Source: a bacterium
Lineage (GTDB): Bacteria > UBA8248 > JACPRG01 > G963555815
Direction: 5' to 3'
DNA length: 64,000 nt
Assembly (NCBI GenBank): GCA_965261595.1
Contig: CBDHDG010000006.1
Span: forward strand, 1,440,001-1,504,000
Shown here piece after piece: positions 1 to 64,000 of the stretch. Within the stretch, counting starts at the first letter, position 1; the number at the start of each line of letters is the position of its first letter. The notes under the pieces are model-generated. The model did no database searches, was not told the origin of the DNA, and saw only the letters and a list, made by a program, of their open reading frames with translations. Position numbers and translations under genes: made by a program.

Positions 1-541
1 TGTTGAACCCGAGCATAATCACCTCCCAGACCTCATCATGCACGGCGCGCTGGAGCATTCGCTGCTCATGGTCATGGGGCGACGTCTCGGTGATCCCCAG
101 GTGGCGGAATTTCCCCTTCTCCTTTTCCCTCAGCAAGACCGGCGCAATCTCGCGCAACGCGTGATCATAAGCCGAAGGGGACACACCGTGCAGTTGAAAT
201 ATGTCAATGAAGTCGATGTCGAGTTGGCGCAGTGAGCTATCGAGGCTCTCGACCACCCGGGCGGGCCGAGAAGGGATGTCCGCGCGCGGGATCAATGCTT
301 TGGTGGCGACCACAACGTCGTCACGGCGCACCGCCTTGATCGCTTTGCCGACGATGGCTTCCGTGCCGTAGACCGGCGCGGTGTCCAGCAGATTCACGCC
401 CATATCCAACGCCTGCCGCACAAGCGCGACGGCTTCCGCCTCCGTCTTCCCTTTCGCCAGCCCCAAACGGCTGTTGCCGCCGCAGCCGAGACCGGCGACA
501 CTCACGCGGAGTCCTGTTTTTCCAAGTGTGACGTACTCCAT
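1..541 (-). CDS. Aldo/keto reductase, runs off the window start (missing from the ORF track)
   Basis: Manual translation from ATG at 541: MEYVTLGKTGLRVSVAGLGCGG...LDMGVNLLDTAPVYGTE...VVATK...SLRQLDIDFIDIFQLH, which carries the AKR DTAxxYG and DxxxxH motifs. Confidence 0.9.
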   Translation of the reverse strand, partial: MEYVTLGKTGLRVSVAGLGCGGNSRLGLAKGKTEAEAVALVRQALDMGVNLLDTAPVYGTEAIVGKAIKAVRRDDVVVATKALIPRADIPSRPARVVESLDSSLRQLDIDFIDIFQLHGVSPSAYDHALREIAPVLLREKEKGKFRHLGITETSPHDHEQRMLQRAVHDEVWEVIMLGFN

Positions 542-663
542 CCGGCGGAGTCACCCCATAGAATTATTCTGGATTTAGAATTCTGGAATTTTAACAGGAG
601 TTGCACTCACCGACGCACAATTTGCATCAAGGAGGTTTTCGGGACCCGACGATGATGGGAGAG

Positions 664-748
664 AAGGCGGGCAAGATGCCCGCCCTACCTGTTCTGAATA
701 CACCGGATTTACACCGTTCGGCAGGCCGGGCATCCTGCCCGGCCGGAA
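664..748. repeat. REP-like palindrome doublet (GTAG type), copy 1
   Basis: Two hairpins, GGCGGGCAAGATGCCCGCC-CTAC and GCAG-GCCGGGCATCCTGCCCGGCC, separated by a ~33 nt spacer; homologous copy at 34480-34583. Confidence 0.75.
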
Positions 749-825
749 TGGGAAGATTCAGGCACGATCTGCAAAACCATTTACGAGACTCTACACGGGC
801 ACCGGCCGAGTCGCGCGGGCCGGGC

Positions 826-1329
826 TCAAGCGCCGAGCTCCTCATCGAGGATTTCGTGGATGTAGCGCTCCAGCGAGACCGGGTAGAACTTGGCGTCGGG
901 CGAGAGGATCACCCCGGTGTCGATGACCTCCATCCGCATCAATTCGTCCAGGGCGCGGTCGAGGTGCGACTTGGGGTCGGTGTTCACCTTCTGGATCTTC
1001 AGGTCGTCGTTCTCCAACTGGATTTGCGGCCGGGATGAATACAGGAAGCTGAATATCCGCCCGACCAGCATCCGGTCCATGACCTCGTTTTCCTCGAACA
1101 CCTCTCCGTAAGTCTGTTTCGATCCGCCGGGCGAGATCACCATCCGGGGGGAGACGCGGATCTTCCCCCGGACTTCGACGGACCGCTCGCTCCCGCCGGC
1201 CTCCGGCCCGGCGAGGATATACGGCAGGGTGTGATACCCGGAGATGATCCCGGAGAGCGGCTTCCGGATGACCTGGGTCTTCTCGAAAACGCTCTTCAGA
1301 TATTGCCGATCCAATCCGTCTTCAAACAT
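826..1329 (-). CDS. Hypothetical protein (167 aa)
   Basis: Clean ORF with protein-like composition, co-oriented with the upstream peptidase; no family recognised. Confidence 0.75.
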   Translation of the reverse strand: MFEDGLDRQYLKSVFEKTQVIRKPLSGIISGYHTLPYILAGPEAGGSERSVEVRGKIRVSPRMVISPGGSKQTYGEVFEENEVMDRMLVGRIFSFLYSSRPQIQLENDDLKIQKVNTDPKSHLDRALDELMRMEVIDTGVILSPDAKFYPVSLERYIHEILDEELGA

Positions 1330-1398
1330 TCGCGCTCACCCGTTGAATCCTCTCAGATTGTCTTTATCCCGAGCCGCCGACCGCCGGCGCGGGAGAAC

Positions 1399-2704
1399 CT
1401 ATCCGCAAAGATCGTACGCCGCCAGGGCGTACCCCTTCGTGACTTTGGCCAGGTTGGCGACGTTCAGGCACTCCCCTTTGGCGCCGTCGTACATGGAGTA
1501 TACGCCCGCGGGGGTGACCCCCCCGGCCCCGTACGTGATGCTCGTACAACCGTATTCGGAGATCGGCCCCCGTCGCTCGAGACGGAATAGCGCGCCGGCT
1601 CCGGATAAAGAGGCTCCTTGCCGAACACCTCTTTATGGATCCCGTGCATCGTCTTGACCAGCTCGTGATCGGGCGAGGTCTCGTACCCGTTGCTCACCAT
1701 GTAGAAATCGACCTCGGCGTGCAGCTCGGGGTCCTTCTTCTCCAACCGGTCCAGATAACCCAGCAGGTCGTTCCGGACATCCACCGGCGTCACCCCCGGC
1801 AGGGTGGTGATGTGAACGTACAGCGTGCAGGAGGGCGCCGGGCAGAAGGAGGGTTTATAAGGGAGCCCCCCTCGATCGCGCCGATGCCGACGGAGACCAG
1901 CATGAAGGGATGCGGATGTCCGGCCCGGTATTCGGCCTCCCAACCCTTCAGGCCCTCACGGATCTTGACCATCTTCTCGATGGCGTCCACGCCCTTGTCC
2001 TTGCTGAAGGTGTGCTGGCCGACGCCTTCGGTCATGATTTTCGCGAAGATGTAACCGGTGTTGCCCATTTGAATCCGCATGCCGGTCGGCTCGCCGATGA
2101 TGGCCAGGTCCGCCACGCAGCCGTGGGCCATCAGAAACCGGGCGCCGCTGCCCCCGCCCCGGTAACCGATGCCCTGGTAATGGCTGACCGGGGCCTTTTC
2201 AATCTCCCCCACGACCCCCGTGATCAGGATGTCTCCGCTCAGCTCCGCCCCCGTCTCCATCAGGGCCTCGACGGCGCCGATGTAGCCGGCGAAGGCGTTC
2301 TTCATGTTGGAGGCCCCCAGGCCGTAAATCCAATCCCCCTGCCGGACCGCCCTGGATTGCTGGCCCGGAATCCTGTCGGCGTCGGTGGCCGAGGTGTCGA
2401 AATGGGCGTTGAACATCAGATTGCGGCCCCGGCCCCGGCCCCGGCCCTTGCCGCGCAGACGCGCGGTGACGTTGTTGCGTCCCGCCTCGACTTCCTGGAC
2501 ACTCACCTCCAGGCCGATGCGCTCGAACTCTTTGGCCAGGAAATCGGAGATTTTCGCTTCGCCGCCCGTCGGGCTGGGGATGTCGGTGAGCTGCTCGGTG
2601 ATCTCTCCGACCCGGGCCTTGCTGACGGCCTTGGCGATTCTCTGCCGGATCGACCCCTTGGCCGTTTTTCCCCGCTTCACGGCTGGACCCGCTTTCTTTG
2701 CCAT
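1399..2704 (-). pseudogene. M20/ArgE-DapE family metallopeptidase/deacylase with two frameshifts (~1860, ~1565)
   Basis: Motifs LMFNAHFDT, IYGLGASNMK, VVGEIEK and IIGEPT; coding continues across ORFs 1790..2731 and 1464..1943, then in a third frame to TAG at 1399-1401. Could be sequencing indels. Confidence 0.8.
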
Positions 2705-2776
2705 TGGATTCCTCTCAGGCCTTGATTCCACAACCCGGCGCCGCGTCGGAATGAATCCGAACGACTCCCTCCCGGC

Positions 2777-3430
2777 TCACGGATCATAAACGATCATCTT
2801 CATGGGACTCGGATGATAACCGGTTCCCGGATTATTTTCCTGCGGACAGTTGGAGATGCCCGCGAGCACGTCCATCTCCGCCCGCAGGTCCGCGTAGTCG
2901 CCCGGGCGGGTCGGCGTCGGCCGGATCTCGAACGTCCCGTCGGGGTCGTAAGAGACATTCAGAAAAAAGGTGAACGCGGCCCCGTCGTCGATGCGCCCGC
3001 GCGTGAAGCCGTGGGGCTTCAGGGCGTTTTCCAGATTCTCGGCGCAGCTTCGGGTCCCCCGGACGCCGTAGCGGTTAAAATTGGCTTCCTCGCAACAGTA
3101 TCCCCCGCCCATGAAATGGACCCCCACGGTGTCCTCGACAATCGTGTACATGGGGTTGCAGTGGTTGGTGTAGAGGATGTGGCCTTTGGTGGGCTTCCAC
3201 GTCTTGTTGATGAAGTTGCTCCAAACGACCGACAGCTTTTCCTCGAAGGGGTCCGCCAGACTGAACGAGGCGTAGTCGAGCACCTGCACGCCCTCCAGGT
3301 CGATCACCCGGACACATTGACCTTTCTTCAAGGTGAGGTCGCAATATTCCCGGGCGGGAACTACGATCTCGCGGACCGCCTTTCCCGGAACCTCATGCGC
3401 CCGCTCCAGCCTCTCTTTGTCCTCTGGCAT
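2777..3430 (-). CDS. Urea-carboxylase-associated (DUF1989) family protein
   Basis: VIDLEGVQVLD, EDTVGVH..GGYC, SCAENL, LRAEMDVLAGISNCPQENNP. Confidence 0.85.
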   Translation of the reverse strand: MPEDKERLERAHEVPGKAVREIVVPAREYCDLTLKKGQCVRVIDLEGVQVLDYASFSLADPFEEKLSVVWSNFINKTWKPTKGHILYTNHCNPMYTIVEDTVGVHFMGGGYCCEEANFNRYGVRGTRSCAENLENALKPHGFTRGRIDDGAAFTFFLNVSYDPDGTFEIRPTPTRPGDYADLRAEMDVLAGISNCPQENNPGTGYHPSPMKMIVYDP

Positions 3431-3585
3431 GGCCGACCCCTTCCAAGTCGTAAAACCAGCCGGGCCCCGTTGAACGTAAGCGGCCCGAGGTCACGGGATT
3501 CTCTTACATTCCGCCTCCGGGTTCAATCACCTCCGGACGCGCCGGGTTCCGCGCGGCAAGCCCGGGAAGATCAATGGGACAGCGC

Positions 3586-4284
3586 CTACGCCTCGCGAGC
3601 GCGAGGTGGAATCAATCCAACGGCCAAGGCGATCCGTCCCACCCGGCTCTCGGGGACAATCAGTGAATTCCGGCGGGACTCCCCCCCGGAGGCCAGAATG
3701 GCCGCCGCCTCCGAGGCGCATTCGACACCGCCCGCGTTCGGCGGATCGGAGACGGCTTGAAGCCGTTCCGGCGCAATCCACTCGAAAGGGAGGCGAGAAT
3801 TTTCGGCAAAAGCCGCCAGGGCGTCCTTCCCCGCGTCCGCTTCCGGCGCGGCCAGCCCGGCCGCCGATCCCGATGCCAATCCGGACTGGCGAAGCACCTG
3901 AGAAACGGCCCGTTCCACCTCATCCGCGGAAATCTCGCCCCCGCCCCCCCCTTCCCCCTCCGACTCAAAACCGAGGGTCAGATTCTTCGGGCGAATCACG
4001 GCGACGGGGAAACCAAGGTGTTTCAGGTCCTCATCGACGAGTCTATGCGTAACGAGAAACGCGGCCTCCCAGTTCCCCCCCCCCCGTTTCAGACCTTGAA
4101 TATCCTCCACCACATCGACCCGGCCCGTGGCGCCCGACAGGAGATCCCCCCGCGCCCCATACTCCGTGCAAAACCCGACGCGGCCGCCGGCCCGCAGGAC
4201 GGCTTCCGCCGAATGCACGGCGTCTTCATCTTCCATCCCCCATCCGAAATTCCGGGCCAGCGAGGCAAGCGTGACTTTATTCAT
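3586..4284 (-). CDS. cbiG: CbiG-like cobalamin biosynthesis protein (central and C-terminal domains only)
   Basis: VIRPKNLTLG and GVECASEAAAILAS...RIALAVG resemble the CbiG mid and C-terminal regions; N-terminal domain absent. Confidence 0.6.
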   Translation of the reverse strand: MNKVTLASLARNFGWGMEDEDAVHSAEAVLRAGGRVGFCTEYGARGDLLSGATGRVDVVEDIQGLKRGGGNWEAAFLVTHRLVDEDLKHLGFPVAVIRPKNLTLGFESEGEGGGGGEISADEVERAVSQVLRQSGLASGSAAGLAAPEADAGKDALAAFAENSRLPFEWIAPERLQAVSDPPNAGGVECASEAAAILASGGESRRNSLIVPESRVGRIALAVGLIPPRAREA

Positions 4285-4677
4285 CGGGGGATTCGCTCAT
4301 CCAACCGGCGCGCATCCGGGCGCTCGATCCCGCAATTCCTTGAAAATGGGCGGTATCCTCCGCCCGGGAGGCGGCCGGAGGTTTGCCATTCGCGCTGATT
4401 GTCGATTCCATCATGGCCGTTTTTCCACTCCCAACAGGCTTTCGAGTTGAATATATCGGCGATCAGGAATCGAATCAAGAAAAGCCCCCTAAATTCCGCG
4501 TTCGCGGCGCTCCATCGGGGGTTGAGAAAAGACATATCCGGGCGTTTTCATTGACATCTTCATGATTTGTCACGACGATATAAATTGAATGGCGGCGGGG
4601 GTTGCCCGCCGAAACGATAAAACCGAATTCCGAATCCTGGATTTTCTTTTGCCGTCTTCAAACGGGGAGGCACCACA

Positions 4678-5427
4678 ATGAGCCGCAGGGTGCCCATCCA
4701 CTTCCTATGCGTTTTGGGGACGGCGACGTTGCTCGCCGCGGGCTGTGCACAGCAAACCGGGCCGGGCTCGGCCGGACCCGGTTCGAGCAGCTTCGAAGCG
4801 GCCGACACGCCCACGATGTGAATCCAGAGAGTCTCGGCAAAATTCAGAGGAAAAAAGGTCGCGGTCTTCCCCTTCATCAGCAAGGCCCTCTCCCAATACC
4901 GATTCCTCGGCAACGCCTCTTCGGATTACTTGCTCGAAATGCTTCAGGAGGCGGGGTTTCGAACGGTCGAGGGCGCCACAACCCCCGGCATGAAGCGGGT
5001 GATGGGCGAGCTTCGCTTCGGCCTCTCGGATATGGTGAGCAGCAAAACCGCGGTCGAGGCCGGACAACACCTCGGCACGGATTTCGTCTTCCTGGGCTCC
5101 GTCACCGATTTCAACATCGTGAAGGGAAAGAGCTCCAAGGGGATTTCATTCCGCGGCATCGGCGTCGGGGGAAGCTCCGAATCCATCACCTACACCGTTC
5201 AATCCGCCGGGCGATTCATCGACGTGAGAACCCGCGAGATCCTCGCCGCCACGACATCCACTTACCGAAAGAAGTTCAAGGCCTCCGGCGGACGCATCCA
5301 GACTCCTTGGGGGTCCATCGGGAGCTCGGAAAGCGTCAAAGTCATCAATGAGACCGGCGGACGGATTCTGCAACTGGGCCTCAACCGGATGATGAACAAG
5401 GTGGTCCGCAGGCTCAATTCGTTGTAA
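4678..5427 (+). pseudogene. CsgG/HfaB-like lipoprotein with an in-frame TGA at 4819-4821
   Basis: RBS GGAGG, then ATG 4678 and lipobox LLAAG-C; same frame as ORF 4930..5427 (VAVFPF, GSVTDF, RFIDVRTREIL). Confidence 0.65.
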
Positions 5428-5509
5428 TCCATCCCATGGCAGGATGGACCCGTCACCTTGCTTTTCCCGGTGGAAGGTGCGTCCGAATTTTCGGAGGAAA
5501 GACAAGGCT

Positions 5510-5719
5510 ATGATTCGGAATCTTCGCTTCCTCCTCCTCGCGGGGACCGTGGGCTTTATGGCCGCGCTGACAGGCTGCGCCGCTCAAGGGGGAGGGGGGA
5601 CCTCCCTCAGCGAGCTCATCCAAAAGGAAAAGTTCAACCTGTCCGGCGAAAGCGAACAAACCCTCTATTCCATTTTTTTGAGCATTCGCGAATTGGAAGA
5701 CATCGACCGGCCTCAATGA
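5510..5719 (+). CDS. Small putative lipoprotein, possibly truncated
   Basis: RBS GGAGG; hydrophobic signal peptide ending in lipobox LTG-C. Confidence 0.5.
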   Translation: MIRNLRFLLLAGTVGFMAALTGCAAQGGGGTSLSELIQKEKFNLSGESEQTLYSIFLSIRELEDIDRPQ

Positions 5720-5814
5720 CTTCGCTCCGCGCCCGTCGCACGTCCCTCGCCTCCTTTCCTCCGTGAGCGGCGATCTCCCGGACGCTTCCCGTATCCAGTT
5801 GAGCTCATCGGGCG

Positions 5815-6147
5815 CTAACGCACGTAGCGAATCTCAAGCGTGACGCACCCCTCCTCCGTCCGGTAGGGGCCGTGCTTCATCCCCGGAGGCCGGCAGGCGT
5901 ACATTCCTTTCTTGAGATGCCGGTCGCCGTCCCACTGGCTGCCTTCGAGGATGTACACCTCTTCCCAGAAATCGTGGACGAACGTCTCGGTGCTCGCGGC
6001 CCCGGGGTCCGCCTTGAGCAGGCGGGTGATGAACATCTTCTCCGGCTCCTCGCTCAGGATCTTTTGGTTGTGGCCCGGCGGGGAGCCCTCGACGGGCGTC
6101 CATTCCAACTCCTCCACCGGAAAGAATTCTCGCTCGGTTTTCGGCAT
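5815..6147 (-). CDS. Cupin domain protein (ChrR/cupin_7-like)
   Basis: HDFWEEVYILEG...GMYACRPPGMKHGPY cupin motifs. Confidence 0.85.
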   Translation of the reverse strand: MPKTEREFFPVEELEWTPVEGSPPGHNQKILSEEPEKMFITRLLKADPGAASTETFVHDFWEEVYILEGSQWDGDRHLKKGMYACRPPGMKHGPYRTEEGCVTLEIRYVR

Positions 6148-6411
6148 GGCGGAAACTCCCTGACCAGTTGGCGTGAAATCCGCCGCGCCGCCTCAATCGG
6201 CGCCGTCGTCGGGCCGTTCGAAGCCGCGCGGCCATACATGAAAACGGAACCAGGAACGGAAAAACCAGCCTCAATGCCGGACCCGGACCCGACCTTGACT
6301 AAAACACCCTCGTCATCCGCGCCGTTTGATATGGAAAATGCGGGATGATAGACTTCAGTCGTTTTTCCACTTTTAACCTGACCAAAATAAACGATCAAGG
6401 GAAAAGCAGGA

Positions 6412-8034
6412 ATGGACTTCCCCCTCACCCTCCCTGAGATTCTCGAACAGCGGACGCGGCGGAACGCCGACAAGGTCTTCCTGCGGTTCTCCGATGAAAC
6501 GCTCACGTACGAGGATTTCGATCGGAAATCGAACCAGGCGGCGAACGTCCTTACAGACATGGGGGTGAAAAAGGGAGACCGGGTATGCCTGATGCTGGGC
6601 AACCGTCCGGAGTTCCTCTACCTTTGGTTCGGCCTGGCGAAAATCGGCGGGGTCCTGGTCCCCGTCAACACCGCCTTTAAAGGACAGGAAGCCGCTTACG
6701 TCATCAACCACTCCGAGGCGGCGGCGGTCTTCACCGAGTCCTCATTCGCGGAGGTCTTGGCGGGCGTCCAGTCCGAATGCCCCTCGGTCCGCCGATGGCT
6801 CGGCCTCGACACGGCCGGGGATGGCCGCTTCCTCCCTTACGCCGACCTCCTGGATGAAGCGGGGGAGGACGCCCCCGGGGTGAAAATCTCCGAGACCGAC
6901 CTTCTTTCCATCATCTACACCTCCGGGACGACGGGCCGGCCGAAAGGCGCGATGCACAGCCACAGGACGTATGTCCTGGCCGGTTGGGCGTTCACCCGGC
7001 GGATGGACCTGAATTCCACGGACACCGTTTTGGCCTTCATGCCTTTGTTTCACATCAACGCCCAGATCTACTCGGCCATGGGGACCCTGCTGGCCGAGGC
7101 CACGCTGGCCCTCCTCCCCCGGTTCAGTCTGAGCCGTTTCTGGGACGACGCCCGGCGCCACAAAGCAACAAAATTCAACTGTCCCGTCGCCGCCGGCCAC
7201 CTCCTGGCCAAGCGGCCGCCCTCGAACCGGGATCGGGACCACTCCTTGAAGATGGTGTTCATCGGCCCGCTCCGGGAGGACCTGGCGGAGGCATTCGAGA
7301 AACGCTTCGGCATCCTGCCCATCGACGGCTACGGGATGACCGAGTGTCCGAACATCTGCCAGAACCCCCATGACGGAGTCCGGAAGATCGGCAGCATGGG
7401 GACGCCGGCCGTCTTTCCGGATCCTTCCATTCCCCTGACGGAGATGAAGCTGGTGGACGGCGACAGCCGGGAGGCGCCGGTTGGGACCGTTCCGGTCGGG
7501 ACCGTTGGCGAAGTCGCGGTGCGGAGCCCGCTTCTCACGCTGGGCTATTACAAGGACCCGGATCGCACGGCCGAGGCCATGAAGGGCGGCTGGTTCCACA
7601 CCGGGGACAACGCCTACCGGGACGAGGACGGCTACTACTATTTTGTCGACAGGAAGAAGGACGTCATCCGCAGGCGCGGGGAGAACATCTCCTCGGCCGA
7701 GGTGGAGCTCGTCCTCTTCTCGCATCCCGACGTGACCGAAGCCGCCGTCATCCCGGTTCCGTCCGAGCTGGGCGAAGACGAGGTCAAGGCCTGCATCGTC
7801 CCGGCCGAGGGCGCGGATTTGAAGCCGGCGTCCATCGTGGAATGGTGCGAAGCCCGCCTGGCCAAATTCAAGGTTCCGCGATATATCGAATTCCGGGAAA
7901 GCCTCCCCAAAACCCCGACCCAGAAGGTGGAAAAGTACGTCCTGCGCCGGGAAAAGACCGACCTGACGGAAGGCTGCTGGGATCGGGAGCGGGCAAAGGG
8001 CCAAGACGCGCTCAACAGGGGTGACCGGCCGTGA
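6412..8034 (+). CDS. ATP-dependent acyl-CoA ligase (CaiC-like)
   Basis: YTSGTTGRPKG, YGMTE, WFHTGD, DRKKDVIRRRGENIS, PKTPTQK. Confidence 0.92.
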   Translation: MDFPLTLPEILEQRTRRNADKVFLRFSDETLTYEDFDRKSNQAANVLTDMGVKKGDRVCLMLGNRPEFLYLWFGLAKIGGVLVPVNTAFKGQEAAYVINHSEAAAVFTESSFAEVLAGVQSECPSVRRWLGLDTAGDGRFLPYADLLDEAGEDAPGVKISETDLLSIIYTSGTTGRPKGAMHSHRTYVLAGWAFTRRMDLNSTDTVLAFMPLFHINAQIYSAMGTLLAEATLALLPRFSLSRFWDDARRHKATKFNCPVAAGHLLAKRPPSNRDRDHSLKMVFIGPLREDLAEAFEKRFGILPIDGYGMTECPNICQNPHDGVRKIGSMGTPAVFPDPSIPLTEMKLVDGDSREAPVGTVPVGTVGEVAVRSPLLTLGYYKDPDRTAEAMKGGWFHTGDNAYRDEDGYYYFVDRKKDVIRRRGENISSAEVELVLFSHPDVTEAAVIPVPSELGEDEVKACIVPAEGADLKPASIVEWCEARLAKFKVPRYIEFRESLPKTPTQKVEKYVLRREKTDLTEGCWDRERAKGQDALNRGDRP

Positions 8035-10220
8035 CGAACAACGCGAGCGAAGGGTTCATCATCTACCTCGATACGGGCGGCACGTTCTCCGACGCCGTGG
8101 TCGTCGATCCGGGAGGCCGCTTCGTCAGCGGCAAGTCGGCCACGACGCCGGACGACCTGGTGCAATGCTTCTTCGGCTGCATCGAGGACGCCGCCCGCAA
8201 GCTGGACACCGGCGTCCGGGACCTTCTCTCCAAGACCCGGATTCTCGGGTTCGGCACGACCGCCGGGACGAACGCCCTGATCACCCGGGTCGGCGGGCCC
8301 CGCCTGGGCCTCATCTGCACGCGGGGCGTCGAGGACACCACCCTCATCATGCGGATGGAGGGAAGGTGGGCCGGCCGCCCCCTTCAGGAGACCCTCCACA
8401 TCGCCGGGACGGACAAGCCTCTCCCCCTCATTCCCCGCAAGCGCATCCGGGGCGTAACCGAGCGGGTGGACAGCAAAGGGCGCGCGGCGATCCCCCTGGC
8501 CGAGGCGGAAGTCCGCGAGGCCATCGAGGCGCTTCTCGCCGACGGAGTCGAGGGCGTCGCCGTCTGTTTCCTCTGGTCCTTCCTGAACGACGCCCACGAG
8601 CGGCGCGCCCGGGAGATCATCCGTGAGGCGGCCCCCGGCCTGCCCGTCTCCATCTCGGCGGAGGTCGCGCCGGTCATTCGCGAGTATCCCCGTTTCATGT
8701 CGACGATCATCGACCTCTTCATCGGCCGGCCCGTCCAGAAGCTTTTCTCCACCATCGGCGAGCGGCTGGCCCAACACGGATACACCAAAGACCTGCTCGT
8801 GATGCAGGCCTCGGGGGGGCTTTCCCGCTCCGATGTCGTGCGGCCCATCACCACGCTCCACTCGGGACCGGTGGGCGGTCTCCTGGGCGTCGAGCACCTG
8901 AAGCGCCTCTACGGCGAGGCCTACGCCGTGGGGACGGACATGGGCGGGACCAGCTTCGACCTCAGCCTCTCCAAGCCGACCGGCTGGGAATACATCAAGA
9001 CCCCCGTCGTCGCCCGCTTCACCCTGGCCAACCCGATGCTGGGCATCGAGGCCATCGGCGCGGGAGGCGGGACGATCGCGAGCGTCGATCCCACCACCGC
9101 CGGCCTGCGGATCGGCCCCCGCAGCGCCGGGGCGGTTCCCGGGCCCGTCTGCTACGACCAGGGGGGGGAAGCGCCCACCGTCACGGACGCCGACCTGGTC
9201 CTGGGCCGCATCGACCCGGACTTCTTCCTCGACGGCGAGATGCCCCTGAACCGGGAGAAGGCCCGCGCCGCCATCGAGGAAAAGATCACCCGGCCCTTGG
9301 GGATCTCGGCCGAGGAGGCGGCCCTGGGGATCGTCCGGAGCATCGACGGGATCATGCAGAGCGCCATCCGGGCCTTTCTGAGCTGGAAGGGCGTAGACCC
9401 GAGGGAGACCGTCCTGTTCGCCTTCGGCGGGGCCGGACCGACCCATTGCGCCGGATACACGGACGGCCTGGGCGTCAAGCGGGTGGTCATCCCGCCCTTC
9501 GCCTCGACGTTTTCCGCCTTCGGGGCCTCGACGGCGGACGTGACCCGGCGGTTCGAGGCCTCGCCCTACCTGGTCATGCCGGACCTGCCGTACGACGTGA
9601 CCCGCCAGCGCTTCGACGTGCGCTCACTCGACGGGATCCCCCCGGCGACCCTGGAGCGCTTCAACAGGGCGATGGAGCGTCTGGAAGACCGCGCCCGGGA
9701 GGACATGGCCCGGGAGGGCTTCACCGGCGACGAACTGGAAATCCGTTATTTCCTCGAGATGCGCTACGGCGGCCAGCTCAACGAAACCACCTGCCCTTCC
9801 CCCATCGGGCGGATTCGGGAAGCGGCCGATCTTCAGGCGATCCTCCGCGCTTTCGAAGATGAATACGTCCGGCTCTTTCACCCCGGGACGCAATACCCCC
9901 GAGGGGGCGCGGAGATCATCACCGTCACCGTGGAAGCCGCCGCCCCGCCTGTCGCCAAGCCGGTCCTGGCGCCTCAGCCCCGCGACGGGACCGACCCCAA
10001 GGCTGCGCTCAAGGGAAAGCGAAACGTGTTGTTTCCCTCGGGTGGGCTGGAAACGGACATCTACGCCGCCGACAGATTGTCTCACGGCCACGAGATTCCG
10101 GGTCCGGCGATCATCGAGGGGAACGACACGACGGTCGTCGTCCCAGACACCCACCGGATTGCCGTGGACCCCTACCGGAACTTCATTCTGGAACCCCGGA
10201 CCCGAGGAGACCAGCCATGA
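8031..10220 (+). CDS. Hydantoinase A/oxoprolinase family subunit (acetone carboxylase AcxA-like)
   Basis: DTGGTFSD, SGPVGG, DMGGTSFD, IGAGGG, GPRSAGAVPGPVCY, PTVTDAD; GTGA overlap with the ligase gene. Confidence 0.92.
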   Translation: MTNNASEGFIIYLDTGGTFSDAVVVDPGGRFVSGKSATTPDDLVQCFFGCIEDAARKLDTGVRDLLSKTRILGFGTTAGTNALITRVGGPRLGLICTRGVEDTTLIMRMEGRWAGRPLQETLHIAGTDKPLPLIPRKRIRGVTERVDSKGRAAIPLAEAEVREAIEALLADGVEGVAVCFLWSFLNDAHERRAREIIREAAPGLPVSISAEVAPVIREYPRFMSTIIDLFIGRPVQKLFSTIGERLAQHGYTKDLLVMQASGGLSRSDVVRPITTLHSGPVGGLLGVEHLKRLYGEAYAVGTDMGGTSFDLSLSKPTGWEYIKTPVVARFTLANPMLGIEAIGAGGGTIASVDPTTAGLRIGPRSAGAVPGPVCYDQGGEAPTVTDADLVLGRIDPDFFLDGEMPLNREKARAAIEEKITRPLGISAEEAALGIVRSIDGIMQSAIRAFLSWKGVDPRETVLFAFGGAGPTHCAGYTDGLGVKRVVIPPFASTFSAFGASTADVTRRFEASPYLVMPDLPYDVTRQRFDVRSLDGIPPATLERFNRAMERLEDRAREDMAREGFTGDELEIRYFLEMRYGGQLNETTCPSPIGRIREAADLQAILRAFEDEYVRLFHPGTQYPRGGAEIITVTVEAAAPPVAKPVLAPQPRDGTDPKAALKGKRNVLFPSGGLETDIYAADRLSHGHEIPGPAIIEGNDTTVVVPDTHRIAVDPYRNFILEPRTRGDQP

Positions 10221-12577
10221 CGCGGACCGCGCGGGAGCTGGACCCCTTCACGTACGAGGTCTTCTACAACCGCCTGTTCAACCTGCTGTGCGAATCGCGG
10301 GACGTCATCCGGCACCTCTCGGCGTCGGCCATCAGCCGCGAGTCGGGAGAGACGGCCGAGGGCGTCTTCCTGCCGGACGGGGAGCTGGTCCTCCTCTCCC
10401 CCGGCCTCCTCCTCCACCTCAACACCGTTGCGCGGGTGATCCGCTTCATGCTCGAAAACCGCATGGGCGAGGACGTGGGGTTCGAGGACGGGGACCAGTT
10501 CATCTGCAACGACGCCATGGTCGCCTCGATGCACCGGATGGACATGGCCGTGGTCGCGCCGTTCTTTTACGGGGGCGAGCTCGTCGGCTGGGTGGGCAAT
10601 TACAGCCACGTCCCCGAGATCGGCGCCACCGAGCCGGGCGGGCACCCGATGATCGCCACCGACTGCTACCACGAAGGGCTCCTCCTCACCCCCGTGAAGC
10701 TCGTCGAGCGGGGGCGGGTCCGCCGGGACCTGATGGAGATGATGGCCCGCGTCGTCCGGGACCCGAGGCCCATCGAGATCGACACCAAGGCCAAGATCGC
10801 CGCCAATGAGCGCACCCGCCGCAACCTGACCCAGCTGATCGACGATGTGGGTCTCGATTTTTTCATGGAGGCCTCCCGGAAGCTCATCGACGACTCCGAG
10901 GCCCAGTCGCGCGAGGCCGTCAAGACGCGCAGGCCCGGGAAGTACCGGGCGCGGGTGTTTTCCGACTCCGAGCTGCCTGAGCGGCCGGGACTGCGGGTCA
11001 TGGAGACCGAGCTCGAGATCGGCGGCGACGGGAGCCTGACCCTCCGGGCGCCGGTCGTCTCTCCCCAGGCCGCCGGCTCGTACAACTGCCCCCTGCCCTG
11101 CCTGGAGGGAAACGTCTTCTGTCTCACGCTGAGCCACCTCTTCTACAAGACCCGGTGGAACGGGGGCGTGGTCCGGATCTACCGGACGGACATCCCCTAC
11201 GGGTCCATCCTAAACTGCGACGAGACCGCGGCCGTTCATTACGGGACCGTCGGAGTCGGCCTGCACGCCGCCTCGGCGATCAGCGTGGCCCTGTCCCGCG
11301 CGGCGTACATCGTGGACCGGCGCGAGGACATCCTGGTCTCCTCGCCCCCGGTGAACCAGCTCCTGTACGGCGGGCTCGATCAGTTCGACCGGCGGTGCGG
11401 AAAGTACGTGATGGATTGCGTCTGCACGGGGGGCGGGGCCCGGTTCGACAGGGACGGGGCCGACAGCGGCGTCCACCAGGTGAACCCCTGGATCTTCTGC
11501 ATCGACGTGGAGGGGACGGAGGCCATCGGGCCGCTGATCCAGCTGGGCCGCCGGCATCTGCCCGACTCCGGCGGCTTCGGCATGCGCCGGGGGGGAAACG
11601 GCGTCAGCGCGGTCCTCACCATCCACGACACTCAATCCCTGACGATCGGGAACATGGCCCAGGGCCGGTATGTGACGCCCATCCAGGGGATGTTCGGCGG
11701 CTATCCCCCCTCGGCGTCGCGCTTCCTCAAGGTTCACGACGCCGATGTCCTGAACGCGTCGCCGGAGGTTATCCCGCACGACGTGGTCGAGCTCCTGAAC
11801 TACCCGCACGGGCGGCTGGAGGACCTCTACTGCGGGTCGAAATACCTGCCCATCAAAGAAGGCGACCTGATCGCCACCATCTACAACGGCGGGGGCGGCC
11901 TCGGCGATCCGCTGGATCGCGATCCGGAAGACGTCCTGCGGGACATGGGGAACGCCCTGACGACGCCCGACGCGGCCCGGGAGGCTTACGGCGTCGTCCT
12001 TTCGTCGGGGGAGGAGACCTCCATCGAGGCGGACAAGACGCGGGCGCTTCGGGCGGAGCGAAAGGCTGGGAGGCTCCGGACGGGCGTTCCGGGCCCGGAG
12101 TTCCTGGGCCGGCAGGTGAAGCGGCGCGAGGAGCGCGATTATCCCGGGCCGACGCTGGCCCTCTACGACCAGATCCTCGCCACGCCCTGGTCCGGGACGT
12201 TCCGCGAGCAGCTTGCCTTCGAGGAGCACGCGGCCGAGGGAGCGGCGGGGCCGCAACCCCTGGAGCTGCGCGAGCCGCTGGGGGTCTTCCTTCCCCTGAC
12301 GCTCTACGTGAACGTCGTCGAAGACGCCGGCGGCCGGCGTGCGTGCGTATGCGCGGGATGCGGACATGTCTACGGCGAGGCGGCCGAGAACTATAAGCTG
12401 GGATGCCTGATCCACGAGCGCGACCCGGTCGAGATCCACGGGTCCTTCGCGCCTGATCCGGACTGGCTGGTCTACCGGGAGTTCTACTGTCCCGGGTGCG
12501 GCGCGCTGGTCGAGGTGGAATCCACGCCTTCGTGCATGCCGATCCTGCATGACGTGGAGCTGGATGAGCTTCGGTAG
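10217..12577 (+). CDS. Hydantoinase B family subunit fused to an acetone-carboxylase gamma (AcxC-like) domain
   Basis: HydB motifs ND...MHRMD, SHVPEIG, DSGGFGMRRGG, GGGGLGDPLDR; C-terminal CAGCGH...ENYK...PDPDW..YREFYCPGCG. Confidence 0.85.
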   Translation: MTRTARELDPFTYEVFYNRLFNLLCESRDVIRHLSASAISRESGETAEGVFLPDGELVLLSPGLLLHLNTVARVIRFMLENRMGEDVGFEDGDQFICNDAMVASMHRMDMAVVAPFFYGGELVGWVGNYSHVPEIGATEPGGHPMIATDCYHEGLLLTPVKLVERGRVRRDLMEMMARVVRDPRPIEIDTKAKIAANERTRRNLTQLIDDVGLDFFMEASRKLIDDSEAQSREAVKTRRPGKYRARVFSDSELPERPGLRVMETELEIGGDGSLTLRAPVVSPQAAGSYNCPLPCLEGNVFCLTLSHLFYKTRWNGGVVRIYRTDIPYGSILNCDETAAVHYGTVGVGLHAASAISVALSRAAYIVDRREDILVSSPPVNQLLYGGLDQFDRRCGKYVMDCVCTGGGARFDRDGADSGVHQVNPWIFCIDVEGTEAIGPLIQLGRRHLPDSGGFGMRRGGNGVSAVLTIHDTQSLTIGNMAQGRYVTPIQGMFGGYPPSASRFLKVHDADVLNASPEVIPHDVVELLNYPHGRLEDLYCGSKYLPIKEGDLIATIYNGGGGLGDPLDRDPEDVLRDMGNALTTPDAAREAYGVVLSSGEETSIEADKTRALRAERKAGRLRTGVPGPEFLGRQVKRREERDYPGPTLALYDQILATPWSGTFREQLAFEEHAAEGAAGPQPLELREPLGVFLPLTLYVNVVEDAGGRRACVCAGCGHVYGEAAENYKLGCLIHERDPVEIHGSFAPDPDWLVYREFYCPGCGALVEVESTPSCMPILHDVELDELR

Positions 12578-12596
12578 GGTTCTTCGGCCCGGACGC

Positions 12597-13547
12597 CTAC
12601 AGCCGCGCCATGTACTCCGCCATCCGGCGGCGCGTCTTGGCATCCGGCAGGCGGCCGTATGCCGCTCCCATGTTGTCCATGAGGTGTTTCGGCTTGGTGG
12701 TCGCGGGGATGGCGCACGTGCAGGCCGGGTGGGAAATCAGGTACTTCAGGAAGAACTGTCCCCAGCTCTGAATATCAAAATCCCCTCCCTCCGCCCACGG
12801 GGGGAGGGGTCTCCCTTTCACCATCCTGAAGAGTCTTCCCCGCCCATAGGGGGTGTGCGCGATCACCGCAGTGCCGTGGTCCGCGGCGATGGGCAGCAAT
12901 CGCTCCTCGGCCCTTCGGTTATCGATGGAATACGGGATCTCGATGAAGTCCAGCCCATCGTTCTTGATGATCTCCGCGATCTCGTCGAAGGCGCTCAGCG
13001 CGTAGTGCGTCACGCCCAGGTAACGGATTCGGCCGGACTTCTTCCATTCCTTCAACGTGTCCAGTTGGGTCCGCCAATCGGAGAGGTTGTGGACCTGGAT
13101 CAGGTCGATCCGCTCGGAGCGCATCCGCCGCATGGACCCTTCCATCTGCCGGATGCCGGCCTGTTTGCCGCGCGTCCAGACCTTCGTGGCGAGAAAGAGC
13201 GACTTCTGAATCCCCAATTCCGCGGCGAGGGCGCCGACAACACGCTCCGCTTCCCCGTACATCGGGGATGAATCCACCAGACCGCCGCCCCGCTCGACAA
13301 AGAGGCGCATCACCTCCTGTAGCGGTGAGCCAATGGCCCGCTCGGGCTTCACGTCGAACGTCCTCGACGTGCCGAGACCGACGACCGGCAGCATCTCGCC
13401 GCTGTGCGGGATGGGTTTTTTGAGGATTTCCACCGTCTGACCTTCGACCGTCGGCTTCCCCATGACCGCCCAAGCGCCCAGGCCTCCGAGCGTCTTCAAG
13501 AGCAATCTGCGGGAGAGCATAAAGCCTCCAACATCCTTTGGTTCCAT
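12597..13547 (-). CDS. Aldo/keto reductase with a twin-arginine-like signal peptide
   Basis: SRRLLLK plus a hydrophobic stretch; GLGT, DSSPMYG, LATKV, IDLIQVHN. Confidence 0.88.
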   Translation of the reverse strand: MEPKDVGGFMLSRRLLLKTLGGLGAWAVMGKPTVEGQTVEILKKPIPHSGEMLPVVGLGTSRTFDVKPERAIGSPLQEVMRLFVERGGGLVDSSPMYGEAERVVGALAAELGIQKSLFLATKVWTRGKQAGIRQMEGSMRRMRSERIDLIQVHNLSDWRTQLDTLKEWKKSGRIRYLGVTHYALSAFDEIAEIIKNDGLDFIEIPYSIDNRRAEERLLPIAADHGTAVIAHTPYGRGRLFRMVKGRPLPPWAEGGDFDIQSWGQFFLKYLISHPACTCAIPATTKPKHLMDNMGAAYGRLPDAKTRRRMAEYMARL

Positions 13548-13598
13548 GGCCTGAACCTCTCGGAGGCTGTGGTCAGCGCACCGATAGCCGGCGTTGCT

Positions 13599-15387
13599 TC
13601 ACTCCGTCAGTCCCGCATCGCGCAGGGCGTCCAACAGATGCTTCGAATCCTGGGCGTTCTTGTACGGAAGCGCATCCCCCCAGGAGCTTACAGAGAAATT
13701 TGGAAACACTTCGACCAGCCTTTGCGCCGAGGCCTTTGCCTCCTCTTCCCGGCCGACCTTCGTGTAGGCCGCCGTAATGGCAGCCAACGAAACGAGGAAC
13801 GGCGAAAAGCCGCCATCAAGTTTTTCTAATGTTGTGATGGCTTCCTCGTACCGTCTCGCCGTGAAATAGGCAAGGCCCAAAAAAGTCGGATGCCGAGCGC
13901 CCAGCCCCTGAGGATTTAAACGTATCGCCTTTTGTAACGTTTCTATACTTTTCTCCGGCCTCCCCGCCCACGTCAGAAAATAGCCCAAATACACGCGGGC
14001 ATCGACGTCACTCGGTTGTATTTGGACGGCTCGTTCGGCGACGGAAACGGCTTGGTCGGGTTGTCGCCTGACCAAGTAGCCGGCTGCCAGCGCCGTGTGA
14101 GACCACCCAAATGTGGGATCGACTTCCATGGCCCTCTGCGCCAATTCAAATGCCCTTTTCGCATCCTCACGGGGGGATTTGCTGTATCCCAACCAAATCC
14201 ATACGGAATACACCCAAGACGAGCCTGCGAACCGCCTGCAAAATTGGCGTCGAGCTCGATAGCCTGATCAAACAGTTTCCGCGCATATAAGACATTCTCT
14301 TCGGAAGGGAGCTCAAGCACCGCTCTGGCCTGTAAAAAGAGGTCATAGGCTTCCAGGTTCGGGGTGTGTTTCCTCCCGAGCCGTTCTTCTTCTCCCTCCT
14401 TCAACGTCACCGCCAAGGCCGACACCACCTTCTCCGCAACCTCGTCCTGGACGGCGAAAATGTCTTTCAATTCACAGTCATACCGCTCCGCCCACAGGTG
14501 ATTTCCGGTTGTCGCCTCCACAAGCTGGGCGGTGATCCGCACCTTGTCGCCCGCCTTGCGGACGCTGCCTTCAAGCACATAGCGCACACCGAGATCCCGG
14601 CCCACCTGCTGCACCTGCACGGGCTTGCCCTTGTAGACGAATGTTGAGTTTCGGGCGATGACGAACAGGCCGGAAACCTTGGAGAGGTCCGTAATGATGT
14701 CCTCGGTGATCCCGTCGCTGAAATACTCCTGCTCCGAATCGCCGCTCATGTTCTCGAAGGGAAGAACAGCGATGGAGGGCTTGTCGGGCAGCGATGGCCC
14801 CTGTCCGCCCCCCCCCCCCCCGGCAGGCGTTGGGGCCGCCGGGACCGCGACTTCGGCAAGAATCCGGTAGACGTGAACCGGGTCCTTCAAATTCTTGACC
14901 GCCCGCTCGCCAAGGTCCTCGAACCCGGCATCCACTTTGTTTCTGACCTGCTCGAATACGCTTCCTGAAACGCAGATGCTTCCGGGCTCGGCCAGGCCAT
15001 CGAGACGCGCGGCGACGTTGACGCCCTCGCCGTAGATGTCGTCGCCGTCGAAGATGATGTCTCCCAGATTGATCCCAACGCGAAACTCGATCCGCTTCTC
15101 TTCCGACACGCCGGCGTTTCGCCGCGCCATCTCCCGCTGGACCTCAACGGCGCACTGGACGGCGTTCACCACGCTCGCGAACTCGACCAGGACTCCGTCC
15201 CCCGTGGTCTTGACGATCCGGTCCGTGATGTTCCGTGATCCTGGGATTGATGATCTCACCGCGGAGGGCCTTGAGCCGTTCAAGCGTCCCCGCTTCGTCC
15301 GCCTCCATCAGCCGGCTGTACCCGGCGATGTCCGCGGCAAGGATCGCGGCTGAGTCTTCTTGTGACTTCTTGCGGGTCCAAAGACAT
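13599..15387 (-). pseudogene. Class III adenylate/guanylate cyclase-TolB-like-TPR protein, frameshifted (~15350, ~15230, ~14230)
   Basis: AILAADIAGYSRLM, VKTTGDG, FRVGINLGD, GVNVAARL, PSIAVLPFENMS and TPRs spread over ORFs 15144..15428, 13973..15283 and 13599..14213. Confidence 0.85.
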
Positions 15388-15522
15388 TTCCCCCGGGCGA
15401 AATCCCTGAGACGGGCAGGTTGTCCCACCTCAACCCCTTATGACAAATCAAGGAATGCCACCGAATATCAAGGGCTCACGCCGCATCGGAAGGGTCTGTT
15501 GCTTTCGGGGCGATGACTGGAT

Positions 15523-16963
15523 CTAAGGATGAGGTTCCGGGTCAGGCGACGCCTCATCCATTGAGATCGGCAGGCGAACCCGGAACCGCGTCTCACCCGG
15601 CCCGGAGTCCAGGGTGATGTCCCCTTTGTGGGTTTCGTAGACGATCCGGTGGACAATGTGCAGACCGAGGCCGGTCCCCTTCCCCACGTCCTTTGTCGTG
15701 AAAAACGGCTCGAAGATCTTCGGCTGGATCTCCTCGGGAACCCCCGGACCGTTGTCGGCAATCTCGACGGTGACCGAGCGCGCCTCCTGAGACGTTCGCA
15801 ACCGGATCCGGCCGCCCGGACCGGCGGCGTCAATGGTGTTGTCGATCAGGTTCGTCCACACCTGGTTGAGCTCGACCCCGTACGCCTCGATCGGCGACAG
15901 GTCCGGAGCGTAATCGCGCTCGACCTGAACCTTCTCGTCTCCCAATTTGTGGCCAAGGATGATGAGCGTGTCCTCGAGCCCCCGGTGTATGTCCACTTCC
16001 TGCCGGGGCCCCTGATCCATAAAGGAATAGGACTTGACCGCGCTGACGAGCTCGTGAATTCGCGCCGGCCGCCATTTCGACCTCCCGCACCAGCACGGAG
16101 GCGGCGAGCGACTGCTCCAGCCAGGCAATCGCGGCCGGAAGGGCTTCTCTGGGCGCCCCCTCCGCCAGGCCCTCCAACCGTTCCACCGACAGGCCCGCCT
16201 GGGCGAAAGTCGGCGCCAGCCTCCAGCCGTCCGCGACATCGCGGTCATCCAGCCAGTCTGAAATTTCGTCCTCCAGCTCGCTCTCGCGCAGGGGGTCCGG
16301 GGAGGAGGGAGGGGGGGAAGAGGCGGCCGGCGCCCCGGAATCCTCCCGGATAACAGCCGAGAGCCGTTCCAGATGCCCCGGGTCGAGCGGCGTCCGGGCG
16401 AGCGCGACGGTCTGCGTCTTGAGCGATTCCAGGGTCTCGGCGAGCGTTTTGGCCGCGCGAAGCGCCGCGGCGGCGGGGTTGTTCAAATCATGCGCCAGCC
16501 CGGCGGAGATTTTCCCCAGACCGGCCAATTTCTCCTGTTGCTGAGTGAGCCCCTCGTTATACTTGAGGCGCCGGGCCGTCGCCTGGATGAACTGGAAAAC
16601 CACCGGCGGGCAGACGCCGAGCATTTCCCGGAAGGCCTCCGCGGTGAACCGGATCAGGCGGGAGGGCCGGTTGCCGCGCACGGTGGCGATGGGCGCGTTG
16701 CCGCTCAGGAGCGAGATCTCGCCGACGAAGTCCCCGGCCGTATCCAATGTGGCCAGCCGGATCTCTTGTCCGGCCGCCTGCCGGGCGACCTCGAGCTCCC
16801 CATCGAGCAGAACGTAGAAGGACTCTCCCTTCCCCCCCTCCTCAATCAGCGCTTCGCCCGGCGCGAGCGCGACCTCCTCGCAATGCCCCGACAGCCACGC
16901 AATTTGATCGGGCGTCAAATCGGCGAAGAGCGGGAGACTTCCCAACTCGATTTTCAGATCCAT
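15523..16963 (-). pseudogene. cNMP-binding-domain sensor histidine kinase, frameshifted near 16065
   Basis: N-terminal cNMP domain (GDFVGEISLL), H-box LAHDLNNP; HATPase N, G and F boxes ([29 protein letters not shown]) in the second frame. Confidence 0.85.
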
Positions 16964-17071
16964 GGACGAACCTCGATGGGAACCGGAGAACAAGGACTCA
17001 CTTATAATTGGATCCCAACCCCGCCACAAGCGGAAGGGCGCCCCGCCGGGTTCGGATCGTCCGCTCCGGCG

Positions 17072-18073
17072 TCAGCCTCCGCCCGCGCCGGCGACGAGAG
17101 GGTCCGCCTCCGAGCGGAGCCTGTCCTGTTTCCGCCCCAGGGAAACGCCGGTCATCAACCAGCCCGCGGCGATGGGGACCGCGAGGAAGGCAATCGCCGA
17201 CAGGCCCATCCCGAGGCCGGAAAGCCCGGCGAACACCCAGCCGCTGACCGCGTCTCCCCCACGGTAGACCACCGTATCGATGAAGTTCTTGGCCTTGTAC
17301 TTCTCCTCCCGTCCCACAACCGTGAACAGGACCTCCCGGGCCGGCCGGGCGAGGGCGAAGTTCCCGGCCCGCCGGACCACCTGGAAGGCGACCAACACCC
17401 CCAAGACCGGAAAGAACCCGAGACCGGCGAAGCCCAGCATGACCAGCGCGGGCGCCAGGGCGAGCGTCACGGGGAGGCCGAACGCCGCGACGATCCTTCC
17501 GGTCAGAAAAAGCTGCGTCAGGATGGTCAGGACGTTCACCCCCAGGTTGATGGACGCGAAAAGGGCGGTGCGCTTCACCGGGTCGTCGAAGGCGCCCCGG
17601 ACGATGTGGGCCTGCTCCAAGTAGAGAAACGTCGAAAGCGTCGTGTAGAGCAGGATATAGAGACAGATGCCCAGCAGGTACCGAGACTGGAAAACCTGTT
17701 TCACGCCCGTCCAGACGCCGCCGCCAATCGTCGCCCCCTGTGGCCACGGGGGTTCGGGCTTATCGGCTCCCCCCGGCGGCTGAGGAGAACCCTCCAGGCG
17801 TGCCTCCCGATCCTTTTGCGCCCAGCGCAGAAACCGGTGGACGCAGACCAAAGCGCCCCCGAGGAGCAGGACGGAAATCAGGAGGAGGTTCGTGACCCCA
17901 ATCCGGACGACAAGCGCCGCCGTGAGCGCCGAGCCCGCCACCGCGCCGGCGCTGCCTCCCGCCGCGATGAACCCGAACAGCCGCCGCGCCTGCTCGTTGG
18001 TGAACAGGTCGGCCATGAAGATCCAGAAAACCGACACGACGAACAAATTGAAAACACTCACCCAGATAAAAAA
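17072..18073 (-). pseudogene. MFS transporter (NTP/NDP-exchange-like), 5'-truncated by IS1595
   Basis: FWIFMADLF, ARRLFGFIAAGGSAG, REVLFTVV.REEKYKAKNFIDTVVYRGGD; frame ends abruptly at AT-rich IS sequence. Confidence 0.8.
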
Positions 18074-18572
18074 GGGATTTATATAGGAGAGTTGACAAAT
18101 ACCACGCTAAACTTAAAAAGAAGAGTTGACATAGTCTCCGTCAAGCCCTATATTATATAGTAGAAAGGGGAAACGGAGAAAATGAAACGCATCGCAAAGA
18201 CCATCGGAATTTTCGAACTGAATCAGAAATACTCCACAGACCACAAAGCCCGCATATATTTCGAGGAACTCCGCTGGGGCAAAAAGCCGGTCTGCGTCCG
18301 TTGCGGCGGCTTCAAGAAGATCACCGAACAGAAAAAACATCCAGGCCGTTATTGGTGCGGAGATTGCCGAAAATACTTCACGGCATTCACGAACACCCCT
18401 CTTGAGTATTCCAAGGTTTCCCCGCGCAAATGGATCATGGCCGCCTATATGCTCATGACGGCCCGCAAGGGCGTGAGCAGTTTGCAGTTGAGCAAGGAGC
18501 TTGATGTCACGCAGACAACGGCTTGGTACATTCTCCACAGATTGCGGCTTGCTTGCGGAGACGGCATAGAAG
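18074..18572 (+). mobile_element. IS1595-family element, left part only (transposase 18182..~18570, truncated)
   Basis: Zn ribbon CVRCG...CGDCRK, then KGVSSLQLSKELDVTQTTAWYILHRLR; DDE domain missing; left boundary approximate. Confidence 0.85.
18126..18154 (+). promoter_or_regulatory. Sigma70-like promoter of the IS1595 transposase
   Basis: TTGACA-N17-TATATT, 27 nt upstream of ATG 18182. Confidence 0.6.
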
Positions 18573-19978
18573 TGGACCGCCCCTGGGTTATTGGACACTC
18601 GGGTGAGGGTATTCGACCTCATGCGGCCTCCGCAACTTGAGCGAGTTTTTCCTGCCTTGCCTGGGCCGGCGTTCGGTAGCCGTAGCCCTCAAGAATCCAA
18701 TGATGGTTGTACAGGTTCTTGAACTCAAGCAGCGCCCACCGCAGTTCCTCTACGGTGGCGAAAGAGCGCACCCACAGGAGATTCTCCTTCAAGATGCGGA
18801 TGAACCACTCACAGTAGCCATTTCCCTCGGGCGCCCGCACGAAGCTGGGCGAACTGGTCATGCCCAGGTAGGCGATCTCCCGCTGAAAGTCATCGGACAG
18901 ATAGGCGGGGCCGTGGTCGTGACGAACTTTAAGCCCCTCGGCGACGTCCGCCTCCAAGCCGGCGAAGCGCTCGGCGACCCCCTGCCGGATCGGCTCCAGG
19001 GCCTCGAAGCGGTTGCCGCTCTTGGCCGCATGGATCCCCACGCAGTCCACCGAGCAGTGATCCACCGCCACGAACACCGAGGCCATCCCCTCCTCGGTGG
19101 TCACCGTCGTCGTCATGTCCGTGCCCCACATTCGGTCGGGCCGCTCGGTGCGGATGGTCCCGTTGTGGGCCTTGGGACCTCGGGGTTTGCCCACCCGGTG
19201 GGGGGCCTGAAGCCCCGCCTCCCGCATCAGGCGACGCACCCGCTCCTTGCTGGTGCGGATGCCCGCGAAGCGCAGCCTCGCCCACACCTTGCGGTAGCCC
19301 TCGCCATGGAAGGGAGAGTCCTCCAGGACCTGCCGGATGTGGCCGAGGAGTTCCGCATCGGTGCACGGGCCCACAGGGCCGCGCTTATTGGGCGTGGGGC
19401 GTTCATGAACGGGGACCGCCTCTCGCCGCCGTTGCGCGTAGACCGTGGAGCGCGCCAAGCCCCAAAGGGCGCACACCCGCTTCAGGCCGTAGGCTCTGCC
19501 CGTGGAGGTGAAGCGGGCCTGACTCATCGCCTCCACCTCCTGCCGGCTAAAGGGCGGCCGGCCTCCAGGCGGTCGATCTTCTCCCGCAGGACCTCGCCCT
19601 CCATCGTGAGTTCGCCCACCTTGGCCTTTAGCCGGGCGTTCTCCTCGTCCCGCTCATCCGCCGGGCGGGCTTTGAGCGCCGCCTCGCCCCCGCGAAGGAA
19701 CGCCTCGCGCCAGGCGGAAAGCCGAGCCGCTGTCGTGCCCAACTCGCGGCAGAGCGTCTCCAGGCTCTCGCCCCGCAAAAGACGCAGGACCGCCTCCCGC
19801 TTGCGCTGGCAGGAGAACCGACCCCGCTCACTGCGATGCCCTGGGGCCTTGGCTCCGTTCGCCCTACGGGCGCCCTCCGCCAAAGCCCCCTCTTGCTTTT
19901 GTTCGTTCATCACGACACCCCTTTCTCCATGAATCATGGATCAATCGAGTGTCCAACAAAACCCTAGAGCGGGGGACG
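18573..19978 (-). mobile_element. IS3-family element (orfA 19524..19910, orfB 18619..19536)
   Basis: Imperfect inverted ends sharing TTGGACACTC/GAGTGTCCAA; orfA HTH; orfB integrase core (WGTDMT, RHDHG, PEGNG); no TSD seen. Confidence 0.9.
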
Positions 19979-20336
19979 GGGGTTGTGTAGGAATCACGGG
20001 CGGAGAGACCGGCGCGGCTCTGGTTGGCATCCCCGGAGAAATAACGTGTGGGTGTTGCAGGGGTGAGGGGCCCGCCGGAGCCGAGAAAGGCCTTGACTTT
20101 ATACGTGAGGATGTAGCAAATTAATACGTCTATTCAGCAAAAGACCCCGCGCGGAATGATGCGGGGTCCGTCAACCGTTTTTGAAGGGCGATAGAATTCC
20201 AACCTGTTCGCGCGGCCCTCGGGCTGGCGGCGGTTCAGGCGCCGCGGGCTTCATGGGGTTTTCGGGCGCGTATACAGGAAGTCATGGAACCAGGTTGTTC
20301 AGCCTCTCGGCCTCAACCTCATCCGGACCAAAAAAA

Positions 20337-20584
20337 AGGTTGAACCGACGCAACGGATATGGTAAATCAAGAGACGGTTCACCGTTCCGTTGCAGTAAAA
20401 AGCAGATTCCGGCCGCATCGGGCGGCGCGAAGTTTCGGTAAGATGGTCATGGGAGTCGGAAAGCTGGCAAGGGAAAGGAGGTTGAATCGAAGAAACGGAT
20501 GTGGTAAGTCAGAAGAAGGGTTCAGGGTTTTATCGCAATGAAAAACGGATTCCGCGCGCATCGGGCGGGCGGCGCGAAGTTTCA
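20337..20584 (+). repeat. Diverged ~100 bp direct repeat (20337-20436 and 20478-20584)
   Basis: Shared blocks AGGTTGAA, AACGGAT.TGGTAA.TCA, GGTTCA, AAAA..GATTCCG..GCATCGGGCGG, CGCGAAGTTTC. Confidence 0.75.
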
Positions 20585-20635
20585 GCCTCACTTCCCAGCA
20601 GGCGCGGCATGGACTTCGACTCCATGACAAAGGCT

Positions 20636-20663
20636 TTGACACAATGACAAAAGGTGGTAAATT
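20636..20663 (+). promoter_or_regulatory. Strong sigma70-like promoter with extended -10
   Basis: TTGACA-N16-TAAATT with TG at 20655-20656. Confidence 0.6.
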
Positions 20664-20674
20664 GACGCTAGAGA

Positions 20675-20740
20675 GTCTCACGGAGGGCCTTCTCACGGGG
20701 GCCTTTTCACAGGGGCCTTTTCACATGGGCCTTATCACGA
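20675..20740 (+). repeat. 14-15 bp tandem repeat, about five units centred on TCAC
   Basis: TCTCACGGAGGGCCT/TCTCACGGGGGCCT/TTTCACAGGGGCCT/TTTCACATGGGCCT/TATCACGA. Confidence 0.8.
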
Positions 20741-20762
20741 GAACGGGGAGGACTCACTCTAT

Positions 20763-22443
20763 CCGGAATTTCCCATATCAAATCCGGACAGGCCTGTACC
20801 GACCCCTCGTTGCTATTTAACTCAATTAGACCCCTCTCTCCCGGACCTGTCAATCCCATTTCAGGTGCCTGAAACCCTAATCGGAGCGTTATCCACCATT
20901 GAAAATCATGCCACCCCTCCGGGTAGGCGAGCCTTCCCAGCAGGTCATCTGGAAGGGACAGAACATTCACCATTTTGTCCTCGGGTGGACTGCGCTGAGA
21001 GCGGTTAGACAGGTACGGGCCGCAATCGGTTGATTCGGTCCAGGATGATGGCGAACTCTTCCCTGGATACCGCTACTTCGGCCAATTGAAAGATGATCTG
21101 CCGGGCGTGCCGCACAATCCTCCCCCCCATTTTGATGAGCTTGACCTGGAGGCTTCGGAGCGACCAGTGCTTGAGCCCCCTGGGCAAGGCTAGCCTGCGC
21201 AGGAAATTGCCCAGGTTGTACGCCAGGACGAAGAGAAGGAGCCGCACCTGGTTGCACACGAACCGGTGACAGGAAAGGCGTGTCCAGTTCAGGGCGTACT
21301 TGCCGTCCTTGATCCATTGCTCGGCTGTGCCTCGCTGGTTGTAGAAGTGCACGACCCCCTCGGGTCGAGCCGTCAGGTTCGTGACAATGAATCCGACGCG
21401 AGGGAAGAGTTCGCCTGAGTGCCATTCCACCTTCGCCACGACCCGCCGGGAACGGTCCCAGCTTCCAGCCTGATACCGGAAGTCGTAATAGAAGATGATG
21501 GGTCTCTTGGGCGGGCGACCGACCGGGCGGGTGAGGAGGAAGTCGATCTCTCGCTGCACCACGTCGTTGGCGGGAAGGCGGATGGCGTAAAGGAAGCTGT
21601 GCGCTTCCAGGCACTCATAGACCTCCGGGCGCGCAAAGGCGGCATCGGCTCGGAAGTAACGGCGAACACCCGCCCGCTCATACCGGGCCGCGATGGGCGA
21701 AAGCAACTCGCGCCAGCCATCGGCGCTGTGCACGTTCCCCGGCCGCAACATCGCCCCCTCGCAGTCCCCGAACTGGTTGAAGCAGAATAAGGGATGGTAG
21801 CAGAGGGAACCGAAGTGACCGTTGTAGGCCGTACCTTCCTGCTCCCCATGGACGGGGCTTTCCGAGCTGTCCATGTCCAGGATGATTCGCTGATGGGGTG
21901 AGTGTGCCATGGTCCGGTCCACCCACTCCCGGTTCAGCTCGCTCCGGCCCCTTGAGATTCTCCTCCCTGGTGAGAACCTCGGTCTCGAACCGGCTCAGGG
22001 TGTTGGCGCCCGCCGCCTGCTTCTCAAGCGCTCGGCGGCCGACCACGGCTTGCATCGCGGGGTCCTGGGCCAACCGCTCGGCATCGTTGGTGTCTTCATA
22101 CCCTGCCAAGCGGCTATAGACCGACTGGCGCAATAGCGGCGCCAACTCATGCTGGATGTTCCGGCCATGACGGATCTCTTGCAATTGCACTGGCGCTCTC
22201 ACCGTCAAACCCAGCGCATCATCCAGCTCCCGGCAGGCCAGCAATCCCGCATCCGAAGTGATTCTGGTTCCGTGAAACTCAAGCCTCAGCCGACGGTCAA
22301 AACGGATCTTCAAAGCCCCCTTCTTCGCTTCACCCATTGGGTCCCCTCGCAAGATGATGGCAGGGAGAGGCCAACACCTTGATCTTACACGAGAAAACGG
22401 CATTCGGTCCGACAAAACTTATGATCCATATGGGAAATGCGGG
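20763..22443 (-). mobile_element. IS1380-family element (transposase 21005..22337, frameshift near 21950)
   Basis: ITSDAGLL, ILDMDSS, YNGHF...YHPL, RADAAF, YNQRGTAEQWIK; ends CCGGAATTTCCCATAT and ATATGGGAAATGCGGG; no TSD. Confidence 0.92.
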
Positions 22444-22785
22444 GTAATTGGAACGAGCCTGGTTGATGCGTGCCAGCGAAGGATAAAGGTTGTGCAGATC
22501 GGCTTCCATGAAGTTGAACCTCTGACTGTCTGTGCGGCACTGTCTTCTGGCCCCACATCCAAGATGTTTCGCCATCCAGGAAGCCGGGTAGACATGCTCG
22601 ACATTGAGGCCCCTCTTTGTTCTCCACCGCTTCCCGCAATAAATTGTCCAGCCGCCGTGCGGGTAGAGCTTTTTGTAAAAGAATTTGTCGCGGGCCGTGT
22701 TGTAGTTGCGGATTATGTTTTGTCCGGCGAAGGCGGGAACGGCGAACAGTGCAATTGCTGATACCCACGCTCCCAAGAATTTCAC
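22444..22785 (-). pseudogene. Secreted endonuclease I (EndA/Vvn-like), 3'-truncated by IS1380
   Basis: Signal peptide, TIYCG, VEHVYPAS, MEADLHNLYPS...NQARSNY, then IS sequence. Confidence 0.85.
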
Positions 22786-22899
22786 CGTCTGCCCTCCTTT
22801 ATTTCAGTCCGAAGGCCGAAGAGGGTGCTATTTTCTGGGAGTCGCCTTTTGGGGTTTCCATTTGGCAGCTAGTCTTTGCGCCTCGGCGACTTGCCTGGA

Positions 22900-24159
22900 T
22901 GGAGTTGACCCGGTTTGGTGGACACCTGATGATTTGGGGGTAAAGGAGGTGTTCACGATGCCACAGACTCACCCACGCTATCCAATGGAGTTCCGCTGCC
23001 AGATGGTAGAGTTGGTCCGGGCGGGACGCACGCCCGAGGCGCTGGCGCACGAGTTCGAGCCCTCGGCGCAGACGATCCGCACCTGGGCCCATCAAGCCGA
23101 CGTTGACGAGGGGCGTCGCAAAGACGGGCTCACGAGCGATGAGCGGGAGGAGTTGCGCCGACTTCGCCGCGAGAACCGACAGCTCCGCCAGGAGCGGGAG
23201 ATCTTAGCAAAAGCCGCGGCCTGGTTTGCTCGGGAAACCGATTCGATCCCGTCCGGATCTACGGGTTCGTGAGGGCGAACCAGGCCATGTATCGGACCGC
23301 CACCATGTGCCGGGTGCTGGGCGTCTCCTCCAGCGGCTACTACGCGTGGCGCAGGCGCGCGCCGTGTGCCCGCTCGTGTGCCGATCGGGCACTCACCAAA
23401 CGCATTCAGGCGATCCACGAGCGTTCTCGGGGGACTTACGGCGTGCCGCGCGTCCATGCCGAGTTGGAGGCTGAGGGAGTGCGTGTGGGCCGCAAGCGCG
23501 TCGCCAGGCTGATGCGTGGGGCGGGACTTGCGGGCGTCAGTCGGCGCAAGGGAGCGCGCACGACGCAGCGCCGGCAGGAGGCGCGGCCGGCCCCTGATCT
23601 GGTGGACCGCAACTTCACGGCCGAGGCCCCCGACCGGCTGTGGGTGGCCGACATCACCTACGTTCCGACATGGGCGGGGTTTTTGTATCTGGCCGTGGCG
23701 CTCGATGCGTTCAGCCGGCGCATCGTGGGGTGGTCGATGGCCACACACCTGCGGGCCGAGTTGGTGCTCGACGCGCTCGACATGGCGCTGTACAAGCGCC
23801 GTCCCCGGGCCGTCATCCACCACTCCGACCAGGGCACGCAGTACACCTCGGTCGCCTTTGGGCAGCGCTGCCGGCAGGCGGGCGGGCGTCCCTCCATGGG
23901 TTCGGTCGGGGACTGCTACGACAACGCGCTGTGTGAGAGCTTTTTCGCCACGCTGGAGTGCGAGCTCCTCGCTCGCCACACTTTCCGCACCCGGGCCGAG
24001 GCGCGCATGGAGGTGTTCGGGTTCATCGAGGGCTTCTACAACCCGCATCGTCGGCACTCCTCCATCGACAACCTGTCACCCGTTAACTACGAAAGGAGAC
24101 AACAACGCACACCCTGAAAACCCAAGTGCTTAACTCTCCACGAAACCGGGGTAAGTCCA
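22900..24159 (+). mobile_element. IS3-family element, apparently intact (orfA 22958..23272, orfB 23269..24117)
   Basis: TG...CA ends (TGGAGTTGACCCGGTTTGGTGGA and TCCACGAAACCGGGGTAAGTCCA), 3-bp TSD GGA; WVADITY, HHSDQG, DNALCESFF. Confidence 0.95.
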
Positions 24160-24230
24160 GGACAATATCCTCTTAGCAACTCGCTCACGAGAATTTAAAT
24201 ATCTTTTTTGTCTCTCGCCTGTCTCACGGG

Positions 24231-25673
24231 GAGCCTGTCCCATTCATAGTTGAAGGTTGAGAAAAAGAGGTGGCGGTTCACTCCTGCCGACTCGGTTAGA
24301 ATCGGGTTGGCAAACATTCAAAGAGGAGGAACCGCCATGAGTGAAGCTTACCAGATCATCGAGAAGAAAGAGACCCAAAGGTTGGCCGCCTTTGTGGCGG
24401 AGCATGGGCAGGCGTTTTTTCCTCTGGTGTCGCTGGTGGAGCAGTCCCAACTGGCGGTGGAGGACCTGATGGACGTCATGGGCCGGGCGGGCCTGGAGGC
24501 CGTGCTTTTGCTGTCGGCCAAGGGCTTGACGGGCGCGCCGCATCCAGGCAAGCGGGGTGGCGAGGTCCGCCGGCACGGCAGCCAGGGGGGCCGGGTGACC
24601 CTGAAGGGGCGCAAGCTGAAGGTGAGAAAGCCGCGGCTTCGCCGCCGGGGCCAGGGTCGGGGCGGGGAGGTGGAGGTGCTGGCGTATGCGGCCATGCAGG
24701 CCGACCCCGGGCTGGGGGAGCGGATGCTGGATTTGCTGATGCGAGGGGTCTCGACGCGGAACTACGCGGCCGTTCTTCCCGAGCTGGCCGAGACGGTGAG
24801 GGTGTCGAAGTCGGCCGTGAGCCGGGAGAGCATCGAGGCGGCCGAGGTGGAGCTGCGGCGTCTTTGTGAGCGGCGTTTTGACGACATCGACCTCCTCATC
24901 CTCTACCTGGACGGTCTGCGCTTCGGCGCGCATCACGTCATCGTGGCCGTTGGGGTGGACACACGGGGCCAAAAGCACGTTCTGGGCCTGAGGTCGGGCG
25001 CCACCGAGAACGCCACGGTCGTGACGGCGCTTCTTGAGGAGTTGGTGGAGCGCGGCGTGCGGCCCGGGCGGCGTCGGCTTTTCGTCATCGACGGCTCGAG
25101 GGCGCTTCGTGCGGCGATTGACCGGGTGTACGGGGACGACAATCCGGTGCAGCGGTGCCGCAACCACAAGGTGAAGAACGTGATGGACCACCTGCCCGAG
25201 GAGTTGAAGGACCCGGTGAAGGCGACGATGAAGGCGGCCTGGCGGCTGGCGCCGAAGGAGGGGATTGCCCGTCTGCGCAAGCAGGCCCGGTGGCTTTAGA
25301 TCGAGCATCCGGACGCGGCCGCCAGCCTTTTGGAGGGTCTGGAGGAGATCTTCACCGTCAACCGCTTGGCTCTTCCGCCCGGCCTTCGGCGCTGCCTGGT
25401 GAGCACGAACCTGATCGAGAGTCCCTGTTCGGGGGTGCGGATGCGCACCCGGCGCGTCGGCCGCTGGCGGGACGGGGCGATGGTGAAAAGGTGGGCCGCT
25501 TCCGCCTTCCTCGCCACCGAGAAGAACTTCCGTCGCCTGGACGGCTACCGGGACCTGTGGATCCTGAAGGCCGTTCTGGACGAGCCCCGCTTTGACACCC
25601 GAGAGGAGGTCGCATAAGGTGAACCACACACGGACCGCCGCCTCAAACCTTCAACTGAATTCGGGACACCCTC
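24231..25673 (+). mobile_element. IS256-family element; transposase 24337..25617 has an in-frame TAG at 25297
   Basis: TIRs GAGCCTGTCCCATTCATAGTTGAAGG and CCTTCAACTGAATTCGGGACACCCTC, 8-bp TSD CTCACGGG; LYLDG, VIDG, QRCRNHK, STNLIES. Confidence 0.93.
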
Positions 25674-26029
25674 CTCACGGGAGGCAGCGAGATTGAACCA
25701 CATGTGAGCCCGAACATAGTCTTTAGCCACGCCTATGCCCTGTTCGTACATAAAGCCGAGGCTGTGCTGGGCGGGGCCGAAGCCCTTCAGTGCGGACTTG
25801 CGATACCACTTAAACGCTTGAGTGTAATCTTTGGCTATGCCTCGTCCCTTGAAGTACATAACACCGAGATTGTGCTGGCCCAAGGCGTGGCCCTTCAGTG
25901 CAGACTTGCGATACCACTTCACCGCCTGAGCGTAGTCTCGGTCCACACCTCGGCCTTTATCGTACATAGCGCCGAGATTGGATTGCCCAAGGGCGTGGCC
26001 CTTCAGTGCGGCCTTTCGATACCACTTCA

Positions 26030-26638
26030 CCCAGATATTCCATATGGATCATAACTTTTGTCGGACCGGAGGACATTTTCTGGAGTAAAATCAATGCATG
26101 AGCCTCCCCGAGCCATCCTCTCGCGGGGTAATCCAATGGGTGAAGCGAAAAAGTGGGCGTTGAAGGTCCGTTTTGAGCGTCGGCTGAGGCTTGAGTTTCA
26201 CGGAACCAGAATGACTTCGGATGCGGGATTGCTGGCCTGCCGAGAGGGATCAAGCACTGGTCGTTACGCGGCCTTCAGCTTAAGCTCCTCAAAATGGGCG
26301 GCCGGCTCGTGCGGTACGCCCGCCACATCACCTTCCAGTTGGCCGAGGTCGGTGTATCCAGGAAGACATTTGCCCTTATCTTGGAGAGAATCAAGCGATG
26401 ATGCCCGGTGCCTGTCTAGCGACCCTAAGCGGAGTCCACACAAGGGCAAAATGACGAAGACTCCAAACCTGGTGGTCAAGCCCGTTTACACGCCGGCGCT
26501 GACATGGTTTTCCAATGGCGGATACCGCTCCGATCAGGGTTTCAGGCGCCCGAAATGGTGTTGACAGCCCCGGTAAAGAGGGCTCTAATTGAGTTAAAGA
26601 GCAACGGGTGGTCAATACAAGAGTTGTCTTGATTTAAA
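26030..26638 (+). mobile_element. Internally deleted IS1380 derivative (left end, transposase N- and C-terminal stubs, subterminal right region)
   Basis: MGEAKK...[11 protein letters not shown] joins directly to the KHWSLR...FQLAEV region; 26500-26635 matches the right-end region of IS1380 at 20775-20910 (reverse complement); terminal right IR missing. Confidence 0.85.
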
Positions 26639-28333
26639 CCGGGATTTCCCAGATGACCACTCTTAGCCATCCTGCGGTCCTCCTGTGTCATCAAAGTACC
26701 CCATTTTACTACAGATTCAGGGTCTCTTTGCAGAACCATCTGCTCAATCGAGGGGCAACGGCCGTCCTAAAGCCGCAATCCCTTGAAAACCCAGCTATAC
26801 CGGCACACTCAGGGGAGTTCGGCACAGACTGATCCCCCGTCTCCACCACGTCACTAAGCTTCCGGGCCATCTGCTCCGTCATCCGGTATCTGGTACGGGA
26901 GGCGGTAACCACAACCGTCGAATTCGTTCAAGGATTGCCCTGAACAGTTGACGCGGCACGGCCACCTCGGCCATCTGGAAGGTGGTGTGCCGGGCGTGGG
27001 TGACCACCTTGGCCCCAATCTTAATCAGCTTCTCGCGTAACGTCGTCAGCGACCAGTGCTTCACCGCTCTGGGCAACGCCAGCCGCCGCAGGAAGTTTGC
27101 CAGGTTGTACGCCAAGGCAAATAGTTGCAAGCGAACCTGGTTCTCTTCAAAGCCGTGGCAGGACAGGCGCGTCCAGTTCAGGGCGTACTTGCCCTCCTTG
27201 ATCCACTGCTCCGCCGTCCCACGCTGGTTGTAGAACCTCACGACGTTCTCTTCCCGCCAGTGCAGGTTGGTCACGATGAAGCTGACTCTTGGAAACAACT
27301 CGCCCTGGTGCCACTCGACCGCCACCACCACCCGGCGAGGCTTCTCCCAACTAGCCGCCTGATAGGAGACGCTGTGGTAGAAGATAATGGGCCTTTTGGG
27401 CGGTCGGCCAACCGGCCGGGTCAGAAGGCATTCGATGTCCCTGTACAAGATGGCGTTGGCCGGAAGCCGAATCGCATAGGAGTAGCCCTCCGCCTCAAGG
27501 TATCGGTACACCTCCGGCTTGGCAAATGCCGCGTCGCCTCGAAAAAACCGACAGACCTTCGCATCCCGGTAGCGAGCTACCACCGGCTCCAATACAGACC
27601 ACCAGTCATCAGCGCTGTGGACCTTGCCGTTGCGCAACAGCGCCCGCTCCAGATCGCCAAACTGGTTGAAGCAAAACAGTGGGTGATAGCAGGTGCAGCC
27701 GAAGTGGCCGTTGTAGGAAGAGCCTTCCTGCTCACCGTGGGTCGGGCTGACCGAACTGTCCATGTCCAGGATCAGCTTGCGAATCGGCTTGCGTTTGCGG
27801 ACACGATCCACCAACACACCGGGCAGACCGCTCAGCGCCTTGAGGGGTTAAGGGGCCGGGTGAGGGTCTGCGTCTCGAATCGGCTCATCTGGCTGGTGGA
27901 GGCAGCGGTGTGATACTTCGCTCGCCCCCCAACCACCTGACGCATGGCGGGATCGACACAGAGCCGCTCGGCATCATTGGTGTCTTTATATCCTGCCAGG
28001 CGGCTGTAGACCGACTGGCGCACCAAAGCGGTGAGGCTGTGCCGGGTGTTCCCGCCCGTCCGTGAATCGGACAGAAACCCCTCGGCCGCCTTCGTCAGCC
28101 CCAACACCTCATCCAGTTCACGATAGGCAAGCAAACCGGCGTCACTCGTAACCTTTGCTCCGTGAAACTCCAGCCTGAGCCGACCGTCGAATTGGAGCCT
28201 CAACGGCCTCTTTTTCGCTTCACCCATCGGGTCCCCTCGCAAGATGATGGCAGGGAGAGGACAACACCTTGATTTTACACGAGAAAACGGCCTTCGGGGC
28301 GTTAAAAATTATCATCCATATGGGAAATGCGGG
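26639..28333 (-). mobile_element. IS1380-family element (transposase 26879..28227, frameshift near 27830)
   Basis: Same motif set as the 20.8 kb copy but diverged; ends CCGGGATTTCCCAGAT and ATATGGGAAATGCGGG. Confidence 0.92.
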
Positions 28334-29346
28334 CTTCACCGCCTGAGCGTAGTCTCGGTCCACACCATGACCGTTTTCGTACATAGCGCCGAGATTGGTT
28401 TGAGCAGGGGCGTGGCCCTTCAGTGCAGACTTGCGATACCACTTCAGAGCCTGCAAGGGGTCTTGGGCCACGCTTTGGCCCGTGGCGTACATAACGCCGA
28501 GATTGTACTGGGCCAAGGCGTGGCCCTTCAGTGCGGCCTTGCCAAACCACTTCACCGCCTGCATGCGGGATTGGGCTACGCCCATTCCCTTGTCGTACAT
28601 AACGCCGAGACTGTACTGGGCAGAGGCGTGGCCTTGCAGTGCGGCCTTGCCAAACCACTTCATCGCCTGAGCGTAGTCTCGGGCCACGCCTTGGCCATTG
28701 GCGTACATAAGGCCGAGACTGAATTGGGCAGGGACGTGGCCTTGCAGTGCGGCCTTGCGATACCAGTTCACCGCTTGATCGATGTCTCGGGCCACGCCCA
28801 ATCCCTTGGCGAACAATGAACCGAGGTAGAATTGGGCAGAGACGTGGCCTTGCAGTGCAGCCTTGCGAAACCACCTCCCCGACTGGGAGAAGTCTCGGAC
28901 CACGCCCTGGCCTTTGGCGTACATAATGCCGAGGCTGAATTGGGCAGGGGCGTGGCCCTGCTTATCAAGCTTTTTAAATTCCTTCAGTGCCGTTTTAAAG
29001 TCACCACGTTTGTAAGCGGCTAAACCGGTAGCGAAGTCTGCACTGGCCGAGGTTGGAACGAGAAGCAGGGCTATAAGGGGAAGGAAAAGCAGTCTTTTTT
29101 TGATTACGCCCATTTCCTCGTACACCCACCGGTTTGAGGTCTCGAACGAACGGCTGTCAGCATATCAGAAGAAGGAGGCCGCCGGGAAGGTTGTCCCTTT
29201 TGTCCCTTCATCGGTGATCGTGCCTGATGGTTCAGGGGACAGACACCCTCTCAATGTGCCCTCATTCTCCCGTCAGCTTAGAAACCTGTTAAAATCCACC
29301 GTCAATCCGAAAAGAAACAGACCCCGCCCACCCGTAGGGGGCACGC

Positions 29347-29868
29347 ATGCGGTTTCGGCGAAGTGTCCTGATTGCCGCTTTGGTTTCAGTCCTTATTGAC
29401 CCCTCCCTGTTTGCCCAGACGCTGACGGTACGCGTCTCTCGTGGCAACGTCCGTGCCCAGCCAAGCAAATCCTCTCCAATCACCGGAAAGATTAACAAGG
29501 GCGAGGTCTACGACACAGAGGGCCACCAGGGCGACTGGTTCAAGATCCTGCTGGAGACGGGCCGGGAGGGCTGGGTCTTCAAGTCTCTCGTCGAGGTCTC
29601 GGGCAAGCGGACGATTGGCGTCGTGCCTTCGGGTCCCACCCCATCGGCCTCCCGTCCTTACGGCGACTCCTGGGCCATCGTTGTGGGGATCAACCGGTAT
29701 CGAAAACCGGCCAAGAGCCTTCGCCTCTACATCGATCGGGCAATCTACATGCTCAAACCTGCGTCCTACCGCTACTTTTCCCCGGTTGCCGGTCAATCTG
29801 ATGGGAACCGGATTATTGCAGATTTGATGCGGCCATCTGTATCTGAAAGTAGCGCGGTACACTCGTGA
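29347..29868 (+). pseudogene. SH3b-domain protein with the first strand of a caspase-like (C14) domain, fused to an unrelated C-terminus
   Basis: Signal peptide, GNVRAQPS...GDWFKI...GWV (SH3b), YGDSWAIVVGINRY; codon style changes at ~29700. Confidence 0.6.
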
Positions 29869-30530
29869 GCGTAATCAGACGGCATCTTGCGAGGGAGGGG
29901 GGCGCCCTTCCGGCCCCTTTCTACGAAGTCCGGCCACAGGTATTGCGTAGTGTCTTGCTTGCGCTTGAGAGAGCGGTGAGTATGACCGTAAGAGTTTTCG
30001 GCGAAGTGCTCCCTCTGGAGCCGAGATTCACGCGCTAGCTTGCGGTAGACTTCGAGAATGCGCGAGACGCTATGGCAAGCTCACCAAAATACGATATTAC
30101 GCATCAACCCAAGTTGCCGATCTTAAACGATGAAGGCGAAATTGTCAGATATCGCCGGCTCGATATTCGGGTCCTTTTCACCCGGCAGGTAGGTCGAAAA
30201 GGCGACTATTTATGCATTGAATGCAAATACCTTGATGTCACAGACCGTCGGAGCGATGCAGACTATGTAGACGAAGGGGTTGAACGCATTGTGTGTGGCG
30301 ACTACGCGGCGGGACACCCTTGGGCCATTATGGTTGGCTTGGAGCGTGTAGGTCCGGTAAATCTTTCTGCTTCTCATGTCAATGAGCGCCTGAAAACCCG
30401 TTATGGAGATGAATGCGGATTCAAGCCGACACCACGCGTCAGACTTGATAACGTTCGCGAGAGTGAACATCTGCAAACTGGAGGACCTCATCGAATTGCA
30501 ATTCTGCACGGGTTTTTTCTTCTAACATAA
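29865..30530 (+). pseudogene. PD-(D/E)xK-like protein with an in-frame TAG at 30036
   Basis: GTGA-coupled start in frame with ORF 30072..30530; RLDI...CIECKYL...YVDEGVERIVCGDY; lower GC. Confidence 0.55.
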
Positions 30531-30721
30531 GGCTGAACATCTGATCTCTCATGCGGCCGTGAGAAGTCAACACATTTGTCATTTGACCCTCAACCAGCGA
30601 AAAAATAATGGTCATCGAAAATGCACATTTATTTGCTTAGAAAAATTGGACGGAGTCACATAAATCTTCTAGATAGAGAAACTCGCGAAATGTAATATCG
30701 AGGGGCGGCAGTGAAAGGAAG

Positions 30722-30961
30722 AGAAAGGGGTCAAGTCTTTTGTTGATTGATTAGAGACTAAATCTTCTCTGCCCAGATTTTGAACCTTTTGTCTACCTTC
30801 ATTTCCCCCTTCACTTCATGCCACGACCGTCCCACCACTCCATACCTCCCGACGTCAAACACTTTGGCCGTCTGTTTCAACGTCAAATGGACGTGCCCTC
30901 GAAGTGTTTCATCGGAGGCGGGAATGACCGGGGGGACGTTGCGGGTATGACGGCGGGCCAT
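30722..30961 (-). mobile_element. Possible internally deleted RAYT/IS200-like remnant
   Basis: 67-aa ORF with MARRxxR start and an LTLKQTAKVFDVGRYGVV HTH-like tail; downstream AAGACTTGACCCC; no HUH core. Confidence 0.35.
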
Positions 30962-31249
30962 CGGGCTTCGTTTTCTTCGCGCGCGGAGAAATTGGGATGT
31001 CTCGGCTCCAAACGGCCTTGACGGCCCTGGGAGGAGGGGTGTTGAATCACTGCAACCGGGAAGATCGCGGTTCGCTTGCGTACGCTACATTCACACAGGA
31101 CGGTCCGGCGTGGTCTCTCCCCGGCGAAGAGGGGGGGAAGGGGGGAAATCGGTAGACGCGCCCGGCTCAGGGTCTACCGGGTGCAACCTTGCCGGTAGTC
31201 CCGCGTCGGGCGATTCCGGCATCAATGACGAGGTCTCAGGGAGAGAGAA

Positions 31250-33037
31250 ATGACGAGCGTAGGGAAATCCGTGCAGGTGGACCCGATGGACGTCGCCGTC
31301 CTTCAGCACAAAATCCTCTACACCTGCGACTTGATGGGAGACGTCCTTAAATACTCCGGGCAGTGCTTTATCCTGATGGAGTGCAACGACTTCTCGCCGG
31401 GCGTGTTCGACGCCGAAGGGCGGCTTTTGTCGGTCAGGTCCTGGCTGCCCTTGCATGTGGCCGTCGCCAAAGAGCAGGTGTCGCCCCTGGTCCAGCGATT
31501 CGCGGGAAACATCCACCCGGGGGACGTCTTCCTGGCCAACGACCCTTACCTGGCCTCGGGCTCCCATTTGCCCGACTGGACGATTATCCGGCCGGTGTTC
31601 GACGAAGACGAGCTCATGTTCTTCACCCTCCTCAAAGGGCACATGCAGGACACCGGCGGCGCGTTCCCGGGCGGTTATTACCCGGGCGCGTATGACCTGC
31701 ACAGCGAAGGCCTCCGGATCGACTACGTGAAGATCTATGAGCGGGGCGAAAGGCAGCCCGTCTACGATTTCATCCTGAACAATGTGCGCTGGCCCGATAT
31801 CGTCGCGATGGACAACCTGGCGATGATGGGCGCCACCAAGCGCGGCGAGGAGTCCCTCATCGGGCTCTGCCGAAAGATGGGCCGGGAGACGGTCCGGGCC
31901 TGCGTTCAGACCCTCCTGGACTCCTCCGAGCAGGCCATGCGGCGCGAGATTTCAGCCATTCCCGATGGGACGTATTACGGCGAGGACGCCTGCGACTGGG
32001 ACGGAACGACGGACCGGCCGGTTTGGGTGAGGGTGAATCTCACCATCCGGGGGGACGAAATGGAGGTGGACTGGTCCGAATCCGACAAGCAGGTGGATTT
32101 CATCAATACGCCCACGGCCGTCACCCACGCCTGCACCTACATCCCCCTCCTCATGTCCGTGGACCCCGACGTCCACTTCAACGCGGGAAGCTGCCGGCCC
32201 GTCCGGATCATCGCCCCGAAAGGGACGGTCGTGAACCCGTCCTACCCGGCCAACATCGGGGCGTGCAACAACCACCTGGGCAATGAGTTGATTTTCGCCA
32301 TGTTCATGGCCCTGGGTCAGGCCGTTCCCCGGGGCGTGAGCGCCGGATGGGCCAACCACGTCTCCTTCGTGACTTTCGGAGACGACCCGCGCGAGATGGA
32401 CCCGGAGTCCGGGTCCCACAAGCGGTTCTTTTTCACCGTGTTCGGACCCGGCGGCGGCGGCGGCGCCGTTTGGGGCCACGACGGCTGGCCGCATGTTTCG
32501 CCCCCGATCATGGCCGGCGGGCTGATGAAGAACACGGTGGAGATCACCGAGATCATGACCCCATGGCGCACCCTCCATTACGGTCTCCTGAAGGACTCGG
32601 CGGGGCCCGGCCGGTGGCGGGGCGGCGTCGGCACGCATTACGAGATGGTCGACGACCACGGCGGCCGCGTCTACATCAACACGGGAACCTGCTCCGGGCA
32701 GAAATTCAAACCCTTCGGCCAGGACGGCGGCAAGGAGGGGATCTACCACGATCTTCACTTCCGCAGGAACGGGGAGCGCATCCAATTCCGGACGATGTCC
32801 CAGGTCCAGTATCAGCAGGGGGACGTCGTCGTCGGAAAGACCAGCGGCGGCGGCGGCGTCGGCGACCCCTTCGAACGATCCGTCGAGGCGGTGCGAGAGG
32901 ATGTGCTGAACGAGCTGGTCTCCATCGAGGCGGCCCGGGCGGAATATGGCGTGGTCATCCATCCGAAGACGCTGGAAGCCGATGTACAAGCCACGCGGGC
33001 GCTTCGGTCCGCGGGAACGGGGTCGGGAGGAGAGTAG
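31250..33037 (+). CDS. Hydantoinase B/oxoprolinase family subunit
   Basis: ECNDFS, NDPYLASGSHLPD, GHMQDTGG, DSAGPGRWRGG, GGGGVGDPFER. Confidence 0.92.
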   Translation: MTSVGKSVQVDPMDVAVLQHKILYTCDLMGDVLKYSGQCFILMECNDFSPGVFDAEGRLLSVRSWLPLHVAVAKEQVSPLVQRFAGNIHPGDVFLANDPYLASGSHLPDWTIIRPVFDEDELMFFTLLKGHMQDTGGAFPGGYYPGAYDLHSEGLRIDYVKIYERGERQPVYDFILNNVRWPDIVAMDNLAMMGATKRGEESLIGLCRKMGRETVRACVQTLLDSSEQAMRREISAIPDGTYYGEDACDWDGTTDRPVWVRVNLTIRGDEMEVDWSESDKQVDFINTPTAVTHACTYIPLLMSVDPDVHFNAGSCRPVRIIAPKGTVVNPSYPANIGACNNHLGNELIFAMFMALGQAVPRGVSAGWANHVSFVTFGDDPREMDPESGSHKRFFFTVFGPGGGGGAVWGHDGWPHVSPPIMAGGLMKNTVEITEIMTPWRTLHYGLLKDSAGPGRWRGGVGTHYEMVDDHGGRVYINTGTCSGQKFKPFGQDGGKEGIYHDLHFRRNGERIQFRTMSQVQYQQGDVVVGKTSGGGGVGDPFERSVEAVREDVLNELVSIEAARAEYGVVIHPKTLEADVQATRALRSAGTGSGGE

Positions 33038-33155
33038 GCCGGGCGAACGTCCGGGATTGGGTGTTCTTCATATTCGCCCGATGCGTGGTTCATGATCATC
33101 GGGCTGAACCCGGGAGCGTAAAGTGACGCAAGGCCCAAACAGCGTTGAGGTGAAA

Positions 33156-34433
33156 ATGGATCTGGTCATTCGCGAGGCGCGTCTCCGCGGGCGCGACGGT
33201 TTACATGATATCGGCGTCCGCGGCGGACGGATTGCGGCCATCGAAAAGACCGTGGCGGAGAAGGGGGAGCAGGAGGTCGACGCGGCCGGCCGGCTCGTCA
33301 CCGCCTCGTTCGCGAACCCGCACATCCATGTGGACAAGGCGTTTCTCGCCGAAAGAATGGACCGGTCGCGTCCGCGCTTGTGGGATGACGCGCTGGATGA
33401 GACCGTTCCCCTCAAGCGGGAGTACACGCCGGAGCAGTTGATGGAATCCGGAAGCCGAATCGTGGAGATGGCGGCCTCTTTCGGGCACACCTGTATCCGG
33501 GCGTTTGTCGACGTGGACACCATCGCGGGACTCCGGCCGGTCGAGGCGGCGCTCGAAGTCAAGAGAAAATACGCGGACGTCATGGACATCCGGGTGTGCG
33601 CCTTTCCACAGGAGGCGATTCTCCGCGATCCGGGAACCGAAGACCTCCTGGTCCGGGCGATGGAGATGGGCGCCGACGACGTGGGCGGATTGCCGTGGAT
33701 CGAGTGGTCCGACGAGAGCATGCGAAAGCACATCGACATCGTGTTCGACATCGCCAACCGGTTCCGGCGGGACATTCACATGCTTATCGACAATAACAAC
33801 GACCCGACGTCGCGGAGCATCGAATTTCTGGCGGACAAAGTCATCCGGGACGGTTTCGACGGCCGGGTCACGGCGGGCCACGTCGAGGCCCTTTGCGTCT
33901 ACGACGACGTTCACGCCACAAGGGTCATTCGCATGATTCGCGAGGCGGGCATCCATATCGTTTCCAATCCGCACATCAGCCTGAGCGGGCGCGGCCGTTT
34001 GAACGCCCAGCCGATTCTGAGAGGACTCACCCGCGTCAAGGAGCTTTTGGAAGCGGGCGTCCCGGTCTCCTGCGGTCAGGACGACGTGATGGACCCGTTC
34101 TACAACTTCGGGAAAATGGATCAGTTGGAGGTCGGGTTGTTCATGGCCCACGCCGCCCACCTGACCTCGTCGGCGGAGCTGGAGACGGTCTATGACATGA
34201 TCACGGTCAACGCGGCCCACGCGATGGGCGTCGATGACCTTGGAATGGAAGTCGGGAATCGGGCGGACATGATCGTTCTCGATACGCAAAGCGTTTGGAA
34301 CGCCTTCCGCCTGAGACCGGATTGCCTGTACGTCATCAAAGGCGGGCGGATCACGGCGAAGTCCCGCTCGGAACGGCAAGTCATGCGCTCCGGGGGGCTG
34401 GAGCCTCTTTCGTTGGAAGGGTTTCCCTCCTAG
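33156..34433 (+). CDS. Cytosine-deaminase-like amidohydrolase
   Basis: NPHIHVDK, CAFPQE, VGGLP, VTAGH, GLTRVKELL, GQDDVMDPFY. Confidence 0.88.
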   Translation: MDLVIREARLRGRDGLHDIGVRGGRIAAIEKTVAEKGEQEVDAAGRLVTASFANPHIHVDKAFLAERMDRSRPRLWDDALDETVPLKREYTPEQLMESGSRIVEMAASFGHTCIRAFVDVDTIAGLRPVEAALEVKRKYADVMDIRVCAFPQEAILRDPGTEDLLVRAMEMGADDVGGLPWIEWSDESMRKHIDIVFDIANRFRRDIHMLIDNNNDPTSRSIEFLADKVIRDGFDGRVTAGHVEALCVYDDVHATRVIRMIREAGIHIVSNPHISLSGRGRLNAQPILRGLTRVKELLEAGVPVSCGQDDVMDPFYNFGKMDQLEVGLFMAHAAHLTSSAELETVYDMITVNAAHAMGVDDLGMEVGNRADMIVLDTQSVWNAFRLRPDCLYVIKGGRITAKSRSERQVMRSGGLEPLSLEGFPS

Positions 34434-34479
34434 AAGTCGTGAAGTATTTCCAAATTAAATTGACGCTTCACAAATTGCA

Positions 34480-34583
34480 GAGAAGGCGGGCAAGGGGTCA
34501 ACCGACCCAAACGCCCGCCCTGCCTGTTTTGAAAACACCGGGCTTCCACCGTTCGGTAGGCCGGGCATCTTGCCCGGCAGGAA
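34480..34583. repeat. REP-like palindrome doublet, copy 2
   Basis: GGCGGGC...GCCCGCC-CTGC, spacer near-identical to copy 1, then GTAG-GCCGGGCATCTTGCCCGGC; lies between convergent genes. Confidence 0.75.
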
Positions 34584-34618
34584 AGTACGAAAATCGGGTC
34601 TGGCCCGATTGATTTCTC

Positions 34619-35269
34619 TTATACAACCGCTTGAAGACAAGCATAATTGGTGGCGGCCGTTGGATTCTCCAATTCTTCTTCCAGCATGATCAAGCATTGG
34701 ACCTCGCGAAAACCGACTTCCTGAAGAATCTCAAGATGGCGTGATATCAGGAACCGTCCCGGTTCATATTCGTGCTTGGCCCCGTCCGGTTTCACGAAAT
34801 CTCCATTCAGCAACATTCCGCCTTCCGGAAGGAGCCGGCGACAGGCCCGGTAGACATTCCGGGTGTTTTTCTCGCTCCCGAGATCGTGCAAAACCCAGGT
34901 CGAAACAATGGCGCCGACGGGACGTGAAATCTTTCCCCCCCAATCTTCCGTTGTCAGATCCGCCTGCGTAAACTGAACCCGGGAATCATGGGAACCAAGA
35001 CGAGCGGCTGCCAGATCGAGCATCGAGTGGGAGAAGTCGACCCCTTCATAAGTGACCCCGGGGATTGCCTCCAGCAGTCGCGCCGCAAGATAGCCCGGGC
35101 CGATGCCCAACTCGACAATGTGTCGTGAAGGCAAAACCGTTTCGGTGATTCGGTCGATGATGGCGTCAAAGAGTTGGAGACGTTCAGGGGTTGGAACAAA
35201 GCGGTCGGACCATTCAGAAGCATACTGATCGTCGTGGAATTCATGCCGGGCGCCAACGACATTTTCCAT
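34619..35269 (-). CDS. Class I SAM-dependent methyltransferase
   Basis: IVELGIGPG, GVDFS, QADL, STWVLH, LLPEGGMLLNGD. Confidence 0.88.
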   Translation of the reverse strand: MENVVGARHEFHDDQYASEWSDRFVPTPERLQLFDAIIDRITETVLPSRHIVELGIGPGYLAARLLEAIPGVTYEGVDFSHSMLDLAAARLGSHDSRVQFTQADLTTEDWGGKISRPVGAIVSTWVLHDLGSEKNTRNVYRACRRLLPEGGMLLNGDFVKPDGAKHEYEPGRFLISRHLEILQEVGFREVQCLIMLEEELENPTAATNYACLQAVV

Positions 35270-35646
35270 CAGCTTCTCCTGGAATGACCACCGGCAAGTT
35301 GCCGGGAAAATCTTTTGCGGGCTTGAGCGGAGCTCTCACCTGAATCGGAATGCCGGGTCGAGCGTGAATCACACCCCCGAAAAATATGTGATCGGATACG
35401 TGATGGAGTCAAGTCTGGTGATCGGATCAGCCTGGATTTCTTGCCCAGCGATGATCTTGCGGTTCGCGCGCCGGATGAATCACCATTGGCGGATTGTTTC
35501 AGCACCCCGCGAATGCGCCCAATTTGTCCTTTGCGTGGGAATGAGCCCTCTTATATAACGGGGGCGGAGAAAGCGGTGGACGAGAACCTGACCCAAGTCC
35601 GGGTCGTTTCGTTGAGGGGGAGGGGGAGGGGGAGGGGGAGAGCGAT

Positions 35647-36072
35647 ATGAATTTCGAAGAGGCCCGGCCGTTTTTCGAGCGTCATCACTGGAGCGTTGTA
35701 ACGACCCATCAGGCCAACGGCGCGGCGCACTCGAGCATCGTCGTCTGCGGGGCGCACCAGGGGCATGCCGCGTTCGTGTCCGTGCACGGCAAATCGGCCA
35801 AGATCAGAAACCTGCGCCGCGACCCGCGTTGCAGCGTCTTGGCCGTCTCGAAAACCTGGCATAGCTGGGTGACCGTCGAGGGCGAGGCGCGATTGTTCGG
35901 TTATGACAATACGGACGCCGAAGAGGTTCGGAAGCTGCTCCGCGAGGTTTATCGGGCCTGCGGGGATCAAGAGCACCCGGATTGGGAGGAGTTCGACCGG
36001 GCGATGGTGGCCCAGGAGGGCGTGGTCGTCCTGGTTCGTCCCGATCGGGTGTACGGTCAGGTGCGTGAATAG
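35647..36072 (+). CDS. PPOX-class (pyridoxamine 5'-phosphate oxidase-like, putative F420-dependent) protein
   Basis: VVTT..NG..HSS, KIRNLRRDPRCSV, VTVEGEA. Confidence 0.85.
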   Translation: MNFEEARPFFERHHWSVVTTHQANGAAHSSIVVCGAHQGHAAFVSVHGKSAKIRNLRRDPRCSVLAVSKTWHSWVTVEGEARLFGYDNTDAEEVRKLLREVYRACGDQEHPDWEEFDRAMVAQEGVVVLVRPDRVYGQVRE

Positions 36073-36101
36073 GCCCGTTATCCATCGGGAGAAAAGCCAT
36101 C

Positions 36102-36941
36102 ATGACGACGGAGGCGTATGTGGAAACCTTCAACCTGGGCGGGGACCTGGAAATCCGGCGGATGGGGTTCGGAACCCTCTTTATCACCACCGGCAGGGGC
36201 TTCGGGCCGCCCAGGGCCGGGGCCGGAGAGCTTCTGAAAGAGGCCGTCCGCTTGGGGGTGAACTTCATCGACACGGCCGACTCATACGGGCCGGAGCACG
36301 CCGAGAACGCGGTGCGCGAAGCGCTGCACCCCTACCGGGGCCTGGTCATCACGACGAAGGGCGGGTTCCGGCATCCCACCGAGTCCACTTGGACGCCGGA
36401 TGGAAGACCGGAGCATCTACGCTACGCCCTGGAGGGGAGCCTGAAGCGCCTTCAGGTGGACCGGATCGACCTCTACCAGTTTCATACGCCTGACTCCCGA
36501 GTCCCGTTTTCGGAGTCCATCGGCGCGCTCAGGGATTTTCAACAAGAGGGCAAGATCCGGCATATCGGCGTATCGAACGTCAACCTCGACCAGCTCACGG
36601 AAGCCTGCCGGGAAGTCAACGTCGTCTCGGTCCAAAACCTTTTTAACGTCACGTCCCGAGACGGCCATGACGTGCAGGAATTTTGTGAGAAAAAGGGAAT
36701 CGCGTACATCCCCTGGAGGCCCCTGGCGAACGGTCAGCTTCCCCTGGATGACGACGGAATGCGGGAAGTCGCCGGCAAGCACGGCGCGACGGTCGCGCAG
36801 GTGATGCTGGCCGGCCTGCTCCACCGCTCCAAGGTGATCCTCCCGATCCCCGGAACCGGATCGATCGACCACCTCCGGGAGAATGTCGCCGCCGAGCGGC
36901 TTCGGCTCGACAAGGATGACCTCGCGCGCTTGTGGCGTTGA
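36102..36941 (+). CDS. Aldo/keto reductase
   Basis: FIDTADSYG, TTKGG, SLKRLQVDRIDLYQFH, HIGVSN, PIPGT. Confidence 0.92.
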   Translation: MTTEAYVETFNLGGDLEIRRMGFGTLFITTGRGFGPPRAGAGELLKEAVRLGVNFIDTADSYGPEHAENAVREALHPYRGLVITTKGGFRHPTESTWTPDGRPEHLRYALEGSLKRLQVDRIDLYQFHTPDSRVPFSESIGALRDFQQEGKIRHIGVSNVNLDQLTEACREVNVVSVQNLFNVTSRDGHDVQEFCEKKGIAYIPWRPLANGQLPLDDDGMREVAGKHGATVAQVMLAGLLHRSKVILPIPGTGSIDHLRENVAAERLRLDKDDLARLWR

Positions 36942-37065
36942 CCCGGATGTCCAACCCGCTGAAGATCGAAACGATCAGATTGCCCCTTCGGGCGGCTGGG
37001 GTTTTTTGGATGTAGACGCCGGTCTAAGCCCGCCCCCGAATGAATCCATCGGGGGTCCCGTCTCG

Positions 37066-37968
37066 TCACCCTTCAGCGCCCCCCCCCCCTCCCCCCCCTT
37101 CGAAGACGAACCTCCAGGCGTCGCCGCCTCGGACGATTCGGCCGCCCGAGGGCGTCGGGAAGTGCGCGGGCAGAACCAGCGTATCCGTCTCGGCGTAGCG
37201 GTCCAGGAAGGACCGCCGCGTTCGCCGCGACAGCGCCGGGTCGGAGCAGAAACAGGTGCTCCAATCGGGTTCGGCGCACTGGACGGCGTGGTGCATCAGG
37301 TCGCCCGTCATGACCGCCTCCCGGCCGCCGGACGACAGGTGGAGGCAGACCTGCCCCGGCGTGTGCCCCGGCGTCGGTGAGAGCCAGATCCCGTCCTCGA
37401 TGGCGTGATCGTTTTCAACGAACACGGCCTGGCCGGCCTCGACCACCGGGAGGATGCTGTCCTCGTAGTGGTGCGATTCGATCGACCCGGAGTCTTTGAA
37501 TTCCGCCTGCCAAAACTCCCATTCCCGGCGCCCGAAAAGATACCGGGCGTTCGGAAAGGTCGGCGTCCACCGGCCGTCCAACAGGCGGGTGTTCCAGCCG
37601 ACGTGGTCGACGTGCAGGTGGGTGCAGAGGACGAAGTCCACGTCCTCGGGCCGGACGCCGCTCGCCGAGAGGTTATCCAGATAGGGCCACCGGTTCATGT
37701 GGTAGCGGGCCCGATCCGGCCGGTTCTTATCGTTGCCGCCGCACGTGTCGACCAGGATGATGTGGCGCGGGGTTCGGATGACGAAGGAGTGAAAGGCGAG
37801 GATGAGCATCCCGGTTTCGGGGTCGAGCAGGCCGGGCTCCAGCCAGTGTCGGTGGGTATCGATCGCTTCCTTGGTCGCGTCGGGGAAAAGCACGTAAGGG
37901 TCCAGCACCGGCGCCTCGAACTCGATCACCCGCTCAATCGTGAAATCCCCCACGCGCCACTTGTCCAT
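37066..37968 (-). CDS. MBL-fold metallo-hydrolase
   Basis: THLHVDHVG, PTPGHTPG, GDLMH, PAHF. Confidence 0.9.
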   Translation of the reverse strand: MDKWRVGDFTIERVIEFEAPVLDPYVLFPDATKEAIDTHRHWLEPGLLDPETGMLILAFHSFVIRTPRHIILVDTCGGNDKNRPDRARYHMNRWPYLDNLSASGVRPEDVDFVLCTHLHVDHVGWNTRLLDGRWTPTFPNARYLFGRREWEFWQAEFKDSGSIESHHYEDSILPVVEAGQAVFVENDHAIEDGIWLSPTPGHTPGQVCLHLSSGGREAVMTGDLMHHAVQCAEPDWSTCFCSDPALSRRTRRSFLDRYAETDTLVLPAHFPTPSGGRIVRGGDAWRFVFEGGGGGGGAEG

Positions 37969-38247
37969 GACGGCCCCCTCCTCTTCTTTGGTCTTTGCGG
38001 CGGATTGCGGATTTTGCTGAACCCGTCGCGGTGGTGATCAGGACATGAATTTCAAATATTGACCCACACCGGACCGGTTCCGATGGAGAACAAGACGTAT
38101 CTCGGAATATACTATGAGCGCCCTGTCTATTTCTCGTTTGGAGAAGGCGCGGTGATTCAGTCGGCAAAGTGGGGATGCTGAAAAGGGTGACGCGGTCCGC
38201 AAAATCGCCGACGCTGACAACCCAGATTGAGGAGGGAGGAGAAAATT

Positions 38248-38796
38248 ATGGCCTATGTCCGGCAGATCGAGGCCGCCGAAGCGACCGGCGAGCTCAAAGA
38301 GTTCTACGACAAGCTCATCGTAAGAGACGGGTGCGTCCGGGGCATCTTCAAGCTGTCCAGCCTGAGACCCAGCGTGCTGTTCGGCCTCAGCGCGCTCTAC
38401 GAGGCCGTGTTCTATGCACCCTCGGGCCTGTCCCGGGCGCAAAGGGAAATGGTGGCCATCGTCGTCTCCGCCGTCAACGGGTGCGAGTACTGAGTGGACA
38501 ATCACGGAGGGTCTCTCCGTAAAGAAACCGGCGACGACGCGCTCACCCGGCAGATCATGGAGGATTTCAGGAAAGCGGATGTCGACGCCCGGACGATGAG
38601 GATGCTGGAGTATTCAGAGAAGCTGACCCTGCACCCCAAAGAAATGTCGGAAGCGGACCTGACGCCCATGCGGGAGGAAGGCATGACCGACGAAGACATC
38701 TTCGACGTGGTGCAGATCGTCGGTTACTTCAACTACACCAACCGCCGGGCGAACGGTTTGGGGGTGGACCCGGACGCGGAAAAACGGGCCCGGTGA
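38248..38796 (+). CDS. AhpD/CMD-family peroxidase-related protein, putative selenoprotein (TGA 38491-38493 = Sec)
   Basis: LSRAQREMVAIVVSAVNGCEY-TGA-VDNHG (CxxU..H), continuing in frame to GYFNYTNRRANGLG; SECIS-like hairpin follows. Confidence 0.85.
38504..38520 (+). promoter_or_regulatory. Bacterial SECIS-like hairpin
   Basis: ACGGAG-GGTCT-CTCCGT, a perfect 6-bp stem with a GGUCU loop starting 17 nt after the TGA. Confidence 0.75.
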
Positions 38797-38886
38797 CGGA
38801 GGCGCGGGGGCCGGACGCGGCCGGGTTTCGGCCCTTCTCAAATCGGCGGAGGGGTTCGGTCCGCCGTCGCGCGCCCATCGCCCGGA

Positions 38887-41800
38887 TCAGACCGAAAAAT
38901 ATTTCGCCTGCGGGTGATGGATGACGATGGCCGAGGTGCTCTGCTCGGGGTGAAGCTGGTCTTCTTCGCTCATCTCGATCCCGATCCGCTCCGCGCCCAG
39001 AAGATCCAGAAGCTTGCGCTGGTCCGCCAGGTTCGGACAGGCCGGGTAGCCGAAGGAGTAGCGCGACCCCCGGTAGCCCTGCTTGAGCATCCTGTGGATG
39101 TTCCGCTCGTCCAGGTGTCCGAAGCCGAGTTCCGCCCGGATTCGTTTGTGGATGTATTCGGCCAACGCCTCGGCCGTCTCGACGCCGAGGCCGTGCAGGT
39201 AGAGGTAATCCTGGTAGCGGTTTTCGGCGAACCACTCCCGGGCGGTGTCCGAGGCCCGCTGGCCGATGGTCACCGCCTGGAGCGCGATGACGTCCCGCTC
39301 GCCTGTCCCGATGTCCCGGAAGAAGTCGGCGATGCAGAGTCCGTCCTTCCGGGTTTGGCGCGGCAGGTGGAAACGGGCGGCCTCCCGCTCGCCGGTTTCG
39401 TCGAACAGGACCACATCGTCGCCCTCGGACGCCGCTTTCCAGTATCCATACGCCGCCTGGGGAGCGAAGGTCTTTTCTTCGATGACCGTCCGGACCATCC
39501 GGGTGAGAATCGGGCGGATTTCCCGGCCGATCCAGGATTTGAGGTCCGCTACGGAGCGCCCGCTTTTTTTGAACCCCCACTGGAAGTGGAAAAGCATGGT
39601 TTCATTCAGGTAGGGGACCAGCGACTTGAGGGAGATCCGCTCGACGAGGCGCGGCCCCCAAAATGGGGGATCGGGCACGTCCACAGCGTCGGCCAGCTCG
39701 GCCCGCCTCAACCGGATCTCCTCGAGTGCGACGGGACGGAGGATGTCTTCGCGGGTGGTTTTCTCGGCGTCCGGTTTCTTCGGGGCCGGCCGGCGGGCGC
39801 GCCTTTTCCGGGCCGCTTCGATGTGCGCGTCGAATGTGCCCTCCGCCACCTTGGCCATCAAGTCCAGGCCGCCGAAGGCGTCCGGGGCGTAAGCCACCCC
39901 CCCCCCCGATTCATAGGCGCGGGCGCAATCTTCCTCGACATACTTGCGTGTCAGCGCGGCCCCGCCCAGAAACACGGGCGCGGTGATCCCCTGCCGGGTC
40001 ATTTCCTCCAGGTTCTCCCGCATGATGACCGTCGATTTCACCAGCAGACCGGACATCCCGATGGCGTCGGCCTCGTGCGTCCGGGCCGCTTCGAGAATCG
40101 AGGCGATGGGCTGCTTGATGCCGAGGTTGATGACCCGGTAGCCGTTGTTGGTCAGGATGATGTCGACCAGGTTTTTGCCGATGTCGTGCACGTCCCCCTT
40201 CACCGTGGCCAGGACGATGGTGCCCTTGGTCCGGCCTTCGACCCGCTCCATGTGCGGTTCAAGGTGGGCGACCGCCGCCTTCATGGTCTCGGCCGACTGG
40301 AGAACGAAGGGGAGCTGCATCTGGCCCGATCCGAACAGTTCCCCGACCACCTTCATCCCGTCGAGAAGGTGGATGTTGACGATGTCGAGGGGCGGATGCT
40401 TTTGGAGGGCCTCGTCCAGGTCCGCTTCGAGACCCTGGCGGTCGCCGTCGATGATCCGCCGCTTCAGCCTCTCCTCGACCTCCGCGGGCCGCTCCTTCAC
40501 CGTCTCCTTCGCGGCGGTCCGGTCCTCGAAATGGGCGATGAAGGAATGGAGCGGGTCGTAGCCCTCGCTTCGCCAGTCGAAGATGAGGTCTTCGGCGGAC
40601 TTCAGCTCGTCCGGCGGAATCCGGTGCAGGGGCATGATCTTGCTGGCGTGCAGGATGGCGCTCGTCAGCCCCCGCTTCAGGGCGTGGTCCAGGTAGACCG
40701 AGTTGAGGACGTGCCGCGACGCCGGCTTGAGGCCGAAGGAGATGTTCGAGAGTCCCAGGATGATCTGGCATTCGGGAAGCTCGTCGTGGAGCCGCTCGAT
40801 GGCCTCCAGGGTCCAGAGCCCGAGCTTGCGGTCGTCCTCGTTGCCCGTGCAGATGGTGAACGTCAGCGGGTCGAACAACAGGTCGGATGCGGGCAGCCCG
40901 TGGCGGTTGCAGGCGAAGTCGTGGAGCCGGAGGGCGATGCGCATCTTGGCCTCGACGGTCTTGGCCATGCCCGCCTCGTCGATGGTCAGGGCGATGACCG
41001 CCGCGCCGAACTTTTTCGCCAGCCCCAGCCGCGCCGCGGGGGGATCCTCTCCGTCCTCGAAGTTGATCGAGTTGATCACCGCCTTGCCGCCGTAGAGCTT
41101 CAGCGCAGTTTCGAGGACCGGCAGCTCGGTCGAATCGAGGACCAACGGGACGGTGACGGCGCCGCGCATGCGGGAGATCACCGCGGTCATGTCGGACACC
41201 TCGTCCCGGCCGACGAACGCGGTGCACACGTCCAGGGCGTGGGAGCCTTCTTTTTCCTGCTCCCGCCCCATGCCTACCGCGCCGTCCCAGTCTTCCTGTT
41301 CCTGGAACCGCCGGAATTTCTTCGATCCGTTGGCGTTGCACCGCTCCCCGATGGACAGGAAGGCGTTTTCCTGCCGCATGGGGATCTGCTGGTAAAGCGA
41401 CGCGAGGGACGGAACCCGGTGCACCGATCTCTGGACCGGCGCGGGCCGGCGGCCCCGGGCGCGTTTTCGGAGCATCTCGTCCAGCGCGGCGATGTGGGCG
41501 GGCGTGGTCCCGCAACAGCCGCCGATGATGTGAATCCCGTCTTTTTCAACGAAGCGCTCCATCCACTTCGCCATCTCCGGCGCCTCCAGCGGGTAGTGGG
41601 TCCGGCCGTCGACCAGCTCGGGCAGGCCGGCGTTCGGGACGAGGGAGATCTTGCCGGGCCAGGAATCCCCCAGCCACTTGACGTGCTCGGCCATCTCCTG
41701 GGGTCCGGTGCCGCAGTTCATCCCGATGATGGGAACGTCGAGGGCGTCAATGATGGTCGCCGCCACCGCGATCTCGGCCCCGACCAGCAGTGTCCCCGTC

Positions 41801-42468
41801 GTCTCCACCGTCACGCTCACCTGGATCGCCGTGTCCGCCCCGGCTTCTTTCCGCGCGGTTTTGGCCGCGTTGACGGCCGCTTTGATCTGAAGCGGGTCCT
41901 GGCACGTCTCGATGAGGATGACGTCCACGCCGCCCGCGATGAGGCCGCCGCACTGAACGGTCAGGGCGTCTTCCAGGCTCTGGTAATCGATGTGGCCGAG
42001 GGTGGGCAGACGGGTCCCGGGCCCCACGGAGCCGAAGACGAACCGCCGCCGTCCGTCGCCGGCGAGGGTCTCGACGGCCTCACGGGCGATCTCCGCGCCA
42101 CGCCGGCTGAGATCGAACGCCTCGTCGGCGATGTCGAACTCCCCAAGGGTGATGGGGGAGCTTCCGAATGTGTTGGTCTTGAGGGCGTCGGCCCCCGCTT
42201 CGAGAAATTCGATGTGGATCGAGCGGATGACGTCCGGGCGGGTCCGGTTGAGGAGCTCCATGCAGTTTTCTTTGCCGAGGAAGTCTTCCTCCAGACTGAG
42301 GTCGCGGGCGTAGATCGACGTGCCCATGGCCCCGTCCAGCAGCAAGACCCGGTCGGACAAGTGGTCGAGCACGTGGACTTCGCCTCGGGGACCGGCGACG
42401 GGAAGGTCGTTTGGTCCGGCCTCCGGCGGTGCGGCAACGCCGGCGGGTTCTGAAATCGGGATCGTCAT
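38887..42468 (-). CDS. metH: B12-dependent methionine synthase
   Basis: LLDGAMGT, GGCCGT, IGERCNANGS, ATVKGDVHDIGKN, MSGLL, RYSFGYPACP. Confidence 0.97.
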   Translation of the reverse strand: MTIPISEPAGVAAPPEAGPNDLPVAGPRGEVHVLDHLSDRVLLLDGAMGTSIYARDLSLEEDFLGKENCMELLNRTRPDVIRSIHIEFLEAGADALKTNTFGSSPITLGEFDIADEAFDLSRRGAEIAREAVETLAGDGRRRFVFGSVGPGTRLPTLGHIDYQSLEDALTVQCGGLIAGGVDVILIETCQDPLQIKAAVNAAKTARKEAGADTAIQVSVTVETTGTLLVGAEIAVAATIIDALDVPIIGMNCGTGPQEMAEHVKWLGDSWPGKISLVPNAGLPELVDGRTHYPLEAPEMAKWMERFVEKDGIHIIGGCCGTTPAHIAALDEMLRKRARGRRPAPVQRSVHRVPSLASLYQQIPMRQENAFLSIGERCNANGSKKFRRFQEQEDWDGAVGMGREQEKEGSHALDVCTAFVGRDEVSDMTAVISRMRGAVTVPLVLDSTELPVLETALKLYGGKAVINSINFEDGEDPPAARLGLAKKFGAAVIALTIDEAGMAKTVEAKMRIALRLHDFACNRHGLPASDLLFDPLTFTICTGNEDDRKLGLWTLEAIERLHDELPECQIILGLSNISFGLKPASRHVLNSVYLDHALKRGLTSAILHASKIMPLHRIPPDELKSAEDLIFDWRSEGYDPLHSFIAHFEDRTAAKETVKERPAEVEERLKRRIIDGDRQGLEADLDEALQKHPPLDIVNIHLLDGMKVVGELFGSGQMQLPFVLQSAETMKAAVAHLEPHMERVEGRTKGTIVLATVKGDVHDIGKNLVDIILTNNGYRVINLGIKQPIASILEAARTHEADAIGMSGLLVKSTVIMRENLEEMTRQGITAPVFLGGAALTRKYVEEDCARAYESGGGVAYAPDAFGGLDLMAKVAEGTFDAHIEAARKRRARRPAPKKPDAEKTTREDILRPVALEEIRLRRAELADAVDVPDPPFWGPRLVERISLKSLVPYLNETMLFHFQWGFKKSGRSVADLKSWIGREIRPILTRMVRTVIEEKTFAPQAAYGYWKAASEGDDVVLFDETGEREAARFHLPRQTRKDGLCIADFFRDIGTGERDVIALQAVTIGQRASDTAREWFAENRYQDYLYLHGLGVETAEALAEYIHKRIRAELGFGHLDERNIHRMLKQGYRGSRYSFGYPACPNLADQRKLLDLLGAERIGIEMSEEDQLHPEQSTSAIVIHHPQAKYFSV

Positions 42469-42478
42469 GTCGAGCCGC

Positions 42479-43414
42479 CTAGGTGGATTCGGGATTTTCC
42501 CGGGCCGCCTCCCCGGCGGCGGGACGCAGACCGAGGACGTGGCAGATCGCGTACGTCAGGTCCGCCCGGTTGAGGGTGTAAAAGTGAAACTCGTTCACCC
42601 CTTCGTCCCGGAGTCGCCGGACCTGCTCGACGGCGGTCGAGGCCGCCACGAGGTTGTGGATGACGGGATCGTCGTCCAGCCCTTCAAAGAGCTTTGTCAG
42701 CCAGGGCGGGACCGTGGTCCCGCACATCGCGCTGAAGCGGACCACCTGGCTGAATTTGTGGACGGGCAGGATGCCGGGGACGATGGGGACGGTGATGCCG
42801 GCCGCGCGGACGCGGTCCAGAAAGCGGAGGTACAGGTCGGCGCCGAAGAAATATTGCGTGATGGCGCGCGTCGCGCCGGCGTCGATTTTCCGCTTCAGGT
42901 TGTCGATGTCGGCCTCCGGCCCTGCGGCCCCGGGATGGGTCTCGGGATAGGCGGCGACGCTGATCTCGAAATCCGCCACCCGCTTCAGACCGGTCACAAG
43001 CTCGGTTGCGTAGGGATACCCTCCCGGGTGCGGAATATATTCCCGGGTGTCTTCGGGCGGATCGCCGCGCAGGGCGACGATGTGACGAATCCCCAGGTCC
43101 CAATAGGCCCGGGCGACCTCATCCACCTCTTCGCGGGGAGAGCCGACGCACGTCAGGTGAGCGGCGGGGACCAGGGTGGTGTCGGTCAGGATTCGCCGCA
43201 CCGTCGCGTGGGTCCGCTCCCGGGTGCCGCCCCCGGCGCCGTAAGTGACGGAGACAAACCTCGGCCGCAGCGGCTCCAGCCGCTTGACCGAGGTCCAGAG
43301 GGTCTGTTCCATCTTCTCCGTCTTGGGCGGAAAAAACTCGAACGACACCTGAATCGGCCGGCCGGAGGATTCCGCGGACGGGATGTCGGGGAGCTGTTTC
43401 TCTGACGGCGTCAA
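42479..43414 (-). CDS. metF: 5,10-methylenetetrahydrofolate reductase
   Basis: VSFEFFPPK, SVTYGAGG, AHLTC, ALRGD, AYPETH, ITQYFF, HFYTLN; probable TTG start overlapping the upstream stop. Confidence 0.96.
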   Translation of the reverse strand: MTPSEKQLPDIPSAESSGRPIQVSFEFFPPKTEKMEQTLWTSVKRLEPLRPRFVSVTYGAGGGTRERTHATVRRILTDTTLVPAAHLTCVGSPREEVDEVARAYWDLGIRHIVALRGDPPEDTREYIPHPGGYPYATELVTGLKRVADFEISVAAYPETHPGAAGPEADIDNLKRKIDAGATRAITQYFFGADLYLRFLDRVRAAGITVPIVPGILPVHKFSQVVRFSAMCGTTVPPWLTKLFEGLDDDPVIHNLVAASTAVEQVRRLRDEGVNEFHFYTLNRADLTYAICHVLGLRPAAGEAARENPEST

Positions 43415-44406
43415 GGGGTCACCTCTTTCAAGCGCCCGTCGGGAATCCCCTTTGCGCTTTCCATCCGTTTCGAGGGTCCCCCCGGCCGGATCGCGGTCCA
43501 GACCGAGACGGTCAGGGGATCGCCCGGCAGGTGGACGACGGCTTCCGGGCGCAGACCCGCGGCCCGGAACCACCTTTCCACTTCATCTTCGGCGAATCCC
43601 AGGCGGCGGTGGGCATGGTGTCTCCTGAGGTCTTCCAAGTCGTGGGGCGCGAAATCGGCCACCAGGAGGACGCCCCCGGGACGAAGGGCGCGCGCCGCCT
43701 CGGACAAGGCGCGGGACGGGGTGTCCGCGAAATGAAGGACCTGATGAAAAACGACGGCGTCGAAGGATTCCGACGGCAAGGGCAATTGATACATATCGCC
43801 GTGACGAACCTGGCAATGCCGCAGCCCCGACCGCTCCAGATTCATGCGGGCGAGGGCGAGCATCTCATGGGAGCGATCCATGCCGGTGGCCTTGGCGACG
43901 TGTGGGCCGAAGACCTCAATCATCCGGCCGGCGCCGGTTCCGATGTCGAGCAGGTCCTCAATTTCCCAACCAGACAGAATGTTAAGCAATACGCGTTCCA
44001 CCTCGGACTCGGGGACGTGCAAGGAGCGGATCTCGTTCCAGCGCGGGGCGTTTTCCCGGAAGTACGCGTTCGCCGCCTCGGCCCGGGCTTCCTTCACCCG
44101 CTCCAGGCGTTGGAGGTCCAGGGAGAGGGTTGAATCGCCGTCCGGGATTAACCCGATCAGCGCGCGGCCAAGCGCCGCCTCGTCCGTGTCTTGCGCGAGC
44201 CGGTAAAATACCCAGTTCCCTTCGGGAAACCGGTCCAGCAAGCCCGCGTCACATAGGAGCTTGAGGTGCCGGGAGACCCGGGGTTGGCTTTGTCCAAGAA
44301 TTTGCGCCAGCTCGGTCACGGTCAGCTCACCGTCGCCGCAAAGGGCAAGAAGACGGAGGCGGGTGGGTTCCGCGACGGCTCGCAATCTCGCCAACAGCCG
44401 TTCCAT
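43411..44406 (-). CDS. sahR: ArsR-HTH plus SAM-binding methyltransferase-fold regulator (SahR type)
   Basis: EPTRLRLL, SQPRVSRHLKLL, LLDIGTGAG, HQVLH; heads the metF-metH operon. Confidence 0.85.
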   Translation of the reverse strand: MERLLARLRAVAEPTRLRLLALCGDGELTVTELAQILGQSQPRVSRHLKLLCDAGLLDRFPEGNWVFYRLAQDTDEAALGRALIGLIPDGDSTLSLDLQRLERVKEARAEAANAYFRENAPRWNEIRSLHVPESEVERVLLNILSGWEIEDLLDIGTGAGRMIEVFGPHVAKATGMDRSHEMLALARMNLERSGLRHCQVRHGDMYQLPLPSESFDAVVFHQVLHFADTPSRALSEAARALRPGGVLLVADFAPHDLEDLRRHHAHRRLGFAEDEVERWFRAAGLRPEAVVHLPGDPLTVSVWTAIRPGGPSKRMESAKGIPDGRLKEVTP

Positions 44407-44455
44407 CAGCGCAAAGCTCCTATATGACCGGGTCGAGAAAATTAAATAATTCAAT

Positions 44456-44485
44456 ATATATACATTTCTTTATATGGCTTGTCAA
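44456..44485 (-). promoter_or_regulatory. SahR-type operator overlapping a sigma70 promoter
   Basis: Imperfect 20-bp palindrome ATATAAAGAAATGTATATAT (44456-44475, minus strand) just downstream of TTGACA (44480-44485). Confidence 0.7.
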
Positions 44486-44655
44486 CCTCTGCGGGCTTTA
44501 GACGGTTACTTCCGGTGATTTTGATGCTATTTTGAAAGGATAGGCTTGAATGATGTCCCTTCTCGGATTGAACCCAAGGGACATTGGCCGCAGCTCGGGT
44601 CATCGAGGGTCGGCGGACCCGGTGGGTCGGAATCGACTGACAGGAGGCGCTCAGC

Positions 44656-45255
44656 ATGGGCTTGAAAGGATTGATAAACAAGCTGCGTTACGGAGATGAA
44701 AACCCGGACGCGAACCCGGAGAGAAGCCAGGCCGTTTTGGATCATCGGGAGGCGCTTTTCAACGATCCGGACACCCCCTCTTACGGAAACCCGGCCGGCA
44801 AGGTGACGGTGGTCGAGTTTATCGACTACCGCTGACACTTTTGCAGGCCCCTCCGTGGGAGGCTCGCAAAGACCAAGGATGCGGACCCGGAATTGCGCGT
44901 TGTCGTCAAGGAGATCCCCATTCTGGGACCGACTTCGCTGGATGCGTCGAAGGCCGCGTTGGCGTCCATCGGGCAGGGCAAGTATTACGAGATGCATACG
45001 GCGCTTTACGGCGCGAAGGGCAAATTCGGCGGGGACGTCATCTTCCGGATTGCGGAATCGGTTGGATTGGACGTCGAGCGTTTGAAGAGCGACATGGAGG
45101 TGCCGAGGATCAAGGAGATGTACGAGCGGAACATCGAGCTGGGCAAGGCGATCGGGATCCGGGGGACTCCCGGCTTGGTCATCGGGAGCGTGGTGATCCT
45201 GGGCGCGGTGGGAAAGAAAAAGCTCAACCAGTTGATCGAGCAGGCGCGCGGCTGA
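44656..45255 (+). CDS. DsbA-family thioredoxin-fold protein, putative selenoprotein (TGA 44833-44835 = Sec)
   Basis: RBS AGGAGG, ATG 44656; GNPAGKVTVVEFIDYR-TGA-HFCR (UxxC), KEIPILG, GIRGTP (cis-Pro). Confidence 0.85.
44840..44870 (+). promoter_or_regulatory. Bacterial SECIS-like hairpin
   Basis: TTTGC...CCTCC-GTG-GGAGG...GCAAA; G-initiated loop 20 nt after the TGA. Confidence 0.55.
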
Positions 45256-45325
45256 GCCGACTTGACTCATACCGGGCGTGAACGGCGGACCGGGGCGGAC
45301 GTCCCAACGTTCGAGGAGACCTTCG

Positions 45326-45610
45326 ATGGCCAAGGCTGTGTGGAACGGTGTTGTTTTGGCGGAGAGTGATCGCTGCGAAACTGTAGAGGGCGTCCAACAC
45401 TTCCCGCCAGACTCCATCCACCGGGAATATTTCAGGGTGAACGACACGAAAACAACCTGTCATTGGAAGGGCGAGGCGAGTTATTACGATATTGTCGTGG
45501 GGGATCAGGTGAGCGAGGGGGCCGCCTGGCACTACCCTTCCGCAATGGACGCCGCCAAACACTTTGAGGGCTACGTCGCCTTCTGGAAGGATGTCGAGGT
45601 CGAAGCGTAA
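45326..45610 (+). CDS. DUF427 domain protein
   Basis: AVWNGVVLAESD, VEG..HFP, CHWKGEASYY, AAWHYP, VAFWK. Confidence 0.9.
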   Translation: MAKAVWNGVVLAESDRCETVEGVQHFPPDSIHREYFRVNDTKTTCHWKGEASYYDIVVGDQVSEGAAWHYPSAMDAAKHFEGYVAFWKDVEVEA

Positions 45611-45673
45611 GACCCGCCCCCCCCCCTCCCCCCCGCCCGGGGATCGGCCTCGGACACAGAGGAAGACGCACGC

Positions 45674-46333
45674 TTGACCGAACCTATTATCGATACAATG
45701 GGCGTAGAGGACCGGTTTTCGCGGGTTTGCCGGGTCATGGGCCTTGTCGTTCTGGTCCTGGTTCTCGCCTGCGCGTTCACCCCCTTGCCCGATTTGTTGG
45801 TCAAACGGCTCGAAGCCTCGCGAGGCCTGGGGCCGGCGGACGCCATCGTCGCCCTGGGCGCGGGGGTGCAAAGCGACGATACGCTCAGCAACGCGTCCAT
45901 GCGCAGGGCGATTCACGGGATCGTTCTCTTCCGGAAGAAGCGGGCGCCGCTTCTGGCTTTCTCGGGGCCGGATGGGGGCGGGGGAGAAAGCCGGCCCGAG
46001 GCTGAGATTCGCGCCGAGCTTGCCCGCGACCTGGGTGTGCCCCCCGAAGCCATCCTGACGGATGTCCGGGCGAATACCACCCGTGAAGAGGCCCTCCGCC
46101 TGGGAGAACGCCTGCGGTCGAGAGGGGTCCGGAAAATTCTCCTGGTGACGGACCCGCTTCACATGGGGAGGGCGAAGCCGTTGTTCGAGCGGGAGGGTTT
46201 TAAAGTCATCCCCGCGCCGATCCCGAGCAGTTTGTCGGGTTCGGTCCAGCCGGAATCGAGGCTCCAGGTGATCCGCCGGCTCCTCAAGGCGGCCTTCGGG
46301 CGGGTTTATTACTTGGCGGCGGGACACATCTGA
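45674..46333 (+). CDS. YdcF/DUF218 family membrane protein
   Basis: DAIVALGAG, FSG, ANTTREEA, LLVTDPLHMGRA. Confidence 0.85.
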   Translation: MTEPIIDTMGVEDRFSRVCRVMGLVVLVLVLACAFTPLPDLLVKRLEASRGLGPADAIVALGAGVQSDDTLSNASMRRAIHGIVLFRKKRAPLLAFSGPDGGGGESRPEAEIRAELARDLGVPPEAILTDVRANTTREEALRLGERLRSRGVRKILLVTDPLHMGRAKPLFEREGFKVIPAPIPSSLSGSVQPESRLQVIRRLLKAAFGRVYYLAAGHI

Positions 46334-46356
46334 AGGTTAAGGGGGGGGGACTAGGG

Positions 46357-46677
46357 ATGCCCGGGCTGTTTCTTCTGATGCTGGTCGCAATCACGTCGGT
46401 CGGGGCGTTCTGGATCGGGTGCGGGGGGTTCAGGCTTCACCGGCGGGGGATCGTCCGGGCGATGGGCGGGCTGCTTGAAGTCATGGGGATTTCGCTGATA
46501 TTTTTTGTGCTGAATCTCGTGGTCGGGATTGCCGCTGTCTTCGGCCTGCGATTTCTCACCGGGAGGTATGTATCACTCTACTTGCCGGACGACGCCCTTT
46601 TGCCCATCCTTTCCCTTTTTCAAGGACTCACTTTTTACCTGTGGCGGTGTTGGCCCGGCGGGCGGGACCCGGTTTGA
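46357..46677 (+). CDS. Hypothetical membrane protein
   Basis: Three hydrophobic segments; follows the YdcF gene. Confidence 0.6.
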   Translation: MPGLFLLMLVAITSVGAFWIGCGGFRLHRRGIVRAMGGLLEVMGISLIFFVLNLVVGIAAVFGLRFLTGRYVSLYLPDDALLPILSLFQGLTFYLWRCWPGGRDPV

Positions 46678-46805
46678 CGCGCTGAAATCTGCGTTGGCCG
46701 ACGATGGCGCGCGGCCCGCCTACGGATCTCGAAGGGGAAATTCTCCGGACAATCCGGGGAGCGGGCCAACTCGAAACCAAAGTATGCGATTGGGGGAGAA
46801 TTCCG

Positions 46806-47459
46806 ATGAATACGCCCGATGCCGAGCCTAGAGCCAATATGCAGGTGATCGCCGGCGGTCCGTTGAGGGTGAACGGCCCCTTGCCGCTCGAAGACGCCCG
46901 GGGCGGATCGATCTAAACGCGGGCCGCTTATTCCCTTTGCCGATGCGGGCAGTCTTCCAATAAGCCCTTCTGTGACGGAAATCACAAGGGGGCCGAGTTC
47001 ACCGGGGAGGAGACGGCGGACAAAGGGAGAATCCAGGATCGGTGGAAGGTGTACAAAGGGAAGTCCATCACCATCTATGATGACCGCTCCGTCTGTTCTC
47101 ACGACGGCGCTTGCACCGATGACCTGCCGCACTGTTACAAACAAGGCCAGGATCCCTGGATCGTTCCCGACGCCGAGGAGGACATCGCGAAACAGATCGA
47201 TATCGTCCGGCGGTGCCCTTCCGGGGCCATCAGCTACAGCCTGGGCGATTCGGACGAAACTGTCGAAGAAGACAAGGACCCGGCTGTCACCGTCACCCGG
47301 GACGGCCCGCTGGCCGTTGTCGGTCGGGTGGAGCTGAAGTCGGCGGAAGGCGCATCCTACGAGACGCGCGCCCGCGTCGCGCTTTGCCGGTGCGGGGGGT
47401 CCAAGAACAAGCCCTTTTGCGACGGCACGCACTGGCACATCGGGTTCAAGGACGGATAG
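46806..47459 (+). pseudogene. CDGSH Fe-S domain protein with a central divergent 4Fe-4S domain; TAA at 46914 and frameshift near 47030
   Basis: LCRCGQSSNKPFCDGNH, CSHDGAC...RRCPSGA, LCRCGGSKNKPFCDGTH. Confidence 0.85.
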
Positions 47460-47614
47460 CCCGCTATTCCCGCAAATAATTGCGGCCATCGCGCAACGGG
47501 CGCGGTCGCCGGTCGCTGGGTGGCTTTCGGGCGAAGCTTCGGCGCGGACCGGCGCATCCGTCCGCACCGTTGGAGCGGCGCCGGCTCGCATCCGCAAACC
47601 GTAGGGGGTGGGAC

Positions 47615-48289
47615 ATGACGTTGACGGTCTACGAGGTTTTGGGACACCTTTCTTACACGCTCACCGGCCTGTCCTTTTTCATGCGCGACATTCTGCTCCT
47701 TCGGGTCCTTTCGATCGGGGCCTGTGCGGTGGGCATTGTGTACGGCTATCTGATTCCGTCGGGTCCGCTCTGGCTGGTTATCTTCTGGTTGATCCTCTTT
47801 CTCGTGATCAACGTGGGCCGGATTATCCATTTGATGCTGGAGCGCCGCGGCGTCTCTTTCAGTGAGGAAGAGCGGGAGCTTTACCGAACGGTCTTCCACC
47901 GATTCGCACCCGTCGATTTCCTGAAGCTCATCCGGCTGGGGGCATGGCGATCCGCGGCGCCGGAGGAACACCTGACGCGACAGGGCGAGGCCCTGGAGGA
48001 TCTCAAGCTGATCTACAACGGAGAGGTCGTCATCGAGCGTGACGGCGCCGAGGTCGTGCGCTCCCGGGACGGGACGCTGGTCGGCGAGATGTCCTACGTC
48101 CAGGGGGGATATGCGACGGCCACGGTGCGGGTCTTGAGGCCGACGCGCTACCTCTCGTGGCCCCGGAAAGAGCTGCGCAGGCTCCTGAAGCGGAACCCGG
48201 CGATGGACCTGGCGATGCAGACGGTGTTCAGCATGGACCTGACGCGCAAGTTGACGCAGGCTTCGGAGGAAATGGGGTCCGCGCTTTAG
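47615..48289 (+). CDS. Popeye-like membrane protein with a cNMP-binding-fold domain
   Basis: GHLSY.L...SFFMRDILLLRVL and three TM segments, EERELY..VF, LIYNG, GTLVGEMSY. Confidence 0.75.
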   Translation: MTLTVYEVLGHLSYTLTGLSFFMRDILLLRVLSIGACAVGIVYGYLIPSGPLWLVIFWLILFLVINVGRIIHLMLERRGVSFSEEERELYRTVFHRFAPVDFLKLIRLGAWRSAAPEEHLTRQGEALEDLKLIYNGEVVIERDGAEVVRSRDGTLVGEMSYVQGGYATATVRVLRPTRYLSWPRKELRRLLKRNPAMDLAMQTVFSMDLTRKLTQASEEMGSAL

Positions 48290-48339
48290 TCCGGGAGCAT
48301 GAAACCACGCCCCCCCTCTCCCCCCCCCCCCCAAAGGCG

Positions 48340-49410
48340 TCATGCCCCTTTGCTCAATCCTCCGGTGAGCTCCGGCGCGATCCGATCGGCGATCAGGTCC
48401 ACGGCGGCCAAGCGGTCTTTCCCCAGGACGTGATAGAGGATCGGCGTCTTGATCCCGGCGGCGGCGAACGCCCGCAGGCCCTCCACGCATTCCTCCGGCG
48501 TCCCGGCGACGGCCAGGGCCCGGACCACATCATCGGGAACCGCCTCGAGGGCGGCGGCGAGGCGGTTTTCACCCTCGGCTTCGCGCAGGTCCTTCTGAAG
48601 CGCGGCCATGCGGTCTACGGCAAGCCCGGCGTGGATGAACCGCGCGGTGTCGGGGATGCGCATCACGTAGTGCGCCACCAGCCCCTTCACGGCCTGGCGG
48701 GCCGCGTCCCCGTCCAGGTCCACGGCGAAGATGACGTAGCAGGCGATGTCCATCTCTTCCACCGCCCGGCCCGCCTCGGCCGCGCCCGCCCGGACGTGCT
48801 CCATGCCGTACTCGACGAAGGCGGGGGTGCAGAGGACGCTGAAGAAGATCCCGTCGGCCATTGAGGCGGCCATCTTCAGCGTCCGGGGGCCCAGCGTCCC
48901 GAAGTAGAGGGGAACCCCTGGCTTGGTAGCCCCGGGCCGCGCCGGCGGGAAATCGATCCGGACGCCGGGGGGGGGGAGGCGGAAGACCTTTCCCTCGAAT
49001 TCCACCCGCTCCCCCCTCAGAAGCCGCCGGCAGATCTCGCCGGCTTCCCTCAGCGCGGTGATGGGGCGGGGGTTTTCGATCCCGTGCGCCTTGATGGCGG
49101 ACCAGGCGGCGCCGAGCCCCAGGACGAAGCGGGGACCGGCCTGCTCCTCGAGGGTCGCGATCTCCATGGCGATCAGGGCGGGGTGGCGCGTGAACGGATT
49201 AAGAATCCCGAAGCCGATCTCGATTGTATTCGTGACGGCCGCCACAGCCGCCGCCTGGGCGATCACCCCCCGGCTGTGGTAGTTCTCAGCCAGCCAGAGT
49301 CGGCGGAACCCACGTTCCTCGACCCTCTGGGCGACGGCGCAGATCTCCTTCGTCGGAGAGATGCTGTATAGCCCGATATCGATTTGTTCGAAGGGCGCAC
49401 GATCCATCAT
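48340..49410 (-). CDS. LLM-class flavin/F420-dependent oxidoreductase
   Basis: WLAENYHSR, GILNPFTRHPALIA, RFVLGLG, GPRTLKMA, AGTPEEC. Confidence 0.88.
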   Translation of the reverse strand: MMDRAPFEQIDIGLYSISPTKEICAVAQRVEERGFRRLWLAENYHSRGVIAQAAAVAAVTNTIEIGFGILNPFTRHPALIAMEIATLEEQAGPRFVLGLGAAWSAIKAHGIENPRPITALREAGEICRRLLRGERVEFEGKVFRLPPPGVRIDFPPARPGATKPGVPLYFGTLGPRTLKMAASMADGIFFSVLCTPAFVEYGMEHVRAGAAEAGRAVEEMDIACYVIFAVDLDGDAARQAVKGLVAHYVMRIPDTARFIHAGLAVDRMAALQKDLREAEGENRLAAALEAVPDDVVRALAVAGTPEECVEGLRAFAAAGIKTPILYHVLGKDRLAAVDLIADRIAPELTGGLSKGA

Positions 49411-49573
49411 GATCTCCTTTCACCGCGAAGGAATGAATCCGAAATTCTGAAGCCCGGCGATTCGGACCTTCCGGGACTGGGGCGGTCCCGGATTATAATC
49501 GAAACTTCCGGCCCCATCATGCGGGCGTGGAGCGGGAGGCGCGCATTCCCGCTCCAACCGGGAGAAGGGCGGA

Positions 49574-51133
49574 ATGCAATTCATCGGTTGGATGTACGAC
49601 ATCGCGCGGGAGCAGGCGCCGAGCGAGGACCGGCTGCGGGAGATCCTCGGCCGGTCGAAGGCCGCCGGCTATACGGCCGTCGGGCTTTATCTGGAACACC
49701 GCTTCGCGTATCCCTCGGCCCCCTGGGCGGCCGGCCCGGGATGCCTGACACCCGACGTGGTCCGCCGGCTCCGCGCCGAGGCGGTTTCGACGGGGCTGCG
49801 GGTCGTCCCCTTTCTCAATACCCTGGGCCACATGGAGGGCTTCATCCGGTCCGAGGGCGGACAGTGGCTGGCCGAGGCGCCCGGGGGGGAAACGCTCCAG
49901 ACCTGTCCGAGCCGCCCCGAGTGCGCCGAGTTCGCTTGGAACCTGGTCTCCGACGCCATGGACGCGTTCGATGACGAATGGGTTCACCTGGGGGGCGACG
50001 AGACGCACCAGCTGGGGGCGTGCCCCCGGTGCGCGGAGCGCGCGCGGAAGATCGGCAAGGCCGGTCTCTACGCGGAATACCTGGGCCGCCTCTGCCGCAA
50101 GGTGCTGGACCGGGGGGCCCGGCCCTGCCTGTGGGGGGACATGCTCGCCCGACATCCCGAAGCGTTGGACAGCATCCCCCCCCGGACGTTGATCTTCGAT
50201 TGGAACTACGGCGGATCGCCGGCGGAGACGACCCGTTTGTTCCGCGCGCGCGGCTTCGACGTGATTTGCTGCCCGGCGGTGCGGTCTTACGATTCCGGGT
50301 GGTGTTTTCTGGATGAGACGCGGCGGGTCATCGACGCGCACGCGGAGGACGCGGGGCGGCTCGGGGCGCTGGGCGTCTGGGTCTGCGCCTGGGAGTTCTT
50401 CGGCTTCTCATCCTTCGCGTCGGTCTTTCCGCTCATCTTGGCGGCCGGCCGCCGCCTCTCGCGCGGGGGGGGGGAGGGGGGGAAGGGGGGGGAGGACTGG
50501 GCGGCCGCGGCGGATGCCGAGGGCGGCCCCGGTTACGCCCGGGCGGCGGAGCTGTTGGGCGGCTCGATCCCTTCGGCCTCGCCGTTCCTGGCCCCCGGAA
50601 CCTGGCGGTCGCTCCGGGAGGGTCTTGTCCTGCGGGGAAACCCGTTCGATTTGTGGAGGGCGTGGAGGGCCGAGGCGGGCGGACCGGCGGGCGACGCGAT
50701 CCTGCGGGCCTGCGACGAAGCGGAGGCGCTCCTGCCGGAAGAAAGCCCGATGCGGTTTCCTGTCGAGGTGCACCGCGTGGCCGTCGAGTGGGTGCGGTTG
50801 GTGGAGGGGGCTTATCGCCGCTATGCCTCTTGGGACGTGGAAGGCTGCGCCGCCTCGCTGGTGCCGGGGCGCGCCCTTCTGGGTCGCCTGCGGCCGGGTC
50901 TGGAGGGCGTTGCCGCACAGGGCGGATCGGCCATAGATGTGGCCCGTCTCGATCGCCTCCTCGATGTCCTCGATGAGGTCCGCGCGCGCCTCGGTCATCT
51001 GCCAAGCGGCGCTTCCCGGCTGCCCGCGTTCGAGACGTTGGTGGACGGGGCGTACCTGCCCGGCGATCAGGCCGCCTGGGGGACGGGCCTTGCGGCGCCC
51101 CCCCCCCCCCCCTCCCCCCCCCGAGGCCGATGA
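49574..51133 (+). CDS. Glycoside hydrolase family 20-like protein
   Basis: GLYLEH, VVPFLNTLGHME, catalytic HLGGDE, LWGDM, DWNY. Confidence 0.8.
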   Translation: MQFIGWMYDIAREQAPSEDRLREILGRSKAAGYTAVGLYLEHRFAYPSAPWAAGPGCLTPDVVRRLRAEAVSTGLRVVPFLNTLGHMEGFIRSEGGQWLAEAPGGETLQTCPSRPECAEFAWNLVSDAMDAFDDEWVHLGGDETHQLGACPRCAERARKIGKAGLYAEYLGRLCRKVLDRGARPCLWGDMLARHPEALDSIPPRTLIFDWNYGGSPAETTRLFRARGFDVICCPAVRSYDSGWCFLDETRRVIDAHAEDAGRLGALGVWVCAWEFFGFSSFASVFPLILAAGRRLSRGGGEGGKGGEDWAAAADAEGGPGYARAAELLGGSIPSASPFLAPGTWRSLREGLVLRGNPFDLWRAWRAEAGGPAGDAILRACDEAEALLPEESPMRFPVEVHRVAVEWVRLVEGAYRRYASWDVEGCAASLVPGRALLGRLRPGLEGVAAQGGSAIDVARLDRLLDVLDEVRARLGHLPSGASRLPAFETLVDGAYLPGDQAAWGTGLAAPPPPPSPPRGR

Positions 51134-51189
51134 TCCTCCCGCCGAACCGCTGCCCGGGGAAAATCGATTCACATCGGAGTCGATTTGAA

Positions 51190-51678
51190 TCATTCACCCG
51201 CCCCCCTGAAAGGCAGGGTGTTCCAGTCGGGCGGGACCCGGACCGCAACGACCTCCCCGCGCGCCGTCTCCTTCCCATTGGAATGGACCGAGCAGCGCAG
51301 GACGGTCTTCTTCGGCTTCGTCTCCAGGATCGCGGCGCGAAGCGTCACCGGCCGGTCGATCGCCGTCGGATGCAGATAGGACACATTCAGCGCGCCGGTG
51401 ACGAATCGGATGGGCGGGTCGGCGCCCATCGCCCGGCCTTCGCCCCGGTAGGCCGCCGCGACGGCGGTGCAGATGGAGTGACAGTCGATGATCGTCGCGA
51501 TGATTCCGCCGTTGAGGACGTTTCTCGGTCCGGCGATGTGAAAGGCCTTCGGCTGCCAGTCGCAAACCGCTTCGTCCCCCGACCCATAACTTTTGATCCC
51601 CAAACCATGATCGTTCCGGCGCCCGCAGCCCCAGCAATCGCAATCGAACAATTTTTCCTGGAATGCCGTCCGCTCCAT
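51190..51678 (-). CDS. PaaI/hotdog-fold thioesterase
   Basis: CWGCG..N..GL, LNGGIIATIIDCH, VTGALNVSYLHP. Confidence 0.85.
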   Translation of the reverse strand: MERTAFQEKLFDCDCWGCGRRNDHGLGIKSYGSGDEAVCDWQPKAFHIAGPRNVLNGGIIATIIDCHSICTAVAAAYRGEGRAMGADPPIRFVTGALNVSYLHPTAIDRPVTLRAAILETKPKKTVLRCSVHSNGKETARGEVVAVRVPPDWNTLPFRGAGE

Positions 51679-51916
51679 TCGCGTCTTCTCCCAATTCGGC
51701 CATCGGGAACCCAGGATGCCCAAAGGCACATGTTAATTTGCTTCAGTGAAACCCGTCAATTTGCCTGAATGATTCCCGTCGGGAACCCGCGGGGTTTTCG
51801 GTGGGGCGCCCCGTCCGAGGCGGCCGTGTGGGGGGAGGAAAGATGCGGTATGCTCGGGCAGGATGACTGCCGGGGGTGGTGTTCTTTCCGCGAAACATAT
51901 GGAGGCGAGGGGGCGG

Positions 51917-52717
51917 ATGGGGGCGGTGAGTCGAGAACAGATCGAGGCGCTGGCCGAGCGGCTGCGCCGGGCCGAGGAAACGGGCAAGCCGTGCGGGCCG
52001 ATTCGCGACCATCTGCCCGAGGGCGACGTCGAAGCCGCCTACGCCGTGCAGAGGGCCAACACCGAATTTTGGACGAAGCAAGGCCGGCGGCTCGTAGGAC
52101 GGAAGATCGGCCTGACCGCAAAGGCCGTCCAGCGGCAGCTCGGCGTCGACCAGCCGGATTTCGGCATGCTCCTGGCCGACCGGACCGTGGGCGACGGCGA
52201 AGAGATTGACCCGGGCCTCATCATGCAGCCGCGGGTGGAGGCGGAGATCGCCTTGATCATCGAGCGCGATCTCACGGCCGAGCGGCCGACTGTCGCCGAC
52301 GTCATCCGGGCGACGGCCTTCGCCATCCCCGCCATCGAGGTGGTTTCGAGCCGAATCGCCGATTGGGACATCCGGATCGTCGACACCATCGCCGATAACG
52401 CCTCCTTCGGTCTCTACGTTTTGGGCGGCCCGCCCAGATCCCTCGACGGCCTCGACCTTCGCCTCTGCGGGATGGTGATGGAGCGGCGGGGAGAGCCGAT
52501 CTCCTTGGGCGTCGGCGCGGCCTGTCTGGGCAACCCGCTGAATGCCGCCGCCTGGCTGGCCCGGAAGATGGTCGAGGTCGGCATGCCCCTTCAGGCGGGC
52601 GACGTCATCATGACCGGCGCCCTCGGCCCCATGGCCCCGGTGGCCGCGGGGGACGTGATCGAGGCCCGAATCTCGGGGCTGGGTTCGGTCCGGGCCGTTT
52701 TCGCGGAAGGAGCCTGA
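51917..52717 (+). CDS. mhpD: 2-keto-4-pentenoate hydratase
   Basis: [45 protein letters not shown]. Confidence 0.88.
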
Positions 52718-52721
52718 GAGG

Positions 52722-53513
52722 ATGGCGAACATCAATCGGCTCGCCGAGATTGTGGACGACGCCGCCGTCCGGGCGGAGCCGATCCCCCAGCTAAGCATGG
52801 ACAATCCCCTGACCGTCGAGGAGGCCTACAGTGTCCAGGCGGCATCGGTGCGGCGGCGCGTGGCTCGCGGCGAGCGCCGGACGGGCGTCAAGATGGGTTT
52901 CACCAGCAAGGCCAAGATGGCGCAGATGGGCGTGGACGACCTGATCTGGGGGCGGCTCACGGACGGGATGATCGTCGAAGACGGCGGAGAGATCGATCTC
53001 CGGACCTTGATCCATCCCCGCGTGGAGCCGGAGATCGCCTTCCTGCTGAAACGGCCCCTGCCCGCGAAGGTGACGATGGCCGAGGCGATGGCCTCCGTCG
53101 AGGCGGTCGCGCCGGCGATGGAAATCATCGATTCCCGCTACCGGGATTTCCGGTTTTCACTGGCCGACGTGATGGCGGACAACACGTCCGCGGCCGGGTT
53201 CGTCATCGGGGCGTGGCATCCACCCGACGTGGACGTGTCGAACCTGGGCATGATCCTGGAGATCAACGGCCGGCCCCGGCAAATCGGCTCCTCGGCCGCC
53301 ATCCTGGGTCATCCGGTGCGGGCGCTTGTCTCGGCGGCGCGCCTTTCCGCGGCGGCGGGAGAGCCGCTCCAGGACGGCTGGATCGTCCTGGCCGGGGGGG
53401 CCACGGCGGCGGAAAGTCTGGCGGCGGGGGACCACGTCCGGACCGAGGCCGAGTCGCTCGGCCCGGTGTCTTTCTCCGTCGGCGGTTCGGCGGATGAGGG
53501 CGCGGCGGGATGA
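52722..53513 (+). CDS. dmpH: 4-oxalocrotonate decarboxylase
   Basis: KMGFTSKAKM.QMGV, IHPRVEPE, EIIDSRY..FRF, ADNTSA, AAILGHP. Confidence 0.85.
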   Translation: MANINRLAEIVDDAAVRAEPIPQLSMDNPLTVEEAYSVQAASVRRRVARGERRTGVKMGFTSKAKMAQMGVDDLIWGRLTDGMIVEDGGEIDLRTLIHPRVEPEIAFLLKRPLPAKVTMAEAMASVEAVAPAMEIIDSRYRDFRFSLADVMADNTSAAGFVIGAWHPPDVDVSNLGMILEINGRPRQIGSSAAILGHPVRALVSAARLSAAAGEPLQDGWIVLAGGATAAESLAAGDHVRTEAESLGPVSFSVGGSADEGAAG

Positions 53514-54262
53514 ACGCCGTCGATCTGTCCGGCCGCGGGGCCGTCGTGACGGGTGCGGCGAGGGGGATCGGGCGGGGGATCGCCGAGCGTCTCCTGAAGT
53601 CGGGCGCCCGCGTTTCTCTATGGGACATCGATCCGGCGGCCCTAGAGAAGACGGCCGGGGCGTTGTCCAGGCTGGGCGAGGTTCACCGGGCCGTGGTCGA
53701 CGTGGCGGACGACGCGTCGGCGGAGAAAGCGGCGAAGGCCGCGCGCGAGCGGCTCGGGGCCATCGACATCCTCGTCAAGAACGCGGGGGTCTCCGGTCCC
53801 AACCTGGCGCTTTGGGAATGCCCGGCCGAGGAATGGCATCAGGTCATCCGGGTCAATCTGGTGGGGGTGTTCCATTGCGGCCGGGCGGTCGTTCCCTTCA
53901 TGATCGAGAAGGGTTACGGCCGGATCGTGAACATCGCCTCCGTCGCGGGGAAGGAGGGCAACCCGAACGCGTCGGCCTACAGCGCCTCGAAAGCGGGGGT
54001 GATCGGGCTGACCAAGTCCCTCGGCAAAGAGCTGGTGCGGACCGGGATCCTGGTGAACTGCATTACGCCGGCGGCGGTCGAGACGGACCTCTTCCGGCAG
54101 ATGACCGAAGAGCACGTCCGGTTCATGCTCTCGAAGATCCCCATGGGGCGGTTCGGCCGGATAGAGGAGGTCGCCGCCATGACCGCCTGGCTCTGCTCGG
54201 AGGAATGCTCCTTCACGACGGGCGGGGTGTTCGACCTCTCGGGTGGAAGGGCGACGTATTGA
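53510..54262 (+). CDS. SDR family oxidoreductase
   Basis: TGAARGIG, NIASVAGKEGNPN, YSASK, FDLSGGRATY. Confidence 0.92.
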   Translation: MNAVDLSGRGAVVTGAARGIGRGIAERLLKSGARVSLWDIDPAALEKTAGALSRLGEVHRAVVDVADDASAEKAAKAARERLGAIDILVKNAGVSGPNLALWECPAEEWHQVIRVNLVGVFHCGRAVVPFMIEKGYGRIVNIASVAGKEGNPNASAYSASKAGVIGLTKSLGKELVRTGILVNCITPAAVETDLFRQMTEEHVRFMLSKIPMGRFGRIEEVAAMTAWLCSEECSFTTGGVFDLSGGRATY

Positions 54263-54507
54263 GCGCCACCTTGCGAGAATCTTCCGCTGATTTCCTGCCA
54301 AGCCGGAAAGACTTTCAATCCTGAATCCATGGTGATGATTGCCGCCCGCCAAGCGGCTCAGGGTTCTGGGCTGACTTGACACACTGCCTTTGTTCAATGT
54401 ACGTTTAGCGGACGTATTTATTTTTCTTCCAAAATGTAAGCGGGCGAATCGGACGGGGGAATCGTTGTGTCCGGCGTCATCCCCGCGTTTCAGGGGGGGG
54501 GGATTGT

Positions 54508-56556
54508 TTGAACAGACAGAATGGCTCCAAGGAAACTGTCATCGGGATAGACGTGGGGGGCACGTTCACCGATCTGGTGGGTTTGGACCCCGAGTCCGGG
54601 GATCTCAAAGTTCTCAAGGTGTTCTCCACGCCTGACGATCAGGCCCGCGGCCTCCTGCACGGACTGACGAATCTCGGAATTCCGATTGACGCCATCGGGA
54701 TGGTGGTCCACGGCTCCACCGTGGCGACCAACGCCGTCCTCGAGCGCAAAGGCGCCAAAGTCGGACTCCTGACCACGAAGGGTTTTCGGGACATCCTCGA
54801 GATCCGGCGCCGGGATCGGCATCACGACTACGGCCTGACGGGCGATTTCAAACCGCTTGTTCCGAGAGACCTCCGCTTGGAGGTGGACGAGCGGAGCGAC
54901 GAGAAGGGCGCCATCCTCACGCCGGTCGATCCGCAAGAGATCGAGCGGCTCGGCAGGCGGCTGCTCGATGAGGGCTGCGAAGCCGTCGTCGTCAGCTTCC
55001 TTCATTGCTACGCCAACCCGGCCAACGAACAGAAGGCCAAGGAGGTCCTGGTCTCCTTCTGGCCCAATGATTACATCGAGCTGTCCTCCGAGGTCCTGCC
55101 CGAATTTCGGGAGTTCGAGCGCACCAGCACGACGGTCGTGAACGCGTACGTTCGTCCCCTGGTCTCCCGCTACCTGCGCTCGGTTCGGGGGCGGCTCCGC
55201 GAGGACGGCTTCGACCGGGACATCGTGATGATCCAGAGCAACGGGGGCGGGATGAGCCTGGAGGCGGCCGAGCGCTACTCGGTCAACACCGTCCTGTCGG
55301 GTCCGGCGGCGGGGGCCATCGCGGCGGCGTACATCGCCTCCCAAGCGGGTAACACCGAGGTGATCTCGGGCGACATGGGGGGCACCTCCTTCGACGCCTG
55401 CCTCATCCGCGGCGGCCGGCCCGAGGTGAGCTCCGACCGGGCTCTGGAGTTCGGCATCCCGGTGCGCATCTCGATGATCGACATCCGAACCATCGGCGCG
55501 GGCGGCGGCTCCATCGCCTGGGTCGACTCCGGCGGGTTGCTGGAGATCGGCCCCCATAGCGCCGGGGCGGTCCCCGGACCCGTCTGCTACGGCCGGGGCG
55601 GGAGCGAGCCCACGGTCACCGACGCGAACCTCGTCCTGGGCCGGATCAATCCCGAATACTCCATCGCCCGGGAGGATGGATTCACCCTCGGCCTGGAACC
55701 CGCCCGGCGGGCGATTGAGGAGAAGGTCGCGGCGCCCCTCGGCCTCGGGGTCGAGGCGGCGGCGGAGGCCGTCATCCGGGTCGCCAACGTCAAGATGGCC
55801 AATGCCCTGCGGGTCGTGAGCATCGAGAAGGGCCACGACCCCCGTGAGTTCGTCCAGGTCGGGTTCGGGGGGGCGGGACCCTTGCACGCCGCGGCCCTGG
55901 CCCGGGAGCTGGGGATCCGGCACACCTTGATCCCATACCTGCCGGGCGTGACCTCCGCGATGGGGTGCGTCCTGGCCGACATGCGCCACGACTGGGTCCT
56001 AACGCTGAACGTCGCCCTGGACGACGTCGATATCGGGGACATTCACGGCATCTTCGAGGACCATGTGCGAAGGGGCGAAGAGGTGCTGGCGAGCGCGAGC
56101 GCCTACGTCGAAAGCGCCGTCCACCTTTTCGAGGCCGACATGCAGTTCTCCGGCCAGACCCACACCGTCCGGGTTCCGCTCGCGTTCGGCCGGCCCGCGG
56201 CGGAGGAGATACGCGCGAATTTCCTGAAGGCGTACACGGACCGGTACGGCGATGTCCTCGTGGATACGGCCGTGATGGTGGTGAACCTGCGCACGGCGGT
56301 CATCGGCGTCCGGCCCAAGGTGGACTTCAGCTCCCTGTTGGACAAGATTGGGGGCGACCCCTTCAAAGGGAAGCGGCGGGTTTACTTCGGCCGGCAATGG
56401 TATGACTGTCCCACGTACGAGCGGCGGCGCCTGCCCGTCGGTTTTCGCGGGGACGGCCCGGCCGTCATCGAGCAGGCGGACGCCACGGTGTTCGTGGAGC
56501 CCGGGATGGCCTGGTCCGTGGATGAGTGGGGCAACATTCTTCTGGAGGTCGATTAA
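54508..56556 (+). CDS. Hydantoinase A/oxoprolinase family subunit
   Basis: GIDVGGTFTD, HGSTVATNA, SGPAAG, DMGGTSFD, FGGAGPLHA. Confidence 0.93.
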   Translation: MNRQNGSKETVIGIDVGGTFTDLVGLDPESGDLKVLKVFSTPDDQARGLLHGLTNLGIPIDAIGMVVHGSTVATNAVLERKGAKVGLLTTKGFRDILEIRRRDRHHDYGLTGDFKPLVPRDLRLEVDERSDEKGAILTPVDPQEIERLGRRLLDEGCEAVVVSFLHCYANPANEQKAKEVLVSFWPNDYIELSSEVLPEFREFERTSTTVVNAYVRPLVSRYLRSVRGRLREDGFDRDIVMIQSNGGGMSLEAAERYSVNTVLSGPAAGAIAAAYIASQAGNTEVISGDMGGTSFDACLIRGGRPEVSSDRALEFGIPVRISMIDIRTIGAGGGSIAWVDSGGLLEIGPHSAGAVPGPVCYGRGGSEPTVTDANLVLGRINPEYSIAREDGFTLGLEPARRAIEEKVAAPLGLGVEAAAEAVIRVANVKMANALRVVSIEKGHDPREFVQVGFGGAGPLHAAALARELGIRHTLIPYLPGVTSAMGCVLADMRHDWVLTLNVALDDVDIGDIHGIFEDHVRRGEEVLASASAYVESAVHLFEADMQFSGQTHTVRVPLAFGRPAAEEIRANFLKAYTDRYGDVLVDTAVMVVNLRTAVIGVRPKVDFSSLLDKIGGDPFKGKRRVYFGRQWYDCPTYERRRLPVGFRGDGPAVIEQADATVFVEPGMAWSVDEWGNILLEVD

Positions 56557-56558
56557 TC

Positions 56559-58295
56559 ATGGCTGTGGATCCCGTCACACTGGCCGTCGTCAAGGCGAGC
56601 CTGGAGTTCACCGCCGATGAGATGGACACCGCCATGATCAAGACGTCCTTCTCCCCCGTTATCGCCGAGGGCCACGACCGGGCCAACGGCATCTATGACG
56701 GCGTGACGGGCGAGGTCATCGCCCAGGGGGACGACGCCCTGCCCATCTTCGTCGGGGCCATGCAGTTCACCGTTCAGGCCACCCTCAAGGTGGTCGATGA
56801 TTTCAAGCCGGGCGACATCTTCATGGTGAACGACCCTTACACCGGCGGGACGCACTTGATGGACGTCTCCCTCCTGAAGCCCTTTTATTATGAGGGGAAG
56901 ATTTTCGCGTGGCTGGCGAACACCGGCCACTGGCCCGACATCGGCGGCTCGGTTCCGGGCGGGTTCGTGGCCGACGCGACGGAGATCTTCCAGGAGGGCC
57001 TGCGCCTTCCGCCGGTCCGGCTGTTCCGCGAAGGGGTGATGAACAAGGACATCTGGAACCTGGTCCTGGCCAACATCCGCGTTCCGGAGGAGCGCACCGG
57101 TGACATCACCGCGGCCGTCAACGCGCTCCACGTGGGCGAGGTCCGGCTTCGCGGCATCCTCGACAAATACGGCCTGGAGACGGTCCGGGCGTGCATCGAC
57201 GAGATGAAGATTCATTCCGAGAAGATGATCCGGGCCCACATCGAAGCCATTCCCGACGGTGTTTATACCTTCGAGGATTACATGGACAGCGACGGGGTGA
57301 CGAATGAGCCCTTGACCATCCACTGCGACATGACGGTCAAAGGGTCCGACATGCACCTGAACTTCAGCCGGTCCAGCCCGCCGTGCAAGGGGCCGACCTC
57401 GAGTGTGCTGTCCAACACCATCGCGGCCTTCTACGTGGCCATCAAGCACGTCTTCACCGATGTGCCCGTGAACTCGGGGTTGTTTGTCCCCTTCACCTTC
57501 GATGTCCCGGACACCACCTTCCTCAACTCGAAGTTTCCCAAGCCCTGCGCGGCCTGCACCGCCGAGGTCGGCCAGCGGGTGGTGGATGTGGTCTTCGGGT
57601 GCCTGGCCCAGGCCATTCCCGACAAGCTCTTCGGGGCCCCCTTCTCCACGAACAACGACCTCGTCGTGGGCGGTCATGACCCGGAGACCGGGAAGGACTA
57701 CGTGATTTACATCTATCAGGGGGGCGGGTACGGCGGCTCGATGGTCTCGGAGGGCCTGACCAACGGGGCGTCGACGATCGGAATCTCCCGGGTCCCGCCG
57801 GCGGAGCTCTACGAGCAGCGATACCCCTTCCGGGTGAAACACTTCGAGCTTTTCGAGGACTCGGCGGGATCGGGTCGGCATCGGGGCGGGTTCGGCACCT
57901 CGTACAAGTTCGAGCTCCTGCGGGGTGAGGGCGTTTGCTCGGTCATCGGCGACCGGGGGAAGTTTCCGCCCTTCGGCATCCTGGGGGGGAAGCCCGCGCG
58001 CCTCAGCGAAATCATCTTTAACCTGGACGGCAAGGAATACCGGCCCGAGCACGTGACGAAAGCCGCCCGGGTGCGCCTGAAACCGGGCGACACCATCGAG
58101 GTGCACTCCCCCGGCGGGGGCGGGTACGGCGATCCCCTCGAACGGAATCTTGAATGGGTGCAGGAGGACCTGCGGAGCGGGCGCGTTTACCGCGAGACGG
58201 CGGAGCGGGATTACGGAGCGGTTTTCCTGGGGGACTCCACTGTCCTGGACATCCCGGCCACCGAGGCCCGGCGGAAGAAGCTGGCGTCAAAATAA
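56559..58295 (+). CDS. Hydantoinase B/oxoprolinase family subunit
   Basis: NDPYTGGTHLMD, GHWPDIGG, FQEGLRLPP, DSAGSGRHRGG, PGGGGYGDP. Confidence 0.93.
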   Translation: MAVDPVTLAVVKASLEFTADEMDTAMIKTSFSPVIAEGHDRANGIYDGVTGEVIAQGDDALPIFVGAMQFTVQATLKVVDDFKPGDIFMVNDPYTGGTHLMDVSLLKPFYYEGKIFAWLANTGHWPDIGGSVPGGFVADATEIFQEGLRLPPVRLFREGVMNKDIWNLVLANIRVPEERTGDITAAVNALHVGEVRLRGILDKYGLETVRACIDEMKIHSEKMIRAHIEAIPDGVYTFEDYMDSDGVTNEPLTIHCDMTVKGSDMHLNFSRSSPPCKGPTSSVLSNTIAAFYVAIKHVFTDVPVNSGLFVPFTFDVPDTTFLNSKFPKPCAACTAEVGQRVVDVVFGCLAQAIPDKLFGAPFSTNNDLVVGGHDPETGKDYVIYIYQGGGYGGSMVSEGLTNGASTIGISRVPPAELYEQRYPFRVKHFELFEDSAGSGRHRGGFGTSYKFELLRGEGVCSVIGDRGKFPPFGILGGKPARLSEIIFNLDGKEYRPEHVTKAARVRLKPGDTIEVHSPGGGGYGDPLERNLEWVQEDLRSGRVYRETAERDYGAVFLGDSTVLDIPATEARRKKLASK

Positions 58296-58368
58296 ACTGA
58301 CGACGGCGCCGGCCGGCCGCGTTATCGAGTCCTGTATGATTACTGTCCTATCCGCGTCTCGCGGGAAT

Positions 58369-58443
58369 GGGCCGGTGCAGAGCCGGGGGCCCCTACATGT
58401 CCTTTGAGGATCGCGTGTAAGGGCGGGGCTCCGCACCCGCCCG
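58369..58443. repeat. Degenerate GTAG-type REP-like doublet (different family)
   Basis: GGGCCGG...GGCCCCTAC, then GTAAGGGCGGG...CCCGCCC, in the same inward arrangement as the 664 and 34480 copies. Confidence 0.4.
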
Positions 58444-58492
58444 AGAAATGTCGGGTGATCCCCCGGGGCTTTCGTTGCTCCGCCACGCATAG

Positions 58493-59763
58493 TGACCCGC
58501 CCCCTAAAGTTGTACCACTTTTTGAGTTAGTCTCTTCTCCCCGATATCCGAAAGTGTAGGGATGCCCGGAGGCATTGGTTCGATGGCCTCCGGCGCCGGG
58601 GGCCGGTAGCCCAAGGCACTATGGGGCCTTACCCGGTTGTAGAGTTGTCGCCATCTCTCCACCAACACCTTGGCCTCTGTCAGGGTGTAGAAGATCTCCC
58701 CGTTGAGCAGCTCATCGCGCAGCTTGCCGATGAAGGACTCCACATAGCCGTTCTCCCAGGGACTGCCCCGCTCGATGTAAAGCGTTCTCACCCCAAGACG
58801 GGTGAGCCACCCTCTCACCGCATTCGCCGTGAACTCCGCCCCGTTGTCCGAGCGGATATAAGCCGGCAGGCCACGCCGGACGAACAACTCGGTGAGGCGG
58901 TCCAGGACGTCCTCGGAGTTGAGTCTTCTCTCTACATCAAGGGCCAAGCACTCCCGGGTCAACTCATCCATCACAGCCAGCATCCGTAAAGGCCGCCCAT
59001 CGTGCGTCCTCGCGGCCAGGAAGTCGTAGGACCACACATGATTCCGATAAGACGGACGCTTGCGAACACAAGAGCCGTCGTTCAGCCATAAACGCCCTCG
59101 CTTGGGCTGTCTCTTCGGCGCCTTCAGGCCTTCCTGGCGCCAGATCCGCTCCACCCCCTTGTGATTCACTCGCCAGCCTTCTCTTTCCAACAGAGCCGTT
59201 ATCCTCCGGTAGCCGTACCGTCCGTACTCGCTCGCCAGCTCTGTCACCCGCGCCACCAAACGGGCCTCATCGTCAGGGACCTGGGCAGAGCGCCGCTGAG
59301 TCGAGCGGGCCTGACCCAGCACCCGGCAGGCGCGACGTTCGGACACGCTCAGCTTCTCCCGCACATGCTCCATCGCCCGCCGCCGCGCAGGCGGGCTCAG
59401 AAGTTTCCCTGGGAGGCCTCCTTCAAGATGGCGTTATCCAGGGCCTGCTCGGCCACCAGCTTCTTTAGCCGGGCGTTTTCCTGCTCCAGTGTCTTCAGTC
59501 GTTTCGCCTGGTCCAGGCGCAGGCCTCCGTACTCCCGCCGCCACCGGTAATAGGTCTGCTCGGAGATCCCCAGCGTCTTGCAGACCTGAGCCATCCTCTG
59601 CCCATTGGCCAACTCCACCTCGGCCTGACGAAGCTTGTGGATGATCTGCTCCGCGGTGAATCGCTTCCGACTCATCATTGCCCCCTTTCTAGGCCAATCC
59701 AGTCCCGAAAGCCGTGCGAAAATCCTAACTCTCAAACCGGACCGGTTTCAGGGGGGCAGGTCA
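58493..59763 (-). mobile_element. IS3-family (IS407-like) element (orfA 59397..59678, orfB 58504..~59400)
   Basis: Ends TGACCCGCCCCCTAAA and TTTCAGGGGGGCAGGTCA; GGGAAAC at the orfA/orfB junction; WSYDF, RSDNG, SPWENGYVES; flanks CATAG/AATAG. Confidence 0.93.
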
Positions 59764-59908
59764 AATAGGACTTTCATTTATGCCAGCTTCAAACGTCTTA
59801 ACGTATGGAATTCTTTCGCGATTCGCCGACAACCTTTTTCCGGCTTCGCGTGGTTGAGTTGAAGACAATGTACCGAACCGGAATGAAACACTCGACACGG
59901 GACGCCTC

Positions 59909-61305
59909 ATGACGGCCACGACGAAATCCGCCGATTTGCTGATTGAGGGCGCAACCGTCATCACGATGGACGCCGAGCGGCGGATCTTCTCCGATGGCGC
60001 CGTCGCCGTCGCCGGAGGCCGAATCACGGCGGTCGGCCAAAGAGAAGAGGTCGCCCCGACGATTCAAGCCGCGCGCCGGATTCCCGGACAGGGGAAAGTC
60101 GTCATCCCGGGCCTCATCAACGCCCACAGCCACTTTTTCCCTTTCCTGAGCGGGGCCATCCCGGAAGAACATCCCTCGGACATCGTCCGAAGGGATTACC
60201 TCTATCCTTTTTTCCGGGACCTGTCGGCTGAGGAAGAGGTTGTCGGGGCGAAGGCCCGGATGTGGGAGATGATCCGCACCGGCACGACCTGTTTCGCCGA
60301 CGGGGGCTGCAAGCATCCGGGCCGCGTGGCCGAGGCGGTGGAGGAGATGGGCCTGCGGGGGGTGTTGGGCCGGTGGCGTTGCGACCGGGCGGAGAACGGC
60401 GATGAGTCTCGGGAGGATTACGGTGTTCGGAGCGACACCGACCGGATCCTTGAAGAGCTGGAAGACGATCTCCGGACCCTCGGCCGGACCTCGGACCGGG
60501 TTCGGGCGGCCGCCGCGCTTGTGGACGAGCGCGTGGTTTCCGACGAATTGTTACGCGGCGCCGCGGAATTGGCCGGCCGATATCAGACCACCCTCAGCGT
60601 TGATGTCGGAGTCACGAAGGCGGCCGGGGAGGGGGGGGGGATGGGACCGGCCGGAAGAAGGGATTGCGGCCCGTCCAACGGCTGAAGGCGCTCGGGGTGC
60701 TCGGAAGGCGGGTGATATTGAACCACGCGACGGTTCTCGACCCGGAAGATGTGGCCGCCGTCGCCGAGGCGGACGCGGGGGTGTGCTGGACGCCGAGCGC
60801 GGCGCTGAGGCGGGGCCATGGGACGACGCAAACCGGGATGATCCCCGAATTGGTGAAGGCGGGCGTGGGGGTGGCCCTGGGGACCGACGGGCCGGCGTGC
60901 TCGGATTACGCGGATATGGTGCGCGTCATGTACCTGGCCGCGACGCTGCCGGTGGATTCCCGGATCAGCCATGCCGCGAGCTCGTCCGAGACCGCCCTGG
61001 AGATGGGGACCGTGAATGGGGCGAAGGCCCTCGGGCTGGCTGAGGAGATCGGTTCTCTGGAGACCGGCAAGAAGGCCGACTTGGTGATGCTCGACGTGGA
61101 CCGTCCGGAATGGCGGCCCCTGTTTCATGTGGTGAACAATCTGGTTTATTCCGCGACCGGGGATTCGGTGCATACCGTCATCGTGGATGGCCGGGTGATC
61201 ATGGACGCCAACCGACTCACAGTGGCGGACGAGGCGGAGCTGCTGGAGGCGGCAAGATCATTGGGGAAGCAAATACGGAAGCGTTTGGCTCGATATCCTT
61301 TGTAA
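59909..61305 (+). pseudogene. MtaD/SsnA-like amidohydrolase, frameshifted at the poly-G run ~60626-60640
   Basis: PGLINAHSH and GTTCF in ORF 59909..60685; LNHAT, LGTDG, GSLETGKKADL in ORF 60664..61305. Confidence 0.82.
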
Positions 61306-61323
61306 GAACCAAGGGGGAAAGTC

Positions 61324-62328
61324 ATGAGACAAGGGTTTTTTCTCAAGCGATGGACGGCAATATTGGGATCGGTCTTTCTGCTGACAATCCTCTGGCCCCT
61401 GAGCGGGGTCGGCGGCGCAGCGGAAAAGATCCGGTTCATTTCCTGGAGTTCTCCCCGTGTGGAGCAGGCCAACTTCTTCGTGGCGCAGGAAAAGGGGTAT
61501 TTCAAGAAGGAGGGTGTGGATTTCGAGTATCGCCCCGGGCGCGGCTCGGGAAACGCCATGAAGCAGATCCTGGCCGGGAACGGGGACGTCGCGTTTGTCG
61601 GCCCGGAGGCGGTTTTCCTCGCTGGCTATCAGGGGGCGAAGGTGACCGCATTCTACAACACCTACCCCCAGAACATCTTCGAGGTCATCTATCACAAGGG
61701 CCTGGGCATCCGCGCCGTCAAGGACCTGCGGGGAAAGAAGATCGGCGTGTTCAGCCTGGGCAGCGGAGGCCGGTACAACCTGACGACGCTTCTTCACCTC
61801 AACGGGGTCAAGGAATCCGAGGTTGTTTTGGTGCCCACGTTCGCGAATCCGGGACCGTTCTTGAAGAGAAAGATCGACGCCTGGGTCTCGATCACGCCCA
61901 GCACGTGGGCCCTGAGACAAAAGGGGCTCCTCAAGAAAGCCGGCTCTTATCTCATCAAGGACTACCTCAACCTGCCCACCGATGTGTTCGCGGCGACGAA
62001 CCGGGTCTTGCGGGATCGGCGGGGCGCCCTCCTTTCCTTCCTGAGGGCCTTCCGGCGGGGGACGGAGTTTATGATTCAAAACCCCGAAGAGGCGACGGCC
62101 ATCAGCAAGAAATATGTCTTGAAGATGCGGAACCCTCAGCTCGCGGGGGGAATCATCCGGATGTTCGGGGCGGTGTCCCAGAGCGACCTGACCCGGAAGA
62201 AGGGGCTCGGCTGGTTTGACATGGCGCTCCTGGAGCGGGCCGAGCGGCTGTTCCGCGAGACGGGGATTCTGAAAGGGAAGGTCGATGTCCGGACGCACTT
62301 CACCAACTCGTTGGTGGAGAAGCTCTGA
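61324..62328 (+). CDS. ABC transporter substrate-binding protein (NMT1/THI5/SsuA-like)
   Basis: Signal peptide, VAQEKGYFKKEG, KDLRGKKIG, FIQ/MIQNPEEA-type and FTN tail motifs. Confidence 0.88.
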   Translation: MRQGFFLKRWTAILGSVFLLTILWPLSGVGGAAEKIRFISWSSPRVEQANFFVAQEKGYFKKEGVDFEYRPGRGSGNAMKQILAGNGDVAFVGPEAVFLAGYQGAKVTAFYNTYPQNIFEVIYHKGLGIRAVKDLRGKKIGVFSLGSGGRYNLTTLLHLNGVKESEVVLVPTFANPGPFLKRKIDAWVSITPSTWALRQKGLLKKAGSYLIKDYLNLPTDVFAATNRVLRDRRGALLSFLRAFRRGTEFMIQNPEEATAISKKYVLKMRNPQLAGGIIRMFGAVSQSDLTRKKGLGWFDMALLERAERLFRETGILKGKVDVRTHFTNSLVEKL

Positions 62329-62364
62329 GGGCGGTCCGAAGAGGATCAGGAAGGGTAGGGGCGC

Positions 62365-63765
62365 ATGGGCGAGACGGACGCCGTCGATCTGATCATTCGC
62401 GGAGGGACCCTCCTGACGATGGACCCGGAGGGGCGGCTTGTGGAGGGCGGCTCCGTCGCCGTCTCCGGGTCAAAAATTGTCGCCATCCTCGATAAGGGGG
62501 AAGACCTCTCCCGCTTTTCGGCGAAGGCGGTGATTGACGCCCGGGGAAAGCTGGTGATGCCGGGGCTCATCAACGCGCATCGCCACTTCTACTCCACCCC
62601 GCGGGGGCTGATCGCGAACCGGGTCACGCGCAACGCGCTCAAAGAGTACGTGTATCCCTATTACCACGCCATCCCGCCGGAGCAGCTCTATTACGACGCC
62701 CTCGCGATCATGGCCGAGATGATCCGGACGGGCACGACCTGCTTCTCCGAGCCCGGCTGCGAGCACATCGAGACCGTCCTCCGGGCGACCGAAAAGAGCG
62801 GGATGCGGGCGACCACGGGTCTTTGGATCTGGGATCACGGGGGTCCCGACGCCGACAAGTGTCCCCCCGATTTTCTGCCCCTGAAGACGGACGAGGCCCT
62901 GCGGATGATGGAAGACGCCATCATCCGGTACGACGGCGCGCTGGACGGACGGCTGACGGTCCACGCCACCATCGAAGGGGCGGGGACGTGCTCGGATGAG
63001 CTGACGGTCGGATCGAAGGTCTTGGCGGAGCAATACGGAAAGCTGTCCATCCTGCACAAATCCACCTCCATCGAAGAGGTCGAGATCGAGCTGAAGGCCT
63101 TCGGCCACCGGCCGACCGAGCATCTCTACCACATCGGCGCCCTCGGACCGAACGTCCTGTTGAACCACGCGACCGCCATCGACGAGACCGAGGTCGGGAT
63201 GATAGCGGAGACGGGGACGCGGATCTGCCAGAACCCCAGCGCGGCCCTCAAGCTGGGAAAGGGCACCACGCAGACCGGGAAGTTCGCGGAGCTGAGCGAA
63301 GCCGGGACGCCGATCTGCCTGGGCACCGACAGCAACAACTCCTCCAACTTCAACGACATGTTCCGCGAGGTCTACCTCGCCGCCGTATTGCCCAAGGATT
63401 CCCGGATGGATCCCTCGGTGATGACCGCGGAAAAGGCCCTGTTGATGGGAACCCGGGAGGGGGCCGACGCCCTTCTGATGGGGGAGGAGATCGGGTCTTT
63501 GGAGGCGGGGAAGAAGGCCGACGTCATCCTGCTCGACATGGAGCGAATCGAGTTCGCCCTGGGCGGCGATATCATCGACACCCTGGTGTATTCCGCCACG
63601 GGAGACGCGGTGGAAACCGTCATCGTGGATGGGACCGTGTTGATGGAGAAACGCGAGCTCAAGACCATCGACGAGGAAGAGGCCTTTCGAACGATTCAGG
63701 AAAACGCTGTGAAGGGCATGGACCGGATGAACGTTAGCCCGGCGTCCCGTTGGCCGATTCTCTGA
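62365..63765 (+). CDS. MtaD/SsnA-like amidohydrolase
   Basis: PGLINAHRH, GTTCF, ILHKS, LNHAT, LGTDS, GSLEAGKKAD. Confidence 0.9.
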   Translation: MGETDAVDLIIRGGTLLTMDPEGRLVEGGSVAVSGSKIVAILDKGEDLSRFSAKAVIDARGKLVMPGLINAHRHFYSTPRGLIANRVTRNALKEYVYPYYHAIPPEQLYYDALAIMAEMIRTGTTCFSEPGCEHIETVLRATEKSGMRATTGLWIWDHGGPDADKCPPDFLPLKTDEALRMMEDAIIRYDGALDGRLTVHATIEGAGTCSDELTVGSKVLAEQYGKLSILHKSTSIEEVEIELKAFGHRPTEHLYHIGALGPNVLLNHATAIDETEVGMIAETGTRICQNPSAALKLGKGTTQTGKFAELSEAGTPICLGTDSNNSSNFNDMFREVYLAAVLPKDSRMDPSVMTAEKALLMGTREGADALLMGEEIGSLEAGKKADVILLDMERIEFALGGDIIDTLVYSATGDAVETVIVDGTVLMEKRELKTIDEEEAFRTIQENAVKGMDRMNVSPASRWPIL

Positions 63766-63829
63766 GGGATGCGTTGGCCCCGGCGAGTCCAACCTCCCGT
63801 CGGGTTGCGCCCTTGCGAAGGTGAGGAAC

Positions 63830-64000
63830 ATGGAACCCGGGCGTTCAACGATCGAGGCGGCGTCGGGTCAGGCCGTCGCCGGAGGCTCAGCGCCGAAAAT
63901 CCGGTTGGACGACGTTTCCAAGAGCTTCCAGGCGGCCGGCGGCGCCCTGGAGGCCCTCCGCAACATCAGCCTGGATATCGCCGACGGGGAGTTCGTCTCG
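63830..64000 (+). CDS. ABC transporter ATP-binding protein (N-terminus, runs off the window)
   Basis: RBS GAGGA; IRLDDVSKSF...ALRNISLDIADGEFVS. Confidence 0.8.
   Translation, partial: MEPGRSTIEAASGQAVAGGSAPKIRLDDVSKSFQAAGGALEALRNISLDIADGEFVS

Follow-up and report, generated by a model that had tools for sequence, protein, structure and literature searches.

Positions 44656 to 45255 of the window (the whole stretch of DNA analysed, 64,000 nucleotides in length) hold one gene with an in-frame TGA, whose product is best read as a 199-residue selenoprotein with a DsbA fold; it is assigned to the ScsC branch, carries no leader, and is most likely a cytoplasmic thiol-disulfide oxidoreductase. The probability of this reading as a whole is put at roughly 0.7. 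The architecture of the protein, in which both the leader and the stalk of its relatives have been lost, is unusual. The elements of the gene are as follows.

44656..45255, plus strand: probable selenoprotein gene of 199 codons and a stop, predicted to encode a leaderless ScsC-type DsbA-fold oxidoreductase
44643..44647, plus strand: ribosome-binding site GGAGG, 8 nt 5' of the ATG at 44656
44833..44835, plus strand: in-frame TGA, codon 60, read as selenocysteine, which opens the U-H-F-C redox motif (44833-44844)

A single frame extends from the ATG at 44656 to the stop at 45253-45255 and gives 199 residues when the TGA is read through; 59 codons precede the TGA, the surrounding residues are ...VVEFIDYR-TGA-HFCRPLRGRL..., and no further stop occurs before 45253. 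The original prediction had described a frame open from a ribosome-binding site and ATG at 44656 through the TGA to a Gly-Thr-Pro motif, and its coordinates all check out. It had also held that the open reading frame track displays no more than a fragment without the active site; under the standard code two open reading frames, and no others, are listed, 44656-44835 (59 aa) and a TTG-initiated frame at 44893-45255 (120 aa). Public collections contain the same two pieces, namely P0112 (59 aa, 9 members) and P0001 (120 aa, 11 members). A variant of the 59-aa piece, P0113, is 75% identical, and pieces of 116-128 aa comprise, besides P0001, P0003 (9 members), P0006 and P0085; for P0006, P0085 and P0113 the TGA is deduced from the truncation pattern of these pieces. 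A near-length search returned no full-length form among public proteins of near length. All public copies found have the gene split into two fragments, which amounts to systematic mis-annotation; a model built from the seven selenocysteine (Sec) forms described below would mend the annotation for the lineage.

The start site is well delimited. In the same frame a TGA lies five codons before the ATG, with more stops beyond it, and the divergent upstream gene ends 200 bp from the selenoprotein gene; the N-terminus is therefore no longer than stated, and the divergent gene (43411..44454) lies too close for an upstream exon or leader to fit in. The arrangement GGAGG-N8-ATGGGCTTG is kept between the window and its orthologue in G006, a genome from another genus of the same family, while the spacer further upstream diverges; this conservation supports the start site.

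With the TGA read as Cys, the protein matches the Pfam family DSBA (PF01323) with 72.7 bits against a cut-off of 25.6 (E 4.5e-20) and Thioredoxin_4 (PF13462) with 56.1 bits against a cut-off of 23.2. A sequence search of solved structures places 3gyk first (2.8e-40, residues 30-198), followed by the ScsC proteins 7rgv, 6nen, 4xvw, 4gxz and 6mhh and also by Wolbachia DsbA2. The AlphaFold model, for which 58 aligned sequences served as input, has a mean pLDDT of 91.7 and a pTM of 0.86; it is uncertain only at residues 1-20 (pLDDT ~54), where a short helix is predicted at residues 3-12 (pLDDT ~55). Its best Foldseek match is again 3gyk_A, with a target-normalised TM-score of 0.95 and an rmsd of 1.1 Å, ahead of ScsC, BcfH, BdbD and DsbAs; the best 30 listed matches are all DsbA, ScsC or BdbD structures. 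The features of the DsbA family are present, including the profile match, a helical insertion in the thioredoxin fold, a motif of the CxxC type at the N-end of helix 1 and a cis-Pro loop.

45166..45171, plus strand: Thr171-cisPro172 loop of the thioredoxin fold, with T171 and P172 invariant in 58/58 aligned sequences

U60 aligns with the first Cys of the CPYC/CGYC motif of Cys homologues, and its column is invariant across the 58-sequence alignment if U is counted as C; F55, D57, C63, T171 and P172 are likewise invariant, and in the model a helix begins at residue 63, immediately after U60-H-F-C63. Since the alignments place U60 on the first Cys, the catalytic domain is considered whole, with the TGA replacing the nucleophilic residue, as had been claimed at the outset; the conservation of TGA or Cys at this position in homologues also agrees. 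The predicted cis-Pro motif is found downstream as G170-T171-P172 at 45163-45171.

The gene has relatives of two kinds that share the TGA. The orthologue in G006 is 68% identical, begins with the same start (MGL...), and has its TGA at codon 60 within the motif UHFC; together with the window gene it is referred to here as type A. Type B is a second paralogous lineage, 34-41% identical, with the motif UP[FHS]C and U at residue 60; its members are L164 (in the window's genome, on another contig), L166 (in G001, of the same genus), and L042 and L249 (both in G003). The L164 gene (993-1598 of the locus; contig C2 of the window's genome, G000, ~189592-190197) encodes a leaderless Sec DsbA-like protein of 202 aa with the motif UPHC and U60; a luciferase-like monooxygenase lies on one side and a PNP_UDP_1 phosphorylase on the other, and its orthologues are L166 and L042. 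The second type B copy of G003, L249 (478-1182, minus strand), keeps U60 and has an internal insertion of ~35 residues which resembles a local duplication of the helical insert. In total, 7 genes from 4 genomes retain the TGA, as do metagenome variants; the metagenome contig L084, at 96% identity, has the TGA too, and the metagenome scan gave no further Sec copy beyond it.

The distribution of these forms is narrow. Among 51 genomes of the phylum, with leaderless TGA forms counted at E ≤ 1e-25, they occur in 4/7 genomes of the window's family (G000, G001, G003 and G006) and in 0/44 genomes of other families, where Cys forms are found instead (38/42 in family f2). In a scan of all species' genomes that yielded 41 confirmed loci, G006 alone had the TGA form. 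G001, which is 95% complete, has type B only, and the window-type gene was not found in it. The window's genome also contains a Cys paralogue, L165 (~700-1587; contig C5), with the motif CVHC and a leader; the leader and the start of its ScsC_N region are out of frame with the rest, and the break, near the motif 'EYLL..NPEVV', reflects a true frameshift or else an indel of the assembly.

The N-terminus is what distinguishes types A and B from their Cys relatives. No hydrophobic stretch is present in the first 45 residues of the window protein, where the Kyte-Doolittle mean of a 12-residue window is at most -0.01; with the stops upstream, this bears out the claim that a hydrophobic N-terminal export signal is missing. 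Five Sec forms measured at their conserved starts have maximum 12-residue hydropathies of -0.15 to 0.97. For comparison, 141 loci were scanned for the active-site motif, of which 131 matched, and 134 rows were surveyed for a leader; 11 rows are cut by a contig end and one is without a start codon, and 118 are complete Cys rows. A 12-residue window of at least 1.8 is present upstream of the catalytic domain in 116/118 of the complete Cys rows (median 2.73) versus 0/4 Sec rows, which stand for three distinct places (L024 = L043). L103, considered as a leaderless Cys form, was rejected as a frameshifted gene with its leader in another frame; the second exception, L160, reaches 1.71, just below the threshold, and its N-terminus does contain a hydrophobic stretch. 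Given that no hydrophobic N-terminus occurs in the type A and B Sec forms and that 116/118 Cys homologues have one, the window protein is considered likely, by a modest margin of belief, to be cytoplasmic. The phrase 'cytoplasmic Sec-dependent thiol oxidoreductase' in the original prediction has held in its Sec part through all tests run, while its cytoplasmic part is likely, on the basis of the absent leader.

The region lost includes more than the signal peptide. Most Cys homologues are ~245-265 aa long and carry PF18312 (ScsC_N), which is not among the Pfam hits of the window protein at E ≤ 0.01; in an hhalign profile comparison, the N-terminal portions of the Sec and Cys forms are aligned only from residue 16 on (residues 16-59). 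The N-terminal stretch 'KLRYGDENPD' was considered as a relic of the ScsC_N motif 'YLxxNPE' and rejected, as the profile alignment covers residues 16-59 only.

It is also conceivable that the protein is a genuine selenoprotein that acts outside the cytoplasm or at the membrane, with non-classical or piggy-back export, or else a short amphipathic N-terminal helix, as its way there. The closest solved relatives are all periplasmic, and in all 7 Sec forms hydrophobic residues recur at regular intervals along residues 3-12, the predicted helix. Furthermore, a third Sec type is present in the sister family (L247, 475-1140, plus strand; L248, 524-1183, minus strand; motifs UPFC/UPYC, ~220 aa), in which a hydrophobic anchor comes after a basic N-terminus; the phylum thus contains Sec DsbA-like proteins that are exported or anchored, and the missing leader is specific to types A and B. 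However, no type A or B Sec N-terminus has signal-like or transmembrane-like hydropathy, the leader is missing in two paralogous lineages when nearly every Cys homologue surveyed has one, and no carrier is encoded by the adjacent genes at the window, G006 or type B loci. An extracytoplasmic role is accordingly judged unlikely, at about one chance in a handful.

With high confidence the gene is taken to be a real selenoprotein gene, its TGA being decoded as selenocysteine. The genome encodes selA (550.5 bits), selB (389.9 bits) and selD (329.9 bits), all over curated cut-offs, and a tRNA-Sec (72.1 bits, also over cut-off) which ARAGORN calls as tRNA-SeC with anticodon tca; a lack of sel genes, which the original prediction had named as a finding that would speak against it, is not what was found. 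SelA is above cut-off in 5/5 other tested genomes of the window's family. The selD gene (L001; G000 contig C5, 89297-90265, minus strand) itself has one in-frame TGA, so that SelD is also a selenoprotein.

The alternative that the TGA is a true stop would make the locus a decaying or split DsbA gene, consisting of a 59-aa peptide and an inactive 120-aa remnant. The public gene calls found are in two pieces throughout, as this would require, and the Cys paralogue L165 of the same genome is frameshifted in the assembly, an instance, in this genome, of a broken DsbA gene or of an assembly indel. Selection argues against it: relative to G006, codons 1-59 give a dN/dS of 0.347/2.94 and codons 61-199 one of 0.188/1.36, that is ~0.12-0.14 on either side of the TGA, indicating purifying selection on both halves, with the ratios to be taken as rough because dS is near saturation. 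Amino-acid identity to G006 is 34/59 before the TGA and 100/139 after it; the dN/dS comparison with G006 reveals no pseudogene-like decay on either side, and the downstream decay that had been named as a counter-indication is thus absent. A strain variant, G>T at 44687 (3 runs), puts Leu in place of Arg11, and Leu is the residue of G006. In all 7 genes of the 4 genomes the two pieces share a frame and codon 60 is TGA, the TGA falls exactly on the catalytic Cys, and the full Sec machinery is present in the genome. A further point on each side comes from the hairpin that follows the TGA.

44847..44865, plus strand: SECIS-like hairpin, nt 15-33 counted from the U of UGA, with apical G23 U24 at 44855-44856

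The hairpin core, CCTCC-GTG-GGAGG, lies at 44850-44862, where it had been predicted, and the minimum-energy fold reaches 44839-44871. The energy of the hairpin alone is not beyond chance (z = 0.67; 146/200 shuffles fold equally well), which would suit a true stop, and an Rfam scan of 44300-45400 at E ≤ 10 returned no SECIS or riboswitch family, only one chance viral hairpin on the minus strand. The significance of the element lies instead in its position and pairing, which are conserved among relatives. Across 6 sequences of types A and B (~5 lineages, with the element located in coding sequence), 85.4% of cells in helix columns 15-22/26-33 are paired, and compensatory changes are seen in 3/8 pairs: 15-33 (GC/AU), 21-27 (CG/UA) and 22-26 (GC/CG). 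The covariation score is matched by 2/500 shuffles, and every slid register scores lower. Inside type B, pair 21-27 changes through two third-position substitutions, both synonymous; G23/U24 in the loop are invariant (6/6 sequences), and C17 is unpaired in 5/6. In a strain variant shared by L084 and an RNA-library contig, C>G at 44848, the C.U mismatch of stem pair 16-32 becomes G.U. The SECIS of E. coli is described, in the passage cited, as a stem-loop of nt 15-31 that begins 11 nt after the UGA, in which U17 is bulged and G23/U24 lie at the apex (PMC8659212); by that description the window hairpin has equal geometry, including the 11-nt distance and the apical G23/U24 (PMC8659212). A hairpin conserved with compensatory changes is not expected of a decaying gene, and taken with the selection on both halves it leaves the true stop very improbable.

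The least credible alternative is that the TGA stands in error for TGC or TGT, through assembly or sequencing, or is read as Cys or Trp without selenium: the assembly may contain indel errors, but the identical TGA recurs in X3 (a DNA contig of a separate study that spans 44400-45700 and differs at three positions, the TGA not among them), in L084, in G006 and in two RNA-library contigs, and a substitution error would not recur across species. The RNA-library contigs, from two studies (44681-44877 and 44721-44979), both span the TGA; they are no proof of transcription, as DNA carry-over is possible.

For the leaderless cytoplasmic selenoprotein the following mechanism is proposed. Judged from the sequence, selenium would be incorporated at U60 of U60-H-F-C63, inserted at the UGA at 44833 by SelB and tRNA-Sec; the hairpin that begins 11 nt after the UGA, with G23/U24 in its loop, would guide the insertion. 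Where the Cys homologues have ~80 N-terminal residues, made up of the signal peptide and the ScsC_N stalk, this protein has ~15 non-hydrophobic ones, and without a leader it would most likely stay in the cytoplasm. There it would cycle between the selenol/thiol and selenenylsulfide states, and its action on its substrates may be to reduce or shuffle their disulfides or oxidised thiols of other kinds; this direction of the redox chemistry is inferred.

The genomic neighbourhood of the gene consists of the following features.

38887-42468, minus strand: metH, beyond MTHFR
42479-43573, minus strand: MTHFR, which adjoins the ArsR-HTH/SAM-methyltransferase fusion
43411..44454, minus strand: divergent gene, a fusion of an ArsR-type HTH and a SAM methyltransferase, in the same arrangement in G006
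45326..45610, plus strand: DUF427 gene (Pfam PF04248, 1.1e-27), with the adjacency kept in G006 (L043)
45674-46333, plus strand: DUF218 gene, which follows DUF427

In G006 the order MTHFR, ArsR-methyltransferase, Sec-DsbA, DUF427 is kept, after which the two genomes diverge. The best named relatives of the MTHFR are from Alphaproteobacteria (58-73% identity), and the host genome belongs to a small separate phylum. A conserved partner gene was sought and rejected, as only DUF427 follows type A in both genera and the neighbours of type B are unrelated; the neighbouring genes at the window, G006 and type B loci give no pointer to a substrate. In the divergent intergenic region there is a perfect 9-bp inverted repeat, ATGTCCCTT N14 AAGGGACAT (44553-44561 / 44576-44584), which was considered as a conserved operator and rejected because it is not conserved in G006. 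Beside the point where the minus-strand ArsR-methyltransferase gene starts, an AT-rich block of 20 nt (44456-44475) is almost unchanged in G006; it may serve the divergent region as an operator or promoter element.

The shared U at residue 60 and the length of 199 residues in 4/7 genes hint that types A and B stem from one Cys-to-Sec event; the trees disagree on this point. A quick tree of 58 rows sets types A and B apart and groups A with the Cys proteins P0002 and P0011 (SH-aLRT 98), while a 23-row tree of well-filled columns places all 5 Sec rows together (support 90, not starred); the branches are long. It is tentatively suggested, as an account somewhat short of even odds, that within a single family of an uncultured phylum a periplasmic ancestor of the ScsC type lost its leader and stalk, exchanged Cys for Sec, and persisted as two paralogous lineages with U60, giving rise to a cytoplasmic selenium-dependent redox enzyme for which the ScsC branch has no described counterpart. 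If so, the move to the reducing cytoplasm and the change from Cys to Sec would be functionally linked; for example, a selenenylsulfide may form where a disulfide would not, or Sec may capture soft metals such as Cu(I). The leader-bearing Cys and leaderless Sec forms are a natural pair with one catalytic domain, some of them in the same genome, and would allow a direct test of the benefit of Sec to a DsbA-fold enzyme and of the coupling between compartment and Sec. The three Sec DsbA-like types and the Sec-containing SelD also add evidence for wide selenium use in a little-known phylum.

Among known systems, the window protein is closest to the ScsC or '27 kDa outer membrane protein' type (3gyk, 7rgv, 4xvw, 6nen, 4gxz), with which it has in common the catalytic domain, the xxDYxCxxC motif and the Thr-cisPro loop. 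It differs in its active site, which is UHFC rather than the CPYC/CGYC of the ScsC type; in the absence of a signal peptide and of the ScsC_N trimerisation stalk; and in its length, being 199 aa compared with the ~245-265 aa of the Cys homologues. Leaderless cytoplasmic DsbA-fold proteins are known, an example being FrnE, which is Cys-based and belongs to a separate DsbA branch; FrnE and the window protein both have a DsbA fold without an export signal, FrnE with Cys and the window protein with Sec. The statement that a missing leader is unusual for the DsbA family stands for the ScsC-type branch, with such exceptions in the family at large as FrnE.

The sole NCBIfam match is NF041057, the Rcas_1661 family of thioredoxin-like (seleno)lipoproteins, which scores 41 bits against a cut-off of 190; six Sec-form proteins score 41-54 bits with this model, L247 and L248 giving 51-54, and all are below the cut-off. 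The superfamily and the UxxC motif are held in common; however, the window protein has no lipoprotein signal, and with its low score it is not considered a member of NF041057. None of the curated models covers the window protein.

Selenoproteins of a related kind have been described from sequence surveys. In the passages cited, an analysis of the Sargasso Sea from 2005 lists nine sequences of a 'DsbA-like protein' (COG2761, UxxC) as well as a 'DsbG-like protein' (COG1651, UxxC) (PMC1088965), and both appear again in a survey of 2006 (PMC1794560). A 2026 review, in the section cited, defines 'DsbA-like protein form 1' by PF01323 and UxxC, equates 'DsbG-like' with NF041057, and describes the functions of these selenoproteins as largely uncharacterized (PMC13188914); as presented in the cited portions of both sources, the 'DsbA-like protein' family is known only from bioinformatics (PMC1088965, PMC13188914). 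Within the literature searched, which lay outside subscription journals, neither a Sec-containing nor a leaderless protein of the ScsC type was found described, the one paper with both 'selenoprotein' and 'ScsC' being unrelated. The window protein has both the PF01323 match and the UxxC motif of 'DsbA-like protein form 1', the comparison extending to these two features only (PMC13188914), and the DsbA-like family of 2005 corresponds to COG2761 whereas the closest relatives of the window protein are of the ScsC type (PMC1088965). UxxC DsbA-like selenoproteins are thus already known as a group, and the window gene is a new, lineage-restricted, leaderless member of the ScsC type.
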